From Dictyostelium discoideum (lineage: Eukaryota), in the NCBI GenBank assembly GCA_000004695.1, contig CM000150.2, positions 1,696,001 through 1,760,000 of the forward strand: a stretch of 64,000 nt of DNA, given 5' to 3'. Of the stretch, positions 1 through 64,000 are shown one piece after another. The notes under the pieces are model-generated. The model did no database searches. It had not been told where the DNA came from and worked only from the letters and a program-made list of their open reading frames with translations. The translations under genes and the position numbers were made by a program. Numbering within the stretch: the stretch's first letter is position 1; every line of letters begins with the position of its first letter.

Positions 1-937
1 CACTTTGACTATCAATTAATGCTGATGATGATAATTTACTATTAATAAAAAGATCATTTTTGTTATTAATAAGTAACATTGAAATAATATTTAAAATTTG
101 TTCACTACAACCAAGTTTTTCAGATTCAATAATTACTTTTGAATAAATTGGTTCTAATGGTAAACCAACCATAGTATTACCAATTGATGTTAATTTTGAT
201 GATCCATTATCTTGATTTGATGAAATTGCACCTAATCTAAATAATTCATTCAATGATTGATTGATTAATTCTAATGATGGTGATGTAATCATTTCAAAAC
301 TTTTTAAATTATCAATATTAAATGATTTTAATTGTAAAATAAAAGGTGTTAGATTTTTACATTTTTCAATTTCAGGAGTAGTTGTTGTTGTTGTTATTGA
401 AGAATCTTCATTACCAAATGAAAGAGTGGAAACATTATCTGAACCAAAGAAATTTTTAATTTCATTTGCATTTGAATTGGTTGATGTTAATATAACAATT
501 TTTAAATCTGGTCTTTTTGTTGTTGAAATTTCTAATTTCTTTAATAATGCTAATAATAAATCAGTACTTAATGAACGTTCATCAACTTGATCAATAATTA
601 GAATTGAATAATTATTTAATAATGGATCAACAATCATCTCTCTTACTAATAAACCATCAGTAATAAATTTAATTTTTGATTCATTTGAAACTTTTTCTTC
701 AAATCTAATACCATATCCAACAGTTTTACCAACTTGTTCATTCATTTGTTTTGAAACTAATTCTGCTAATTTAATTGCGTTACTTCTTTTTGCTTCTGTA
801 CAAACAATTGTTTTATTTGTTGGATTATCATTTAAAAATAATTTTGGAATTTCACTTGCTTTTTCAGTTTTATCACCACCAACAATAATTAATATTTTTT
901 TAATTTCTAATAATGATAAAATTTCTTTTTTATTCAT
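1..937 (-). CDS. DEAH/RHA-family helicase-like protein, N-terminal part (partial; the gene continues past the window start). The catalytic motifs are degenerate, so it is probably inactive.
   Basis: Minus-strand ATG at 937-935 opens a frame with no stops down to position 1. The translation is MNKKEILSLLEIKKILIIVGGDKTEKASEIPK...IVCTEAKRSNAIKLAEL...VGYGIRFEE...KFITDGLLVREMI...YSILIIDQVDERSL...LPLEPIYSKVIIESEKLGCSEQILNIISMLL. It aligns with DEAH helicase motifs I, Ia, Ib, II and the HA2 region. Motif I (GETGSGKT) is replaced by GGDKTEKA and motif II (DEAH) by DQVD. Absent from the ORF track because it runs off the window edge. Confidence 0.55.
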   Translation of the reverse strand, partial: MNKKEILSLLEIKKILIIVGGDKTEKASEIPKLFLNDNPTNKTIVCTEAKRSNAIKLAELVSKQMNEQVGKTVGYGIRFEEKVSNESKIKFITDGLLVREMIVDPLLNNYSILIIDQVDERSLSTDLLLALLKKLEISTTKRPDLKIVILTSTNSNANEIKNFFGSDNVSTLSFGNEDSSITTTTTTPEIEKCKNLTPFILQLKSFNIDNLKSFEMITSPSLELINQSLNELFRLGAISSNQDNGSSKLTSIGNTMVGLPLEPIYSKVIIESEKLGCSEQILNIISMLLINNKNDLFINSKLSSSALIDSQS

Positions 938-1492
938 TTTGTAAAGAGTTAATAAAAATAATAACAATAAAAATAAAAAATTATTAAATAGTTTTTTTTT
1001 TTTTTTTTTTTTTTACCTAAATTATCATTAGTTTACTGAATGAATTTCCTATACTGATGAAATTTTCATTTTTCTGAAAGTCTATTTTTTTTGTTTTATT
1101 TTAACAAAAGCAACTTTTATTTATGAAAATTTTTAAATTAAAAAATAAAAAAAACATTGTTTCAAAACGATGGGTGATTTTAACATTTTATTTATTAGGT
1201 TACATTTAGATTATAATACGAAAAAAAAAATAAAAAAATAAAAAAAATAAAAAAATAAAAAAAAAAATAAAAATAAAAAATGATTAAAAAGGACAAAAAT
1301 GTGTAAAAATGACAGCTGTTCTTTTATCTTTTATTTTTTTAATTTTTATTTTATAATGTATTTTTTTTTTTTTTTTTTTAATAAGATTATCTCCAGTTAC
1401 CATAAATATCCAAATAAAATAAATCCCTTTCCTCTTAGTCGTTTTTTTTATTTTTTATTTTTTTTTATTTTTTAATTTTTTTTTAATTTTTA

Positions 1493-2824
1493 TTAAAAAT
1501 GATAAAACTCTTCACCAGCATACTCAAATGAATTACCATTTGATCTATGAAGTTTTTCAAGTTCTTCTTCAATTTTCATTAATCTATTATATTTTGATAA
1601 TCTTTCAAATCTACAAGGTGCACCAGATTTTATTTCACCAGTACCAAGACCAACTACAAGATCAGCAATGAAATGATCATCAGTTTCACCTGAACGATGA
1701 CTAACTAAACAACCCCAACCAGCTTCTTTTGCAAGTTTTGCAGCTTCAATAGTTTCAGTTAGTGTACCGATTTGATTTATTTTCAATAATAATGAATTTA
1801 CAGTTTTCTCAGAAATTGCTTTTTTAATTCTTTCTGGATTTGTACAAAGTAAATCATCACCAATGATTTGAATTTTATTACCAATTGCAGCTGTAATTTT
1901 ACCATGATTTTCCCAATCATCTTCACCAAATGGATCTTCAAAGAATGCAATTGGATACTTTTTTAAAATCTCTAAATATCTAGACATTAATTGCTCACCA
2001 CTATTTAAACTAGACTTCAAATGTGAGGATCCTATATTCTTGAAATCCATATCATATTTTGAAGTCTTTGGATTCCAAAATTCTGAAGCAGCAGAATCAA
2101 TACCAATTTTAATAACATCTTGATAGCCCGAATGATTGATAGCATCCACTAACAGAGTTAATGCTTCTTCAGGTGAAGTCAAATTTGGTGCAAAACCACC
2201 TTCATCTCCAACATTTGTAGCATCCAAACCATATCTTTCCTTGATGATCTCTTTGAGTGAATGGTAGACTTCTGAACCATAACGCAATGCTTCTTTAAAT
2301 TTTGGTGCACCAATGGGTACTAGCATAAACTCTTGAAATGGTAGTCTATTACCTGCATGTTTTCCACCATTAATAACATTAAAACATGGTACTGGTAAAC
2401 GAATATTACTATTTCCAGCCAATTGTGAAATGTAACGGTACAAGGGCACACCTTTAATAGAAGCGGCTGCTCTTGCCACTGCCATTGATACACCAACGAT
2501 TGCATTGGACCCAAGTTTTGATTTATTCTTTGTACCATCCAATTCAATCATTTTATCATCTATTGCTTTTTGATTATCAACTCTCATACCTTTCAATGTT
2601 GGTGATATTAAATTATTTACATTAACAATTGCATTCAAAACACCATATCCAAAATAACGACTTTTATCACCATCTCTTAATTCAAATGCTTCATGAATAC
2701 CAGTTGATGCTCCACTTGGTACTTTGGCTGAAAACATTCCTTCACTTGTCCATACTTCAACTTCTAATGTTGGATTACCTCTACTATCCAAAATTTCTCT
2801 AGCTTTAATTGATTCAATACTCAT
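1493..2824 (-). CDS. Enolase (2-phospho-D-glycerate hydro-lyase), single exon, 443 aa
   Basis: The ORF translation carries the enolase signatures [71 protein letters not shown] and SHRSGETDD. Confidence 0.93.
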
Positions 2825-3887
2825 TTTTTAAAATTATAATTATTAAAATATTAAAAATAATAATAAAAAAATAATTATTCAAATAAATAAAATTATTTAA
2901 AATAATAATAATAATTATTTAAATTAAAAAAAAAAAATAATAAAAATAAAAAAAGAGTGTGGTGTGTTATACAACTCTTTTTATTAATTGTTTACAAATG
3001 AATATTTATTAAAAAATTCCATGAATAAATGGTGGGATAAAAATAATAAAAAAAAAAAAATTTTAAATTTGATAGGGTTATTTAAAAAATAATAATAATA
3101 ATAATAATAATAATAATTTTATCATGGTCTTTCTTTCAATATATTTTCTTTATATTCCATTGGGCGAATAATATTATTTTCTTAATTGATCGAAATAAAA
3201 AATTCAAAAATAGTAATTCAGAGTAAGGGCATAATTTGATAATTGTAAAACGAGTTTTTGATTTGTTAAACTCCACCTCTTGGACCAAGTTTATTAAAAA
3301 ATGAAGCTATCATTTTTAAATTTTTCCCAAAATTAATTTGAACTGATTTAGAATTAATCTCTAATGATTTATTTGAAGAAAATGATGATGATGATTACGA
3401 TGATTTGTGACACATAAATTTTCAACCCCCATACCACAAACATTATTAATTTATTTTTTTATTTTTTTTTATTAGTTTTAATTAAAATATTATTATTTTT
3501 TTATTTTTTTTTTTTTTTTTGTGGTAAATATTTAACTTTAATTCTTTGTTTGAATAGTTTATTTGTATTTTATTTTTTATATCAAATAATCTAAAAAAAA
3601 AAAAGAATAAAAAAAAAAAAATAAAAGAAAAAAATAAAAAAATAAAAAAATAAAAAATTCATTGTAATATTACAAAGTAGTATTAAAAACTCTTTTCTAT
3701 GTACGGATATCAAAAAATTACTTTTATTATATTAATTTATTTTTATTTTTATTTTATTTATTATTTTTAATATTTATTTTTATTTTTATTTTATTTAAAG
3801 TTTTATATTTCAAAATAATTGGAACAATATCTATCTAAAAAAAGTAATTGTTGAAAACATTGTATAATACTTTTTTAGTGCTTTCAC

Positions 3888-3918
<31 letters not shown>

Positions 3919-4276
3919 AAAAAATAAATTTAAATTTTTATTAAGAAAATACTAAGAATTTATTTAAATAATACCCTTTTACAATTTTCTTATTTTGAAT
4001 ATTTCCAGATTTGGAAATTTTCTTTTTTGGCTATTGGATTTTACTTAAAATAGTAAAACTTCCTTTTTTTAATTTCAAATAATTTTAAAAAATTGAAAAT
4101 GATCTCGTAAAAATAGAAACTTTGTTTGAAAAAAAAAAAAAAATAATCATTTATACAAATGTAAAAAAAAAAATAACAAATAGAAAACAAATCTAACTCT
4201 AAAAATTAAAAAGGTTTAGATAAAAGTTGATTGATATTATAAAATATAAAAAAAAAAGGTAAAGTTATTAAAAAAA

Positions 4277-4308
<32 letters not shown>

Positions 4309-4921
4309 CAAATTAAATCTAACTTTAATATTCTTTTTTATAAAGTAATTTTATCAAATAAAAATGATTTACATTCAATTATAATCAAGATAATATAATA
4401 TAATATAATATAATATAATAAAATATATGAATCAATACCAATAAAATGAAAGAGAAAGGAAAGATTTATCTATGCACTATATCATAAAGAAAGGTTGATA
4501 ATAATAAAATATAAATATTATTTCTAAACAAATAAAATTAATCAATTCTAATCAAATGTCAGAGAAGGAAAGATTTATCTGTGCACTATGGCATTTTGAA
4601 AAGAGGATGATATCATTAATAAATAAAAAATTAGAATCCAAAAAACCAAAAATAAATTAAAAAAACTAAAAACTAAAAATAAAATTAAAAGGTTTAATAA
4701 AATGTATATTTTTTTTTTTTTTTTTTTTATTTTTTTTGGTGGTATTCTTTGGGAAAGTGTGAAAAAGTTTTTTTTTTTTTTTTTTAAAATTATTAATTAT
4801 TTTGTTTAAAAACAAAACAAAACAAAATAAAAATAATTTTAAAAAAAAGAGATTGAATAATAGTTTTAAAAAATAATTGTTTATTAAATACTTTTTAACA
4901 AAATTGAAAAAACATAAATGT

Positions 4922-5623
4922 TTAATAAAGTTTTCCCTTCTTTAATCTGTTGGCTGGTTCAGAGAAGAGTTTAGTACCATCATTACTCCAGTAAATGTAG
5001 AGAGCTTTACCACCAAATTTGGTACGATCTTCTTTTGGAATGTTAATATCGTAAACAGTAGTCCAAACACCAAAAGCACCTGGTTTCATGAAACATAATC
5101 TAACTGGATCATCATTCTTTGGCCAGTTGATTCTTTCAGAATCTACTTTGTATTTTGGATCAGAGGTTGCTGGTTTACCTGTTGAATCACCTGCTTTAAC
5201 CTCTATTAATTTTAAAAAAAAAATTATATTAAATTATTAATAATTTGTATTCCAGTTTTTGAAAGTGATTAATTTAATATTTTTTTATTTTACGTACCAC
5301 AATAATCTAAACCAGAATCAACATGATCAGAGTTATAAATACGGATTGCCTTGTTCCATGCAGTTGATTCTACAATTAAATAAATTTTAAAACCTCCTAC
5401 CTTTTCATCATCATCAACTTTTTTTTTTTTTGGTGACAATTTTTATTTTTTAAATAGAATTAAAAAAATAAAAAAGTTAGGATTTCGATAATAAATGATT
5501 AAAAAAAAGAGATAAATAAAAATAATAATTACCTAATTCATAAACAACGTCTTTCATTGCTGCCTCATTGCTAGATTTAATGAGACCATTGACAATATTG
5601 AGAAATCTATATGGGACCATCAT
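4922..5623 (-). CDS. Hypothetical small protein, about 163 aa, 3 exons (5623..5533, 5417..5298, 5202..4922)
   Basis: The splice model is phase-consistent: donors TTAG|gtaatt and TGTG|gtacgt, acceptors aaaaag| and ttaatag|. Product: MMVPYRFLNIVNGLIKSSNEAAMKDVVYEL/VDDDEKVGGFKIYLIVESTAWNKAIRIYNSDHVDSGLDYCG/EVKAGDSTGKPATSDPKYKVDSERINWPKNDDPVRLCFMKPGAFGVWTTVYDINIPKEDRTKFGGKALYIYWSNDGTKLFSEPANRLKKGKLY. Codon usage and composition look coding, but I do not recognise the fold. Confidence 0.5.
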
Positions 5624-6051
5624 TTTTTAATTTTTTTTTTTTGAATTAACTTTAAAGAATATTTTTTAAATAATAAAAATAAATTTAAAAAATTTGGTTA
5701 AATACTTTTTTTTTGATATGAATTAAATTATTTTTTAAAAAAAAAAAAATTAATAAAAATATAAAAAAAAAAATTGAATCAATTACCACTTTAATATCAA
5801 AGAATATCTTAGGGTGTTTCAAAAAAAAATTTTAAAAATTTCCTAACTGTAAAGTTTTTTGTTTGCATTTTTAAAAAAAAAAAAAAAAAAAACCCCCTTT
5901 TAATCAAAGATAATATAATAAAAGAGCTGTAAAATTTTCAATAATCAATCATTGTGTTTAGCAGTGGTAAAATATATTAAATTTAATAACAAATTTTTTT
6001 TTTAGCGATAACCAATCATTTGTGATTTTTAATAAAACAATCACAAAGTTT

Positions 6052-6083
<32 letters not shown>

Positions 6084-6483
6084 CCTAACTGTAAAGTTTT
6101 TTGTTTGCATTTTTAAATAATAAATTCAACCAATGGATTTTATTACTTTTTTTTATAAAATTAAAAACAGTGCAACACTGTCACTGTTTTTGATTTTATT
6201 TGAAAATTTATAAAACATTAATCTAAAAAAAAAAAAAAAAAAAAAACAAAATGCAAAAATAGAAATCTCGAAATATCTCATTTTTACATTTTGGTTACAT
6301 TTATTTTTTTGATTTTTTTTTTAAAATTTTTTGAATTGGTGTTTGATTGGTAAAAAAAACAAAAAAAATTTGGTCTGAAAATCAAATTGACAAATAAAAA
6401 AAAAAAAAATTCTTCATCAAAAAAAAAAATAAAAAAAAATTACATGATTAAAAAGAGATTTAAAAAATGATTTTTCTTTATTT

Positions 6484-12162
<5,679 letters not shown>

Positions 12163-12857
12163 AATTTTAAAGTATTATTTTATATGTATTTGTTTTGAAG
12201 GAAATTAAAAAAAAAATAAAAAAAAAAATAAAAAAAACAAAAAAAATAGTTTTTATAAATTATGTTTCATATTTCTTGGAAAATAATAAAATACAGTAAA
12301 AAAAAAAAATTTTCAAAAAAAAAAAATAAAAATAATAAAAAATAAAAATAAAAATAAAAATAAAAATAAAAAATCTAAAATGAAGTTCCACAAAAAAAAA
12401 ATTAATAAAAAAAAAAACTTTTTTTTTATAAATGAGCGGTATACATATATAATATCACCCACCAATGGAATTATTATAATTAAAAAAAAAACAAAAAAAA
12501 CAAAAAAAAAGAATTTAATTTTTTTTAATTTTTTTATTTTTACTTTTTTTTTTTAATTTTTTTTTTTTTTTAATTTTTTTTTAAAATTTTTAATTTCAAA
12601 AATACAAATTCACCACCATTTATCTCTTAGTTCTATTTTTTGTAATACTTCATATATAAAATATATTTTTTTTTTTTTTTTTTTTGTTTTGTTAATTTAT
12701 TTTTATAAATTAACAAAATAAAAATTAAATAATAAATAAATTAAAATAAAATAAAATAAATAAAAAAAAATAAAAATAAAAAATAAAAACTAAAAATAAA
12801 CAAAAAAACAAAAATAAAAACTAAAAATAAACATAAAAAAATAGTAATATTAATAAA

Positions 12858-12887
<30 letters not shown>

Positions 12888-12890
<3 letters not shown>

Positions 12891-13563
12891 AATTTTTCAA
12901 AATCACAAGATATTGTAAACGAAATTGAAAGAATTAATGGTATTTTAGTAAGCAATTTTGTAAAACATCAAGATGAAATTAAAAAATTACATAAAGATAT
13001 TGATGAATTATCAAAACAAAAGAAGGAAATTGAAACTAAATATTTAAATCTTTTAAATGGAGGTAGTAATAATAATGATAATTCACAACATCATCATGAC
13101 TCACTAAAAGAGAATAATCATATTATTAATAAAACAGCATCAGAAAATAAAACTATAAATAATAATAATAATAGTAATAATGATTCACCATCAACTTCAA
13201 TCGATTTCTCAAAAGAGAATTCATTAATAATTAAAAATCAAGAATTAGAAAATAAAATTAAAAATTTAGAACAAGAAATTTTAAAATTAAATAATAATAA
13301 TGACACTGAACAAGAAAATTTTGAAAAAGAAATTGAAGAACAAAAACATGAAATTTCAAAATTACAACAATTGATTAATGAACAAAAACAATCAATTAAA
13401 CTATTACAAGTTTATGAATTTAAAGAGAGTAAACTAATTGAAGAAAGGGATTCATTATTATCGAAATTAGAAGTTTCAAATAATAGTTATACTCAATTGA
13501 AAGAGTTATTGATGGAAAAAGATAAAACCATTCAAGAATTTAAATTAAAGATTGACCAATTCG

Positions 13564-13594
<31 letters not shown>

Positions 13595-15132
13595 CAACCC
13601 TGATGTAAACTCACAATTATATAAAGATTATCAAGCTTTACAAATGAAATCTGATGAACAAACTGAATTAATTCCAAAGTTAGAGATTCAATTAGAGAGT
13701 GAAAAACAAGCATTAATTCATCTTACCAATCAACATAATGAGACTTTACAAGAGTTACGTACAAAATCGGATGCATTAGAATCATGTATTGATAAAATCG
13801 TTAAATTAGAACAAGAGAATCAACAAACCATTCAAAAATTAAATGAACAATCTGAAGAATCTGAAAAATTATTTGAACAACAAAAATTAAAATTTGAACA
13901 AGAAATTAATCAATTACAAAATGAAAAACAACAACAACAACAAAATGAAAATGAAAATGAAAAATCTGAAATTTTAGTAAAAGAAATTGATCAATTAAAA
14001 CAATTACAAATTTCAATTGAAAATGAAAAGAATGAGCTTAAAGAATCATTTGAAAAGGAATCAACAGAATTAAAGAAACAAATCCAACAATTGGAACAAA
14101 ATATTAGTAATGAAAATTTAAATGAGAAACAAGAATTAGAGAATGAAAAACAACAATTGAAAACTGAAATTAAACGTTTAGAAGATTCAATTGAAAATGA
14201 AAAACAAGTACTAAAAGATACCTTTGAAAAAGATTCTTTACAATTAAAAAATCAAATTCAACATTTAGAATCTGTCATTAATATTGAACATAAAAAAGAA
14301 AAAGAATTATTTCAAGAGGAATTTCAAAATTTGAAAACTCAATTAACTCAATTACAAAAAGAAAATGAAGAATTAAAAAATAATAATAATAATAAAGAAA
14401 ATGTTGATGAATTAAATGAAAAATTAAAACAATTTCAATCAATTCAAAAAGAGAAAGATGAATTGATTGATGTAAAAATTAAAGAGATTGAATCAATTAA
14501 ATTGGAGAATAGTGAATTACAAAATCAAGTAAAGGCATTACAAGAGAATGAACAATTGAATGGTAATTCATCAACTGAAAAAGATTTAAAAATTCAATCC
14601 ATTACTAATGATCTAACTCAATTGAATGAGAAAATTAAAATATTACAATCTGAAAAGGATCAACAAATTGAATCTTTAAAAAATAAATTAGATGATCAAG
14701 TTAAAGGTAGAATAGAATTACAAAGTCATTTTCAACAAGAAAGAGATTCAAATAGAAATCTTTTAGATAGATTACAAGAAAAAGATTCTGAATTGGAAAC
14801 TTATACTCATTCAATTACAAAAATTAAAAATCTTGAACAATTATCACGTGCTCAACAAGATAAAATCATTCAATTAGAAAACCATATTAAAGAAATTTAT
14901 CAAGATAATGATAATGATTCATCATCAACAAATAACAATAATAATAATAATAATAATAACAACAATACAAATGTAAGAACTTCAACATCTTCTACAACTT
15001 CAATTACAAATGGTATTAGATTCATTGATTCAAATTCTGATCAAACTTTTCATCAAGAACAAGAACAAGATAGTGATGGTAATATTACAACTATTGTAGA
15101 TGTTGAATCAAATAGTAGTCAAGAAGATCATC

Positions 15133-15192
<60 letters not shown>

Positions 15193-15434
15193 GTAATAAT
15201 AATAATTATAATAATCATTCTCATCCACTAGCAACACCAGCTTCTAAAAATGTAGTTGATGTTATTGATGCTTTGATTGAATCTGGTACACCACCAATTT
15301 CTTCAACTCAACCATCAACTGATGTTGAACCTTTAGTCGATATTAATTTTAAATTTGAAGATTCAAATGATGATAATAATAACAATAATGATAATAATAA
15401 TAAAAGTAGCAATCAAGATGATGATATGTTTTAA
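12888..15434 (+). CDS. Long coiled-coil protein (E/K/Q/L-rich heptad repeats with poly-N tracts), 848 aa, single exon
   Basis: One uninterrupted ORF with a strongly heptad-like EK/QL composition throughout (…LKIKNLEQEILKLNNN…ELENEKQQLKTEIKRLEDSIENEKQ…). There is no catalytic domain I can recognise. Confidence 0.7.
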
Positions 15435-15741
15435 ATTATAATTTTTTATTTAATTATTTATTTATTTTTATTTTTTATTTTTTTTTTTTTAAAGGAAAAA
15501 TAAAAGAAAAAAAAGAAAAAAAAAAATATTTTGATTTAGTTTTAGAAAAAAAAAAAAAAAAAAAATTCAAAAATGGAAAACTTTGGAACAAAAAAATTTT
15601 TCCATATAGATTTGTTTTGATTTGTTTTTTTGAATGATTTTTTTTTTTTATTTTTTTTTTATTTTTTTTTTTTATTTTATTTTTTTTTTTTTTTTTTTTT
15701 TTTTTTGGCTTGTAAAACGAAAAAAATAAAATTTATTTTTT

Positions 15742-15780
<39 letters not shown>

Positions 15781-16113
15781 TCATACCTATGGTATTATCA
15801 TTATAAATATTTTTTATTTTTTTTTGTTTTTTAGTGGTCCTCAAGAAAATAAAATATAAATAAAATTTTAAAGAAATATAATTTTTTATATTATTACAAT
15901 AAAATCCAATTCCCACCCTTTTTTTATTTTTTTTTTTTTACAACATTTTGAAAAGTCTAAGGAAAATTTTATTTTATTTTTTTTTTTGACCACACATATC
16001 CAAACTGTCACATAAATTAACAAATAAAAATTAATAATAAATAATTCACATAAAAAAACAATATCTAAAGATAGAGTAGTTTCAAATAGTAATACCAATA
16101 TTTCAATTTTTAA

Positions 16114-16151
<38 letters not shown>

Positions 16152-16182
16152 CACCAAAAAAAAAAAATAAAAAATAAAAAAT

Positions 16183-17033
16183 ATGGCCAATGAAGATACA
16201 ATTGCATTACCAGGTCAAGATTATGATGTTGTACCAATTGATGTATTATCAAAAAATACATCAATAAAAACATTAGATTTAAGTTATAATAATATAAAGT
16301 AAGATATACTTTTTTTTTTTTTTTTTTTCCACAATCTCTGACCCATATATACCTATCATTTTTATTATTATATAGAAAAGTGGAATCACTCGAAAGTTTT
16401 AAACAATTAACATCATTAGTATTAGATAATAATAGAATTGGATCAAATAATACTTTTCCAAATTTACCAAATTTAAAAACATTATCATTAAATAATAACG
16501 ATGTATGGTTTTTTTTTTTTTTTTTTTTTATATATATAATATTAAAAATTCAATCAAATATCATTAATTAAAAACTAATTTTAAAATGATTATTATTGTT
16601 TATTTAGATTTCAGATTTAAAAGAATTTATAGATTCAATTAAAAACAAATTCCCAAATTTAACATTTTTAAGTTTATTAAAGAATCCAGCATGTCCAAAT
16701 TATTATTTTACAGGATTAGATTTTAATGATTATCAAAAATACAGATACTATATTTTATATCACTTAAAGAATTTAAAATTTTTAGATTCAACACCTGTAA
16801 CATTGGAAGAGATTAAAGAAGCTGAAAGACAAGGTATTTATTCAATCCCTGCTAAACCAACTCAACAAGATATCATACCCGATGAAGCGGATGAAGATGA
16901 ACCAGTCTATAAATCATTATCAAGTGAATTGGCTCAAGAAGGTAAAGGAAAAGCTTCCTTTGGTGTTAGTACTTATGTTTATTATGGTAGACAATCTGAA
17001 GGTAATAGATTCATTATGAATGATGATTTATAA
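16183..17033 (+). CDS. Leucine-rich-repeat protein with LRRcap (U2A'/ANP32-like architecture), 3 exons (16183..16298, 16376..16502, 16608..17033), about 222 aa
   Basis: Exon 1 ends ATAAA|gtaagat (phase 2) with acceptor tatag|. Exon 2 ends AACGAT|gtatgg (phase 0) with acceptor tatttag|. Product: …LDLSYNNIKKVESLESFKQLTSLVLDNNRIGSNNTFPNLPNLKTLSLNNNDISDLKEFIDSIKNKFPNLTFLSLLKNPACPNYYF…YRYYILYHLKNLKFLDSTPVTLEEIKEAERQG. These are LRR repeats followed by an LRRcap-like segment. Confidence 0.75.
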
Positions 17034-17704
17034 AATATATATATCTCTCTCTCTTCATTATCATCATTATCATCATTATCATAATCATCATCAACAACAC
17101 AACTACCATTATCATATAATCTTTACAATCATTTATATAATCAATTAATATGGTTGAAGAAGAAAGAAAAAATAAAAAAAAAAAAAAAAAAAAAAAAAAA
17201 CTACCGATACAAAGAAAAAAAGAAAAAAAAAGAAAAAAAAAGAAAAAAAAGAAAAAACAGTAAAAAAAAATTCTCACAAGTTCCAAATTTAAATTATAAG
17301 TTATTATTAGTCTTTCGATTTGAAAACTATTATTTTTGTAGTTTAAAATTTAATCTCTATAATTTTTTTTTTTTTAAAAAAAAATTGTACATATAAAAAA
17401 AAAAATACATAGAGAGTGCAAATAAAATAAATAAAAAAAAGAAATTTAAAAAAAAAAAAAAAGATAAAAGGTTTTATTATATTAGTAGGATTTAATTTAA
17501 ACAAATTTAAAAGAGTTTTATTTTTTCATTTTATATTTTTTTTTTTTCCCTAAATTAATATATACAAGTCACACATATTTAAAATTAGTTTTTTTTATTT
17601 AAGTCAACTAATTTAAAGAACTATAAATTTAAAACTTTTTTTTTCTTGTTGATATTATTATTATTTATTATCAAATAAAATATAAAATACAAATTATACG
17701 TTTA

Positions 17705-17999
17705 ATAAAAAACAATGACAATTTTCAGTAAGTATATTACTTAAAATTTTGTCAAGAATGTTATTGACAATAATATTATAAAAAAAAAAAAAATAGATTC
17801 AATTTCGTCAATTACAAATTCAACACACTCAAATAGAAGTTTAATTGCTATATCAAATCAAGGTTTAGTAAATGTTAATAATAATAATAATAATTCTATT
17901 ACATGTTTTGATGGTGGTTGTTGTGGCAGTGGAAATACTAACATTATCAACATAGATATTGATATTGTTAGTCGCCGTCGTCATAGTAGTTGTTGCTAG
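17705..17999 (+). CDS. Small Cys/Gly/Asn-rich protein, about 71 aa, 2 exons (17705..17717, 17797..17999). Resembles the Dictyostelium hssA/2C/7E small-protein family.
   Basis: ATGACAATTTTCA|gtaagtat, an 80-nt A-rich intron, then aaatag|ATTCAATT… Product: [71 protein letters not shown]. The 13-nt first exon with a phase-1 intron and the MT(I/L)F.SISS start fit the family as I remember it. Confidence 0.5.
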
Positions 18000-19071
18000 T
18001 TTATTTATTTTAATTATTAAAGTGTTTAAATAAATAAAACAATCTTTAAATTTATTTTATTATAATTTATCTTATTTTTATTTTATTTTATTATAGATTT
18101 TATTTATTATTATTATTTTTTCTGTTTTATTTTTACAACCAATAAATAAATAAAAAAAAAATAATGAATTAAAAAAAAAAAAATCCAATCAAAAGATTAA
18201 CAAGAAAACAATCTGATAAAATAAAAAATAATTGTAAAATAGTATTTTTCAAATTATCAATTATTTTTATAAAAATAATAACATTTTTATCCAATAATTA
18301 ATACTCTTATTAAATGAAAAAATAACTAGATGATGGGCATTTTTTTTTTTGGGGGATTTGAAATACTAAATATAGAAATATCATTTAAAACAATTTGGCA
18401 AGAAATATGTATAGAAAAAAAAAAAAAAAAAAAATATTTTGTGATACATAATATAACTTTTATACATTGGATCGTATATGTGTAATTTACAATAAAAAAA
18501 AATAAAAAAAAATATAAACACACTATTCAAATTATTTTTTTTTTCATTTTTTTTTACATTTGTTGGCAATAAAAAAAAAAAAATCATACCCCACTTACCC
18601 ACACTACAATAAATACTAAAATAATCATTTCAAACAACAATAAAAATAAATAAACTTACCTCAAAACAAATGTTTTGCAATACTATCTGAAATTTTTCTT
18701 TACTATTTTACTGTTCTTTGAATTCAAAGAAAACAAAAACTGATATTATTGGTTTGTTAATATTAAAGGGGATGGAGAATAAAGCTGTAACAAACATTGT
18801 TAATTAGAAAATAAACACTTTTAAAATGAAAATTATTCATTTAAAAATATTTATTCAATAGAAAAGAAATTTCATTTGAAAAAAAACAATTAAATAATTG
18901 AAGTCCATTTATTCATCAAATAATACATCAATACCAATTTTTCAATTAAATATTAAATAAAAAATCATTTAAAAATATAAAAAATAAAATAAGATTTTAA
19001 TTGATTAAATTTTTTTTTTTTATTGTTTTAATTATCTTTATTTTTATTATTTTTATTATTTATAGGATAAA

Positions 19072-19264
19072 TTACCAACATCTATGATGACAACGACAAC
19101 CAATATCGATATCAAGATTAATAATATTTATGTTTCTACCTCCACAACCACAATCAAATCCACCTAAACCACCTAAACTACCAACACCACCATCAAAAAG
19201 AGCAGTAGTATTTTATTATATTATTATATTTATTATTTTTTTTTTACTTACTAAAATTTGTCAT
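19072..19264 (-). CDS. Paralogue of the 17705 gene, truncated and possibly a pseudogene, 2 exons (19264..19252, 19172..19072), about 37 aa
   Basis: It has the same 13-nt first exon (ATGACAAATTTTA|gtaagtaa). The predicted product is [37 protein letters not shown]. The putative intron contains a coding-like relic (…FDGGVGS) that matches the CFDGGCCGS region of the plus-strand copy, which suggests an internal deletion or acceptor shift. It lies convergent with its paralogue. Confidence 0.35.
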
Positions 19265-19766
19265 TGTTTTTTAATTATTTTTTATTTAATATAATTTATA
19301 ATGAAATGATTAATTATTTTTTTTTTAATTTATAGCAAGATAAATTTTTATAAAAAAAAAATAAAATGCCTTTAACCCAATATTTCTATCAATTTATTTT
19401 ATTTTTAAAGAAATAAAAGAAATTCATAAATTTTAAAAATTATCTAGACAAGTTATATAAATAATTAAAAAAAAAAAATAATAAAATAATTAAAATTAAA
19501 ATTAAAAAAAAACATAAAATTAAGATAATATATTTTAAAAAATTTTATTATATTTGTTTTTTTTTTTTTTTGTTTTTTTTTTGAAAGAGATATTAAAAAT
19601 AAATAAAAACACATTAAAGTATATTTATTTCTTTTTTTTTTCTTGTTTTTTTTTTTTTTTTTTTTTTTCTTCTTTTTTAATTAAAAATTTTTAAAATTAC
19701 TTTAAAGAATTAAAGTAATTAAAAAAAAAAATAATAATAATAATAAATAATTAAAAACAAAAAAGT

Positions 19767-21245
19767 TTAATCAAAATAACCTTTTACAATCCATTGTTCA
19801 TCAAATATAACTTGTTGATCAGTTAAGAATTGCCAGAGGATATGAGTATTATTTACTACATTTAATTGACCATAACCCAATTCACCAAAACGAGAAGCGG
19901 ACCAAGATGGAGCTGGTAAGATCCAATTATGATCGAGACCTTCTTGATTACCTGGAGTACCAATAGTGAAATGAACTGTACCACCTGGATATTCATAGGT
20001 ACCAATTGGAGATTGTTGATAGACAGGAACGGTTCTTTCATAGGCATGAGTATGGCCGGCCAAATAGATATCTACATTATAATTTTGGAATAATTCACCA
20101 ATTGTAGACTCGATGAGAGCACGAAGTGTTTGTTTTCTACACCAATCCATTTGAGTTGAACAATAGTATGGACGATGAGCATAAGCAATGACCCAACCTG
20201 AAGGATTCTTTTTTCTATAAGTTTCTAAATCATTTTTAATCCATTGATATTGTTGAGTGAATGGTGCTAAATCGGATTCAGTTGAGTAGGATAAGAAATG
20301 AACACCATTGTAATCATAGGAATACCATGGTTGATTTGAAGAGCCTGGCATATTAAAAGTATTTTGATAGGAATTGAATGAATAGAAAACATCATGATTA
20401 CCTGGTGCTGTCATATATGGTACCTTTGATGTGATTGGTTCCAATGCTTGAAGGAAATTGGTCCAAATGGTTTGATTACCTTGTTCAACTTTATTATAAT
20501 CTGCATAGGCAATATCACCAATATGAAGAATTAATGAATATTTTGAAAGATTCTCTTCAATCACTTTAACTGTATTATTATATCCACCGCCATAACCCAT
20601 ATCAGCATAAACTGCTGCTGTGAATGGTGTAACTTGGAAATTATCTGTTGTTGTTGATTTTACATTTTTACCACTGGTATTGGCAGTGGTGGTAGTTGGA
20701 AAATTGGAAGTTGTAAAATAATTGGTTTGTGATAAAATATTACTAGATGAACCACCACATTGATAATAGTAAGTTGTTTTTGGTGATAAACCTGTTAAGA
20801 CTACAGAATTACTATAACCTTTCCAGTTTGAAAATGTAGTTGATTTACCATTGACAGTGATTACACCATTGTTTGTATTGGCACTATAATTGATTAAATC
20901 AGATTTTGATTCTGAAAATTGAACGATTGCATCACCAATTTTACCATTTGTGAACCAACTAATCATCATTTCACTTGGATCATTAGTTAATGAAATCTTT
21001 ATAGTTTGTGGAATTTGATTAATATCTCCACCTTCTGATGATGATCCGCCACCATTGCTTGTTAAATCGATTTTATTATTATTGTTGTTATTATTACTTC
21101 CATTGTTTTTATTAGCCTTTGATGGTGATGCTGATGAATTTATCTTTGGACTATGGTTTTGTTGTTTGTTCTCGGCTAAACAAACTGAAATTAAAACTAA
21201 AAATACAAATAATAATGTACAATTAATTTTATTCATCATTGACAT
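19767..21245 (-). CDS. Purple acid phosphatase (calcineurin-like metallophosphoesterase) with an N-terminal signal peptide, 492 aa
   Basis: Hydrophobic leader MSMMNKINCTLLFVFLVLISVCLA. The PAP metal-ligand motifs GDIAYADY, GNHD and AGHTHAYER (GDxxY…GNH[DE]…GHxH) are all present. A fibronectin-like N-terminal domain is followed by the Ser/Thr-rich linker usual in Dictyostelium. Confidence 0.9.
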   Translation of the reverse strand: MSMMNKINCTLLFVFLVLISVCLAENKQQNHSPKINSSASPSKANKNNGSNNNNNNNKIDLTSNGGGSSSEGGDINQIPQTIKISLTNDPSEMMISWFTNGKIGDAIVQFSESKSDLINYSANTNNGVITVNGKSTTFSNWKGYSNSVVLTGLSPKTTYYYQCGGSSSNILSQTNYFTTSNFPTTTTANTSGKNVKSTTTDNFQVTPFTAAVYADMGYGGGYNNTVKVIEENLSKYSLILHIGDIAYADYNKVEQGNQTIWTNFLQALEPITSKVPYMTAPGNHDVFYSFNSYQNTFNMPGSSNQPWYSYDYNGVHFLSYSTESDLAPFTQQYQWIKNDLETYRKKNPSGWVIAYAHRPYYCSTQMDWCRKQTLRALIESTIGELFQNYNVDIYLAGHTHAYERTVPVYQQSPIGTYEYPGGTVHFTIGTPGNQEGLDHNWILPAPSWSASRFGELGYGQLNVVNNTHILWQFLTDQQVIFDEQWIVKGYFD

Positions 21246-21290
21246 CTATTATTTTTTATAAATAAAAAATAAAATAAATAAATATAAAAA

Positions 21291-21323
<33 letters not shown>

Positions 21324-21829
21324 AAAATATTAAATAAATAAAATTAATATGATATAAAATAATAAATCTATATTTATATATTATTGGGGGATTATTTTTT
21401 GTTTTTTTTTGTTTTTTTTTTTTTTTTTTTTTTCTTTTGTAAGCAACAAAAATAGAATAGAATAGAATAGAAATATTAAAGGTGGTGTGAGTGGTGGGGG
21501 TGGGAATTATTTTTGAAAAAAATAATAATAATTTGTAAACTATAATATTTTAGTGAAAATTATTATTTTATTTTTTATTTATATTTTCTTTTTCTTTTTT
21601 AATTTTATTTATATTGGAAATAATGAACCTCAGAAGAGAGGAAAAAAAAAAAAAAAAAAAAAAATAAAATAATGATAAAAAAAAAAATAATATAACAAAT
21701 AAACAAATAAATAAATATGAATAAATAAATAAATAAATAAATAATAAAATAAATAAAATAAAAATTGGATGTATATGTTATTTATTTATTTATTTTATTT
21801 TATAGATATTAAAATTGTTTTAAAAATAA

Positions 21830-21865
<36 letters not shown>

Positions 21866-22455
21866 GTGTGGACAATTTTGACTTAATTATCATTTTTAAA
21901 ATAAATAAATAAAATAAAATAAAATAAATAAATAAATAAATAAATAAAATTTAAAAACATACTATTTATCCCCAAAAAAAATATATTTATTGGTATTGGA
22001 TAATTATAATAAATAAATATGTTTTTTTTTTTTTGTTTATAGATTGCTGAAAAAAATGAAATTAACAGTAAAAAACTTTAAGACTTTCATTAATAAATTA
22101 TAACAATAAAAAAATGAATAATTTAAGTTTTTGATTTATTAATTTAATAAAAATAGGTTTTTAATTTTTATTTATAAAAAAATGAAAATAAAAATAATAA
22201 AATAAAAAAAAAGTCTCCAAGAATCATAGATAATTGGTTATTTGAGAATCATTGATAAAAAATAAAAATTCTATGTGCAATGTTAAATATTAAAACGTTT
22301 TTTATTTTTTTATTTTTTTTTTTTTTTTCAGACCCACAAAAATATAATAATAAAAGTAAAAACATCACATCGGTGATTTGTAGGTAGAGAGGGAAAAAAA
22401 AATAAAAAAAATAAAAAAATGAAAAAAAAATGGGTCTTTAAATATATTATATCTG

Positions 22456-22497
<42 letters not shown>

Positions 22498-22559
22498 GAT
22501 GATCATTTTTTTTTAAAATTTTATAAAACATTTATAATAATAATATTAAAACCACATCC

Positions 22560-22700
22560 TATTTGGTGTGTGGTGTGTATAATATGTTTAAAATAGATAC
22601 ATTAGGCTTATGTGTGAATGTGGGTGTGTATTTGTGTTTGTGTATGGTGTGGTTGTTGTTTTGTGTGTGAATGTGGGTGTGTTTGTGTTTAAAAAAAAAA
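22560..22700. promoter_or_regulatory. Duplicated GT-rich (G-box/CA-GT-like) element in the intergenic region 1.3 kb upstream of the purple acid phosphatase gene
   Basis: gtgtgaatgtgggtgtgtatttgtgtttgtgtatggtgtgg followed by gtgtgtgaatgtgggtgtgtttgtgttt. GT/G-rich motifs of this kind are bound by GBF in post-aggregative Dictyostelium promoters. This is a sequence-only call. Confidence 0.3.
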
Positions 22701-23397
22701 AAAAAAAAAGTATTTTAACCAATGATGAAATGTTTAAAATATTTATAAAAATCAATTTAATTGGGTGTGTGAAAATAAATAAATATGTGGTGTGTATTTT
22801 ATTATTTTTAATTGCTTTTGGTGTTGTTATTTAGTTTTTTTTAATTTTTATTTTTTTATTTTTAATTTTTTTAATTTATTTTATTCAATTTTATTTAATT
22901 TTATTTATTTATTTTTTTTACCTTTTTGTATTTGTTTTGATTAAAAAAGTTAAAGGTGTTGAGTTTTTTAAAAAATTTAGAGTTGGCAAAGAAGGTTATT
23001 GTTTTGTTTTGTTTTGTTTTTTTTTTTATTCAAAATTTAATTTTTTTAATATATCTAATAAATAAATATATTTACAAAATATTGAACTTTTCAGTAATCT
23101 TCTCTTTTCTTTATCTTTTTCTCTCTCTTTTTTTCTTTCTTTCTATCTACCCAGTATTGTTTATATTAAAAAAAAAAAAATGAATAAAAAAAAAAAATTG
23201 AAAATTAAAAAAAAAAAAAAAAAAATAAAAATAAAAATAAAAAATATTTTAAACAAAACTCAATCACGAATAAATATCTTTTTTTTTTTTTTTACTTTTT
23301 TTTTTAACGAAAAACAGAAGTTAAAAAAAAAAAAATCAAAAAAAAAAAAGATTTTTTCATAGGAACAGTGATAGGAATTATCTTTTTCTAAATTTAA

Positions 23398-23441
<44 letters not shown>

Positions 23442-23499
23442 ATTTATTAATTTTTTATTTTTAATGGAAAAGAAAAAAAAAAAAAAAAAAATTGATTAA

Positions 23500-24648
23500 T
23501 TAATTTATTTGATTTTGGATTCCAGTTTTTGGTAAAACATCACTTCGATCATTTTCATTTATCTTATTATCTTCTTTTTTTGGTGAATCAATAGAAACGA
23601 ATTCCATTTCACCTTCATCATTTTGAATTTTATCTTGATTTTGATTTTGAGGTTTTTCTTCTTCTTCTTCTTCTTTATTTTCTTCATTATTTATACTTGA
23701 ATTTAAATTATCATTTCCATCACCATTACCATTATTATTATTATTATTTACATTTTCATGATCATTAAAATCATTAATTAATTTTTTTTTTGTGTCTACA
23801 GATAATTGATTTGCTGAAACTGGTCTACCTTGTTGATCAAGACCTGCAGTTATAATTCTTCTACCACTTCTACTTAGATGAACTGTTGGTTCAATTGATT
23901 TATTATACCTGTTACTTTTAGAAGCTCTGCCATTGTTATAAATGTTATCACCACCGTCATCATCGTCATCTTCATCATCATTATCATTATCATCATTATC
24001 ACCATCACCACCACCAATACCACCACCACCATTTAAAACACCACTATCATTAAAAAATAAATTTGTTCTAACTCTACTTGATCTTGGTCTATTGTAAGGA
24101 TCAGCTTCTAATTGTTGTTGTTGATGTTGTTGAATTTCCATAAACTCTTCTTGTTCTTTCTTTTTAAGATTTTGAGATAATAAACGCATTGATTTCCATT
24201 GTTTTGATTCATTCATATCAATTGGTGAACTACCGATTGGAACTTGAGTAAACATAGTTCTCTTTCTCTTTATTGATGATAGTTTACTCAAAACTTGTGG
24301 TAATACATCCTTTAAATTTATACATAACGTTTTTTCATCAGATTCTTCTTTAACCTCTTCAACTTCACCATTTTTATTGATTTCCTCATGAAATGGTTCA
24401 TATTTTTTAATTAATTCTTCCCATTCTTCTTTAGTTTGACAAATAATTTCCCATTTACCTTTTTCATCAATTATATTACCATTGTTATTATTATTTTTTG
24501 ATCTCTTTTTAATACCATTTGAACCTGCTGGCATTGTTAAAGTTTCTTTATAAAGTCTATGATCACCAAAATACCAATAAAATTCTTTTTGATCATTTAA
24601 AATACCCATTGGTAAATTTCTCTTTTTTTTTTTTAATTAATATTAATA

Positions 24649-24736
<88 letters not shown>

Positions 24737-25536
24737 CAATGTTTTTAAAATACATACCAATTTATCAGTTTCATCAGCAGCTATGATTTGTTTAACACTC
24801 TCTAAAATATTTGGAGATTTTGATAAATTCCAATCACAAACTGATTTTAATAATAAAATTCTATTCTTTAATGAAACTTCAGAAAAGAGTGAACTATCTT
24901 CATTGAATGGATTCTCTTCAAAACAATTGAAAAAACTATTCTCTTTATTTAATTCTTGTTTTAAAAATAATTCCCACGTTGTATGACTTTTAATTTTTAA
25001 AAAAAAAAAAATTAGTTTATGTTAATAAATATTTGAATTTGGAAATTATATATATAATAAAACATACTTTAAAGTTCTTGCTTTTGTAACTGGTAATAAT
25101 TCTTTTAATAAAGGTATGAAAATATCACCTAAAAGTTTTATATTATTTTTTGGATTTAATAAAGAACTTTCTAAATCATCAGTTGATATAACTCTGACAC
25201 CTAATGTTTGTTTAAAAAATGTTAAATATTGATAAATTGCAGGAGTTTCCCACATTGATCTTATAATTTCTGTTTCTATATATATATATGTAAGGTATAT
25301 TATAGTTTATTAGTAAATAAAAAAAATAAAAAAATAAAAAAAGGAAAAAAACGATAATAGTAAAAAAAAAAAATATATATTTTACCATCTTCAACTTTAG
25401 TTTTTGGAGTTGAAACAGACCCTCTTAAAACAGGAGTTGTTGGGGTTGATGTAGTTGTAGTAGTTGTTGGATTAGTTGTTGGAGTTCCAGGTGGTGTTGC
25501 TATTAGAGTACTGGCACTAACATCAGCACTTTTCAT
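23500..25536 (-). CDS. DDT/WHIM-domain protein, 4 exons (25536..25386, 25275..25068, 24976..24748, 24621..23500), about 569 aa
   Basis: Exon 2 encodes a DDT-like segment (WETPAIYQYLTFFKQTLGVRVISTDDLESSLLNPKNNIKLLGDIFIPLLKELL). Exon 4 begins with a WSD/WHIM-type motif (EFYWYFGDHRLYKE). Splice phases 1, 2 and 0 are satisfied using donors GATG|gtaaaa, TTTAAA|gtatgt and AAATTG|gtatgta. Intron 3 carries an (ATT)n tract of about 90 nt. Confidence 0.7.
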
Positions 25537-25882
25537 TCTCTTTTTTTATTTTCGTCTGATTTCCAAAAAAAAAAAATAAATAAAAAAAAAATAAAAAAAA
25601 TATGTGGAGAGTGAAAATGAAAATTTGAAAAATTAAAAAAAAAAAAAATGAAAAATAAAAAAAAAAATAAATAAAAAATGAAATAAAATTAAATAAACAC
25701 AACCCAACAATTGTTTTTTCTATATTTATAATTTTATTTTTTTAGGGACATTCTTTATTAGGTTGATTTTATTTATAAAAAACATTTTTTTTTTTTTTTT
25801 TTTTATTGTTTCCTAAATTACTATAACTTTTATTTTAAAATTTTCTTATATACATTATTGATTATTTTCAATCATTTACTAT

Positions 25883-26152
25883 TTATGGTAATTGAGAAAG
25901 AGATTTTTTTGGTGGTGGACCTCCTTGAACACCTGAAAATTTAACAGCTGTTTGTTTATTATAAGAACTATCAGAGTGAGGAGTCCAGACCTTTTCCTTT
26001 TTACCTTTTCCTTCTTTTTGTTGTCTAATTTCCTAAATTTTTTTTTTTTTTTTTTTTTTTATTTTAGTAATTTATATTTTAAATTTTTTTAATATATTTA
26101 ATTTTATATTTACCTCTTCAAATTTATCTTTAAGGTTTTGAGTTGAGGTCAT
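25883..26152 (-). CDS. Small hypothetical protein, 62 aa, 2 exons (26152..26114, 26032..25883)
   Basis: ATG…GAAGAG|gtaaatat, acceptor tttag|GAAATTAGA. Product: MTSTQNLKDKFEEEIRQQKEGKGKKEKVWTPHSDSSYNKQTAVKFSGVQGGPPPKKSLSQLP. It has a basic, charged composition and no family I can recognise. Confidence 0.45.
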
Positions 26153-26230
26153 TTTTAAAATTTATTTGTTTGAATAAAAAGAAAAATAAATAAATAAATA
26201 AATGATTTTATGTGGTTTTGTTTTAAATGA

Positions 26231-26263
<33 letters not shown>

Positions 26264-26621
26264 ATAATTTTAAAAAAAAAAAAAAAAAAAAATTGTTTTT
26301 GTTGGGTGGATAGTACTTTTTTTGGGTTAAAATATTTTATAATAAAAAAAAAAAAAAAAAAAAAAAAAATATCTTGAAATTTTTTTTTTTTTTTTACAAT
26401 AAGTGAAGTAGTTTTTATGAAAATATGTGTCTTTTTTTTTTTTTTCCAAAAAATTTTGTAATGTTTTCTAATTACTCGATAATAGTTGATTTCATTTATT
26501 TATTTATTTTTTTTTTAATAATTTTTTTTTTTTTTTAATTACTTCACCCATCAAAAAAAAAAAAAAATATTTAGTCTCTCATTTGTATCCACCAATTTGT
26601 GATTGTTAACATTTGTTGTTT

Positions 26622-26670
<49 letters not shown>

Positions 26671-26982
26671 AAACACTTTCATCATATTACTTTTAAATTA
26701 CATAATTATTTCCAAAAATAAAGGTATTATTCAAATAAAAAACATAAAAAACAAAAAAAAAAAAAGAAAATACCTTATAAATATTTATAATCCACATATA
26801 TATCGTGTGGTATAAAATTGGAAAATATTAAAATTCATTAATTTTTAATTTCTCAAAAAAAAAAAAAAAAAAAAAAATTAAAATTTATTTTTATTTTTAA
26901 TTTATTTTTAATTTATATTAAATAATTTCAATTTAGATAATAACAAGTAATGGCAGAAAATTCATTAAATTTACCTCAATTG

Positions 26983-27137
26983 ACGGAGAAAATTGTGGAC
27001 ATATCGGTGAACTATCCAAATTATCTTGACATGTACACAAAAAGATTTTTTAAAAGGTGCTTGTGTTAAAGTGTCTTTTTGTGACATGTCCAAAGAGTTT
27101 GGATAGTTAAATGGCGATATCCACAATTTTCTCCATA
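26983..27137. repeat. Imperfect inverted repeat with arms of about 60 nt and a 30-nt loop, forming a long hairpin of roughly 155 nt
   Basis: The left arm cggagaaaattgtggacatatcggtgaactatccaaattatcttgacatgtacacaaaaag and the right arm ctttttgtgacatgtccaaagagtttggatagttaaatggcgatatccacaattttctccat are about 85% reverse-complementary over about 60 nt. The arms are not AT-only. Confidence 0.7.
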
Positions 27138-27391
27138 ATTTTTATTTATATTTTTTTTTTTTATTTTTTTTATCTAGTTTAATCAATAAAATTTAATTAA
27201 TTTCTAAAATCTGATGTTTGTTTTTTTTTTTAATTAAATTCTGCATCTAAAATTCTTATTTCAATATGTAATGGGATCACTTGAAAATCATTTAAAAATT
27301 ACTGATCAAATTATAATTAATCATATTAATATTAATTTAATTTTAAATATTATTTTATTTTATTTTATTTTTTATTTTATTTTTTATTATT

Positions 27392-29879
27392 TTATTTATT
27401 AAATATAACTACATAAATATCATATAATACTGCAAATGTAAAATAAAAAAAGACAGGATAACGTAACATATAAACTTTTTGAGGTAATTCAGCAGGAATT
27501 GGATAATGACCATAATTATTTCTTGAATTTGTAATCATTACATACATTGCCCAACCAGCTATCATATTTAAACCAAAACTTGTGCCAGTTTCCATAATGA
27601 ATAAGAAACCTCTTGGGTTTAAAAGTGCAACCAATAGAATGAAACCAAAGAATAATGTATAGAATAAATATTCTCTAATGGGTATACGAACAATTGCTGA
27701 AGAAGTTTCCCAAGTTGATTGACCTTCTTTTGAATCAATAAAAGAATTTATTAATCTTAGTTTATCATTAAACCAAAATTTAACTTTTCTAGATTGATTA
27801 ATCGATGATTTTAGTATATTTTGTTTAGCAACTTTAAATTTTGTTGAAATTTTTGATCTATAATTTATATTACTACCACCACCACTTGTAATATGTGGAG
27901 AAGAAGGTGAAGATGTTGGATTTGAAGTTGAATGATAAAATTCATTTGTAAAATCTTCCAATTCCTCTTGATCATTTATATCATTATGAATTTGATGATG
28001 GTGGTGGTGGTGGTGGTGATGGTGTTGTTGATTATCGTCATCATCACCATCATAATCGATATCATCATTTTCATCATGATGAGAATTTGATAAACTTTTT
28101 GTTCTCCAAGTATTTGAGAAACCATCTAAAGTATGTTTAAAACCACAACCAACTGAAATGAAACTAATGGTGATTGAAAGGGAGCAGAATAAGTTTACAA
28201 CATTTGCAATCCAAAGGAATTGTGGATAATATAAACTAATGACCTTCATTAAAGGTACTGTCGCAATTTCGCCATTCTTTGCTGCATTTGCAAGTGATGG
28301 CATATTTGGATTGGCTGGGTCTGGTAATTGTGGTATGATATTCAATAAAAAATAACACCAAATAATATTCAATACATAAACTGTAAATAAGGCAGCACCC
28401 GAAACATAATAACATTTAATAATTTCTTTACGAGTGAATACAATCTTTGGAAATACAACTGGCAATGTACTACTCGCCCCGCCCAATGCAATCGTCGAAA
28501 TTAGTAATGATTTTCCAATATAAGAGAAATCATTACTAATATCATTATGAACATGATTCGATACAATACCAGTTATAAATACAATTACAACTAATAATGT
28601 ACCCTTACCAAATGTACAAAATGTAATTACATGTTGTAATGTTTTTGATCCAAAAATAATTATACCTGTTAATATAACAATAACTGGTAAAATTAAATAA
28701 TGTTGCATTGATTCATCAATTTTAAATAATAATGAATATGATTCTGTTCCTGCTAAACCATATCCAATTAAAACTGAACAACTTTAAAAAATTATAAAAA
28801 TAATAAATAATAATATTAATATAAAATTTTAAAAATACTTTGTAATTATAATTTTTTTTTTTGTAAGTTGTATACGATTATAATTACTTACAAATGTAAA
28901 AGTCCAGAAAACATAAAAATAAAATAAGAAAATCTACCCATAAATTTTGTACCAATATTATGAAGATTTGGAGTTTGGTCATGTTGAGTTGGTGGTGGTT
29001 GTTGTTGTTGTTGTAGTTGTTGTTGTTGCTGTTGTTTCTTTGTTGAAGATAACATTGGACTATCTTCAAAACTAACATTACTCTTTTGATCATTATTATT
29101 ATTTATTAATGTTGGTGGAGAAGATCTAATTGATGAATTATTAGATGATTTATTTTTATTATTATTATTATTACTATTACTATTATGATTATTTAAAGAA
29201 TCAGTTGATTCTGATAAATCATTAATTTCATAATTATTATTTGTATTATTATCATTATTATTGTTAATTATATCTGGTGATAATATACTACTTTGAGTTG
29301 GTTCAATTTTTTGTAAATCTAATGATATTGAACCATCAATATCATTATTACTACTACTATTAGAGATTGTTGGTATGGTGGTTGAAAAGTTTGATTTAAT
29401 AATTGCATAAGCTCTTTGTAAAATTTCAATCAAGAAAAACATTGATATTAGTTGCATGAAAAAACATAAAGTATATGAGGACACAAATGGTGTAAAACCA
29501 CTTTGACTTAATTTCACTGGCAATCCAAGAATACCTGTACCCAATACCGATGCTATCACTATAAAATATAAATATGCCATTACTAAAAATGGGGTTTTTT
29601 TATTTTCTTCATTCATATTTTTATCATTATCACTATCATTATTATTATTATCATTATTAATATTGGTTATTTCATTATTATTTCTATTATTTAAAATATC
29701 ACTAAAATCAATTTTATCACTGCTACCACCACCATTAATATTAATTCCACTATTATTCCTTTTTAATGTAGTTTTATTATCTTGACTTTGTAATAATTTT
29801 TTATAGCTATCTTCACCACTATTTGTTAAATTATTTTCTCCAGTAATTATTGAATTACTACCACTTATCTCTTCATTGT

Positions 29880-29912
<33 letters not shown>

Positions 29913-29922
29913 TGATATTCAT
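27392..29922 (-). CDS. Transmembrane amino acid transporter (Aa_trans/AAAP family; SLC38/AVT-like), 2 exons (29922..28892, 28781..27392), about 806 aa
   Basis: A long N-rich N-terminal extension is followed by the first TM segments carrying the family-typical VLGTGILGLP motif. Exon 1 ends CATTT|gtaagt (phase 2) with acceptor ttttaaag|T, giving a continuous frame …SGLLHF/CSVLIGYGLAGTESYSLLFKIDESMQHYLILPVIV. Exon 2 adds about 10 further TM helices and a His-run loop. Confidence 0.75.
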
Positions 29923-30568
29923 TATTTATCATTTCTATTTTTTTTTTTTTTTTTTTTTTTTTTCTTTATTTTTTTCTTTTTTTTTTTTTTATTTTTTGTT
30001 TTTTTTTACAAAATTTCTTAGTTATTAATTAAATTTTAAAAAATTTTAAAAAAAAAAATAAAAAAAAGTGGTTGCAATTGTTTTGTTTTTATAAAAAAAA
30101 ATCTTTAAAACGAAAAAAAAAAAAAAAAAAAATTAAATTAAAATAATTATTTTAATTTTTCACACATGTCATTACTATAAACCAGATTAATTCTTTTTTT
30201 TTTATTTTTTTATTTTTTTATTTTTTTTATTATTTTTTTTTTTTTTTTTTTTTTTTCCAAAAACCCTACAACCTTTGTTATAATAATAATATGTTATAAT
30301 TGGTTAACTTTTTACTGTTTTATTAATTTTTCACACATATGTGGACCCCCAATACTAAAAAGTTTTGTTTTTTGACAAAATTAAAAAAATGAAAGACAAT
30401 AATTCTCAAAAAAAAAAAAAAAAAAAGAATTTTAGATCAAAAATTAATTCTAAAATTTAAATTTTAACATATAATATAAATTCTATTTTTAAATAAAAAA
30501 TAAAAATAAAAATAAAAAATGAAAAAATAAAAAAATAAAAACAAAAATAAAATAATGGGTGTGGCTGT

Positions 30569-30604
<36 letters not shown>

Positions 30605-31068
30605 TTCCAAATCAAAAAGAATCTAATTTTATACTTTTTTCTCAAAACCCAAACAAAAGAAGATTTTTTTTTTTTTTAATATTTTTTTTATTTTTTTTTT
30701 ATTTTTTTTTTATTTTTTTTTTTGACACATGTCCTCATTACAATCTTTTTCTCAATTTTTACGATAAGCAACAAAACGGTTATTTTTTTATTTTTTAAAA
30801 AGTAAAAAAAAAAAATTTTAAAATTTTTCAAAAAAACAATCCTAATTTTTGCAAATTCCGACACCCAAAAGCATATATACATAGAATTCCATTATTATTT
30901 CCTTCTCATGTAATTTTAAAAATTATTATTTAATAAACAAAAAAAAAATCAAAAAAAAGTAAATAATCAATTATAATAATAATAATAATAATTTAAATTG
31001 TAAAAATAAATAAATAAAATAAAATAAAATAATTAATAAATAATAAAAATTAAGATTTTAAATATATA

Positions 31069-32832
31069 ATGAATATTAATAATAATGGAAATGATATAAA
31101 AAATAATAATAACAATAATAATTCAAATAAATTTTCAATTAGTAAATATAATTTCGATGAAAAATTTGAAAATTTTTTTATTAAAATTACAAATGGTGGT
31201 AGAGATGAATACGGTAAACCAATGTTTTTCACACCAATGGTACCAAAAGTATTATACTTTTTATTATTTTATTTATTTGGAACTCAAAGACCATTCGTAC
31301 CAATTTATTTCCGAGAGATTGGTGTGAATCCAGAAATGCTAGGTATAATATTACTATTTCCACCATTAATATCATTCATTTTCTCACCTATTTGGTCAGG
31401 AATTGCAGACTCAAAGAATGCACATAAATTCATATTCCTATTGATGACTTTTGGAACTGGATTTTGTTTTTTCCTATTAAATTTCGTGGAAAATCATATT
31501 ATAGCAACGATTGTAGTATTGGTGAATGCAATATTTTGGGCACCAATAATCCCATTAGCAGATTCAACATGTTATAAAATTTTAGGTACCCAATTCAAAG
31601 AACTATATGGTAAACAAAGAATGTATGGTAGTATTGGTTTCTCAATATCAGCAATCCTAACAGGCACCCTAATAAATTACTATGATACAGTTAATGTAGC
31701 TTGGATTAATTACCCCATCGGCTCAACACTCTTATTCATCTTTACCCTATTCTTTTTCAACACAAAACAAATTTCAAACCAATTTGAAATATTAAATAGT
31801 AAATCAGATGAACAAGATGATGATGACCAAGATGATGAAATTAAAAATAATTATATTGAAACTGAAGGAAAACAAGAAGTTCAAGTTCAAGATGTTGTTG
31901 GTGTTGTTGTTGTTGATGATGTTGATGATGGTGATGGTGATGGTCTAATTGAAAAAGAAAATAAAATGAAAATTTCATTTTTAAAAGGTGTATTAATTTT
32001 ATTATCAAATCCAAAGATTGCAATTATTTTGTTTAATTGTATTATAATTGCAAGTGGTATGAGTGTTTGTAATAATTATTTAGCATTGATTATAACAGAT
32101 GTGAGATATTTTAATTCATCAACATCTTTAGTTGGATTTGCGTCAATATTGAATGTAACATTTGAAATTGCATTCTTTTATTTCGGTAAACAATTATTGA
32201 TGAAAATTGGTATTTTCAAATTAATTATACTAGCACATTGTGCATTAATTACAAGAGTTGTAGCATATTCAATATTGTTAAGATTGAATGCAAATGGGTG
32301 GTGTATTGTACCAATTGAGTTATTACATGGTATTGTATTTGCAAGTTGTTGGAATTCAGGTAGTAGTATAATCAATGCCAATTCACCAGCAGGTTTAGAA
32401 GCGACTGGTCAAAGTCTATTCTTTGGAGTTTATATGGGATTTGGTACAAGTTTGGGTGCATTACTCGGTGGTCTCCTATTAAATAGTTACGGTCCAATAA
32501 CTATGTTTCAATTTGTAGCTGCAATTGTAACTTTTGGTTTATTAATTTTCTTAATTGCTGAATTCCTTCTATACAGTAAAGAACCACTTAAAAATAAAAA
32601 ATTATTAAAACAAAAAGAAGAAATTGAATTAAAAGAACAACAACAAAAGCAAAGTGAATCAAAAGAAAAAGAAAAAGAAAAAGAAGAAGTAGAATTAAAT
32701 TTACAATTTAATCAAATTTTAAAAGATGAACTTGAAAAAAATAAAGAATTAATTGAAGATGAAGCTAAATATAATAATTTAATAATTAATAATGTTAATG
32801 ATGAAATTATTCATAGTTCAACTTTATTATAA
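31069..32832 (+). CDS. Major facilitator superfamily transporter (MFS_1_like, MFSD6-like), 587 aa, single exon
   Basis: Twelve predicted hydrophobic helices in two halves, split by an acidic D/E/G-rich loop. The N-terminal region LFGTQRPFVPIYFREIGVNPEMLGIILLFPPLISFIFSPIWSGIADS resembles MFSD6-type MFS proteins. Confidence 0.7.
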   Translation: MNINNNGNDIKNNNNNNNSNKFSISKYNFDEKFENFFIKITNGGRDEYGKPMFFTPMVPKVLYFLLFYLFGTQRPFVPIYFREIGVNPEMLGIILLFPPLISFIFSPIWSGIADSKNAHKFIFLLMTFGTGFCFFLLNFVENHIIATIVVLVNAIFWAPIIPLADSTCYKILGTQFKELYGKQRMYGSIGFSISAILTGTLINYYDTVNVAWINYPIGSTLLFIFTLFFFNTKQISNQFEILNSKSDEQDDDDQDDEIKNNYIETEGKQEVQVQDVVGVVVVDDVDDGDGDGLIEKENKMKISFLKGVLILLSNPKIAIILFNCIIIASGMSVCNNYLALIITDVRYFNSSTSLVGFASILNVTFEIAFFYFGKQLLMKIGIFKLIILAHCALITRVVAYSILLRLNANGWCIVPIELLHGIVFASCWNSGSSIINANSPAGLEATGQSLFFGVYMGFGTSLGALLGGLLLNSYGPITMFQFVAAIVTFGLLIFLIAEFLLYSKEPLKNKKLLKQKEEIELKEQQQKQSESKEKEKEKEEVELNLQFNQILKDELEKNKELIEDEAKYNNLIINNVNDEIIHSSTLL

Positions 32833-32956
32833 ATATATATATATAAATAAACCTAGGTTTTTTTTTAATAATTAATATTGTACATTTTATTTTTTTTTTT
32901 TGGGGAATTCTGAAACTTTTTTCTTTTTTTTTTTTTTTTTTTTTTTTTTATTATTA

Positions 32957-36034
<3,078 letters not shown>

Positions 36035-36245
36035 TTTGTCTTTTATTCATTATCTTTTTCTTTTTTTTTTGAATATTTTATATTTTTATTTCTATTATAT
36101 TATTATATTATATATTATTCATGTACAATTTGAATGAAACAAATAAAAAAATTATAAAAAATAAAAAAAAAAAAAAAAAAAAATAAATTTAAAACTTTAA
36201 TTTTTATTTTTATTTTTATTTTTTATTATTTTTGTGGGTCAATGG

Positions 36246-36281
<36 letters not shown>

Positions 36282-36576
36282 TCATGGAATGACTTAAAAA
36301 ATTAACTCTTCAAAATTAAAATTTCTTCCACTCACCAAAAATTTTTGATTTTGACTGTTTAAATATTAAAATTATAATAATTTTAAAGAAAAAAAAAAAT
36401 TTTAAAAAATTAAAAATAAAAATATTTTACCCTATAAAAAATTTATTTGTTTATTTTTTTTTTTTTATCTATTTTTAAAAAAAAGAATGTTGGTCCGTGG
36501 ATTTTGGAATTTTCATCTTTTATTGGTTAACCTTTTTTAAAAAAAAAAATAAAAAAAAATAAAAAATAAAGATTAT

Positions 36577-36696
36577 CTATTCACCATTTGAATTTGAATT
36601 TGATAATCTTTCTGCTAATGATTCCATATAATATTGACTTTTAACTTTTTTCTTTTTTGTGGTTGGATTATTATCATCATTATTATTATTATCATT

Positions 36697-36727
<31 letters not shown>

Positions 36728-37340
36728 TCATTTTTATTATTATCATTTTTATTATTATTATTTAAATCATTAACAGATTGTTGATTAATTGGTGGCAAAA
36801 TTGGAGCAAAAATAGGTAAATTATTAATTTCATTTTCATCTAAACTACTCATTGAATTTAAACAATTGATTAATGAATATGGTGAAAATGGTATCATTGT
36901 TGATTGTTTTCCATTTATTGTTGTTTGTATTGAGTTTAAACTTGTAAACAAAGAACTATCAATATTATTACCATTTGTTGTTGTTGCTGTTGTTGGTATT
37001 GGCGTTGATGTTGATGTAGAAACATTGTTATTATTATTATTATTATTATTATATTTATTATTGGAATAATTTGAAATTGATTTTGATACTTTTGGTTTCA
37101 TTATTGTAATTGGTGAAGAATTTGTTGTATTTGATTTACTTTTTGAAGTTGATTGAGAAGGAAATAAATTATCAATTGTTGGTTCAATTTTCAATCTTGG
37201 AGTTCTTGTTGATTTGTATTTAAACGTAGACATTAGCTCTTTTTGTGAAACTCCATTACCACTTAAGCCACTATTTCCAACATTACTTGGTACCAATGAA
37301 TGTTTATATTTTGCACTATATCTATGATGAGTTTTTTTAA

Positions 37341-37377
<37 letters not shown>

Positions 37378-37416
37378 TAAATCTTCGCTACTATTATTTT
37401 TATTATTTTCATTCAT
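36577..37416 (-). CDS. Low-complexity N/S/T-rich hypothetical protein, 279 aa
   Basis: ORF of non-trivial length with Dictyostelium-typical poly-N tracts. The non-repetitive core (KKTHHRYSAKYKHSLVPSNVGNSGLSGNGVSQKELMSTFKYKSTRTPRLKIEPTIDNLFP) keeps it from being pure repeat, but there is no homology I can recognise. Confidence 0.35.
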
Positions 37417-37948
37417 TTTTCCTTTTTTATTATAAAATATAAAAAATTGGAAATCTAAAAAAAAAAAAAAATTAATTAAACAATTTTTTAAAAAAAAATT
37501 AATAAAAAAAAAAAAAATAAAAAATAATTGGGTTAAGAATATATTTTTATTATCTTTTAAATTTGTGGAATCAAAAAAATAAAATAAAAAAAAAAAAAAG
37601 TGTTTAAAAAATATTTCATTTACAAAGAAAAGGATTAAAAAAAAATAAAATAATAAATAAAATTAAAAATTAAATAAATAAAAAAAAATATAACCAAATA
37701 AGAAAAAAAAAAAAAAAAAATGAAAATGAAAAGACAATATTGGTTTTAAATTGTTAAAATAAGTTTTTTTTTTTTTTAAATATGAATTATAATTTATATT
37801 TTTTTATTTTTTTTTTTTTTTTTTTTTTTTTTATTTTATTTTATTTTATTTTATTTTATTTTATTTTATTTTTTTTTTTTTTTTTAGTTTGAACCTTTGG
37901 TTGAGTGAGAGAAGTGGAGATAGGAAAAAAGAATTTTTAAAAATGAAT

Positions 37949-39414
37949 TTATTGAGCTTCAACTTCAACATTTTTATTTTCAGTTGAATTTGAGGTAGCG
38001 TTGTCATCAATTGGAGCAACTGGAGTTGGTTCTTCAGTGGTGGTGGTAACTTTTTCATCAGCAGATTTTTCTTTTTCAGCAGTGGTGGTGGTAGCGGCAG
38101 TAGCAGCAGCTTCTTTATCAGCTTTGGCTTTTGCTAATCTTTCTTCCATTTGAGTTGCAGATAATTTTGAATAATGATCTTTCTTTGATTTAATTTGGTC
38201 AATATATTCAGGGATATCAGAGTATTTTGGTGGTGGAGCCATTGAGAGTTTTTCGAAATCAGAGAAGATCTCTAATGGATGTCTGATGGTATCTGGTTGA
38301 GCTTTTGGTTGTTGTTGTTGGAGTGCTTTCTTCTTTGGATTTTCACGATTCTTTGAGACTTTCTCCTTTTTGACGAGAACGAAACCCTCTTCAATTTCAG
38401 CGATATTACGATCCAAAGCAGATTGTTCATTGGTGGTTTCCTTTGGAGTGATAGCTTTGAGATAAGAGATGAGAGAATCACAATTGTTCATTTCCTTCTC
38501 GTAAGGTACTTTGAGGAGATCCTCTTGGATTCTTTTCTCCTCTTCGGCTTTCTTCTTTTCGAGGAGTTCTTGTCTACGTTGTTCTTGTTCGAGTTTACGT
38601 TGTTCTTGTTCGAGTTTACGTTGTTCCTTACGTTTGACGACGTGAGCCTCGAGCAAAGCCTTCTCCTCCTCGATATCCTTTTTAATCTCCTCGATGAAGC
38701 CACGAGAGGCAACAAACTTGTCGTTGTTCTCCTTGATCTCTGTCTCAACGTCTTTACGTTGTTGTTTGAGTTCCTTGAGAACGGCCTCTTGCTTCTCTCT
38801 TGGCTCCTCTGGCTTGATTTGAGCGCTCAACTCGTTGACTTGAGCTTTTTGTTCAGTGACTTGTTTCTTGATCTTTTCAAACTCGTTCTTGACTCCATAG
38901 TATTCGGTGACGTATTTCTTGCTGGAATTGACTTGAGACAATTTCTTCAAGAGGGCACGTTGTTGGTTTGGGTTGGTCTCATTCTCGACTTGCTCTTCCA
39001 ATTCACGAATTCTCTCTTCGATTGAACACATGGTGTCAACCTCTTCGGCGTTCTTGCTGATCTTTATTGGTAATTGGTCTTCGAGACTGATCAATATCTT
39101 CTTCTTCTCCTCTTGTGTTGCCATCAAGGCCTTTAAGGTATTACGTGCCTCAATGGTTTGGGCTTTCATTGGATCTGATGTACGACTCTTATTACCTTCA
39201 TAAATCTTTTCGATTGACTCTTTGTATCCAGTATGTTTCTTTTTTAATTCAACCATATCTTTCTTTAAATTTTCTAAATTATTATTAATCTCTACTATTT
39301 TATTTCTAAGTTCATTAATTCTCTTTTGATGTGCATCATAAACTGGATCTGGTGGGTATTTATTATCTTTATTATCTGAATTTGTATTATTATTATTACC
39401 GTCTCTATTATTTA

Positions 39415-39448
<34 letters not shown>

Positions 39449-39538
39449 GTTTTGTTTTTTTTCACCACCTTTGGTGTTATTATTTTTATTATTTGTAGTG
39501 GTAGTAGTTGTAGTTTTTTTAACTGATTTATCTGACAT
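37949..39538 (-). CDS. K/E-rich coiled-coil protein, possibly of the Bfr1/nuclear-segregation family, 529 aa
   Basis: Single ORF (…YKESIEKIYEGNKSRTSDPMKAQTIEARNTLKALMATQEEKK…KRKEQRKLEQEQRKLEQEQRRQELLEKKKAEEEKR…). GC content and GC3 are markedly higher than in neighbouring genes (for example ctcctcgatatcctttttaatctcctcgatgaagccacgagaggc). That pattern matches the codon bias of highly expressed Dictyostelium genes. Confidence 0.65.
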
Positions 39539-39971
39539 TTTTTAAATTATATATATATTTTGTTTTTTTTTTGTTTTTGTTTTTTGATAATAATAATTTT
39601 CAATCTCTTTTTTTATGAATGTAATATTATATGTTTTATGTTATTTATTTGATATTATAAAAAATTAATTTATAAATAAAATAAAAGAGGTTTGGAAGAA
39701 AAAAAAAAAAAAAAGAAAAATTATTATAACTTTTTTTAGAATACAAAAAGATGAAAAAAAATAAAAATAAAAAAAAAAAAATTTTAAAAAAAAAAAAAAT
39801 TCACACTTTTTTTTTTTTTTTATTTTTTTTTATTTTTTTTTTTTAATATTGGCATGATCTTTTTTTCAACAAAAGTCAATTTTTTTTTTTTTTATATTTT
39901 TAATTTGTCAAATGACAGTGCATGTTGTCAGTTATCACCCAATTTTTTCCATTTCCATTTCCATTTCAAGG

Positions 39972-40030
<59 letters not shown>

Positions 40031-40429
40031 CATAAAATATAATAAAAAATATATTTTTTTTTTTATTTTTTTTTTTAAAAAAAAAAATTATTTTCTTTAT
40101 TTGGTTTTTTTTTTTTTTAAACCAGAAGAGTTATTTTTATCCTCCCTTAAAGAATTTATAGTTGGTTGGAAATATAATTGAATTAATAAAATAAAATTTG
40201 AAATAAATAACATTAGTGAACTTGTTGAAGTTGATGGATATGTATTCCAAGCATATTCAGTAATACACATAAATCCAATTCTAAAAAATATAAAAAAAAA
40301 AAAAAAAAAAAAAAAATAATTAGTAATGTAGTTCTTAAAATAAAAAATAAAAATAAAATTTTTTTTTTTTCGATCATCTGATTGTTGTTGACGACATCTG
40401 CACCAAAAAAAAAATTATTTTTCGTTTTC

Positions 40430-40489
40430 ATTTTTTTTTTTTTTTTTTTCCACTTTTTTTTTTTTTTTCCATTTTTTTTTTTTTTTTTT

Positions 40490-40530
<41 letters not shown>
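40430..40530. repeat. Periodic CCA(T)13-16 minisatellite, 4 units
   Basis: …ttccac(t)16ccat(t)15ccat(t)~40. Regular C-punctuated oligo(T) tracts lie between the Bfr1-like gene and ALG3. Confidence 0.8.
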
Positions 40531-40532
<2 letters not shown>

Positions 40533-40556
40533 ATTGATTAAAAAAAAATATATTAC

Positions 40557-41372
40557 TTACTTTAAAAATAAATTATAATTTGTTGACCAAAGTAAAAATG
40601 GTAATGTGTGGAAATACCATAAATAAAATTGATAATGTAATGATCTTGAGAATGTAACACCAATAAGATTAATAGTAAACATTATCAATAAAATATAATT
40701 TACCGATAAAAGTTTTGGATTTTGATTAATACTACCTCTTTTTAATATATTTGAAATACCACCTTGTTCTTTCCTAAAATAATAAAATTTAATTAATAAA
40801 ATTAATATTATTATTATTATTTATTATATTATTATTTGAATTTGAATTTGAATTTGAATATTTGTATATATAAACTTACTTTATATATTTTATAAAAAAT
40901 AAAATTATAAATAATAAATGAATTGATAATAAGAATAAAGCCCAAGATTTGTTGAGGAAAAGATGTTCAGGTAAGAATCTCCAATTTACAGTCCATTTGT
41001 ATAAGAATTGACGAGAGAATTCGAAAGCACGTAATAGATAACCTTGAGGATTAACCATCAGGAATGGAATTGCTAATAACACTTGAACCAAGCCACAAAT
41101 CATTAGTTTTGGTATAGTTCTCCAAATACCAAATGTTGACAATAACAAAAACAATAAAGCTGGTGAGTATAATAGTACATTCATCTTTACACTAACTGAA
41201 CAACTGAAAAATAAACAACCTAAATTCCATCTACCTTTAATTATTAAATATAATGAAATATAAAATAATAACATTGATATACAATCATTAAACATACGAA
41301 GTGCAAATATTGAATGAATTCTTTTTGATAAACATAAAAATATTATAATATAAAATGGTATTTTTAAAAATA

Positions 41373-41421
<49 letters not shown>

Positions 41422-41900
41422 TGATTTATTTGTGATTTGTTTAATAGATTCTTTAATTGATTCACCATAAATTGAAAATACTATAAATGTTAATAATATA
41501 TAAATTGCTGCAAATATATATTGTGCTTTTAATATATTTAATCCATTTTCTGTTAAATTATATAATAAACTGAAAACATATAAATGTCCAGCTGGATAGA
41601 CACATGGTCCTGTATCTCCTTCAATCTTTGTATAATCATAAATTCCTTTTAAAAATACTTCAACTTGTTGAACATATGTACTCCAATCAATTTCTGTATC
41701 TACATATATATACATATGTTAATGATGTTCATCATCTTATTATTATTATTAATTAGTGTTTGTTTGTTGTACTTACATTTTACATAATCAATGATTATTT
41801 TATTAATACATAGTTCATAAATCATTAAAAATGATGCTAATGTATAAAAACATTTGATTTGATTATTTTTAATGAATGGAAGAACTTTATTTTCGATCAT
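40557..41900 (-). CDS. alg3: ALG3 (dolichyl-P-Man:Man5GlcNAc2-PP-dolichol alpha-1,3-mannosyltransferase), 3 exons (41900..41777, 41699..40880, 40773..40557), about 386 aa
   Basis: Exon 2 encodes [14 protein letters not shown]…[18 protein letters not shown], the ALG3 N-terminal signature. Exon 3 encodes [19 protein letters not shown], the ALG3 C-terminal signature. Donors AAAAT|gtaagtac and ATAAA|gtaagttt with acceptors tatgtag| and tattttag| satisfy phases 1 and 2. Confidence 0.8.
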
Positions 41901-42890
41901 GATCTTGAATTTTGTTGATTTTCCACAAACATTAATAAAAAAAAAAAAAAAAAATAAAAAAAAATTTTAAAAATTAAAAAAAAAAAAAAAAAAAAAAAAA
42001 TAAAAAAATAAAATCTTTTTTTATTTTTACATTTGTTTATTTTGTTTTTTTGTTTTTTTTTTTTATTATTTTTTTTAATTTTTTAAATGATAAACAACCA
42101 AAAAAAGAAAAAACAATTCCCAATAATTAAATTTGTTTTTATTCAAAAATTTTATTAAAAAAAAAAAAAAAAATTGCACATGGTGTTTGTTAACTTCATC
42201 AAAATTTAATATACATTTCACCCAAAATTTTTTTTTTTCTCTTTTTTTTAAAACACTAAACACTACTTACATATGGTCATCCTAACATTTGTATAAAAAT
42301 TTAAAAAAAAAAAAAAAAAAATATAAAAAAAAAAAATAATATAAAAAAAAACAATTAATTAAAAAAAAAAAAAAAAAAAAAAACAAATTATTGTGTGTAT
42401 TTCATTTTTTTAATTTTATTTTATTTTTTTTTTTGTTAATTATTATTAATATAAGAAGTTTTTTTTTTTTTTTTTTTTTTTTGAACCATTAAATAACTTC
42501 ATCATTCATAATATTGTTAGTATTTTTATATTAATGATTTTTGTTTGTTGTTGGACTTTAATATAAAAAAAAAAATAAAAAAATAAAAAAATAAAAAAAA
42601 AATAATATATAATATAAATTAAAATTTTAAACATTAAATGATTGTATAATAATAGAAATAGTAATAACAAAAAAAAGTAATAAAATAATAAAGTAATAAT
42701 TGTTCAAAATTAGATAAATTTAAAAAATAATAAATAAAAATAAATAAAAATAAAATAAAAAATAAAAAAAAAAAAAATAAAAAAAATAAAAAAAATAAAA
42801 AAATATATTAATAAAAAAAAAAATATATTAAAAAAAAAAAATAAAAAAAGAAAAAAAAAAAAAAAAAAATAAACATTTTTTTAAAACAAA

Positions 42891-49341
<6,451 letters not shown>

Positions 49342-51124
49342 AATAAAAAAAAAATAAAAATAAAAATAAAAAAAAAAAAAAAAATAATAATGTAATGATA
49401 AAATAATAATAATAACAATAATAAATAAATAATAATACTACTTTTTTTTTTTTTTTTTAATATTTAAATCGTGATCCAATCAAAAATATAAAAAATTATT
49501 TTTAATTTGATTTATTATCTATTAATCAATGAATAAAAATTTTTTTAATCCAGATAAAATAAAAGTTCGATTCATATTAATTAATGGTAAAACTGACAAT
49601 TATGATTTTTTGAAGTTTTAATAAATTTCAAATTTTATTTCATTTAAAATATAAAAATTTATAATATAAATTTTATTTATTTTATTAATTAAAAATTCAA
49701 ATAAAAACAATAATTTGATTTTTTTTAAATCTTTCCATTTAGTCATCTAGATAATTCCAAAATCTAACCCTAAAAAATTTAAATCCTCAAATCCAAACTA
49801 TTTTTTATTTTATTAAAAATTTTGAAAATTGTAAAACGAAATCAAAAATAATAAAATGACTCCACACTTATTAAACAATAAAAAAAAAATAAAAAAAATT
49901 AAACACAAAACAGACAAATAAAATAAAAAAATAATTGTGTTTTTATTAATTTTAAAGATATACCGAATTTTATAAAAATCAAAAAAAAAACTAACCCATG
50001 TATATATATGTATATATATAATAAAAAAAAAATAATTAACTTTGGTATTATTTTATTTATTTTGGTTGTTTTGATTAAATTGGGTTATGCTTATGTAGTG
50101 AAAATCAACCAAAAATGATAATTATATATAAAAAAAAAATAATAAATAATTATTTTTAGTTTAACCCGAAATAATTTTAACCTCAGATCTAAAATGATTT
50201 AATTTTTATTATTTTTTTACTTAAACAAGGGGTGGTTGGTAGTTTTTAAAAAATAATGAAAAAAAAAAAAAAAAAAGGTTAACAACTTAAAGAGTTGTTT
50301 TTTTTAGTGTTTTGAATTACTTTTTACCACATTCTATCATTGATCAGTTTCAAAAACATGATCATTTAATAATTAACTAACAAATCTTGGTTTATTAACA
50401 TTTAAAAGTTTTTGTTCTGAAAAAAAAAATAAACTAAAATAAAATAATAATAAAAAAAAAAAAAAAAAAATGTTGCCATACACAAATATATTCATTCATT
50501 CTCTGATTTTTAAAAAAATAGGAAATAATCTAAATTTTTATAATAAAAATCCAATGAATATATCACCTCAAATTTATTAAATTATACGTCTACTCTCTCT
50601 CTCTCTTTTTAAAATTTTACATATTTAAATTATTTCAAATTTGTAAAAATTAAAATTTTATTTAAAATAAAATATTATACAAAAAAAAAAAAAAAAAAAA
50701 AAAAACTATAAATACCAATTTTAAAAATAAATTTTTTTTCATTATTAACTTATTTATTTATTTATTTATTTATTTAAAAAAAAAAAAAAAAAAAACAATT
50801 TAAACTTTATTACATTTTATTATTTTAAAATATGGCAATTTTTAGTAAATATTTTTTTTTATTAGAAATAAAAAATAAAAAGATTAATAAAAATATTAAC
50901 AAATATAAATTAAAATTTTTTAAAGATAATATTTCAAAAAATTCATTAAATATTAAATCAAATAATTTAATTATTAATCAAAATTTTAATCAAAATTTAA
51001 ATCATACCCAAAATAATATTACAAGAATGTATACTTCAAGTAAATGGGTTTATGTTTCATTTTATTATGAAAGAAATTCTTGTTCTCTTGGTAGTTATTA
51101 TTAAAATAAATATTTTTTTTAAAA

Positions 51125-51172
<48 letters not shown>

Positions 51173-51428
51173 TTCATAAATCATTTATTTAATTATTTTA
51201 AATAAAAAAAAAAAAAAAGTAATATTAAATTTGTTATATTAATACAAAAAAAAAAAAAAAGAGAAATTACATTATTATTATTTTTTTTTTTTATTTAATT
51301 TTAATGATTAAAAAAAAAATTGTAATTTCGTTAGTTATTACCCATTTTATTTTTACCAAAATTTTATAAATGATTAAGAAATTTGATTTATCTTTTTTTT
51401 TTTTTTTTTTAAATAAATCACTAGTCGA

Positions 51429-51461
<33 letters not shown>

Positions 51462-51505
51462 TTATCAGTAATATTATGCGTATAATGAGTATTGGTATTT
51501 TTTTT

Positions 51506-54802
<3,297 letters not shown>

Positions 54803-54964
54803 ATTTAAAATTATTACTACCTTTTTTTAAAAATTATTTAGTAGTAACAATAGTACCTTTTTTATTTTTTGAAAAAAGAAAAAAAAAAAATTTTAAAAAA
54901 AAAAAAATTTAAAAAAAAAATAATTTTATTTTAGGCAAATAATTATTTTTTGAAAAAAAAAAAA

Positions 54965-54995
<31 letters not shown>

Positions 54996-55036
54996 TTTAA
55001 AAAAGGCGGGATGTTTGAAATATATAATAAAATAAA

Positions 55037-55082
<46 letters not shown>

Positions 55083-55139
55083 AAAAAATTTTCTTTATTA
55101 ATTTTTTGTTTAGAAAAAAAAAAAAATAAATAAAAGAAT

Positions 55140-55197
<58 letters not shown>

Positions 55198-55520
55198 TAA
55201 TAACAATAATAAAAACCAAACACCATCACACACCATTAAAAATTGCTTAATCAAAAATTTTTTTTTTTATTTTTTTTGTTTTTGCTTTATTCCCAAAATT
55301 ACAATGATTTTTTTTGTTTTTTTAATTTTTTAATTTTTTAATTTTATTTAAACATTATTATTTTTTTTATTATTTTTTTTTTTTATTTTTTTTATTACTT
55401 TTTTAATTTATTCTTTTTTAATATATTTGTTTTATTAAAATGATTTTTTTTTTTTTTTGATTAAACAAAATGAAACGCAACTTTTCCAGAGGTCTTTTTT
55501 TTAATTTTTTTATTTTTTTT

Positions 55521-55565
<45 letters not shown>

Positions 55566-55918
55566 CAAAAAAATCTTTTTTTATATTTTTTTTTAATTTT
55601 TTTTTTCAATATATTTAAAACCACACACAAAAAAAAAGTATAATTATAGATCAACCGAGATTATTAATATTATTATCATTATAGTTTTTTTATAATTTTT
55701 TTTATAATATCTCAATATTAAATTGTGTTTGTGTGTATTTTAAAATTTATTGTGTGTTATATGTATGCTTATAATTCATACCATTAAAAAAATTTAAAAA
55801 AAAAAAATATATTCACATAAAATATAAATATATTTAATTTTTTTTTTTTTTTAAAAAAAAAAAAAACAATATTTTGTAGAACATTTGCGTGTGTGTGTGT
55901 ATATTGTATATTTATTTG

Positions 55919-55952
<34 letters not shown>

Positions 55953-56058
55953 TTCTATAAAAGTGTAATTGTATATAAAAACTAGAATAAAATAATAATA
56001 ATAATAATAATAATAAAATTAAAAACATAATAGCTTCCTCCCCATAAAATACAACAAA

Positions 56059-58689
56059 ATGGGTGATATTCAAAATACAGATAATATAGAATCAAATATA
56101 GATAATAATAATAATAATAATGTTTCATTAGAATCATCATCATCATCACAAAATAATAATACAAATACAACTACAACTACAACTACAACATCAGTTGATA
56201 ATTTACAAGTTGGAGTATTATCAATTAGTGATCAATCAACACCAACAATTGAAACACCAAATCAACAACAACAACAACAACAAGATGATAATAATAGAGG
56301 TGTATCAAATGAAACAATTAAAGCATCATTAGATGGATTAAAACATAATTCATTAAAAACAACATTTCCAAATTCAACAAATCATCAATATATTGATGTT
56401 AATACGCAATGGATAACAAATAAATTAAAAGAGAGAGAATCTGAATTTACAGAGAAAAGAGGTATGAGTATATTTTTAGGTACATGGAATGTAAATGGTA
56501 AAAAACCATCGGAATCATTAGATCCATGGTTAAAAGATCCATCAATGTCATTACAACCCGACATTTATGCAATTGGATTTCAAGAATTAGATTTAACAGC
56601 AGAGGCATTGCTATTGGGTGACACAACCAGATCATTACCATGGGAACAACACATTTTAAATACATTACAAGGTGACTATGTTAAACTATTAAGTAAACAA
56701 TTGGTTGGTATATTATTATGTGTTTACGTTAAAAAAGAACATAAACCACATATTGCAAATGTTCAATCCGATATTGCAGCCGTTGGTATAATGGGTATGA
56801 TGGGTAATAAAGGTGGTGTTGCAATTAGATTTTCATTTTATAATACAACCATCTGTATTTTAAATTCTCATTTAAATGCTCATATGGATAATGTTTTACG
56901 TCGTAATCAAGATATGAAAGATATTTCAAAAAATATTAAATTTATAAATGAATCTTCAACTGATCATTCAACTATAAATATTTTTGATCATGAGTAAGTT
57001 AAAAAAAAAAAAAAAAAAATTAATTTTATTATAAGAATCATTTCAAGTTTGTGCACACTTTTTTTTTTTTTTTTGCAATTAAAAATATTTTTATATGGGG
57101 GGTACTCATATAAAAATAATATTAATTTTTCAAATTTTTGAAAAAGTTTGTAAAAACTTGAATGATTTTCATAATATATAATTTAATAAAAAAAAAATAT
57201 ATTAATAATAATATTTTTTTTTTTTTTTTTTTTTTATTTTTTTTTTAAAAAAAAAAAAAGTCAATTATTTTGGATTGGTGATTTAAATTATAGAATACCA
57301 TTACCAGATAATGAAGTTAAAGAAAAAATTAAAAAAAAAGATTTTTATAATTTATTTTTAGTTGATCAATTAAATCAACAAATGAAAGCTGGAGCAGTAT
57401 TTGAAGGATTTCAAGAACCACCAATTAGTTTTGCACCAACTTATAAATATGATGCAGGTACAGAAGAATATGATAGTAGTGAAAAGAAGAGAACACCAGC
57501 ATGGTGTGATCGTATACTTTGGAAAACTCATAAAAAAGCTGAAAATGTTGGTATTTTATCATACAAGAGAGCAGAGTTAATTTCATCAGATCATAGACCA
57601 GTTAGTGCATCATTTGTAATTAAAATTAAAGTTGTAATTCCAGATTCAAAAAATCGTATCTATCAAGAGATTGTTAAAGAATTGGATAAAAAAGAGAATG
57701 ATAGTATGCCAGATGCAAATATCTCTACGAATATGGTAGATTTTGAAACTATTAAATTTATGCAACCAATTTCAAAACAATTAATATTTGAAAATATTGG
57801 TCAAGTTATTGCACGTTTTCAATTTATACCAAAGCTAGATGAAACAATACTTTGTAAACCTTGGTTAAAAATTTCACCATTAGCTGGTATGATGATACCA
57901 AAAGAAAAAGTTACAATTGATTTAACAATTTATGTTGATAATTTAACATCTGGTTTATTTAATATTAATAATAATTCAACAAATTCAACAAATGAATCAA
58001 TGGATGATATTTTAATTTTACATTTAGAAAATGGTAAAGATTATTTTATTTCAATTTCAGGTAAATTTCAAAAAACTTGTTTTGGTAATACATTGGATAA
58101 TTTAGTTAGATATCCACATCCAATTCGTAATAATTTACCAATACCACCTGAACAAAAGAAATTATCAATTCCAAAAGAATTGTGGAGAATAATTGATTAT
58201 ATTTATTATAATGGTTTAAAAGAGGAGGGATTATTTATAAAGAGTGGTGTAACCAAAGAAATGGAATTGATTCGTGATTGTTTAGATACCGCTGAACCAT
58301 TCTCTTCAATAAGTTTTTCAATTCATTCAATGGCTGAAACTTTAATTAGATTTTTAGAATCATTAGTTGAACCTGTTATACCATTCAATATGTATCAACA
58401 GGCGTTGGATGCTTCCTCTTCACCATTGTCTTGTAAAACTTTGGTTTCACATTTACCTTCGGTAAATTATAATGTATTCTTTTATTTAATCTCTTTTTTA
58501 ATTGAAACTTTATCAAATCAAAAAGAAAATGATTTAAAACCTGATCAATTGGCTATCATTTTTTCAACTGTTTTATTACGTCCTTCACCACAATCACAAT
58601 TATCACAATTCCCTCCTGATGCTACAACTGTTAAAAAGAAAGCTGATTTAATTTTACATTTTTTAATTTCAAAAGATTTAATTAATTAA
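56059..58689 (+). CDS. Dd5P4: OCRL-like inositol polyphosphate 5-phosphatase with a C-terminal RhoGAP domain, 2 exons (56059..56993, 57261..58689), 787 aa
   Basis: The exo/endo/phosphatase catalytic core is split by one intron (CATGA|gtaagtt, acceptor aaaaag|T) and reads as one frame: …FLGTWNVNGK…IYAIGFQELDL…LNSHLNAHMDNVLRRNQD…IFDHD/QLFWIGDLNYRIP…PTYKYD…PAWCDRILWK…SDHRPVSASF. An ASH-like beta domain follows, then RhoGAP (ELWRIIDYIYYNGLKEEGLFIKSGV…LIRFLESLVEPVIPF…LISFLIETLSNQKENDLKPDQLAIIFSTVLLRP). Confidence 0.85.
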
Positions 58690-58913
58690 AAAAAAAAAAT
58701 TTTAAAAAAAAAAAAATAATAATAAATAAAAAAAATAAAAAAAATAAATAAAAATAATAGAAATAATAATAAATAATAAAAAAATAAAATATATATATTA
58801 TTTTATTTATCTTGTTTTTTTTATTTTATTTTTATTTTTACTATATATATATAAAATGTTTTACAAGTTTTTTATTTTATTTTTTTTTTATTTTATTTTT
58901 TTTTTTCTAATCA

Positions 58914-58949
58914 TTAATTTTCTGGTGTTGTTGAAGTGGTATTATCACT

Positions 58950-59000
<51 letters not shown>

Positions 59001-59359
59001 TGTAATTGGACAATCCTTTTTAACTTTACAACATGATGATGATAATTTTCCAAATGATTCAGTATAACCAATACCAAAACCAATACCAGTTCCAATACAA
59101 ATTGATGATTTTGCAAAACCAACACTCTTTGCTTTATTTATTTAAAATTTAAAATAAAAATTAGTAAAAAAAAACTTTTCTTTTTTTGAAATCTAATAAT
59201 ATATGTGTGTTGATTGGAATTAAAAAAAAAAAAAAAAAACTTTTTCAACTTACTAAATACAAATAAAACAAATGGTAAAGAGAAACCAATTAATGTCTTT
59301 TTTACAACATTTTCAACACCTCTTTCACGTTGAATTTTTTCTTGATCAATAATTGACAT
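58914..59359 (-). CDS. Small membrane protein with a glycine-zipper motif, about 107 aa, 2 exons (59359..59254, 59131..58914)
   Basis: Exon 1 encodes MSIIDQEKIQRERGVENVVKKTLIGFSLPFVLFVF, with donor TTTA|gtaagttg (phase 1) and acceptor ataaag|CAAAG. Exon 2 encodes TKSVGFAKSSICIGTGIGFGIGYTESFGKLSSSCCKVKKDCPITN(N)n…TPEN. The GxGxGxG pattern is reminiscent of Mic10/MINOS1-like small mitochondrial membrane proteins, but that assignment is speculative. Confidence 0.45.
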
Positions 59360-59480
59360 TATTTATTTTAAAATTTTTTTTTTTTTTCTTTCTTTAAAAT
59401 TCGTTTAATATATAAATTCATAAAAAAAAAAAAAAAAAAAAATTCTTTTCTAAAACAAAAAAAAAAAAAAAAAAAAATTC

Positions 59481-59518
<38 letters not shown>

Positions 59519-59752
59519 TATTTTTTTTAAATTTTTTTATTAATTATTTAATTTCCTTTTTAATCTTTTTTTATTTTTGTAAATCAAAAAATATCGATTT
59601 GCTAATTATGAGTTTTTACAATTTTCTTCAATTTAGGTTAATCAAAATTGGTGTGTGTTTAGGTTTCAAAAAAAAAAAAAAAAAAAAAATAAAGAAATTA
59701 ACAATTTCTGATTAAATTATTTTTCACATATATTGTTAATATTATTTATATA

Positions 59753-59759
59753 TTGGTTG

Positions 59760-59842
<83 letters not shown>

Positions 59843-59852
59843 TTTTGTCGAA
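59753..59852. repeat. (AAT)n microsatellite, about 100 bp
   Basis: Perfect trinucleotide array, visible directly in the sequence. Confidence 0.95.
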
Positions 59853-59904
59853 GAAGTTCCCGCCCCCAGCCCCCGAATAATTTGATTTTATGTTACAATA
59901 TTTT

Positions 59905-60315
59905 TTTTTTTACAACACTTACCTTCACCCAAAGACCACCACATGTTGATGCGTACCCACCCATCCAACCCCATATGCCTGATACCTAAAAATACTGAAT
60001 TTAAAACAATTTATTATTCTGTTTTTGCTTAATATTATTTTATTTTTTTCTTTTTATTTATAATTATATATAATTCTTACCCTATAAAACATAAAATATT
60101 TATAACACCTTAAATAGTTACCCCAATATGCTTGACACCTAAAAATACTGAATTTAAAATAATTAATAATTATTCTGTTTTTGCTTACTATTATTTTATT
60201 TTTTTCTTTTTATTTATAATTATATATATATAATTCTTACCATATAAAATATAAAATATTTATAACTTGAATTAAAGTCCACCAATGGACTACCACACCT
60301 AATACAAATGATTCC

Positions 60316-60397
<82 letters not shown>

Positions 60398-60670
60398 CAC
60401 ATACCTTCACCTAAAGACCACCACATGTTGACGCATACCCACCCATCCAACCCCATATGCTTGACACATAAAAATACTGAATTTAAAATAATTAATTATT
60501 CTGTTTTTGCTTAATATTTTTTTATTTTTTTCTTTTTATTTATTATTTTATATAATTCTTACCCTATAAAACATAAAATATTTAAAACTTACCTTAAAAG
60601 TTCACCAATTGACCACCACACCTAATACAAATGATTCCATTATTTTTTTTTTTTTTTTTTTTTTTTTTTT
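59905..60670 (-). mobile_element. Two tandem retroposon-like insertions, poly(A)-terminated on the minus strand. Modular structure B–unit–A with an internal unit duplication; an unclassified SINE or 5'-truncated non-LTR 3' end.
   Basis: Plus-strand layout: (T)13 | A (acaacacttaccttcacccaaagaccaccacatgttgatgcgtacccacccatccaacc) | unit1 | unit2 | B (ttgaattaaagtccaccaatggactaccacacctaatacaaatgattccattaa) | (T)~75 | A' | unit3 | B' | (T)~25. Units are about 130 bp and 85-90% identical (ccatatgcttgacacctaaaaatactgaatttaaaataatta…ctgtttttgctta…aattcttaccctataaaacataaaatatttataac). Each copy therefore ends in poly(A) on the minus strand directly after module A. Confidence 0.55.
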
Positions 60671-60760
60671 GAACATACATTTATAGACCATACTTGATAT
60701 TAATTGACCCTAATACTATCACCCTGTTTATTTATTTTTCAAATTTTTGATTACAAAAAT

Positions 60761-61123
60761 TTAAATCAAAATTAACAGAGAGTACTTCAGATCTGGACAA
60801 AATACTAGGTTTGAACCAATTAAATCTTTAAGATTTCCTCTATACTCTTTTTCATCGATTAAGAGAAAACCCATAAAGAATTTAGTATAACAAACACCAA
60901 ATACAAATATATTACTATCATCATTAAATTCGAGTAAACCTGAAATATCTTCAATATTAACTTGACCACTAGTACCATATATTATTTTAACATTTTCATT
61001 CACTATTGGGTCAATTGTATTATACCCTTTTCTTTTAAATTCTGACACCATTTGATTTTTATCTTTCTCATTTTCACATGAAATTAATAATTGAATGATT
61101 TCCTTTTTCTTTTTCTTTCTCAT
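60761..61123 (-). CDS. Hypothetical ORF, 120 aa, of uncertain reality
   Basis: The ORF (…KGYNTIDPIVNENVKIIYGTSGQVNIEDISGLLEFNDDSNIFVFGVCYTKFFMGFLLIDEKEYRGNLKDLIGSNLVFCPDLKY) has a non-repetitive composition. It sits between the retroposon array and the left arm of the inverted paralogue pair. No family I can recognise. Confidence 0.3.
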   Translation of the reverse strand: MRKKKKKEIIQLLISCENEKDKNQMVSEFKRKGYNTIDPIVNENVKIIYGTSGQVNIEDISGLLEFNDDSNIFVFGVCYTKFFMGFLLIDEKEYRGNLKDLIGSNLVFCPDLKYSLLILI

Positions 61124-61206
61124 TTTAATTATTGAATAATTTATAATATTGGTTACATCTTCAATTTCATTTTTTATTAGATTATAAGATTGAAATTTTA
61201 TTTTAA

Positions 61207-61229
61207 CTAATAGAATAAAAGAAAAAAAA

Positions 61230-61315
<86 letters not shown>

Positions 61316-61821
61316 GTTGGAGTGTATGGTTTTGGTTTAGGTGGTGGTGGTGGTGGTGTTGGTAGTGGTTTTGATGCTGGTTTTGATAGTGGTTTTGATG
61401 GTGGTTTTGATGGTGGTTTTGATAGTGGTGGAGTTGATAGTGGTAGCGTTGGTATTGATGGTGTTGGTATTGATGGTGTTGATGGTGATATTGGTGGCGT
61501 TAATGGTGTTGGTATTAATGGTATTGATGGTATTAATGGTTTTGATGATGTTGGTATTGATGGTGTTGGTATTGATGGTGTTGATGGTGTTGATGGTGTT
61601 GATTGTGATATTGGTGGCGTTAATGGTGTTAATAGTGATGATGATGGGGACAAAAAAGAAGCTAATCCGGCTGTTGGTAAAGGAAATTCAAATGATTCGT
61701 TTAAAGTATTTTGAGATTGGTGGTAGTGGTGCGATTGAAATACTATTTTGGTTGCATCAGTTACGTCTTTTCTATCTGTTATAAACGATTCATGGTTTAG
61801 TTTTATTCTTTTTGCATTCAC
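61207..61821 (-). CDS. Hypothetical protein with an N-terminal NAKRIK…ESFEFPL motif and a Pro/Ser/Thr-rich (SKPP)n tail. This is the left, intact member of a divergent paralogue pair.
   Basis: Product: MNAKRIKLNHESFITDRKDVTDATKIVFQSHHYHQSQNTLNESFEFPLPTAGLASFLSPSSSLLTPLTPPISQSTP…SKPPSKPPSKPLSKPASKPLPTPPPPPP…(N)n. The same motif recurs 1.5 times in inverted orientation at 62915-63396. Confidence 0.4.
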
Positions 61822-61879
61822 TATATCATCTGGATTTATTAAATTGTTTTTTTGTGGTGTGATATTTTTAACTGGCGTT

Positions 61880-62095
<216 letters not shown>

Positions 62096-62384
62096 GTTGA
62101 TTTTTGTATTGTATTAGAGGTGATAGTTGTTGATTGTGCTTGCTAAAAACTTGCTGGAAACTGTGATTGATTATCTTCTAATTTTACTGTTGGAATTGTT
62201 GTGTTCGTTTGGTGGTGATTCATCATTTAAATTTAAAAATGGGAAGGGGATTTTGCCTCTTTCAAAGAATGAACCTAAATATTCAACAAGTAAACTTTAA
62301 ATGATATCAAATATTTACTTTTTTACATAATATTTAAAAAATAGCAAAAGGTTTGTCTGAGTTTACATTGTTATTTCCTTTGGA

Positions 62385-62640
62385 CAACTTTAAGTCGACT
62401 TTCCTCGCTTCCCATCGATGTGCCTCGCTCTGTCTGCTCTGTTGCCAGCCTGGACCTTGACTCGGTCATTATCAACTTACTTTCAATCCTTATGGACTCA
62501 AGGTATGTCGACACCAACGTAAGTGTGGATCAACTCTATGCGTCGTTTTCCCCAATGGTCTTAACAATGCTCTCATCCTCTCCTCTAACGCACCTCAGCA
62601 AGAGGTTATAGATAATCGCAACTAAATCCTGCATACCAGA
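62385..62640. other. GC-rich island of about 250 bp, with local GC above 50% against a genome background of about 22%, carrying an intron-like GTAAGT…polypyrimidine…CAG signature
   Basis: Sequence: ctttcctcgcttcccatcgatgtgcctcgctctgtctgctctgttgccagcctggaccttgactcggtc…caaggtatgtcgacaccaacGTAAGTgtggatcaactctatgcgtcgttttccccaatggtcttaacaatgctctcatcctctcctctaacgcacctCAGcaagagg. The composition and the pyrimidine-tract style are unlike Dictyostelium introns or genes. It matches no snRNA, 5S or tRNA consensus I can recall. Confidence 0.6.
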
Positions 62641-62721
62641 CAATAATATTCAAATCTATTTAAAACTTTTTTTATTTGATAATAATGTTTTTATGGGAGA
62701 TTTTTCTTTTATTTTGAAATT

Positions 62722-62760
<39 letters not shown>

Positions 62761-62914
62761 CTGAGATTGAAAATTTCAATGTTTTGATAATTTTTTGAAG
62801 AATAAACCATCAATCATTTATTGTTTTTTTTAATTTCAATTTTTAAAATACCTATTAGCAGTTGGATACCAATCAAAAAACAAAAGTCAAAAAATTATCA
62901 AAACACCGAAACAT

Positions 62915-63396
62915 GTAACTGATGCAACCAAAATAGTTTTTCATTCACACCACCACCACCACCACCACCACCAATCGCATAATACTTTCAACAATCACTT
63001 GAATTTCCTTTACCAACAGCCACATTAGCAGATTCATTTAAATCAAACACCACATTATTTTCTTCTCCTTCTTCTTTGTTGCCATCATCATCAACACAAT
63101 CAACACCATTAACACCACCAATATCACAATCAACACCAATTAAAAATATCACACCACAAAAAAACAATTTAATAAATCCATATGATATAGTAAATGCAAA
63201 AAGAATAAAACCAAACCATGAATCATTTATAAAAGATAGAAAAGCCAAAATAGTATTTCAATCACCCCACCAATCTCAAAATACTTTAAATGAATCATTT
63301 GAATTTCCTTTATCAACAGCCACATTAGCAGATTCATTTAAATCAAACACCTCATTATTTTCTAAATCTTTTTTTATTTTATTGTCGGCTTCGTGA
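62915..63396 (+). pseudogene. Right-arm paralogue of the NAKRIK…ESFEFPL protein. It holds 1.5 motif copies with a frameshift in the first copy and no ATG start; likely degenerate.
   Basis: The first copy, VTDATKIVFHSHHHHHHHQSHNTFNNH, shifts frame and hits a stop. The second frame reads SLEFPLPTATLADSFKSNTTLFSSPSSLLPSSSTQSTPLTPPISQSTPIKNITPQKNNLINPYDIVNAKRIKPNHESFIKDRKAKIVFQSPHQSQNTLNESFEFPLSTATLADSFKSNTSLFSKS*. The only in-frame starts are TTG, which are not used in Dictyostelium. Confidence 0.35.
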
Positions 63397-63552
63397 TTGA
63401 TGATGATGACGACATATTTGAATTGTTTTAAAAAAAATCTTTTTTTTTTTTTTTTTTTTTTTTTGAATGGAATAACGCAATTTTTAGTTGCTTCTTCTTG
63501 AGATATATCTCATTTTATTATTAAATATTTTACAGGTGCCTTTTAAGGTTGT

Positions 63553-63594
<42 letters not shown>

Positions 63595-63596
63595 TT

Positions 63597-63730
63597 GGGG
63601 GTGTAGAGTGTGTTGAGTGATGTAATATATTTATTGAGGTTTGATGGTAATGTTACTGTGAGTTCCAGTATTTGCTAAATCTTTCAAGTTGCAGGGAGAT
63701 GATGTTTTTTTTTGTATTTTAATAAAAAAA
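63597..63730 (+). mobile_element. Candidate 3'-terminal fragment of a tRNA-gene-targeted non-LTR retroelement (TRE5-like C-module plus oligo(A)), ending about 37 bp upstream of the tRNA-Lys gene
   Basis: A G-rich block that differs from the AT background (taagttgggggtgtagagtgtgttgagtgatgtaat…gtgagttccagtatttgctaaatctttcaagttgcagggagatgatg) is bounded by (T)n at 63548-63590 and ends in aataaaaaaa at 63721-63730. Its position just upstream of a tRNA matches the known TRE5 integration preference of about 48 bp upstream of tRNA genes. Confidence 0.3.
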
Positions 63731-63766
63731 CCTGATGGAGTAAATAAATTTTGATTTCATATCAAT

Positions 63767-63839
63767 GCCCGGCTAGCTCAGTCGGTAGAGCGCCAGACTC
63801 TTAATCTGGTGGTCGGGGGTTCGAGCCCCCCGTTGGGCG
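63767..63839 (+). tRNA. tRNA-Lys (anticodon CUU), 73 nt, no intron
   Basis: gcccggctagctcagtcggtagagcgccagactCTTaatctggtggtcgggggttcgagccccccgttgggcg. The cloverleaf has a 7-bp acceptor stem (gcccggc/gttgggc), A-box tagctcagtcgg and B-box ggttcgagccc. It is near-identical to eukaryotic tRNA-Lys-CTT. Confidence 0.93.
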
Positions 63840-63870
63840 AAATTTTATTTGTAAGGATATTAAAGTCGAG

Positions 63871-63881
63871 GGATCGACTCC
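63871..63881 (+). promoter_or_regulatory. External B-box (exB) about 32 bp downstream of the tRNA-Lys gene
   Basis: ggatcgactcc matches the B-box consensus GGTTCGANTCC with one mismatch. Dictyostelium tRNA genes characteristically carry an extra B-box about 30-40 bp downstream, which is also implicated in TRE targeting. Confidence 0.5.
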
Positions 63882-64000
63882 ATAAAAATCAATGACTATT
63901 CACCTAACTTCCTATGAGACTTTTAATGTATATATTGGTTTAGTCATGATGGTTGAACCTGGTGTACTAAATATTAGGATTGCCTATAATGAATGATATT

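Follow-up and report, generated by a model that had tools for sequence, protein, structure and literature searches.

We identified a hairpin of 150 nt (26985-27134, + strand) in an intergenic spacer of Dictyostelium discoideum, within the 64,000-nt stretch of contig CM000150.2 analysed here (the window), which is clearly an inverted duplication and folds far beyond chance on either strand. It comprises 64 bp with 85% of its bases paired and is the best complex hairpin of the window. Tentatively we regard it as a young proto-miRNA or hairpin-siRNA locus having a low or conditional output, the reading as a neutral relic being nearly as likely. The duplication, the fold and its statistics, the single copy in the window, the contrast in composition, the gain deduced from synteny and the lack of identity with the published miRNAs compared are shown here, whereas transcription of the hairpin, its strand, processing by Dicer and any target are inferred.

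An inverted duplication forming a stable hairpin

RNAfold and the alignment of the two arms confirm the hairpin that the preliminary description had placed at 26983-27137, the stem extending from 26985 to 27134. Its dimensions differ from those described: the arms are ~72 nt instead of ~60 nt in length, the left (5') arm spanning 26985-27056 (+) and the right (3') arm, a diverged reverse-complement copy of the left arm, spanning 27063-27134 (+). The arms are 84% identical, their alignment showing 58 matches, 4 transitions, 7 transversions and 6 gap columns, and the right arm differing from the left arm by indels of 2 nt, 3 nt and 1 nt. The first 15 nt of the left arm, GGAGAAAATTGTGGA, are found as a perfect inverse repeat at the opposite end. 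A loop of 30 nt had been proposed between the arms; at the apex (27057-27062, +) the dot-bracket structure of minimum free energy (MFE) instead closes with the tetraloop UGCU at 27058-27061, which is embedded in a weakly pairing, A/U-rich apical section of ~25 nt containing A/U and G-U pairs. The ATG formerly assigned to the left arm is located at 26950. It precedes the first paired base by 35 nt and falls beyond the coordinates that the preliminary description itself had given, the arm beginning at '...GGAG'.

For the hairpin in a context of 171 nt (26975-27145, +) RNAfold yields -69.5 kcal/mol, compared to -31.0 +/- 3.7 kcal/mol for dinucleotide shuffles of the same region, none of the 200 shuffled sequences folding as well (z = -10.45). 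The comparison with shuffled controls, which had been named as a possible refutation, comes out far in favour of the hairpin. The minus strand folds with -64.5 kcal/mol (z = -11.2), the hairpin folded as DNA with -45.1 kcal/mol (z = -10.8), and the stem persists upon folding in a context of 406 nt. The stem region alone (26985-27134, +) reaches -68.0 kcal/mol at 37 C (-0.45 kcal/mol per nt) and -87.9 kcal/mol at 22 C (-0.59 kcal/mol per nt), the pairs on the + strand being 18 G-C, 40 A-U and 6 G-U. At 37 C the + strand folds better than the minus strand by 7.3 kcal/mol, having 6 instead of 1 G-U pairs and 85% instead of 75% of the bases paired, and three of the four transitions in the arm alignment favour the + strand. 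As this G-U asymmetry is based on few sites, it is a hint and not a proof of the strand.

We scanned the window by folding segments of 160 nt in 40-nt steps on both strands (3,194 segments; mean -17.6, sd 8.1). The hairpin ranks second despite lying off-centre on the grid, the sole stronger segment being a triplet-repeat artefact within the coding region of a permease-like gene. The GC content is 34% in the hairpin compared to 12.3% in the remaining spacer and 22% in the whole window, showing that the stem does not arise from the trivial A:T pairing of the background. Together with the z-score of -10.45 this bears out the preliminary description of the arms as being compositionally complex and unlike their AT-only surroundings.

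The hairpin is situated, as had been described, between genes. Gene and orthologue mapping place it in an expanded spacer of 1,239 nt (26153-27391) separating two minus-strand genes, 257 nt past the stop codon of one and 833 nt before the ATG of the other. The former is a permease-like gene of two exons (29922 to 27392, -; intron 28782-28891) matching Trp_Tyr_perm, for which the best protein match is from D. purpureum at 57%. Its exact ORF is on record in a Logan assembly, the contig carrying this neighbouring ORF being genomic, 99.88% identical and ending 33 nt beyond the stop codon, short of the hairpin. The latter gene (25883-26152, -) has two exons and encodes a lysine-rich protein of 62 aa (MTSTQNLKDKFEE / EIRQQKEGKGKKEKVWTPH...PPPKKSLSQLP), of which the D. 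purpureum orthologue has 65 aa (62% identity, E = 2e-18). This orthologue, located at the same position beside the permease, has four exons, two introns apparently having been lost or gained between the two species.

The orthologues of both genes are adjacent in D. purpureum with order and orientation kept, and the spacer between them is 269 nt long and shows pairings of A/T-runs only, no complex hairpin being found in it. Hence the DNA of the hairpin was either gained in the D. discoideum lineage or lost in that of D. purpureum. The difference in spacer size is reminiscent of the 'miRNA modules' that were gained and lost along with changes in spacer size between D. discoideum and D. firmibasis, as reported in a survey from 2024 (Edelbroek 2024). 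In P. violaceum a gene-free stretch of 2.5 kb is present downstream of the permease, and the 62-aa gene was not seen among the listed ORFs of this locus.

Comparison with Dictyostelium pre-miRNAs and published small RNAs

As standard for comparison we used the high-confidence criteria of Kozomara and Griffiths-Jones as applied by Liao et al. 2018, including a folding energy below -0.2 kcal/mol/nt and at least 60% of the bases of the miRNA duplex being paired. These criteria further ask for 10 or more reads per arm, a 3' overhang of 0-4 nt (strictly 2 nt) in the most abundant pair, a common 5' end in at least 50% of the reads, and small RNAs that depend on DrnB (and RbdB). For 26985-27134 the energies of -0.45 (37 C) and -0.59 (22 C) kcal/mol/nt are well below this threshold, and hypothetical 21-nt registers placed along the lower and middle stem, which stand in for a defined duplex, each have 16-20 of 21 bases paired. 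The D. discoideum pre-miRNAs range from about -0.49 to -0.85 kcal/mol/nt as worked out from Table S4 of the 2024 survey, and the named ones from -0.43 to -0.70 kcal/mol/nt in its Table S3; the value of -0.59 for the hairpin falls within the range of -0.43 to -0.85 kcal/mol/nt at 22 C. The hairpin also resembles these precursors, which are imperfect single hairpins of ~100-180 nt, in its length of 150 nt, published D. discoideum miRNA loci measuring 101-179 nt (Liao 2018; 2024 survey). It is intergenic, as are, among others, the DrnB/RbdB-dependent pre-miRNAs ddi-mir-1176, 1177, 1183, 1185 and 7097, it is species-specific and tied to an expansion of the spacer, and it is GC-enriched relative to the AT-rich spacer, Amoebozoan miRNAs reportedly being considerably less AT-rich than their intergenic surroundings. 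Dictyostelium has active Dicers processing hairpins of this kind, and some long Dictyostelium hairpins yield two adjacent duplexes. The likeness to Dictyostelium miRNA precursors suggested by the preliminary description thus holds for size, stability and GC enrichment, whereas among the published miRNAs compared the hairpin has no match. In contrast to the miRNAs listed in the 2024 survey, in which 'loops' of 41-102 nt lie between the miRNA strands, the hairpin is paired nearly to its tip and closed by a loop of 4 nt.

None of the 28 mature sequences taken from Table S1 of Liao 2018 and Table S4 of Edelbroek 2024 is present in the window, the 5p/3p set covering mir-1176, 1177, 1178-1185, 1186/can_D1, 7096, 7097, 7102-2 and can_D2. 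Likewise, with up to 3 mismatches allowed the window contains neither 5p nor 3p of the thug-S-derived can_D3, and it contains none of the 12 upstream motifs of the pri-miRNAs 1178, 1181, 1183, 1185, 1176, 7095, 7097, 7098, 7103, 7104, D1 and D2. Six 13-15-mers from the arms were not found in a Dictyostelium context in the literature texts, and none of six 11-14-mers from the arms occurs in the 2018 and 2024 supplements. A search of the hairpin against Rfam gave no match at gathering level; the matches to plant and animal miRNA hairpins were generic and sub-threshold, the best being MIR1888 with 30.6 bits compared to a gathering score of 72.

The 2024 survey further contains three D. discoideum clusters without a name that satisfied one or more sets of criteria, having 144 nt and -0.575, 139 nt and -0.591, and 162 nt and -1.055 kcal/mol/nt. 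We rejected all three as counterparts, no sub-window of the hairpin fitting by length and MFE per nt: the closest sub-windows differ by ~4 kcal/mol from cluster 1065 and by ~9 kcal/mol from cluster 1680, and for cluster 1861 an energy of about -171 kcal/mol would be required, which the hairpin is far from reaching.

Four small-RNA-seq studies apparently do not report this locus, which argues against a strong and precise processing, and the absence from the published miRNAs compared lowers the chance of an abundant canonical miRNA. According to the authors of such work, the sensitivity is limited by siRNAs from DIRS-1 obscuring less abundant small RNAs. For D. discoideum, 27 miRNA loci are reported.

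The start sites of D. discoideum pri-miRNAs are marked, as a tendency and not absolutely, by a stretch rich in T, at most 26 nt long and terminated by a G, the motif of mir-7105 consisting simply of a T-run plus G and the T25G type being used by mir-7105 and mir-1177. Unlike these pre-miRNAs the hairpin lacks such a stretch upstream: 25-mers that contain 17 or more T and end in G are absent from 26400-26990 (+) and from 27130-27800 (-), and no run of at least 18 T followed by G is found upstream near the hairpin on the + strand, the nearest one lying at 15707, ~11 kb off. T-run-plus-G motifs occur 16 times in the window and have a low specificity. One of this form, T23G at 26854-26877 (-), points away from the hairpin towards 26500-26850, in which no notable hairpin was found. 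About 44 uninterrupted T are located at 26622-26664 (+), ~320 nt upstream of the hairpin, being followed by AAATAAC and not by G. A motif scan yielded a possible TATA box, TATAAATA, at 26776-26783 (+), which has a low specificity in AT-rich DNA, and a possible poly(A) signal AATAAA, equally of low specificity, at 27185-27190 (+), 51 nt downstream of the stem. Together TATAAATA and AATAAA would frame a + strand unit of ~400 nt. AATAAA is also present on the minus strand at 26906, 26895 and 26889, and since TATA-like and AATAAA motifs are found on both strands they do not discriminate between them.

Possible origin and function of the hairpin

We suggest that, specifically in this lineage, a unique and relatively GC-rich segment of ~72 nt was duplicated locally and in inverted orientation within the enlarged spacer between the two minus-strand genes, and that a transcript crossing the duplication would fold into an imperfect hairpin of ~64 bp. 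This transcript might originate from an independent small unit on the + strand or from minus-strand read-through from the permease-like gene 257 nt away. The hairpin has the size of substrates that the nuclear Dicer DrnB and its partner RbdB cut into 21-nt duplexes, and its stem could accommodate about three consecutive duplexes of 21 nt; on account of these dimensions we take it for a young locus of the proto-miRNA or hairpin-siRNA type. It would represent raw material of the kind Dictyostelia quickly gain and lose, its output of small RNAs probably being low, imprecise or condition-specific, unlike that of an established abundant miRNA. A more specific proposal, namely an unannotated, D. discoideum-lineage-specific miRNA or hairpin-siRNA gene soon after its birth, from which DrnB cuts one to three phased 21-nt duplexes, we consider unlikely.

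In plants, young MIRNA genes are reportedly explained by a model of Allen et al. from 2004, in which they arise by inverted duplication. With such genes and with the hpRNA loci of animals and plants the hairpin shares the long, nearly fully paired foldback of an inverted duplication and the restriction to one lineage, and it could likewise yield several phased duplexes. It differs from them in that the window and protein searches identified no parent or target, and in that its arms do not resemble native coding sequence and are already 16% diverged, suggesting that the duplication is not very recent. Matches to 21-mers of the hairpin as target sites in the window are AT-rich or loop-derived only and have 3-4 mismatches.

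The preliminary description had considered the arms exon-like and, as an alternative, the hairpin an inverted duplication of a gene 5' fragment. Codon usage does not support this, and neither a parent in the window nor a protein homologue was found. An ORF of 39 codons (MAENSLNLPQLTEKIVDISVNYPNYLDMYTKRFFKRCLC*; 26950-27069, +; tblastn coordinates) begins upstream of the stem, runs across the left arm and terminates shortly beyond the apex. Judging from codon usage it is probably not a gene, the log-odds being -0.22 per codon compared to 0.61 +/- 0.39 (5th percentile 0.05) for 39-codon chunks of the long ORFs of the window, and G3+C3 amounting to 38% compared to 13.5% for the coding sequence of the window. 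Among the reading frames of the arms the best log-odds are 0.16 (one frame, reverse complement of the right arm), none being convincingly coding, and the GC content of the arms exceeds that of native exons (27.6%) in a non-coding manner. By tblastn no parent gene for the arms was found elsewhere in the 64-kb window. A word-indexed protein search returned no homologue of the ORF, and searching 1.84 billion representatives exhaustively with HMMER returned no credible one, D. discoideum proteins apparently being missing from the databases, so that these negative searches are weak on paralogues from the same genome. One candidate, P0009 (phmmer, E = 2.8e-5), was rejected as spurious, being a metagenomic tandem-repeat protein for which a single similarity of ~20 residues was summed over four repeats. 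Gene records contain no product of the 39-codon ORF, and ORFs inside or beside the hairpin are unrecorded as well.

It is quite possible that the hairpin is instead an inert relic, either a neutral by-product of template switching during replication or repair or a decayed foldback or MITE-like insertion, which is hardly transcribed, yields no small RNAs and has no function. The arm identity of 84% and the pairing of 85% are also expected from the neutral decay of a duplication, as judged for this single sequence, the pairing level being what arm identity alone predicts; moreover, the hairpin is absent from the published lists of miRNAs and candidates compared and has no specific promoter motif, and its 34% GC could be explained without selection by a duplication too young to have decayed to the background of 12%. 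Against inertness stand the two expressed-looking neighbours, the end of the permease-like gene 257 nt away making some read-through plausible, and the activity of Dictyostelium Dicers on such hairpins. The transposon version of the relic, proposed as a MITE in the preliminary description, is unsupported within the 64-kb window and the collections scanned: allowing for up to 3 mismatches the window has a single copy of the left arm, direct reading of the flanks ...CAATTGAC|GGAG...CTCC|ATAATTTT shows no direct repeat and hence no target-site duplication, patterns of the two termini or of one arm gave no match in metagenome, bacterial/archaeal or viral contigs, and plasmids and phages contain nothing similar to the hairpin. 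Multicopy D. discoideum miRNAs reportedly derive from hairpins of the repetitive element thug-S (Avesson 2012, as cited in later work). With thug-S the hairpin has in common that it is hairpin-forming, repeat-like DNA with inverted termini that could feed the miRNA pathway, whereas it differs in being single-copy in the window and in lacking both can_D3 5p/3p (up to 3 mismatches) and a target-site duplication.

Other explanations appear considerably less probable. That the hairpin is a miRNA gene already described, i.e. ddi-mir-7099, 7100 or 7101 (Avesson et al. 2012), or belongs to the thug-S family as a variant, is improbable: every structural feature fits the class and these three miRNAs lie outside the comparison set, yet few of the 27 reported loci remain outside it, the short arm sequences are found neither in the Dictyostelium literature (13-15-mers) nor in the 2018 and 2024 supplements (11-14-mers), Rfam has no match above threshold and can_D3 of thug-S is absent. 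We regard it as very improbable that the hairpin is a cis element, acting on the minus strand as a 3'-end or termination structure of the permease-like gene or as a distal promoter or cruciform of the 62-aa gene. It follows the permease stop codon at a distance of 257 nt and precedes the ATG of the small gene by 833 nt, which would allow for this, and the minus strand folds well too, but runs of TTTATT, which read AATAAA on the minus strand, start on the + strand at the permease stop codon, suggesting that the permease mRNA probably ends well before the hairpin, and the D. purpureum orthologues have their spacer of 269 nt and no such element. We know of no requirement for hairpins in 3'-end formation in D. 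discoideum. Least probable of all is a tiny protein-coding gene starting from the ATG at 26950, to which the hairpin would be incidental or would serve as a translational regulator; the ORF is ATG-initiated, its first ~10 codons look typical of Dictyostelium and an AATAAA follows downstream, but its log-odds of -0.22 are below the 5th percentile of 0.05, its G3+C3 is 38% instead of 13.5%, it stops just beyond the apex of the hairpin, its product is unrecorded and has no credible homologue among the 1.84 billion representatives, and nothing is present at the corresponding position in D. purpureum.

Dictyostelid miRNAs have a very fast turnover, for which the 2024 survey infers gain and loss of modules, the mechanism not being shown there. 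If small RNAs map to the hairpin, the proto-miRNA or hairpin-siRNA reading would provide a clean case for the birth of a miRNA, the spacer of the sister species being hairpin-free; it would be an amoebozoan example of the route from inverted duplication to proto-miRNA known from plants, with the hairpin-free ancestral state preserved in D. purpureum. If no small RNAs map, the locus would be an ordinary decaying palindrome and a caution that structure and GC contrast cannot alone identify miRNA genes in AT-rich genomes.

DUSE-type elements and other features of the window

The lowest energy in the 160-nt scan was obtained for 27961-28120 (+ fold, -56.7 kcal/mol) inside the coding region of the permease-like gene. 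In this segment runs of His-codon and Asp-codon triplets pair with each other, resulting in a low-complexity hairpin in a coding exon which is reminiscent of the published ATC/GAT-rich mir-1184.

Genes for Dictyostelium non-coding RNAs, i.e. Class I RNAs, snRNAs and the SRP RNA, have an upstream element (DUSE) of the sequence [A/T]CCCA[C/T]AA ~60 nt upstream of the 5' end, and Class I RNA genes contain the motif CCTTACAGCAA. Exact DUSE motifs are present in the window only at 22332, 28936, 36239, 60869 and 62698, none of them near the hairpin, and the Class I motif occurs nowhere in the window. The octamers at 22332 (+), 36239 (-) and 60869 (+) have no downstream Rfam match at E <= 0.1; they could have arisen by chance or could mark unannotated small non-coding RNA genes. 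A full-length SRP RNA gene of the Dictyostelium type is located at 62352-62634 (-; Rfam RF01570, 308.5 bits), and the DUSE-type element TCCCATAA at 62698-62691 starts 64 nt before its 5' end. A gene for tRNA-Lys(CTT) is found at 63766-63840 (+), ~1.1 kb from the SRP RNA gene.

Follow-up and report, generated by a model that had tools for sequence, protein, structure and literature searches.

A non-coding tandem array with a G-quadruplex core on chromosome 1 of Dictyostelium discoideum as a lineage-specific member of a small multi-locus repeat family

The DNA analyzed here, a stretch of 64 kb from chromosome 1 of Dictyostelium discoideum (hereafter the window), contains between two minus-strand genes a non-coding tandem array of 770 bp (window 59901-60670, that is, D. 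discoideum AX4 chr1:1,755,901-1,756,670; chromosome 1 coordinates are window coordinates plus 1,696,000, an offset fixed by the published positions of the 19-mer p5, PMC6511855). These flanking genes are a downstream gene of 107 aa and DDB_G0268468, past whose stop codon the terminal A28 tract of the array begins after 30 nt in the newer gene model and after 91 nt in the AX4 model. The wider neighborhood includes the two-exon gene for inositol 5-phosphatase 4 (Dd5P4; 56059-58689, 100 % identity), an SRP RNA gene at 1.7 kb from the array (62352-62634, minus strand; 308 bits, Dictyostelium SRP RNA of Rfam) and, as the nearest tRNA gene at 3.1 kb, a tRNA-Lys(CTT) gene (63766-63840 according to ARAGORN, 63767-63839 according to Rfam).

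Read on the minus strand, the array has the order A28–[B-U-A]–A73–[B-U-U-A]–A11, which on the plus strand appears as T11 / A' / U / U / B' / T73 / A' / U / B' / T28 (Table 1). The two elements (element 2, 60394-60642, 249 nt; element 1, 59912-60320, 409 nt) lie in register and form a direct repeat at 482-bp spacing with 90 % identity, which confirms the two head-to-tail B–unit–A copies of the original prediction, as well as the minus-strand poly(A) that directly follows module A in both of them (A73 and A11). Identity between the elements ranges from 88.8 to 91.6 %, while module A by itself reaches 93.2 %. Element 1 is the longer one (409 vs. 249 nt) because approximately 156 nt are duplicated internally (period 156, 1.9 copies, 90 % matches by TRF); an internal duplication in one copy had thus been foreseen correctly, albeit with a length of 130 bp. 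Besides the homopolymers that follow module A, which had been foreseen, a third tract, A28, occupies the 5' side of the first minus-strand element.

Table 1. Features of the array and of the corresponding segment in the related species X (window coordinates)
Feature	Position	Strand	Remarks
A11 tract (T11 on plus strand)	59901-59911	-	directly 3' of module A copy 1; left end of array; equal length in GCA_054883475.1
Module A copy 1 (59 nt; 3' end of element 1)	59912-59970	-	55/59 = 93.2 % identity to copy 2
G-quadruplex core p5 copy 1, TGGGGTTGGATGGGTGGGT	59955-59973	-	chr1 1755973-1755955
AT-rich unit U1a (3' copy of internal duplication)	59971-60123	-	U1a + A1 91.6 % identical to element 2
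AT-rich unit U1b (5' copy of internal 156-nt duplication)	60124-~60273	-	junction with U1a in degenerate motif X
Module B copy 1 (5' end of element 1)	~60274-60320	-	direct-repeat comparison and pattern scan
A73 tract (T73 on plus strand), between elements	60321-60393	-	longest homopolymer of the 64-kb window
Module A copy 2	60394-60452	-	pattern scan and copy alignment
p5 core copy 2	60437-60455	-	chr1 1756455-1756437
AT-rich unit U2	60453-60596	-	
Module B copy 2	60597-60642	-	
A28 tract (T28 on plus strand)	60643-60670	-	5' of element 2; right end of array
Motif X (20 nt), TGTGGTGGTCWWTWGGTGRA, four copies	59924-43, 60278-97, 60406-25, 60601-20	-	one per A and per B module
AX4 gene model DDB_G0268466 (56 aa)	exon 1 60241-60317, intron 60148-60240, exon 2 60054-60147	-	wholly inside element 1
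Segment without counterpart in species X (L004)	59847-60724	.	array plus 54 bp left and 54 bp right

Since the 20-nt motif X is present in both A and B modules, each element is bounded by an imperfect terminal direct repeat. The four copies inside the array are the only matches to motif X in the 64-kb window, for which 0.03 would be expected. A minus-strand unit of roughly 250 nt comprises 21 nt, motif X, an AT-rich spacer of ~150 nt, the G-quadruplex core, motif X, 12 nt, and an A-run, the two X motifs within one unit being 195 nt apart. Both elements start at the identical nucleotide, (T)TAATGGAATC, and the junction of the 156-nt duplication (…GCATATTGGGGTAACTATTTAAGG…) falls between the TGGGG of the G-quadruplex core and a degenerate motif X. 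In the 64 kb, diagnostic patterns for A, B, and the unit are confined to the array (none of 100 shuffles reached the observed count), a search with an nhmmer profile built from the unit detected no further copy, BLAST of the array gave no match outside the array itself, and no other tandem duplication has a period of at least 100 bp. A possible partial third B module in the 58 nt to the left of the array was rejected, its alignment being no better than those of shuffles. As anticipated for amoeba DNA, metagenome, prokaryote-genome, and viral collections contained no exact-pattern match to module A. The same array, with zero substitutions, is present in a second, independent assembly of D. discoideum (GCA_054883475.1, L001), so that an assembly artefact can be dismissed. 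The only difference across 1.1 kb is the length of the central tract, for which about 75 nt had been predicted and which counts 73 T in AX4 vs. 41 T in the second assembly.

Within element 1, AX4 annotates the two-exon gene DDB_G0268466, and the ORF rebuilt from the sequence is 100 % identical to it. Even with a gene model that can be reproduced so exactly, it is extremely improbable that the array encodes a real small protein and that the repeats represent gene duplicates. DDB_G0268466 was the sole candidate among 5.8 billion proteins and has no homologue, it contains no Pfam domain, and the independent annotation of GCA_054883475.1 omits it. Moreover, its exon 2 spans the junction of the internal duplication, and the equivalent ORF in copy 2 (element 2) is interrupted by an in-frame TGA after codon 12. 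DDB_G0268466, which was taken as given in PMC6511855 and is questioned here, is therefore probably a spurious ORF, and the earlier view that the array fits no coding gene holds. Other coding and RNA readings fared no better: a 29-aa ORF on the plus strand is open in both copies, yet six non-synonymous changes stand against one synonymous change between them; a multi-exon gene with an intronic A-run would have GTATGT...TAG signals at its disposal, but copy 2 has a stop; and copy 2 carries mutations in both the UGAUGC and the CUGA box of a candidate C/D-box snoRNA on the plus strand.

Two relatives of D. discoideum retain the flanking genes and lack the array. In D. firmibasis, where Dd5P4 is 95 % identical (L002), no trace of the unit was found within 22 kb, also when the unit profile was used. 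A protein search with DDB_G0268468 returned one relative with 70 % identity, which resides at locus L004 of GCA_054859235.1 (here termed species X). This locus is the orthologous region of a species closer to D. discoideum, with ~83 % identity overall and substitutions of ~4 % in coding and ~12 % in non-coding DNA. Homology runs from Dd5P4 through a (TAA)n microsatellite to window position 59846 and resumes at 60725 (or 60758) with the DDB_G0268468 family, while neither the unit profile nor the intervening segment of D. discoideum (Table 1) has a match in L004. Between the conserved blocks, and with the array subtracted, 133 bp in D. discoideum face ~138 bp in species X, and no long A-run is found at the orthologous site; since the sequence is AT-rich, the position of the empty-site junction is ambiguous by ~40 bp. 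Judged from the aligned sequences, the presence/absence difference is clean and would correspond either to an insertion in D. discoideum or to a deletion in species X. Inter-unit substitution divergence amounts to ~7 %, which is below the ~12 % neutral divergence from species X and makes an arrival with duplication in situ after the species split feasible.

The site also adjoins a rearrangement. Compared with both D. firmibasis and species X, the SRP RNA gene of D. discoideum is inverted, and inverted paralogues of the DDB_G0268468 region flank it. The D. discoideum gene beside the array shares 82 % identity with the far, inverted copy of species X but only 65-73 % with the near copy. As a separate observation, D. 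firmibasis contains an unrelated tandem duplication (201 bp x 2) that has T-runs where its units begin and for which an origin as tRNA-derived SINE found no support with either Infernal or ARAGORN.

At the core of module A lies p5, a G-quadruplex (G4) oligonucleotide of Saad et al. 2019 (NAR 47:4363, PMC6511855). Its published chromosome 1 coordinates are exactly those of both module A cores described here, and the sequence is identical. As one of 14 biophysically characterized Dictyostelium G-quadruplexes, p5 forms a parallel G4 in vitro with a Tm of 55 °C in 100 mM KCl, as studied by CD, UV melting, and NMR (PMC6511855). The same study lists p5 in arrays on chromosome 2 (3 copies; 4,788,017-4,788,460) and chromosome 5 (5 copies; 849,448-850,835), "interspersed by ~400 bp", and notes that the chromosome 1 copies flank gene DDB_G0268466 (PMC6511855, Table 2 note g). 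The family thus occupies several loci, its ten p5 cores being distributed over three arrays (two on chromosome 1, three on chromosome 2, and five on chromosome 5), and all of its known loci are arrays, no singleton copies being reported (PMC6511855). A strictly single-copy status of the modules in the genome, which had been named as an argument against a retroposon, is thereby dispelled, as the 19-nt core of module A recurs in the further arrays on chromosomes 2 and 5 (PMC6511855). According to the footnote coordinates, the chromosome 2 copies would be spaced by ~212 bp, which is less than the 249-nt unit and near the X–X distance of 195 nt and would mean that some arrays do without an A-run linker; the same footnote also gives "~400 bp", and the spacing is hence to be read as a hint and not as evidence. 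PMC6511855 treated only the 19-mer; new here are the unit of 250 nt, the homopolymers at its junctions, the internal duplication, motif X, and the absence from sister species.

In a functional explanation, the units would be kept as cis-regulatory elements or non-coding RNA, for example, as a G4 plus oligo(dT) promoter or terminator for the flanking minus-strand genes, or as small RNA genes. At the locus, G4Hunter-type scores reach |1.56-1.64| (25-nt scoring frame; p5 copy 1, -1.64 on the plus strand), and of the five sites that score 1.5 or more in the 64-kb window, three are located here, namely both p5 cores and a C-run at 59849-59885. All three are G-rich on the minus strand, which is the sense strand of both neighboring genes. 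In addition to the stability of the p5 G4 in vitro, G4 motifs are enriched in Dictyostelium promoters (PMC6511855), and modules A and B are conserved above what would be expected if nothing mattered (module A, 93 %). Against such a role stand the absence of the array from the two sister species that retain the flanking genes, the candidate C/D boxes and small ORFs that are not conserved between the copies, and dictyBase RNA-seq coverage too low to assign p5 to a UTR, promoter, or transcript (PMC6511855 note g). Neither strand of the array shows a folding signal better than shuffles (z +0.73 and -1.21), no Rfam match was obtained within 59600-60900 at E <=10 (no tRNA, SRP, or 5S RNA), and the array contains no DUSE ([AT]CCCA[CT]AA, ~60 nt upstream of structured RNA genes); the SRP RNA gene of the same window carries such an element (TCCCATAA) at the expected position of -57 to -64. 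Taken together, a cluster of functional modules appears improbable.

The poly(A) directly after module A had been read as the signature of target-primed reverse transcription (TPRT), and this reading is not borne out. In the 64-kb window, A/T runs reach or exceed 10 nt at 243 sites, 20 nt at 62, and 30 nt at 17. Per kb of its low-GC (non-coding) DNA, 9.6 runs attain the 10-nt threshold and 2.55 the 20-nt threshold. Because 330-480 bp of intergenic DNA are thus expected to hold at least one homopolymer, one such run per unit is without diagnostic weight, and so are the A73 and A11 that follow module A in the manner of the A-rich 3' tail of a SINE. Moreover, a single TPRT event does not yield a tract such as the A28 on the 5' side of the first minus-strand element. 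The search for target-site duplications at the flanks of the array, which had been proposed as a check, was run and revealed none besides the A-runs, the longest word common to both flanks being 5 nt (shuffle mean 5.9). The last 47 nt before the tails contain neither AATAAA nor ATTAAA. Lastly, there is no 5' truncation among the chromosome 1 copies, as both elements begin at the same base.

The SINE- or LINE-like structure proposed for the units fares similarly. ARAGORN detected no tRNA-like head in the array, even with relaxed thresholds, and internal Pol III A and B boxes were not detectable in it. Local alignments of the array with the SRP RNA and tRNA-Lys of the window were no better than those of shuffles; a 7SL-derived SINE, which the nearby SRP RNA gene might bring to mind, was rejected for this lack of similarity. 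Of the features of a SINE, an A-run tail is present, whereas a small-RNA head and target-site duplications were not found. Nor does the array qualify as a processed pseudogene or retrocopy, having no protein homologue and no AATAAA.

As for LINEs, integration in D. discoideum takes place beside tRNA genes for all described non-LTR retrotransposons, the non-autonomous TRE5-A.2 among them (PMC5633606, PMC5006619), the position expected of a TRE being ~50 bp upstream or ~100 bp downstream of the tRNA gene. The window itself provides a positive control, a 5'-truncated TRE-like non-LTR 3' end of ~130 nt (63555-63683, minus strand) that is followed by A37, lies ~80 bp upstream of the tRNA-Lys gene, and has its homologous counterpart in D. 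firmibasis at the 3' end of a complete ORF2 element (L002 17886-21239). When the 1117-aa ORF2 of D. firmibasis was searched against the window by tblastn, only 63650-63703 matched. The array shows no similarity to this TRE-like 3' end (63555-63683, or L002 17782-18100), and the suggested comparison of module A with TRE 3' UTRs was negative for the one TRE-like 3' end compared (63555-63683). The units are consequently hard to interpret as 5'-truncated LINE 3' ends, with no LINE homology, no variable truncation, and no proximity to a tRNA gene. That the array is no canonical TRE insertion had already been deduced from the lack of an adjacent tRNA gene, and the distance of 3.1 kb to the nearest one bears this out.

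A retroposed founder may nevertheless be envisaged, that is, a non-autonomous RNA of ~250 nt ending in module A that would have been inserted by TPRT at an A-rich site and then duplicated in situ via its tail and the A-rich target, or joined by later copies inserted into the earlier tail. Consistent with this scenario, the A-run follows module A in both units at the same end, as such a founder would leave it, and the clean difference to species X would fit an insertion. A G-rich, G4-forming 3' module ahead of a tail may likewise recall LINE-1 3' UTRs, an analogy counted here in favor of a retroposon. Furthermore, the family occupies three unlinked loci (PMC6511855), and sources of reverse transcriptase are abundant in D. 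discoideum (PMC4683709). This is set against the A28 on the 5' side of the first unit, homopolymers that are expected by chance, flanks without a target-site duplication beyond the A's, and a species X site without a long A-run. The array also offers no tRNA-, 7SL-, or 5S-like head, A/B boxes, DUSE, or AATAAA and no 5' truncation, and no singleton copies are reported for its family; it resembles neither the ORF2 element of D. firmibasis nor the TRE-like 3' end of the window (63555-63683), and it is remote from the tRNA genes by which the known non-LTR elements of D. discoideum sit (nearest 3.1 kb; PMC5633606, PMC5006619). Of the family-defining tests with a definite outcome, the retroposon reading passes only that of the A-run, and none of the tests singles it out. 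In sum, the TPRT/SINE/LINE reading is partly supported, and we consider a retroposed founder unlikely, albeit worth keeping in mind. Its most far-reaching version is slightly more doubtful still. Here, the unit would be the first non-autonomous poly(A) retroposon of D. discoideum to integrate away from tRNA genes, a headless SINE-like RNA that attracts a TRE reverse transcriptase by means of its G-quadruplex 3' module, with arrays then seeded from its A-tails by unequal exchange.

The explanation we favor, and to which we assign about an even chance, is that of a non-coding satellite-like tandem repeat that derives from AT-rich intergenic DNA and was amplified by unequal exchange at the DNA level. 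The array would have arisen, or arrived, at this site in the D. discoideum lineage beside the evolutionary rearrangement junction. Unequal exchange or slippage between bracketing A/T homopolymers would then have produced the 482-bp duplication with the pattern A(n)-E-A(n)-E-A(n). An exchange between two tracts around one unit is suggested because homopolymers mark the shared 5' and 3' boundaries of the elements and the array is flanked by a third A-run. In a second exchange, short G-rich microhomologies (motif X / TGGGG) may have given rise to the 156-bp internal duplication, as indicated by the position of its junction between TGGGG and a degenerate motif X and by the fourfold occurrence of motif X; alternatively, this junction could have formed by deletion of A-tract-B from a three-unit array. 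The homopolymers themselves would be ordinary unstable genomic tracts and not reverse-transcribed tails. Slippage at the central tract is evident from T73 vs. T41 in the two D. discoideum assemblies, and slippage rates are high in D. discoideum (PMC7466956).

Whereas the structure of the array, the instability of its central tract (73 vs. 41 nt), its lineage specificity, the multi-locus family, and G4 folding in vitro are matters of observation, made here or in the literature, we infer the exchange mechanism, and likewise a dispersal that probably proceeded by transfer of array DNA and not via RNA. In favor of amplification at the DNA level we count the parallel of the 201 bp x 2 duplication in D. 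firmibasis, the occurrence of all known loci as arrays, and the adjoining rearrangement, and also the absence from species X and D. firmibasis together with the equal length of the non-array residue (133 vs. ~138 bp). By itself, a pure DNA-level model leaves the spread to three chromosomes unexplained.

Among known systems, the array is comparable with minisatellites and satellite-like repeats, with which it shares head-to-tail units in one phase, sub-repeats, an unstable tract, and the lack of a coding or RNA signal, and the p5 family likewise shows variation in unit length between loci (212 (?), 342, and 482 bp). The features found are those of complex tandem repeats, namely units in register, sub-repeats, length variation (T73/T41), and arrays of 2, 3, and 5 units. 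In contrast to minisatellites and satellite-like repeats, the p5 family has only 2-5 copies per array, is spread over three chromosomes, and carries a long homopolymer and a G4 core in each unit. SINEs and poly(A) retroposons, for example, Alu pairs that result from insertion into A-rich tails, resemble the array in their short non-coding unit (~250 nt), the A-run at the joint, and their presence at several loci. Unlike SINEs, the array has no small-RNA head, Pol III promoter, target-site duplications, or known singletons, possesses a 5' A-run as well, and lacks a partner-LINE tail as far as the one TRE-like 3' end (63555-63683) serves as comparison. TRE5 and TRE3 have in common with the array a poly(A)-type 3' end, the modular A/B/C naming of TRE5-A being coincidental, but the array exhibits neither an ORF nor 3'-end similarity to them (one TRE-like 3' end compared) and is not located within ~50-100 bp of a tRNA gene.

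The array thus belongs, as a lineage-specific member, to a small family of non-coding repeats that is spread over several loci and has a G-quadruplex core. For the annotation of D. discoideum, this flags the AX4 gene DDB_G0268466 as probably spurious and assigns p5 to a lineage-specific repeat instead of a promoter element of a conserved gene. More generally, poly(A) or poly(T) adjacent to a repeat is unreadable as a sign of retroposition in a genome whose intergenic DNA has about 10 homopolymers per kb. If the retroposon reading were nonetheless true, it would break the rule that all poly(A) retroelements of D. discoideum target tRNA genes and would bear on the tolerance of a gene-dense haploid genome toward mobile DNA.

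The AX4 gene model DDB_G0268466 is probably a false gene prediction. No homologue was found in a search among 5.8 billion proteins, the model is not called by the second D. discoideum annotation (GCA_054883475.1), and a paralogous copy of its open reading frame within the array is interrupted by a stop. The central tract of the array reads T73 in the window (60321-60393) versus T41 in the second assembly (L001 14398-14438), a difference due either to genuine slippage or to the limits of sequencing or assembling long homopolymers; T11, T28, and (ATA)27 show no length difference between the same two assemblies.

Features in and around the array (window positions)
Feature	Position	Strand	Remarks
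(ATA)27 microsatellite	59760-59842		counterpart L004 ~7100-7345
C-run motif GTTCCCGCCCCCAGCCCCCG	59849-59885		G4Hunter-type score -1.84
DDB_G0268466	60054-60317	-	AX4 gene model, 56 aa, two exons, wholly within array
DDB_G0268468	60700-61123	-	gene models disagree between annotations
SRP RNA gene	62352-62634	-	
DUSE of SRP RNA gene, TCCCATAA	62691-62698		
TRE-like non-LTR retrotransposon 3' end	63555-63683	-	~130 nt, 5'-truncated, then A37
tRNA-Lys(CTT)	63766-63840	+	

To the left of the array, the (ATA)27 microsatellite is the last sequence that is clearly orthologous between the window and the sister species X (GCA_054859235.1), in which its position is conserved and its length roughly threefold greater. 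The C-run motif, separated from the array's left side by 25 nt, is absent from species X and represents the highest-scoring G4Hunter-type site of the array locus, in a genome of 22% GC.

The TRE-like 3' end is a genuine retroposon remnant located in the same window as the array. It lies approximately 80 bp upstream of the tRNA-Lys(CTT) gene, and a full-length ORF2 element of D. firmibasis (L002 17886-21239, minus strand, with a 1117-aa ORF) has a homologous 3' end.

The D. firmibasis locus also carries a tandem duplication (L002 16977-17368; 201 bp x 2.0, 95% identity), each unit of which is opened by a T-run (T12 and T24, respectively). It contains a B-box-like GTTCGAATC, received no tRNA-like call from Infernal or ARAGORN, and ends 33 nt before the start of tRNA-Arg(ACG) (L002 17401-17474).

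For DDB_G0268468, which adjoins the array, the AX4 model comprises 120 aa with a stop at 60761, versus 113 aa with an additional 3' intron and a stop at 60700 in GCA_054883475.1. The gene is an orphan without Pfam domain; 1.84 billion representatives include a single relative, a species X protein of 100 aa with 70% identity. In that species, the SRP gene is flanked by two copies of the family in inverted orientation. In the window, inverted paralogous gene pieces (61594-61926, minus, versus 62909-63329, plus; 68-82% identity) lie on both sides of the SRP RNA gene. Comparison of window 61594-63329 with L002 13602-13881 and L004 8753-9038 furthermore revealed that, relative to the inositol 5-phosphatase gene Dd5P4, the SRP RNA gene is flipped in both D. 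firmibasis and species X as compared to D. discoideum. Together, the inverted paralogous flanks and the flipped orientation in the other species suggest that the SRP segment was inverted through recombination between flanking inverted repeats.

Follow-up and report, generated by a model that had tools for sequence, protein, structure and literature searches.

Eukaryotic SRP RNA folds as a long rod, helix 5, to which two functional ends are attached. The S domain, consisting of helices 6 and 8, binds SRP19 and SRP54, with conserved residues of the helix-8 loop binding SRP54 in other eukaryotes, and the Alu-like domain is built from the 5' and 3' ends of the RNA and binds SRP9/14. The assembled SRP pauses the translation of nascent secretory and membrane proteins and brings the ribosome to the ER translocon. 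In human 7SL RNA, helix 8 has the sequence CAGGUCGGAAACGGAGCAGG, which follows the pattern CAGG-N-NGG-NAA-CNG-AGCAG. The SRP RNA of Dictyostelium discoideum was reportedly first described, together with DUSE-bearing ncRNAs, by Aspegren et al. in Nucleic Acids Research in 2004.

Rfam gives the Dictyostelium RNAs a family of their own inside the SRP clan. Expression of SRP RNA in D. discoideum is well established: the RNA has been probed on Northern blots (PMC2175303), and it is included in the ncRNA classes of this organism (PMC6161686). Many ncRNA genes of D. discoideum and D. purpureum are preceded, about 63 bp upstream, by the DUSE, [AT]CCCA[AT]AA (PMC3188802). Across the Dictyostelia this element lies about 60 nt upstream and is common to Pol II and Pol III genes, with three consecutive Cs in the DUSE being typical of Groups 1 and 4 (PMC7919456).

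Here, we propose with high confidence that a GC-rich block within a 64-kb stretch of D. discoideum DNA (64,000 nt in full, hereafter the window) is a complete SRP (7SL) RNA gene on the minus strand. It is a gene of a known kind and almost certainly the already described D. discoideum SRP RNA gene itself. The initial annotation of the window had singled out the block for a foreign-looking intron signature and for its position between two outward-facing copies of one ORF, and had offered as explanations a structured ncRNA gene, a horizontally acquired or transposon-borne fragment, a bidirectional control region, and the core of a composite mobile element. The first of these options was the correct one.

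The GC-rich block and the SRP RNA family

Infernal cmscan was run on positions 58000-64000 against all of Rfam 15, a check that the initial annotation had itself suggested, and the whole window was also scanned at gathering thresholds. The outcome was a full-length match to RF01570 (Dictyostelium_SRP, clan CL00003) running from 62634 to 62352 on the minus strand, with a score of 308.5 bits (3.4 times the gathering score of 90) and an E-value of 2.2e-92 in the 6-kb search and 2.3e-91 in the search of the whole window. The match covers model positions 1-283 of 283, is not truncated and has zero indels, spanning the 5' domain, the helix 5 rod, and helices 6 and 8 of the model. At gathering thresholds the whole window gave this SRP RNA and one tRNA, and neither cmscan nor blastn found a further RF01570 hit or a second SRP RNA copy in the 64 kb. 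The gene and the signals that surround it are as follows:

62352..62634, minus strand: SRP (7SL) RNA gene, full length, 283 nt, by covariance model RF01570
62698..62691, minus strand: DUSE TCCCATAA, at -64 to -57 from the first modelled base, fitting [AT]CCCA[AT]AA
62657..62664, minus strand: TATA-like element TTTAAATA, at -30 to -23, read from the sequence
62336..62349, minus strand: putative Pol III terminator, consisting of T4 at 62349-62346 and T6 at 62341-62336, T-runs lying 3-16 nt past the 3' end

When the consensus structure of the family was mapped onto the sequence, 84 of the 92 model base pairs (91%) were occupied by standard pairs (G-C, A-U or G-U), with five of the eight non-standard pairs falling in the 5' (Alu-like) domain. 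Overall identity to the RF01570 consensus is 85.5%, and at the highly conserved (upper-case) consensus positions it is 105 of 106. Five differences from the consensus are two-sided and keep the pairing (cg to AU twice, cg to UA twice, and gc to UA). The helix-8 segment, CCAGGCUGGCAACAGAGCAGAC, carries a GCAA tetraloop and agrees with the family consensus at all upper-case positions, the GNAR-type tetraloop and the flanking conserved AGCA/CAGG internal-loop residues both being present. Such a pattern of pairing and conservation is what would be expected of a functional member of the family and not of a decaying copy. The long helix-5 rod and its two apical hairpins also emerge when the 283 nt are folded by minimum free energy (MFE) alone (-79.5 kcal/mol; z = -3.43 relative to dinucleotide shuffles), with the 5' domain being drawn unlike the Rfam consensus.

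Compared with RF01570 and the D. discoideum SRP RNA, the locus thus agrees in length (283 nt), in consensus secondary structure, and in the conserved positions, including the SRP54-binding region of helix 8. Apart from an identity to the consensus of 85.5% and the eight non-standard pairs already mentioned, nothing of substance sets it apart. With human 7SL RNA (RN7SL1) it shares the rod-like architecture overall and the helix-8 pattern, which is found here as CAGGCUGGCAACAGAGCAGA, and both genes are expected to be transcribed by Pol III with an upstream promoter element. Unlike in human 7SL, the 5' Alu-type domain of the Dictyostelium family is modelled differently, and the promoter has a DUSE where the human gene uses upstream and internal elements. 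The helix-8 pattern CCAGGCNGGCAACNGAGCAGAC was also found in two metagenome contigs, neither of which has an SRP RNA at the Rfam gathering score; these are chance hits.

How does this identification bear on the base composition that first drew attention to the block? The GC content is 46.5% in 62385-62640 against 22.2% for the whole window, is 44.5% over the extent of the RNA gene (62352-62634), and reaches a maximum of about 49% in the best 200-nt sub-window. The existence of a GC-rich island is therefore borne out, but its description as being above 50% GC was an overstatement. Among 256-nt windows across the 64 kb (mean GC 0.221, sd 0.081), the island lies about 3 sd over the background and ranks second among the GC peaks. 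Its high GC content is explained by its being a heavily base-paired RNA within a 22% GC genome. It had further been said that none of the candidate explanations was a standard Dictyostelium feature, which is wrong, since GC-rich ncRNA genes with an upstream DUSE are standard in dictyostelid genomes and have been published (PMC3188802, PMC7919456).

The one island in the window with a higher GC content (47.3% over the 256 nt that begin at 38590) belongs to a 529-aa ORF at 37949-39538 on the minus strand, whose product is Lys/Glu-rich and coiled-coil-looking and which has neither a Pfam match nor an Rfam hit. This peak is ordinary coding GC enrichment and no second RNA gene.

There is a lesson here for AT-rich genomes such as that of Dictyostelium. 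Isolated islands of about 45-50% GC that extend over a few hundred bases should be treated first as structured RNA candidates, with SRP RNA, snRNAs, tRNAs, and Class I RNAs being the classes to suspect, and covariance models should be run on both strands of such islands before any splice-like hexamers within them are read.

Putative promoter and terminator signals

The 70 nt upstream of the RNA on the minus strand have the sequence AAAATCTCCCATAAAAACATTATTATCAAATAAAAAAAGTTTTAAATAGATTTGAATATTATTGTCTGGT, followed by ATGCAGG.... The DUSE in this segment is the sole DUSE match in the window with a GC-rich segment at +55 to +155. Both strands of the 64 kb together hold 10 matches to the motif, against 20 expected in shuffles, and with only 10 matches a chance occurrence at the right distance and on the right strand is unlikely. 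Other DUSE-preceded ncRNAs were looked for in the window and none was found.

For the TATA-like string we infer a promoter role from its position, which carries little weight in a 78% A+T genome. Across the modelled 3' end the sequence reads ...CTCAGACAAA up to the end and CCTTTTGCTATTTTTTAAAT beyond it, giving the order CC-TTTT-GCTA-TTTTTT, a canonical Pol III terminator context. T-runs are frequent in this genome, and the putative terminator is supportive at most.

In its arrangement the locus resembles the DUSE-dependent ncRNA genes of dictyostelids (snRNAs and Class I RNAs), having a CCC-type element about 60 nt upstream together with a T-run, as in Group 4 (PMC3188802, PMC7919456). It differs from them in that its product is SRP RNA and not an snRNA or Class I RNA, in that the window lacks the Class I motif CCTTACAG, and in that the stretch from the DUSE to the RNA start has no TGTG box. 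The locus also offers a tidy example of the layout of DUSE, TATA-like element, and T-run around a dictyostelid SRP RNA gene.

In light of these signals, how might the gene work? Its promoter would consist of the DUSE about 60 nt upstream and the TATA-like element about 25-30 nt upstream, the polymerase would most likely be RNA polymerase III, stopping at the T-runs just past the 3' end, and the transcript would be a small stable RNA of about 283 nt. Pol III use, the exact 5' and 3' ends, protein binding, and the expression of this particular copy are what we infer here. The RNA may in fact begin slightly upstream of 62634, for instance in GTCTGGT, and its 3' terminus would be expected in the T4 run or immediately ahead of it.

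The inverted duplication on either side of the gene

The RNA gene is flanked by two related segments, one on each strand:

61661..61926, minus strand: unique core of the left flanking ORF, whose open frame covers 61207-62142; an inverted duplicate of this core lies on the right
62909..63363, plus strand: rearranged partial copy of the left ORF, with 71% amino acid identity over 83 aa

That inverted copies flank the block, as originally claimed, was confirmed by blastn within the window, which aligned 61661-61926 with the opposite strand of the right flank at 63329-63082 (82% identity over 270 nt, E = 1.6e-72) and 61594-61770 with 63138-62909 (68% over 231 nt). The peptide match between the flanks extends from PVKNITPQKNNLINPDDIVNAKRIKLNHESF to SQNTLNESFEFPL, the arms are about 1.15 kb apart, and both copies read away from the island. 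Two parts of the original description need qualification. The block does not lie exactly between the copies, since 125 nt separate it from the ATG at 62226 on the left and 275 nt from the start of similarity at 62909 on the right, so that the wording holds only approximately. As for there being two copies of an ORF, the similarity is real but the right copy contains no intact ORF. No Pfam family was found in either flanking copy or in a 120-aa ORF at 60761-61123, and blastn showed no further occurrence of the arms or of the RNA gene in the 64-kb window.

The left open frame (61207-62142, minus strand) is rich in Thr, Pro/Ser, and Asn tracts and has no ATG inside the frame. An ATG does occur at 62226, with an in-frame TAG 27 codons later, and dropping a 45-nt GTAAAA...TTTTTAG segment (62187-62143) restores one frame. 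On this reading of the sequence, either the segment may be an unusually short intron or the left gene may be disabled. Two very long, perfect trinucleotide arrays also lie in the left gene. At 61230-61315, TAT is repeated 28.7 times and reads as Asn on the coding strand, and at 61877-62093 there are about 72 GTT triplets, which on that strand give a Thr tract in the open frame. Such arrays are typical dictyostelid homopolymer tracts. The right copy consists of about 1.7 tandem units, with a direct repeat (62963-63063 and 63263-63363) at 91%, and has a frameshift near 62990 and no ATG in an open frame. It is probably a decayed partial duplicate that would no longer code for protein.

In our reading, part of a neighbouring low-complexity protein gene was duplicated locally in inverted orientation and has partly decayed, which is incidental and unrelated to the function of the RNA. 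The position of the SRP RNA gene near the pivot of this duplication may be coincidental. One could instead suppose that heavy transcription of this gene by Pol III made the site fragile or a barrier to replication forks and so gave rise to a fold-back inverted duplication, a speculation that we think very unlikely and that the data do not require. If true, it would mean that a Pol III gene has, in nature, influenced the structure of the dictyostelid DNA around it.

Rival readings and neighbouring features

According to the initial annotation, the plus strand of the block carries a textbook intron of the fungal or metazoan kind, which would make it part of a foreign or horizontally acquired protein-coding fragment. 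The elements of this supposed intron do exist on the plus strand, with GTAAGT at 62519-62524 (the proposed junction at 62527 being a few bases off), a pyrimidine-rich run of 29 nt, ctctcatcctctcctctaacgcacctCAG, at 62570-62598, and CAG at 62596-62598. All of them lie within, and antisense to, the full-length SRP RNA match, being the reverse complements of ...CCACACUUACG... in helix 5 and of the purine-rich CUGAGGUGCGUUAGAGGAGAGGAUGAGAG near the RNA 5' end. The 80-nt pyrimidine-rich stretch that had been reported is in fact just this 29-nt run, and the 86-nt interval 62527-62612 is 59% pyrimidine on the plus strand, no richer than the block itself (61%). With both strands counted, the window holds 19 copies of GTAAGT, and a single occurrence in 283 nt is unremarkable and expected by chance. 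No coding exons flank the supposed intron, the sole plus-strand ORF in the block being one of 63 aa (62420-62611) that begins with GTG and reads straight through it. Moreover, RF01570 is specific to Dictyostelium, and the sequence is thus native and not foreign; the suggestion of horizontal acquisition is likewise unsupported. The foreign-intron reading, to which we assign next to no probability, is effectively refuted, and a spliceosomal intron was accordingly rejected as a class for these motifs. What remains is a clean negative, in which what looked like a foreign intron signature turns out to be the antisense strand of an ordinary housekeeping ncRNA gene.

Two further readings were weighed. 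One is that the block is a non-functional extra copy of the SRP RNA, a pseudogene or retro-copy like the 7SL-derived repeats of animals, which we consider very improbable. The non-standard pairs and the imperfect identity to the consensus would be in keeping with it, as would the local duplication and rearrangement seen around the block. Against this, the copy is complete and without indels, keeps all but one of the 106 highly conserved positions, differs from the consensus on both sides of pairs in ways that keep the pairing, and possesses its own DUSE at the canonical distance along with a T-run terminator; it has no poly(A) tail and no flanking target-site duplication, and the 64 kb hold no second copy. 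The other makes the block the centre of a composite mobile element, with the inverted ORF copies as its arms, or else a transposon-borne fragment, and to this we give hardly any credence. The inverted similarity around the block and its spacing are real, but the arms are low-complexity, decayed coding fragments and not terminal repeats, the right one being internally duplicated and frameshifted. Neither the interval between the arms nor the adjacent DNA has an ORF for a transposase, integrase, or reverse transcriptase, and the core is a housekeeping RNA gene. Membership in a transposon or composite element was therefore rejected, at the scope of the window, on repeats, on enzyme, and on further copies. 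The last option, a GC-rich bidirectional control region, is unsupported. An SRP RNA gene thus remains by far the best account of the block.

Several other features of the surrounding DNA were observed. A two-exon gene at 56059-58689 on the plus strand encodes an OCRL-like inositol polyphosphate 5-phosphatase with ASH and RhoGAP domains. The best among the matches listed for its protein are dictyostelid, led by Polysphondylium violaceum at 83% and followed by two JGI entries at 82%, Cavenderia fasciculata at 71%, and Acytostelium subglobosum at 69%. Proteins named as coming from D. discoideum or D. purpureum do not occur among the matches listed. Taken together with the 22% GC and the CCC-type DUSE, these relatives indicate a Dictyostelium of Group 4, probably D. 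discoideum. Between this gene and the left flank, an AT-rich unit of about 230 nt is present in three direct copies (59901-60127, 60122-60347, and 60383/60451-60670) with 78-92% identity, and a weak copy occurs at 51107-51203 on the minus strand. Two of the units end in poly-T, with 73 T at 60321-60393 and about 30 T near 60644-60670. This intergenic repeat family (59900-60670) gave no Rfam hit.

On the other side of the RNA gene lies a tRNA-Lys(CTT) gene, at 63766-63840 on the plus strand. tRNA genes are targets of the TRE and DGLT-A retroelements, and extra B boxes downstream are typical of D. discoideum tRNA genes. An external B-box-like motif, GGATCGACTCC, is found here at 63871-63881, 31 nt past the tRNA gene, with one mismatch to the B-box core GTTCRANNC (PMC5391098).
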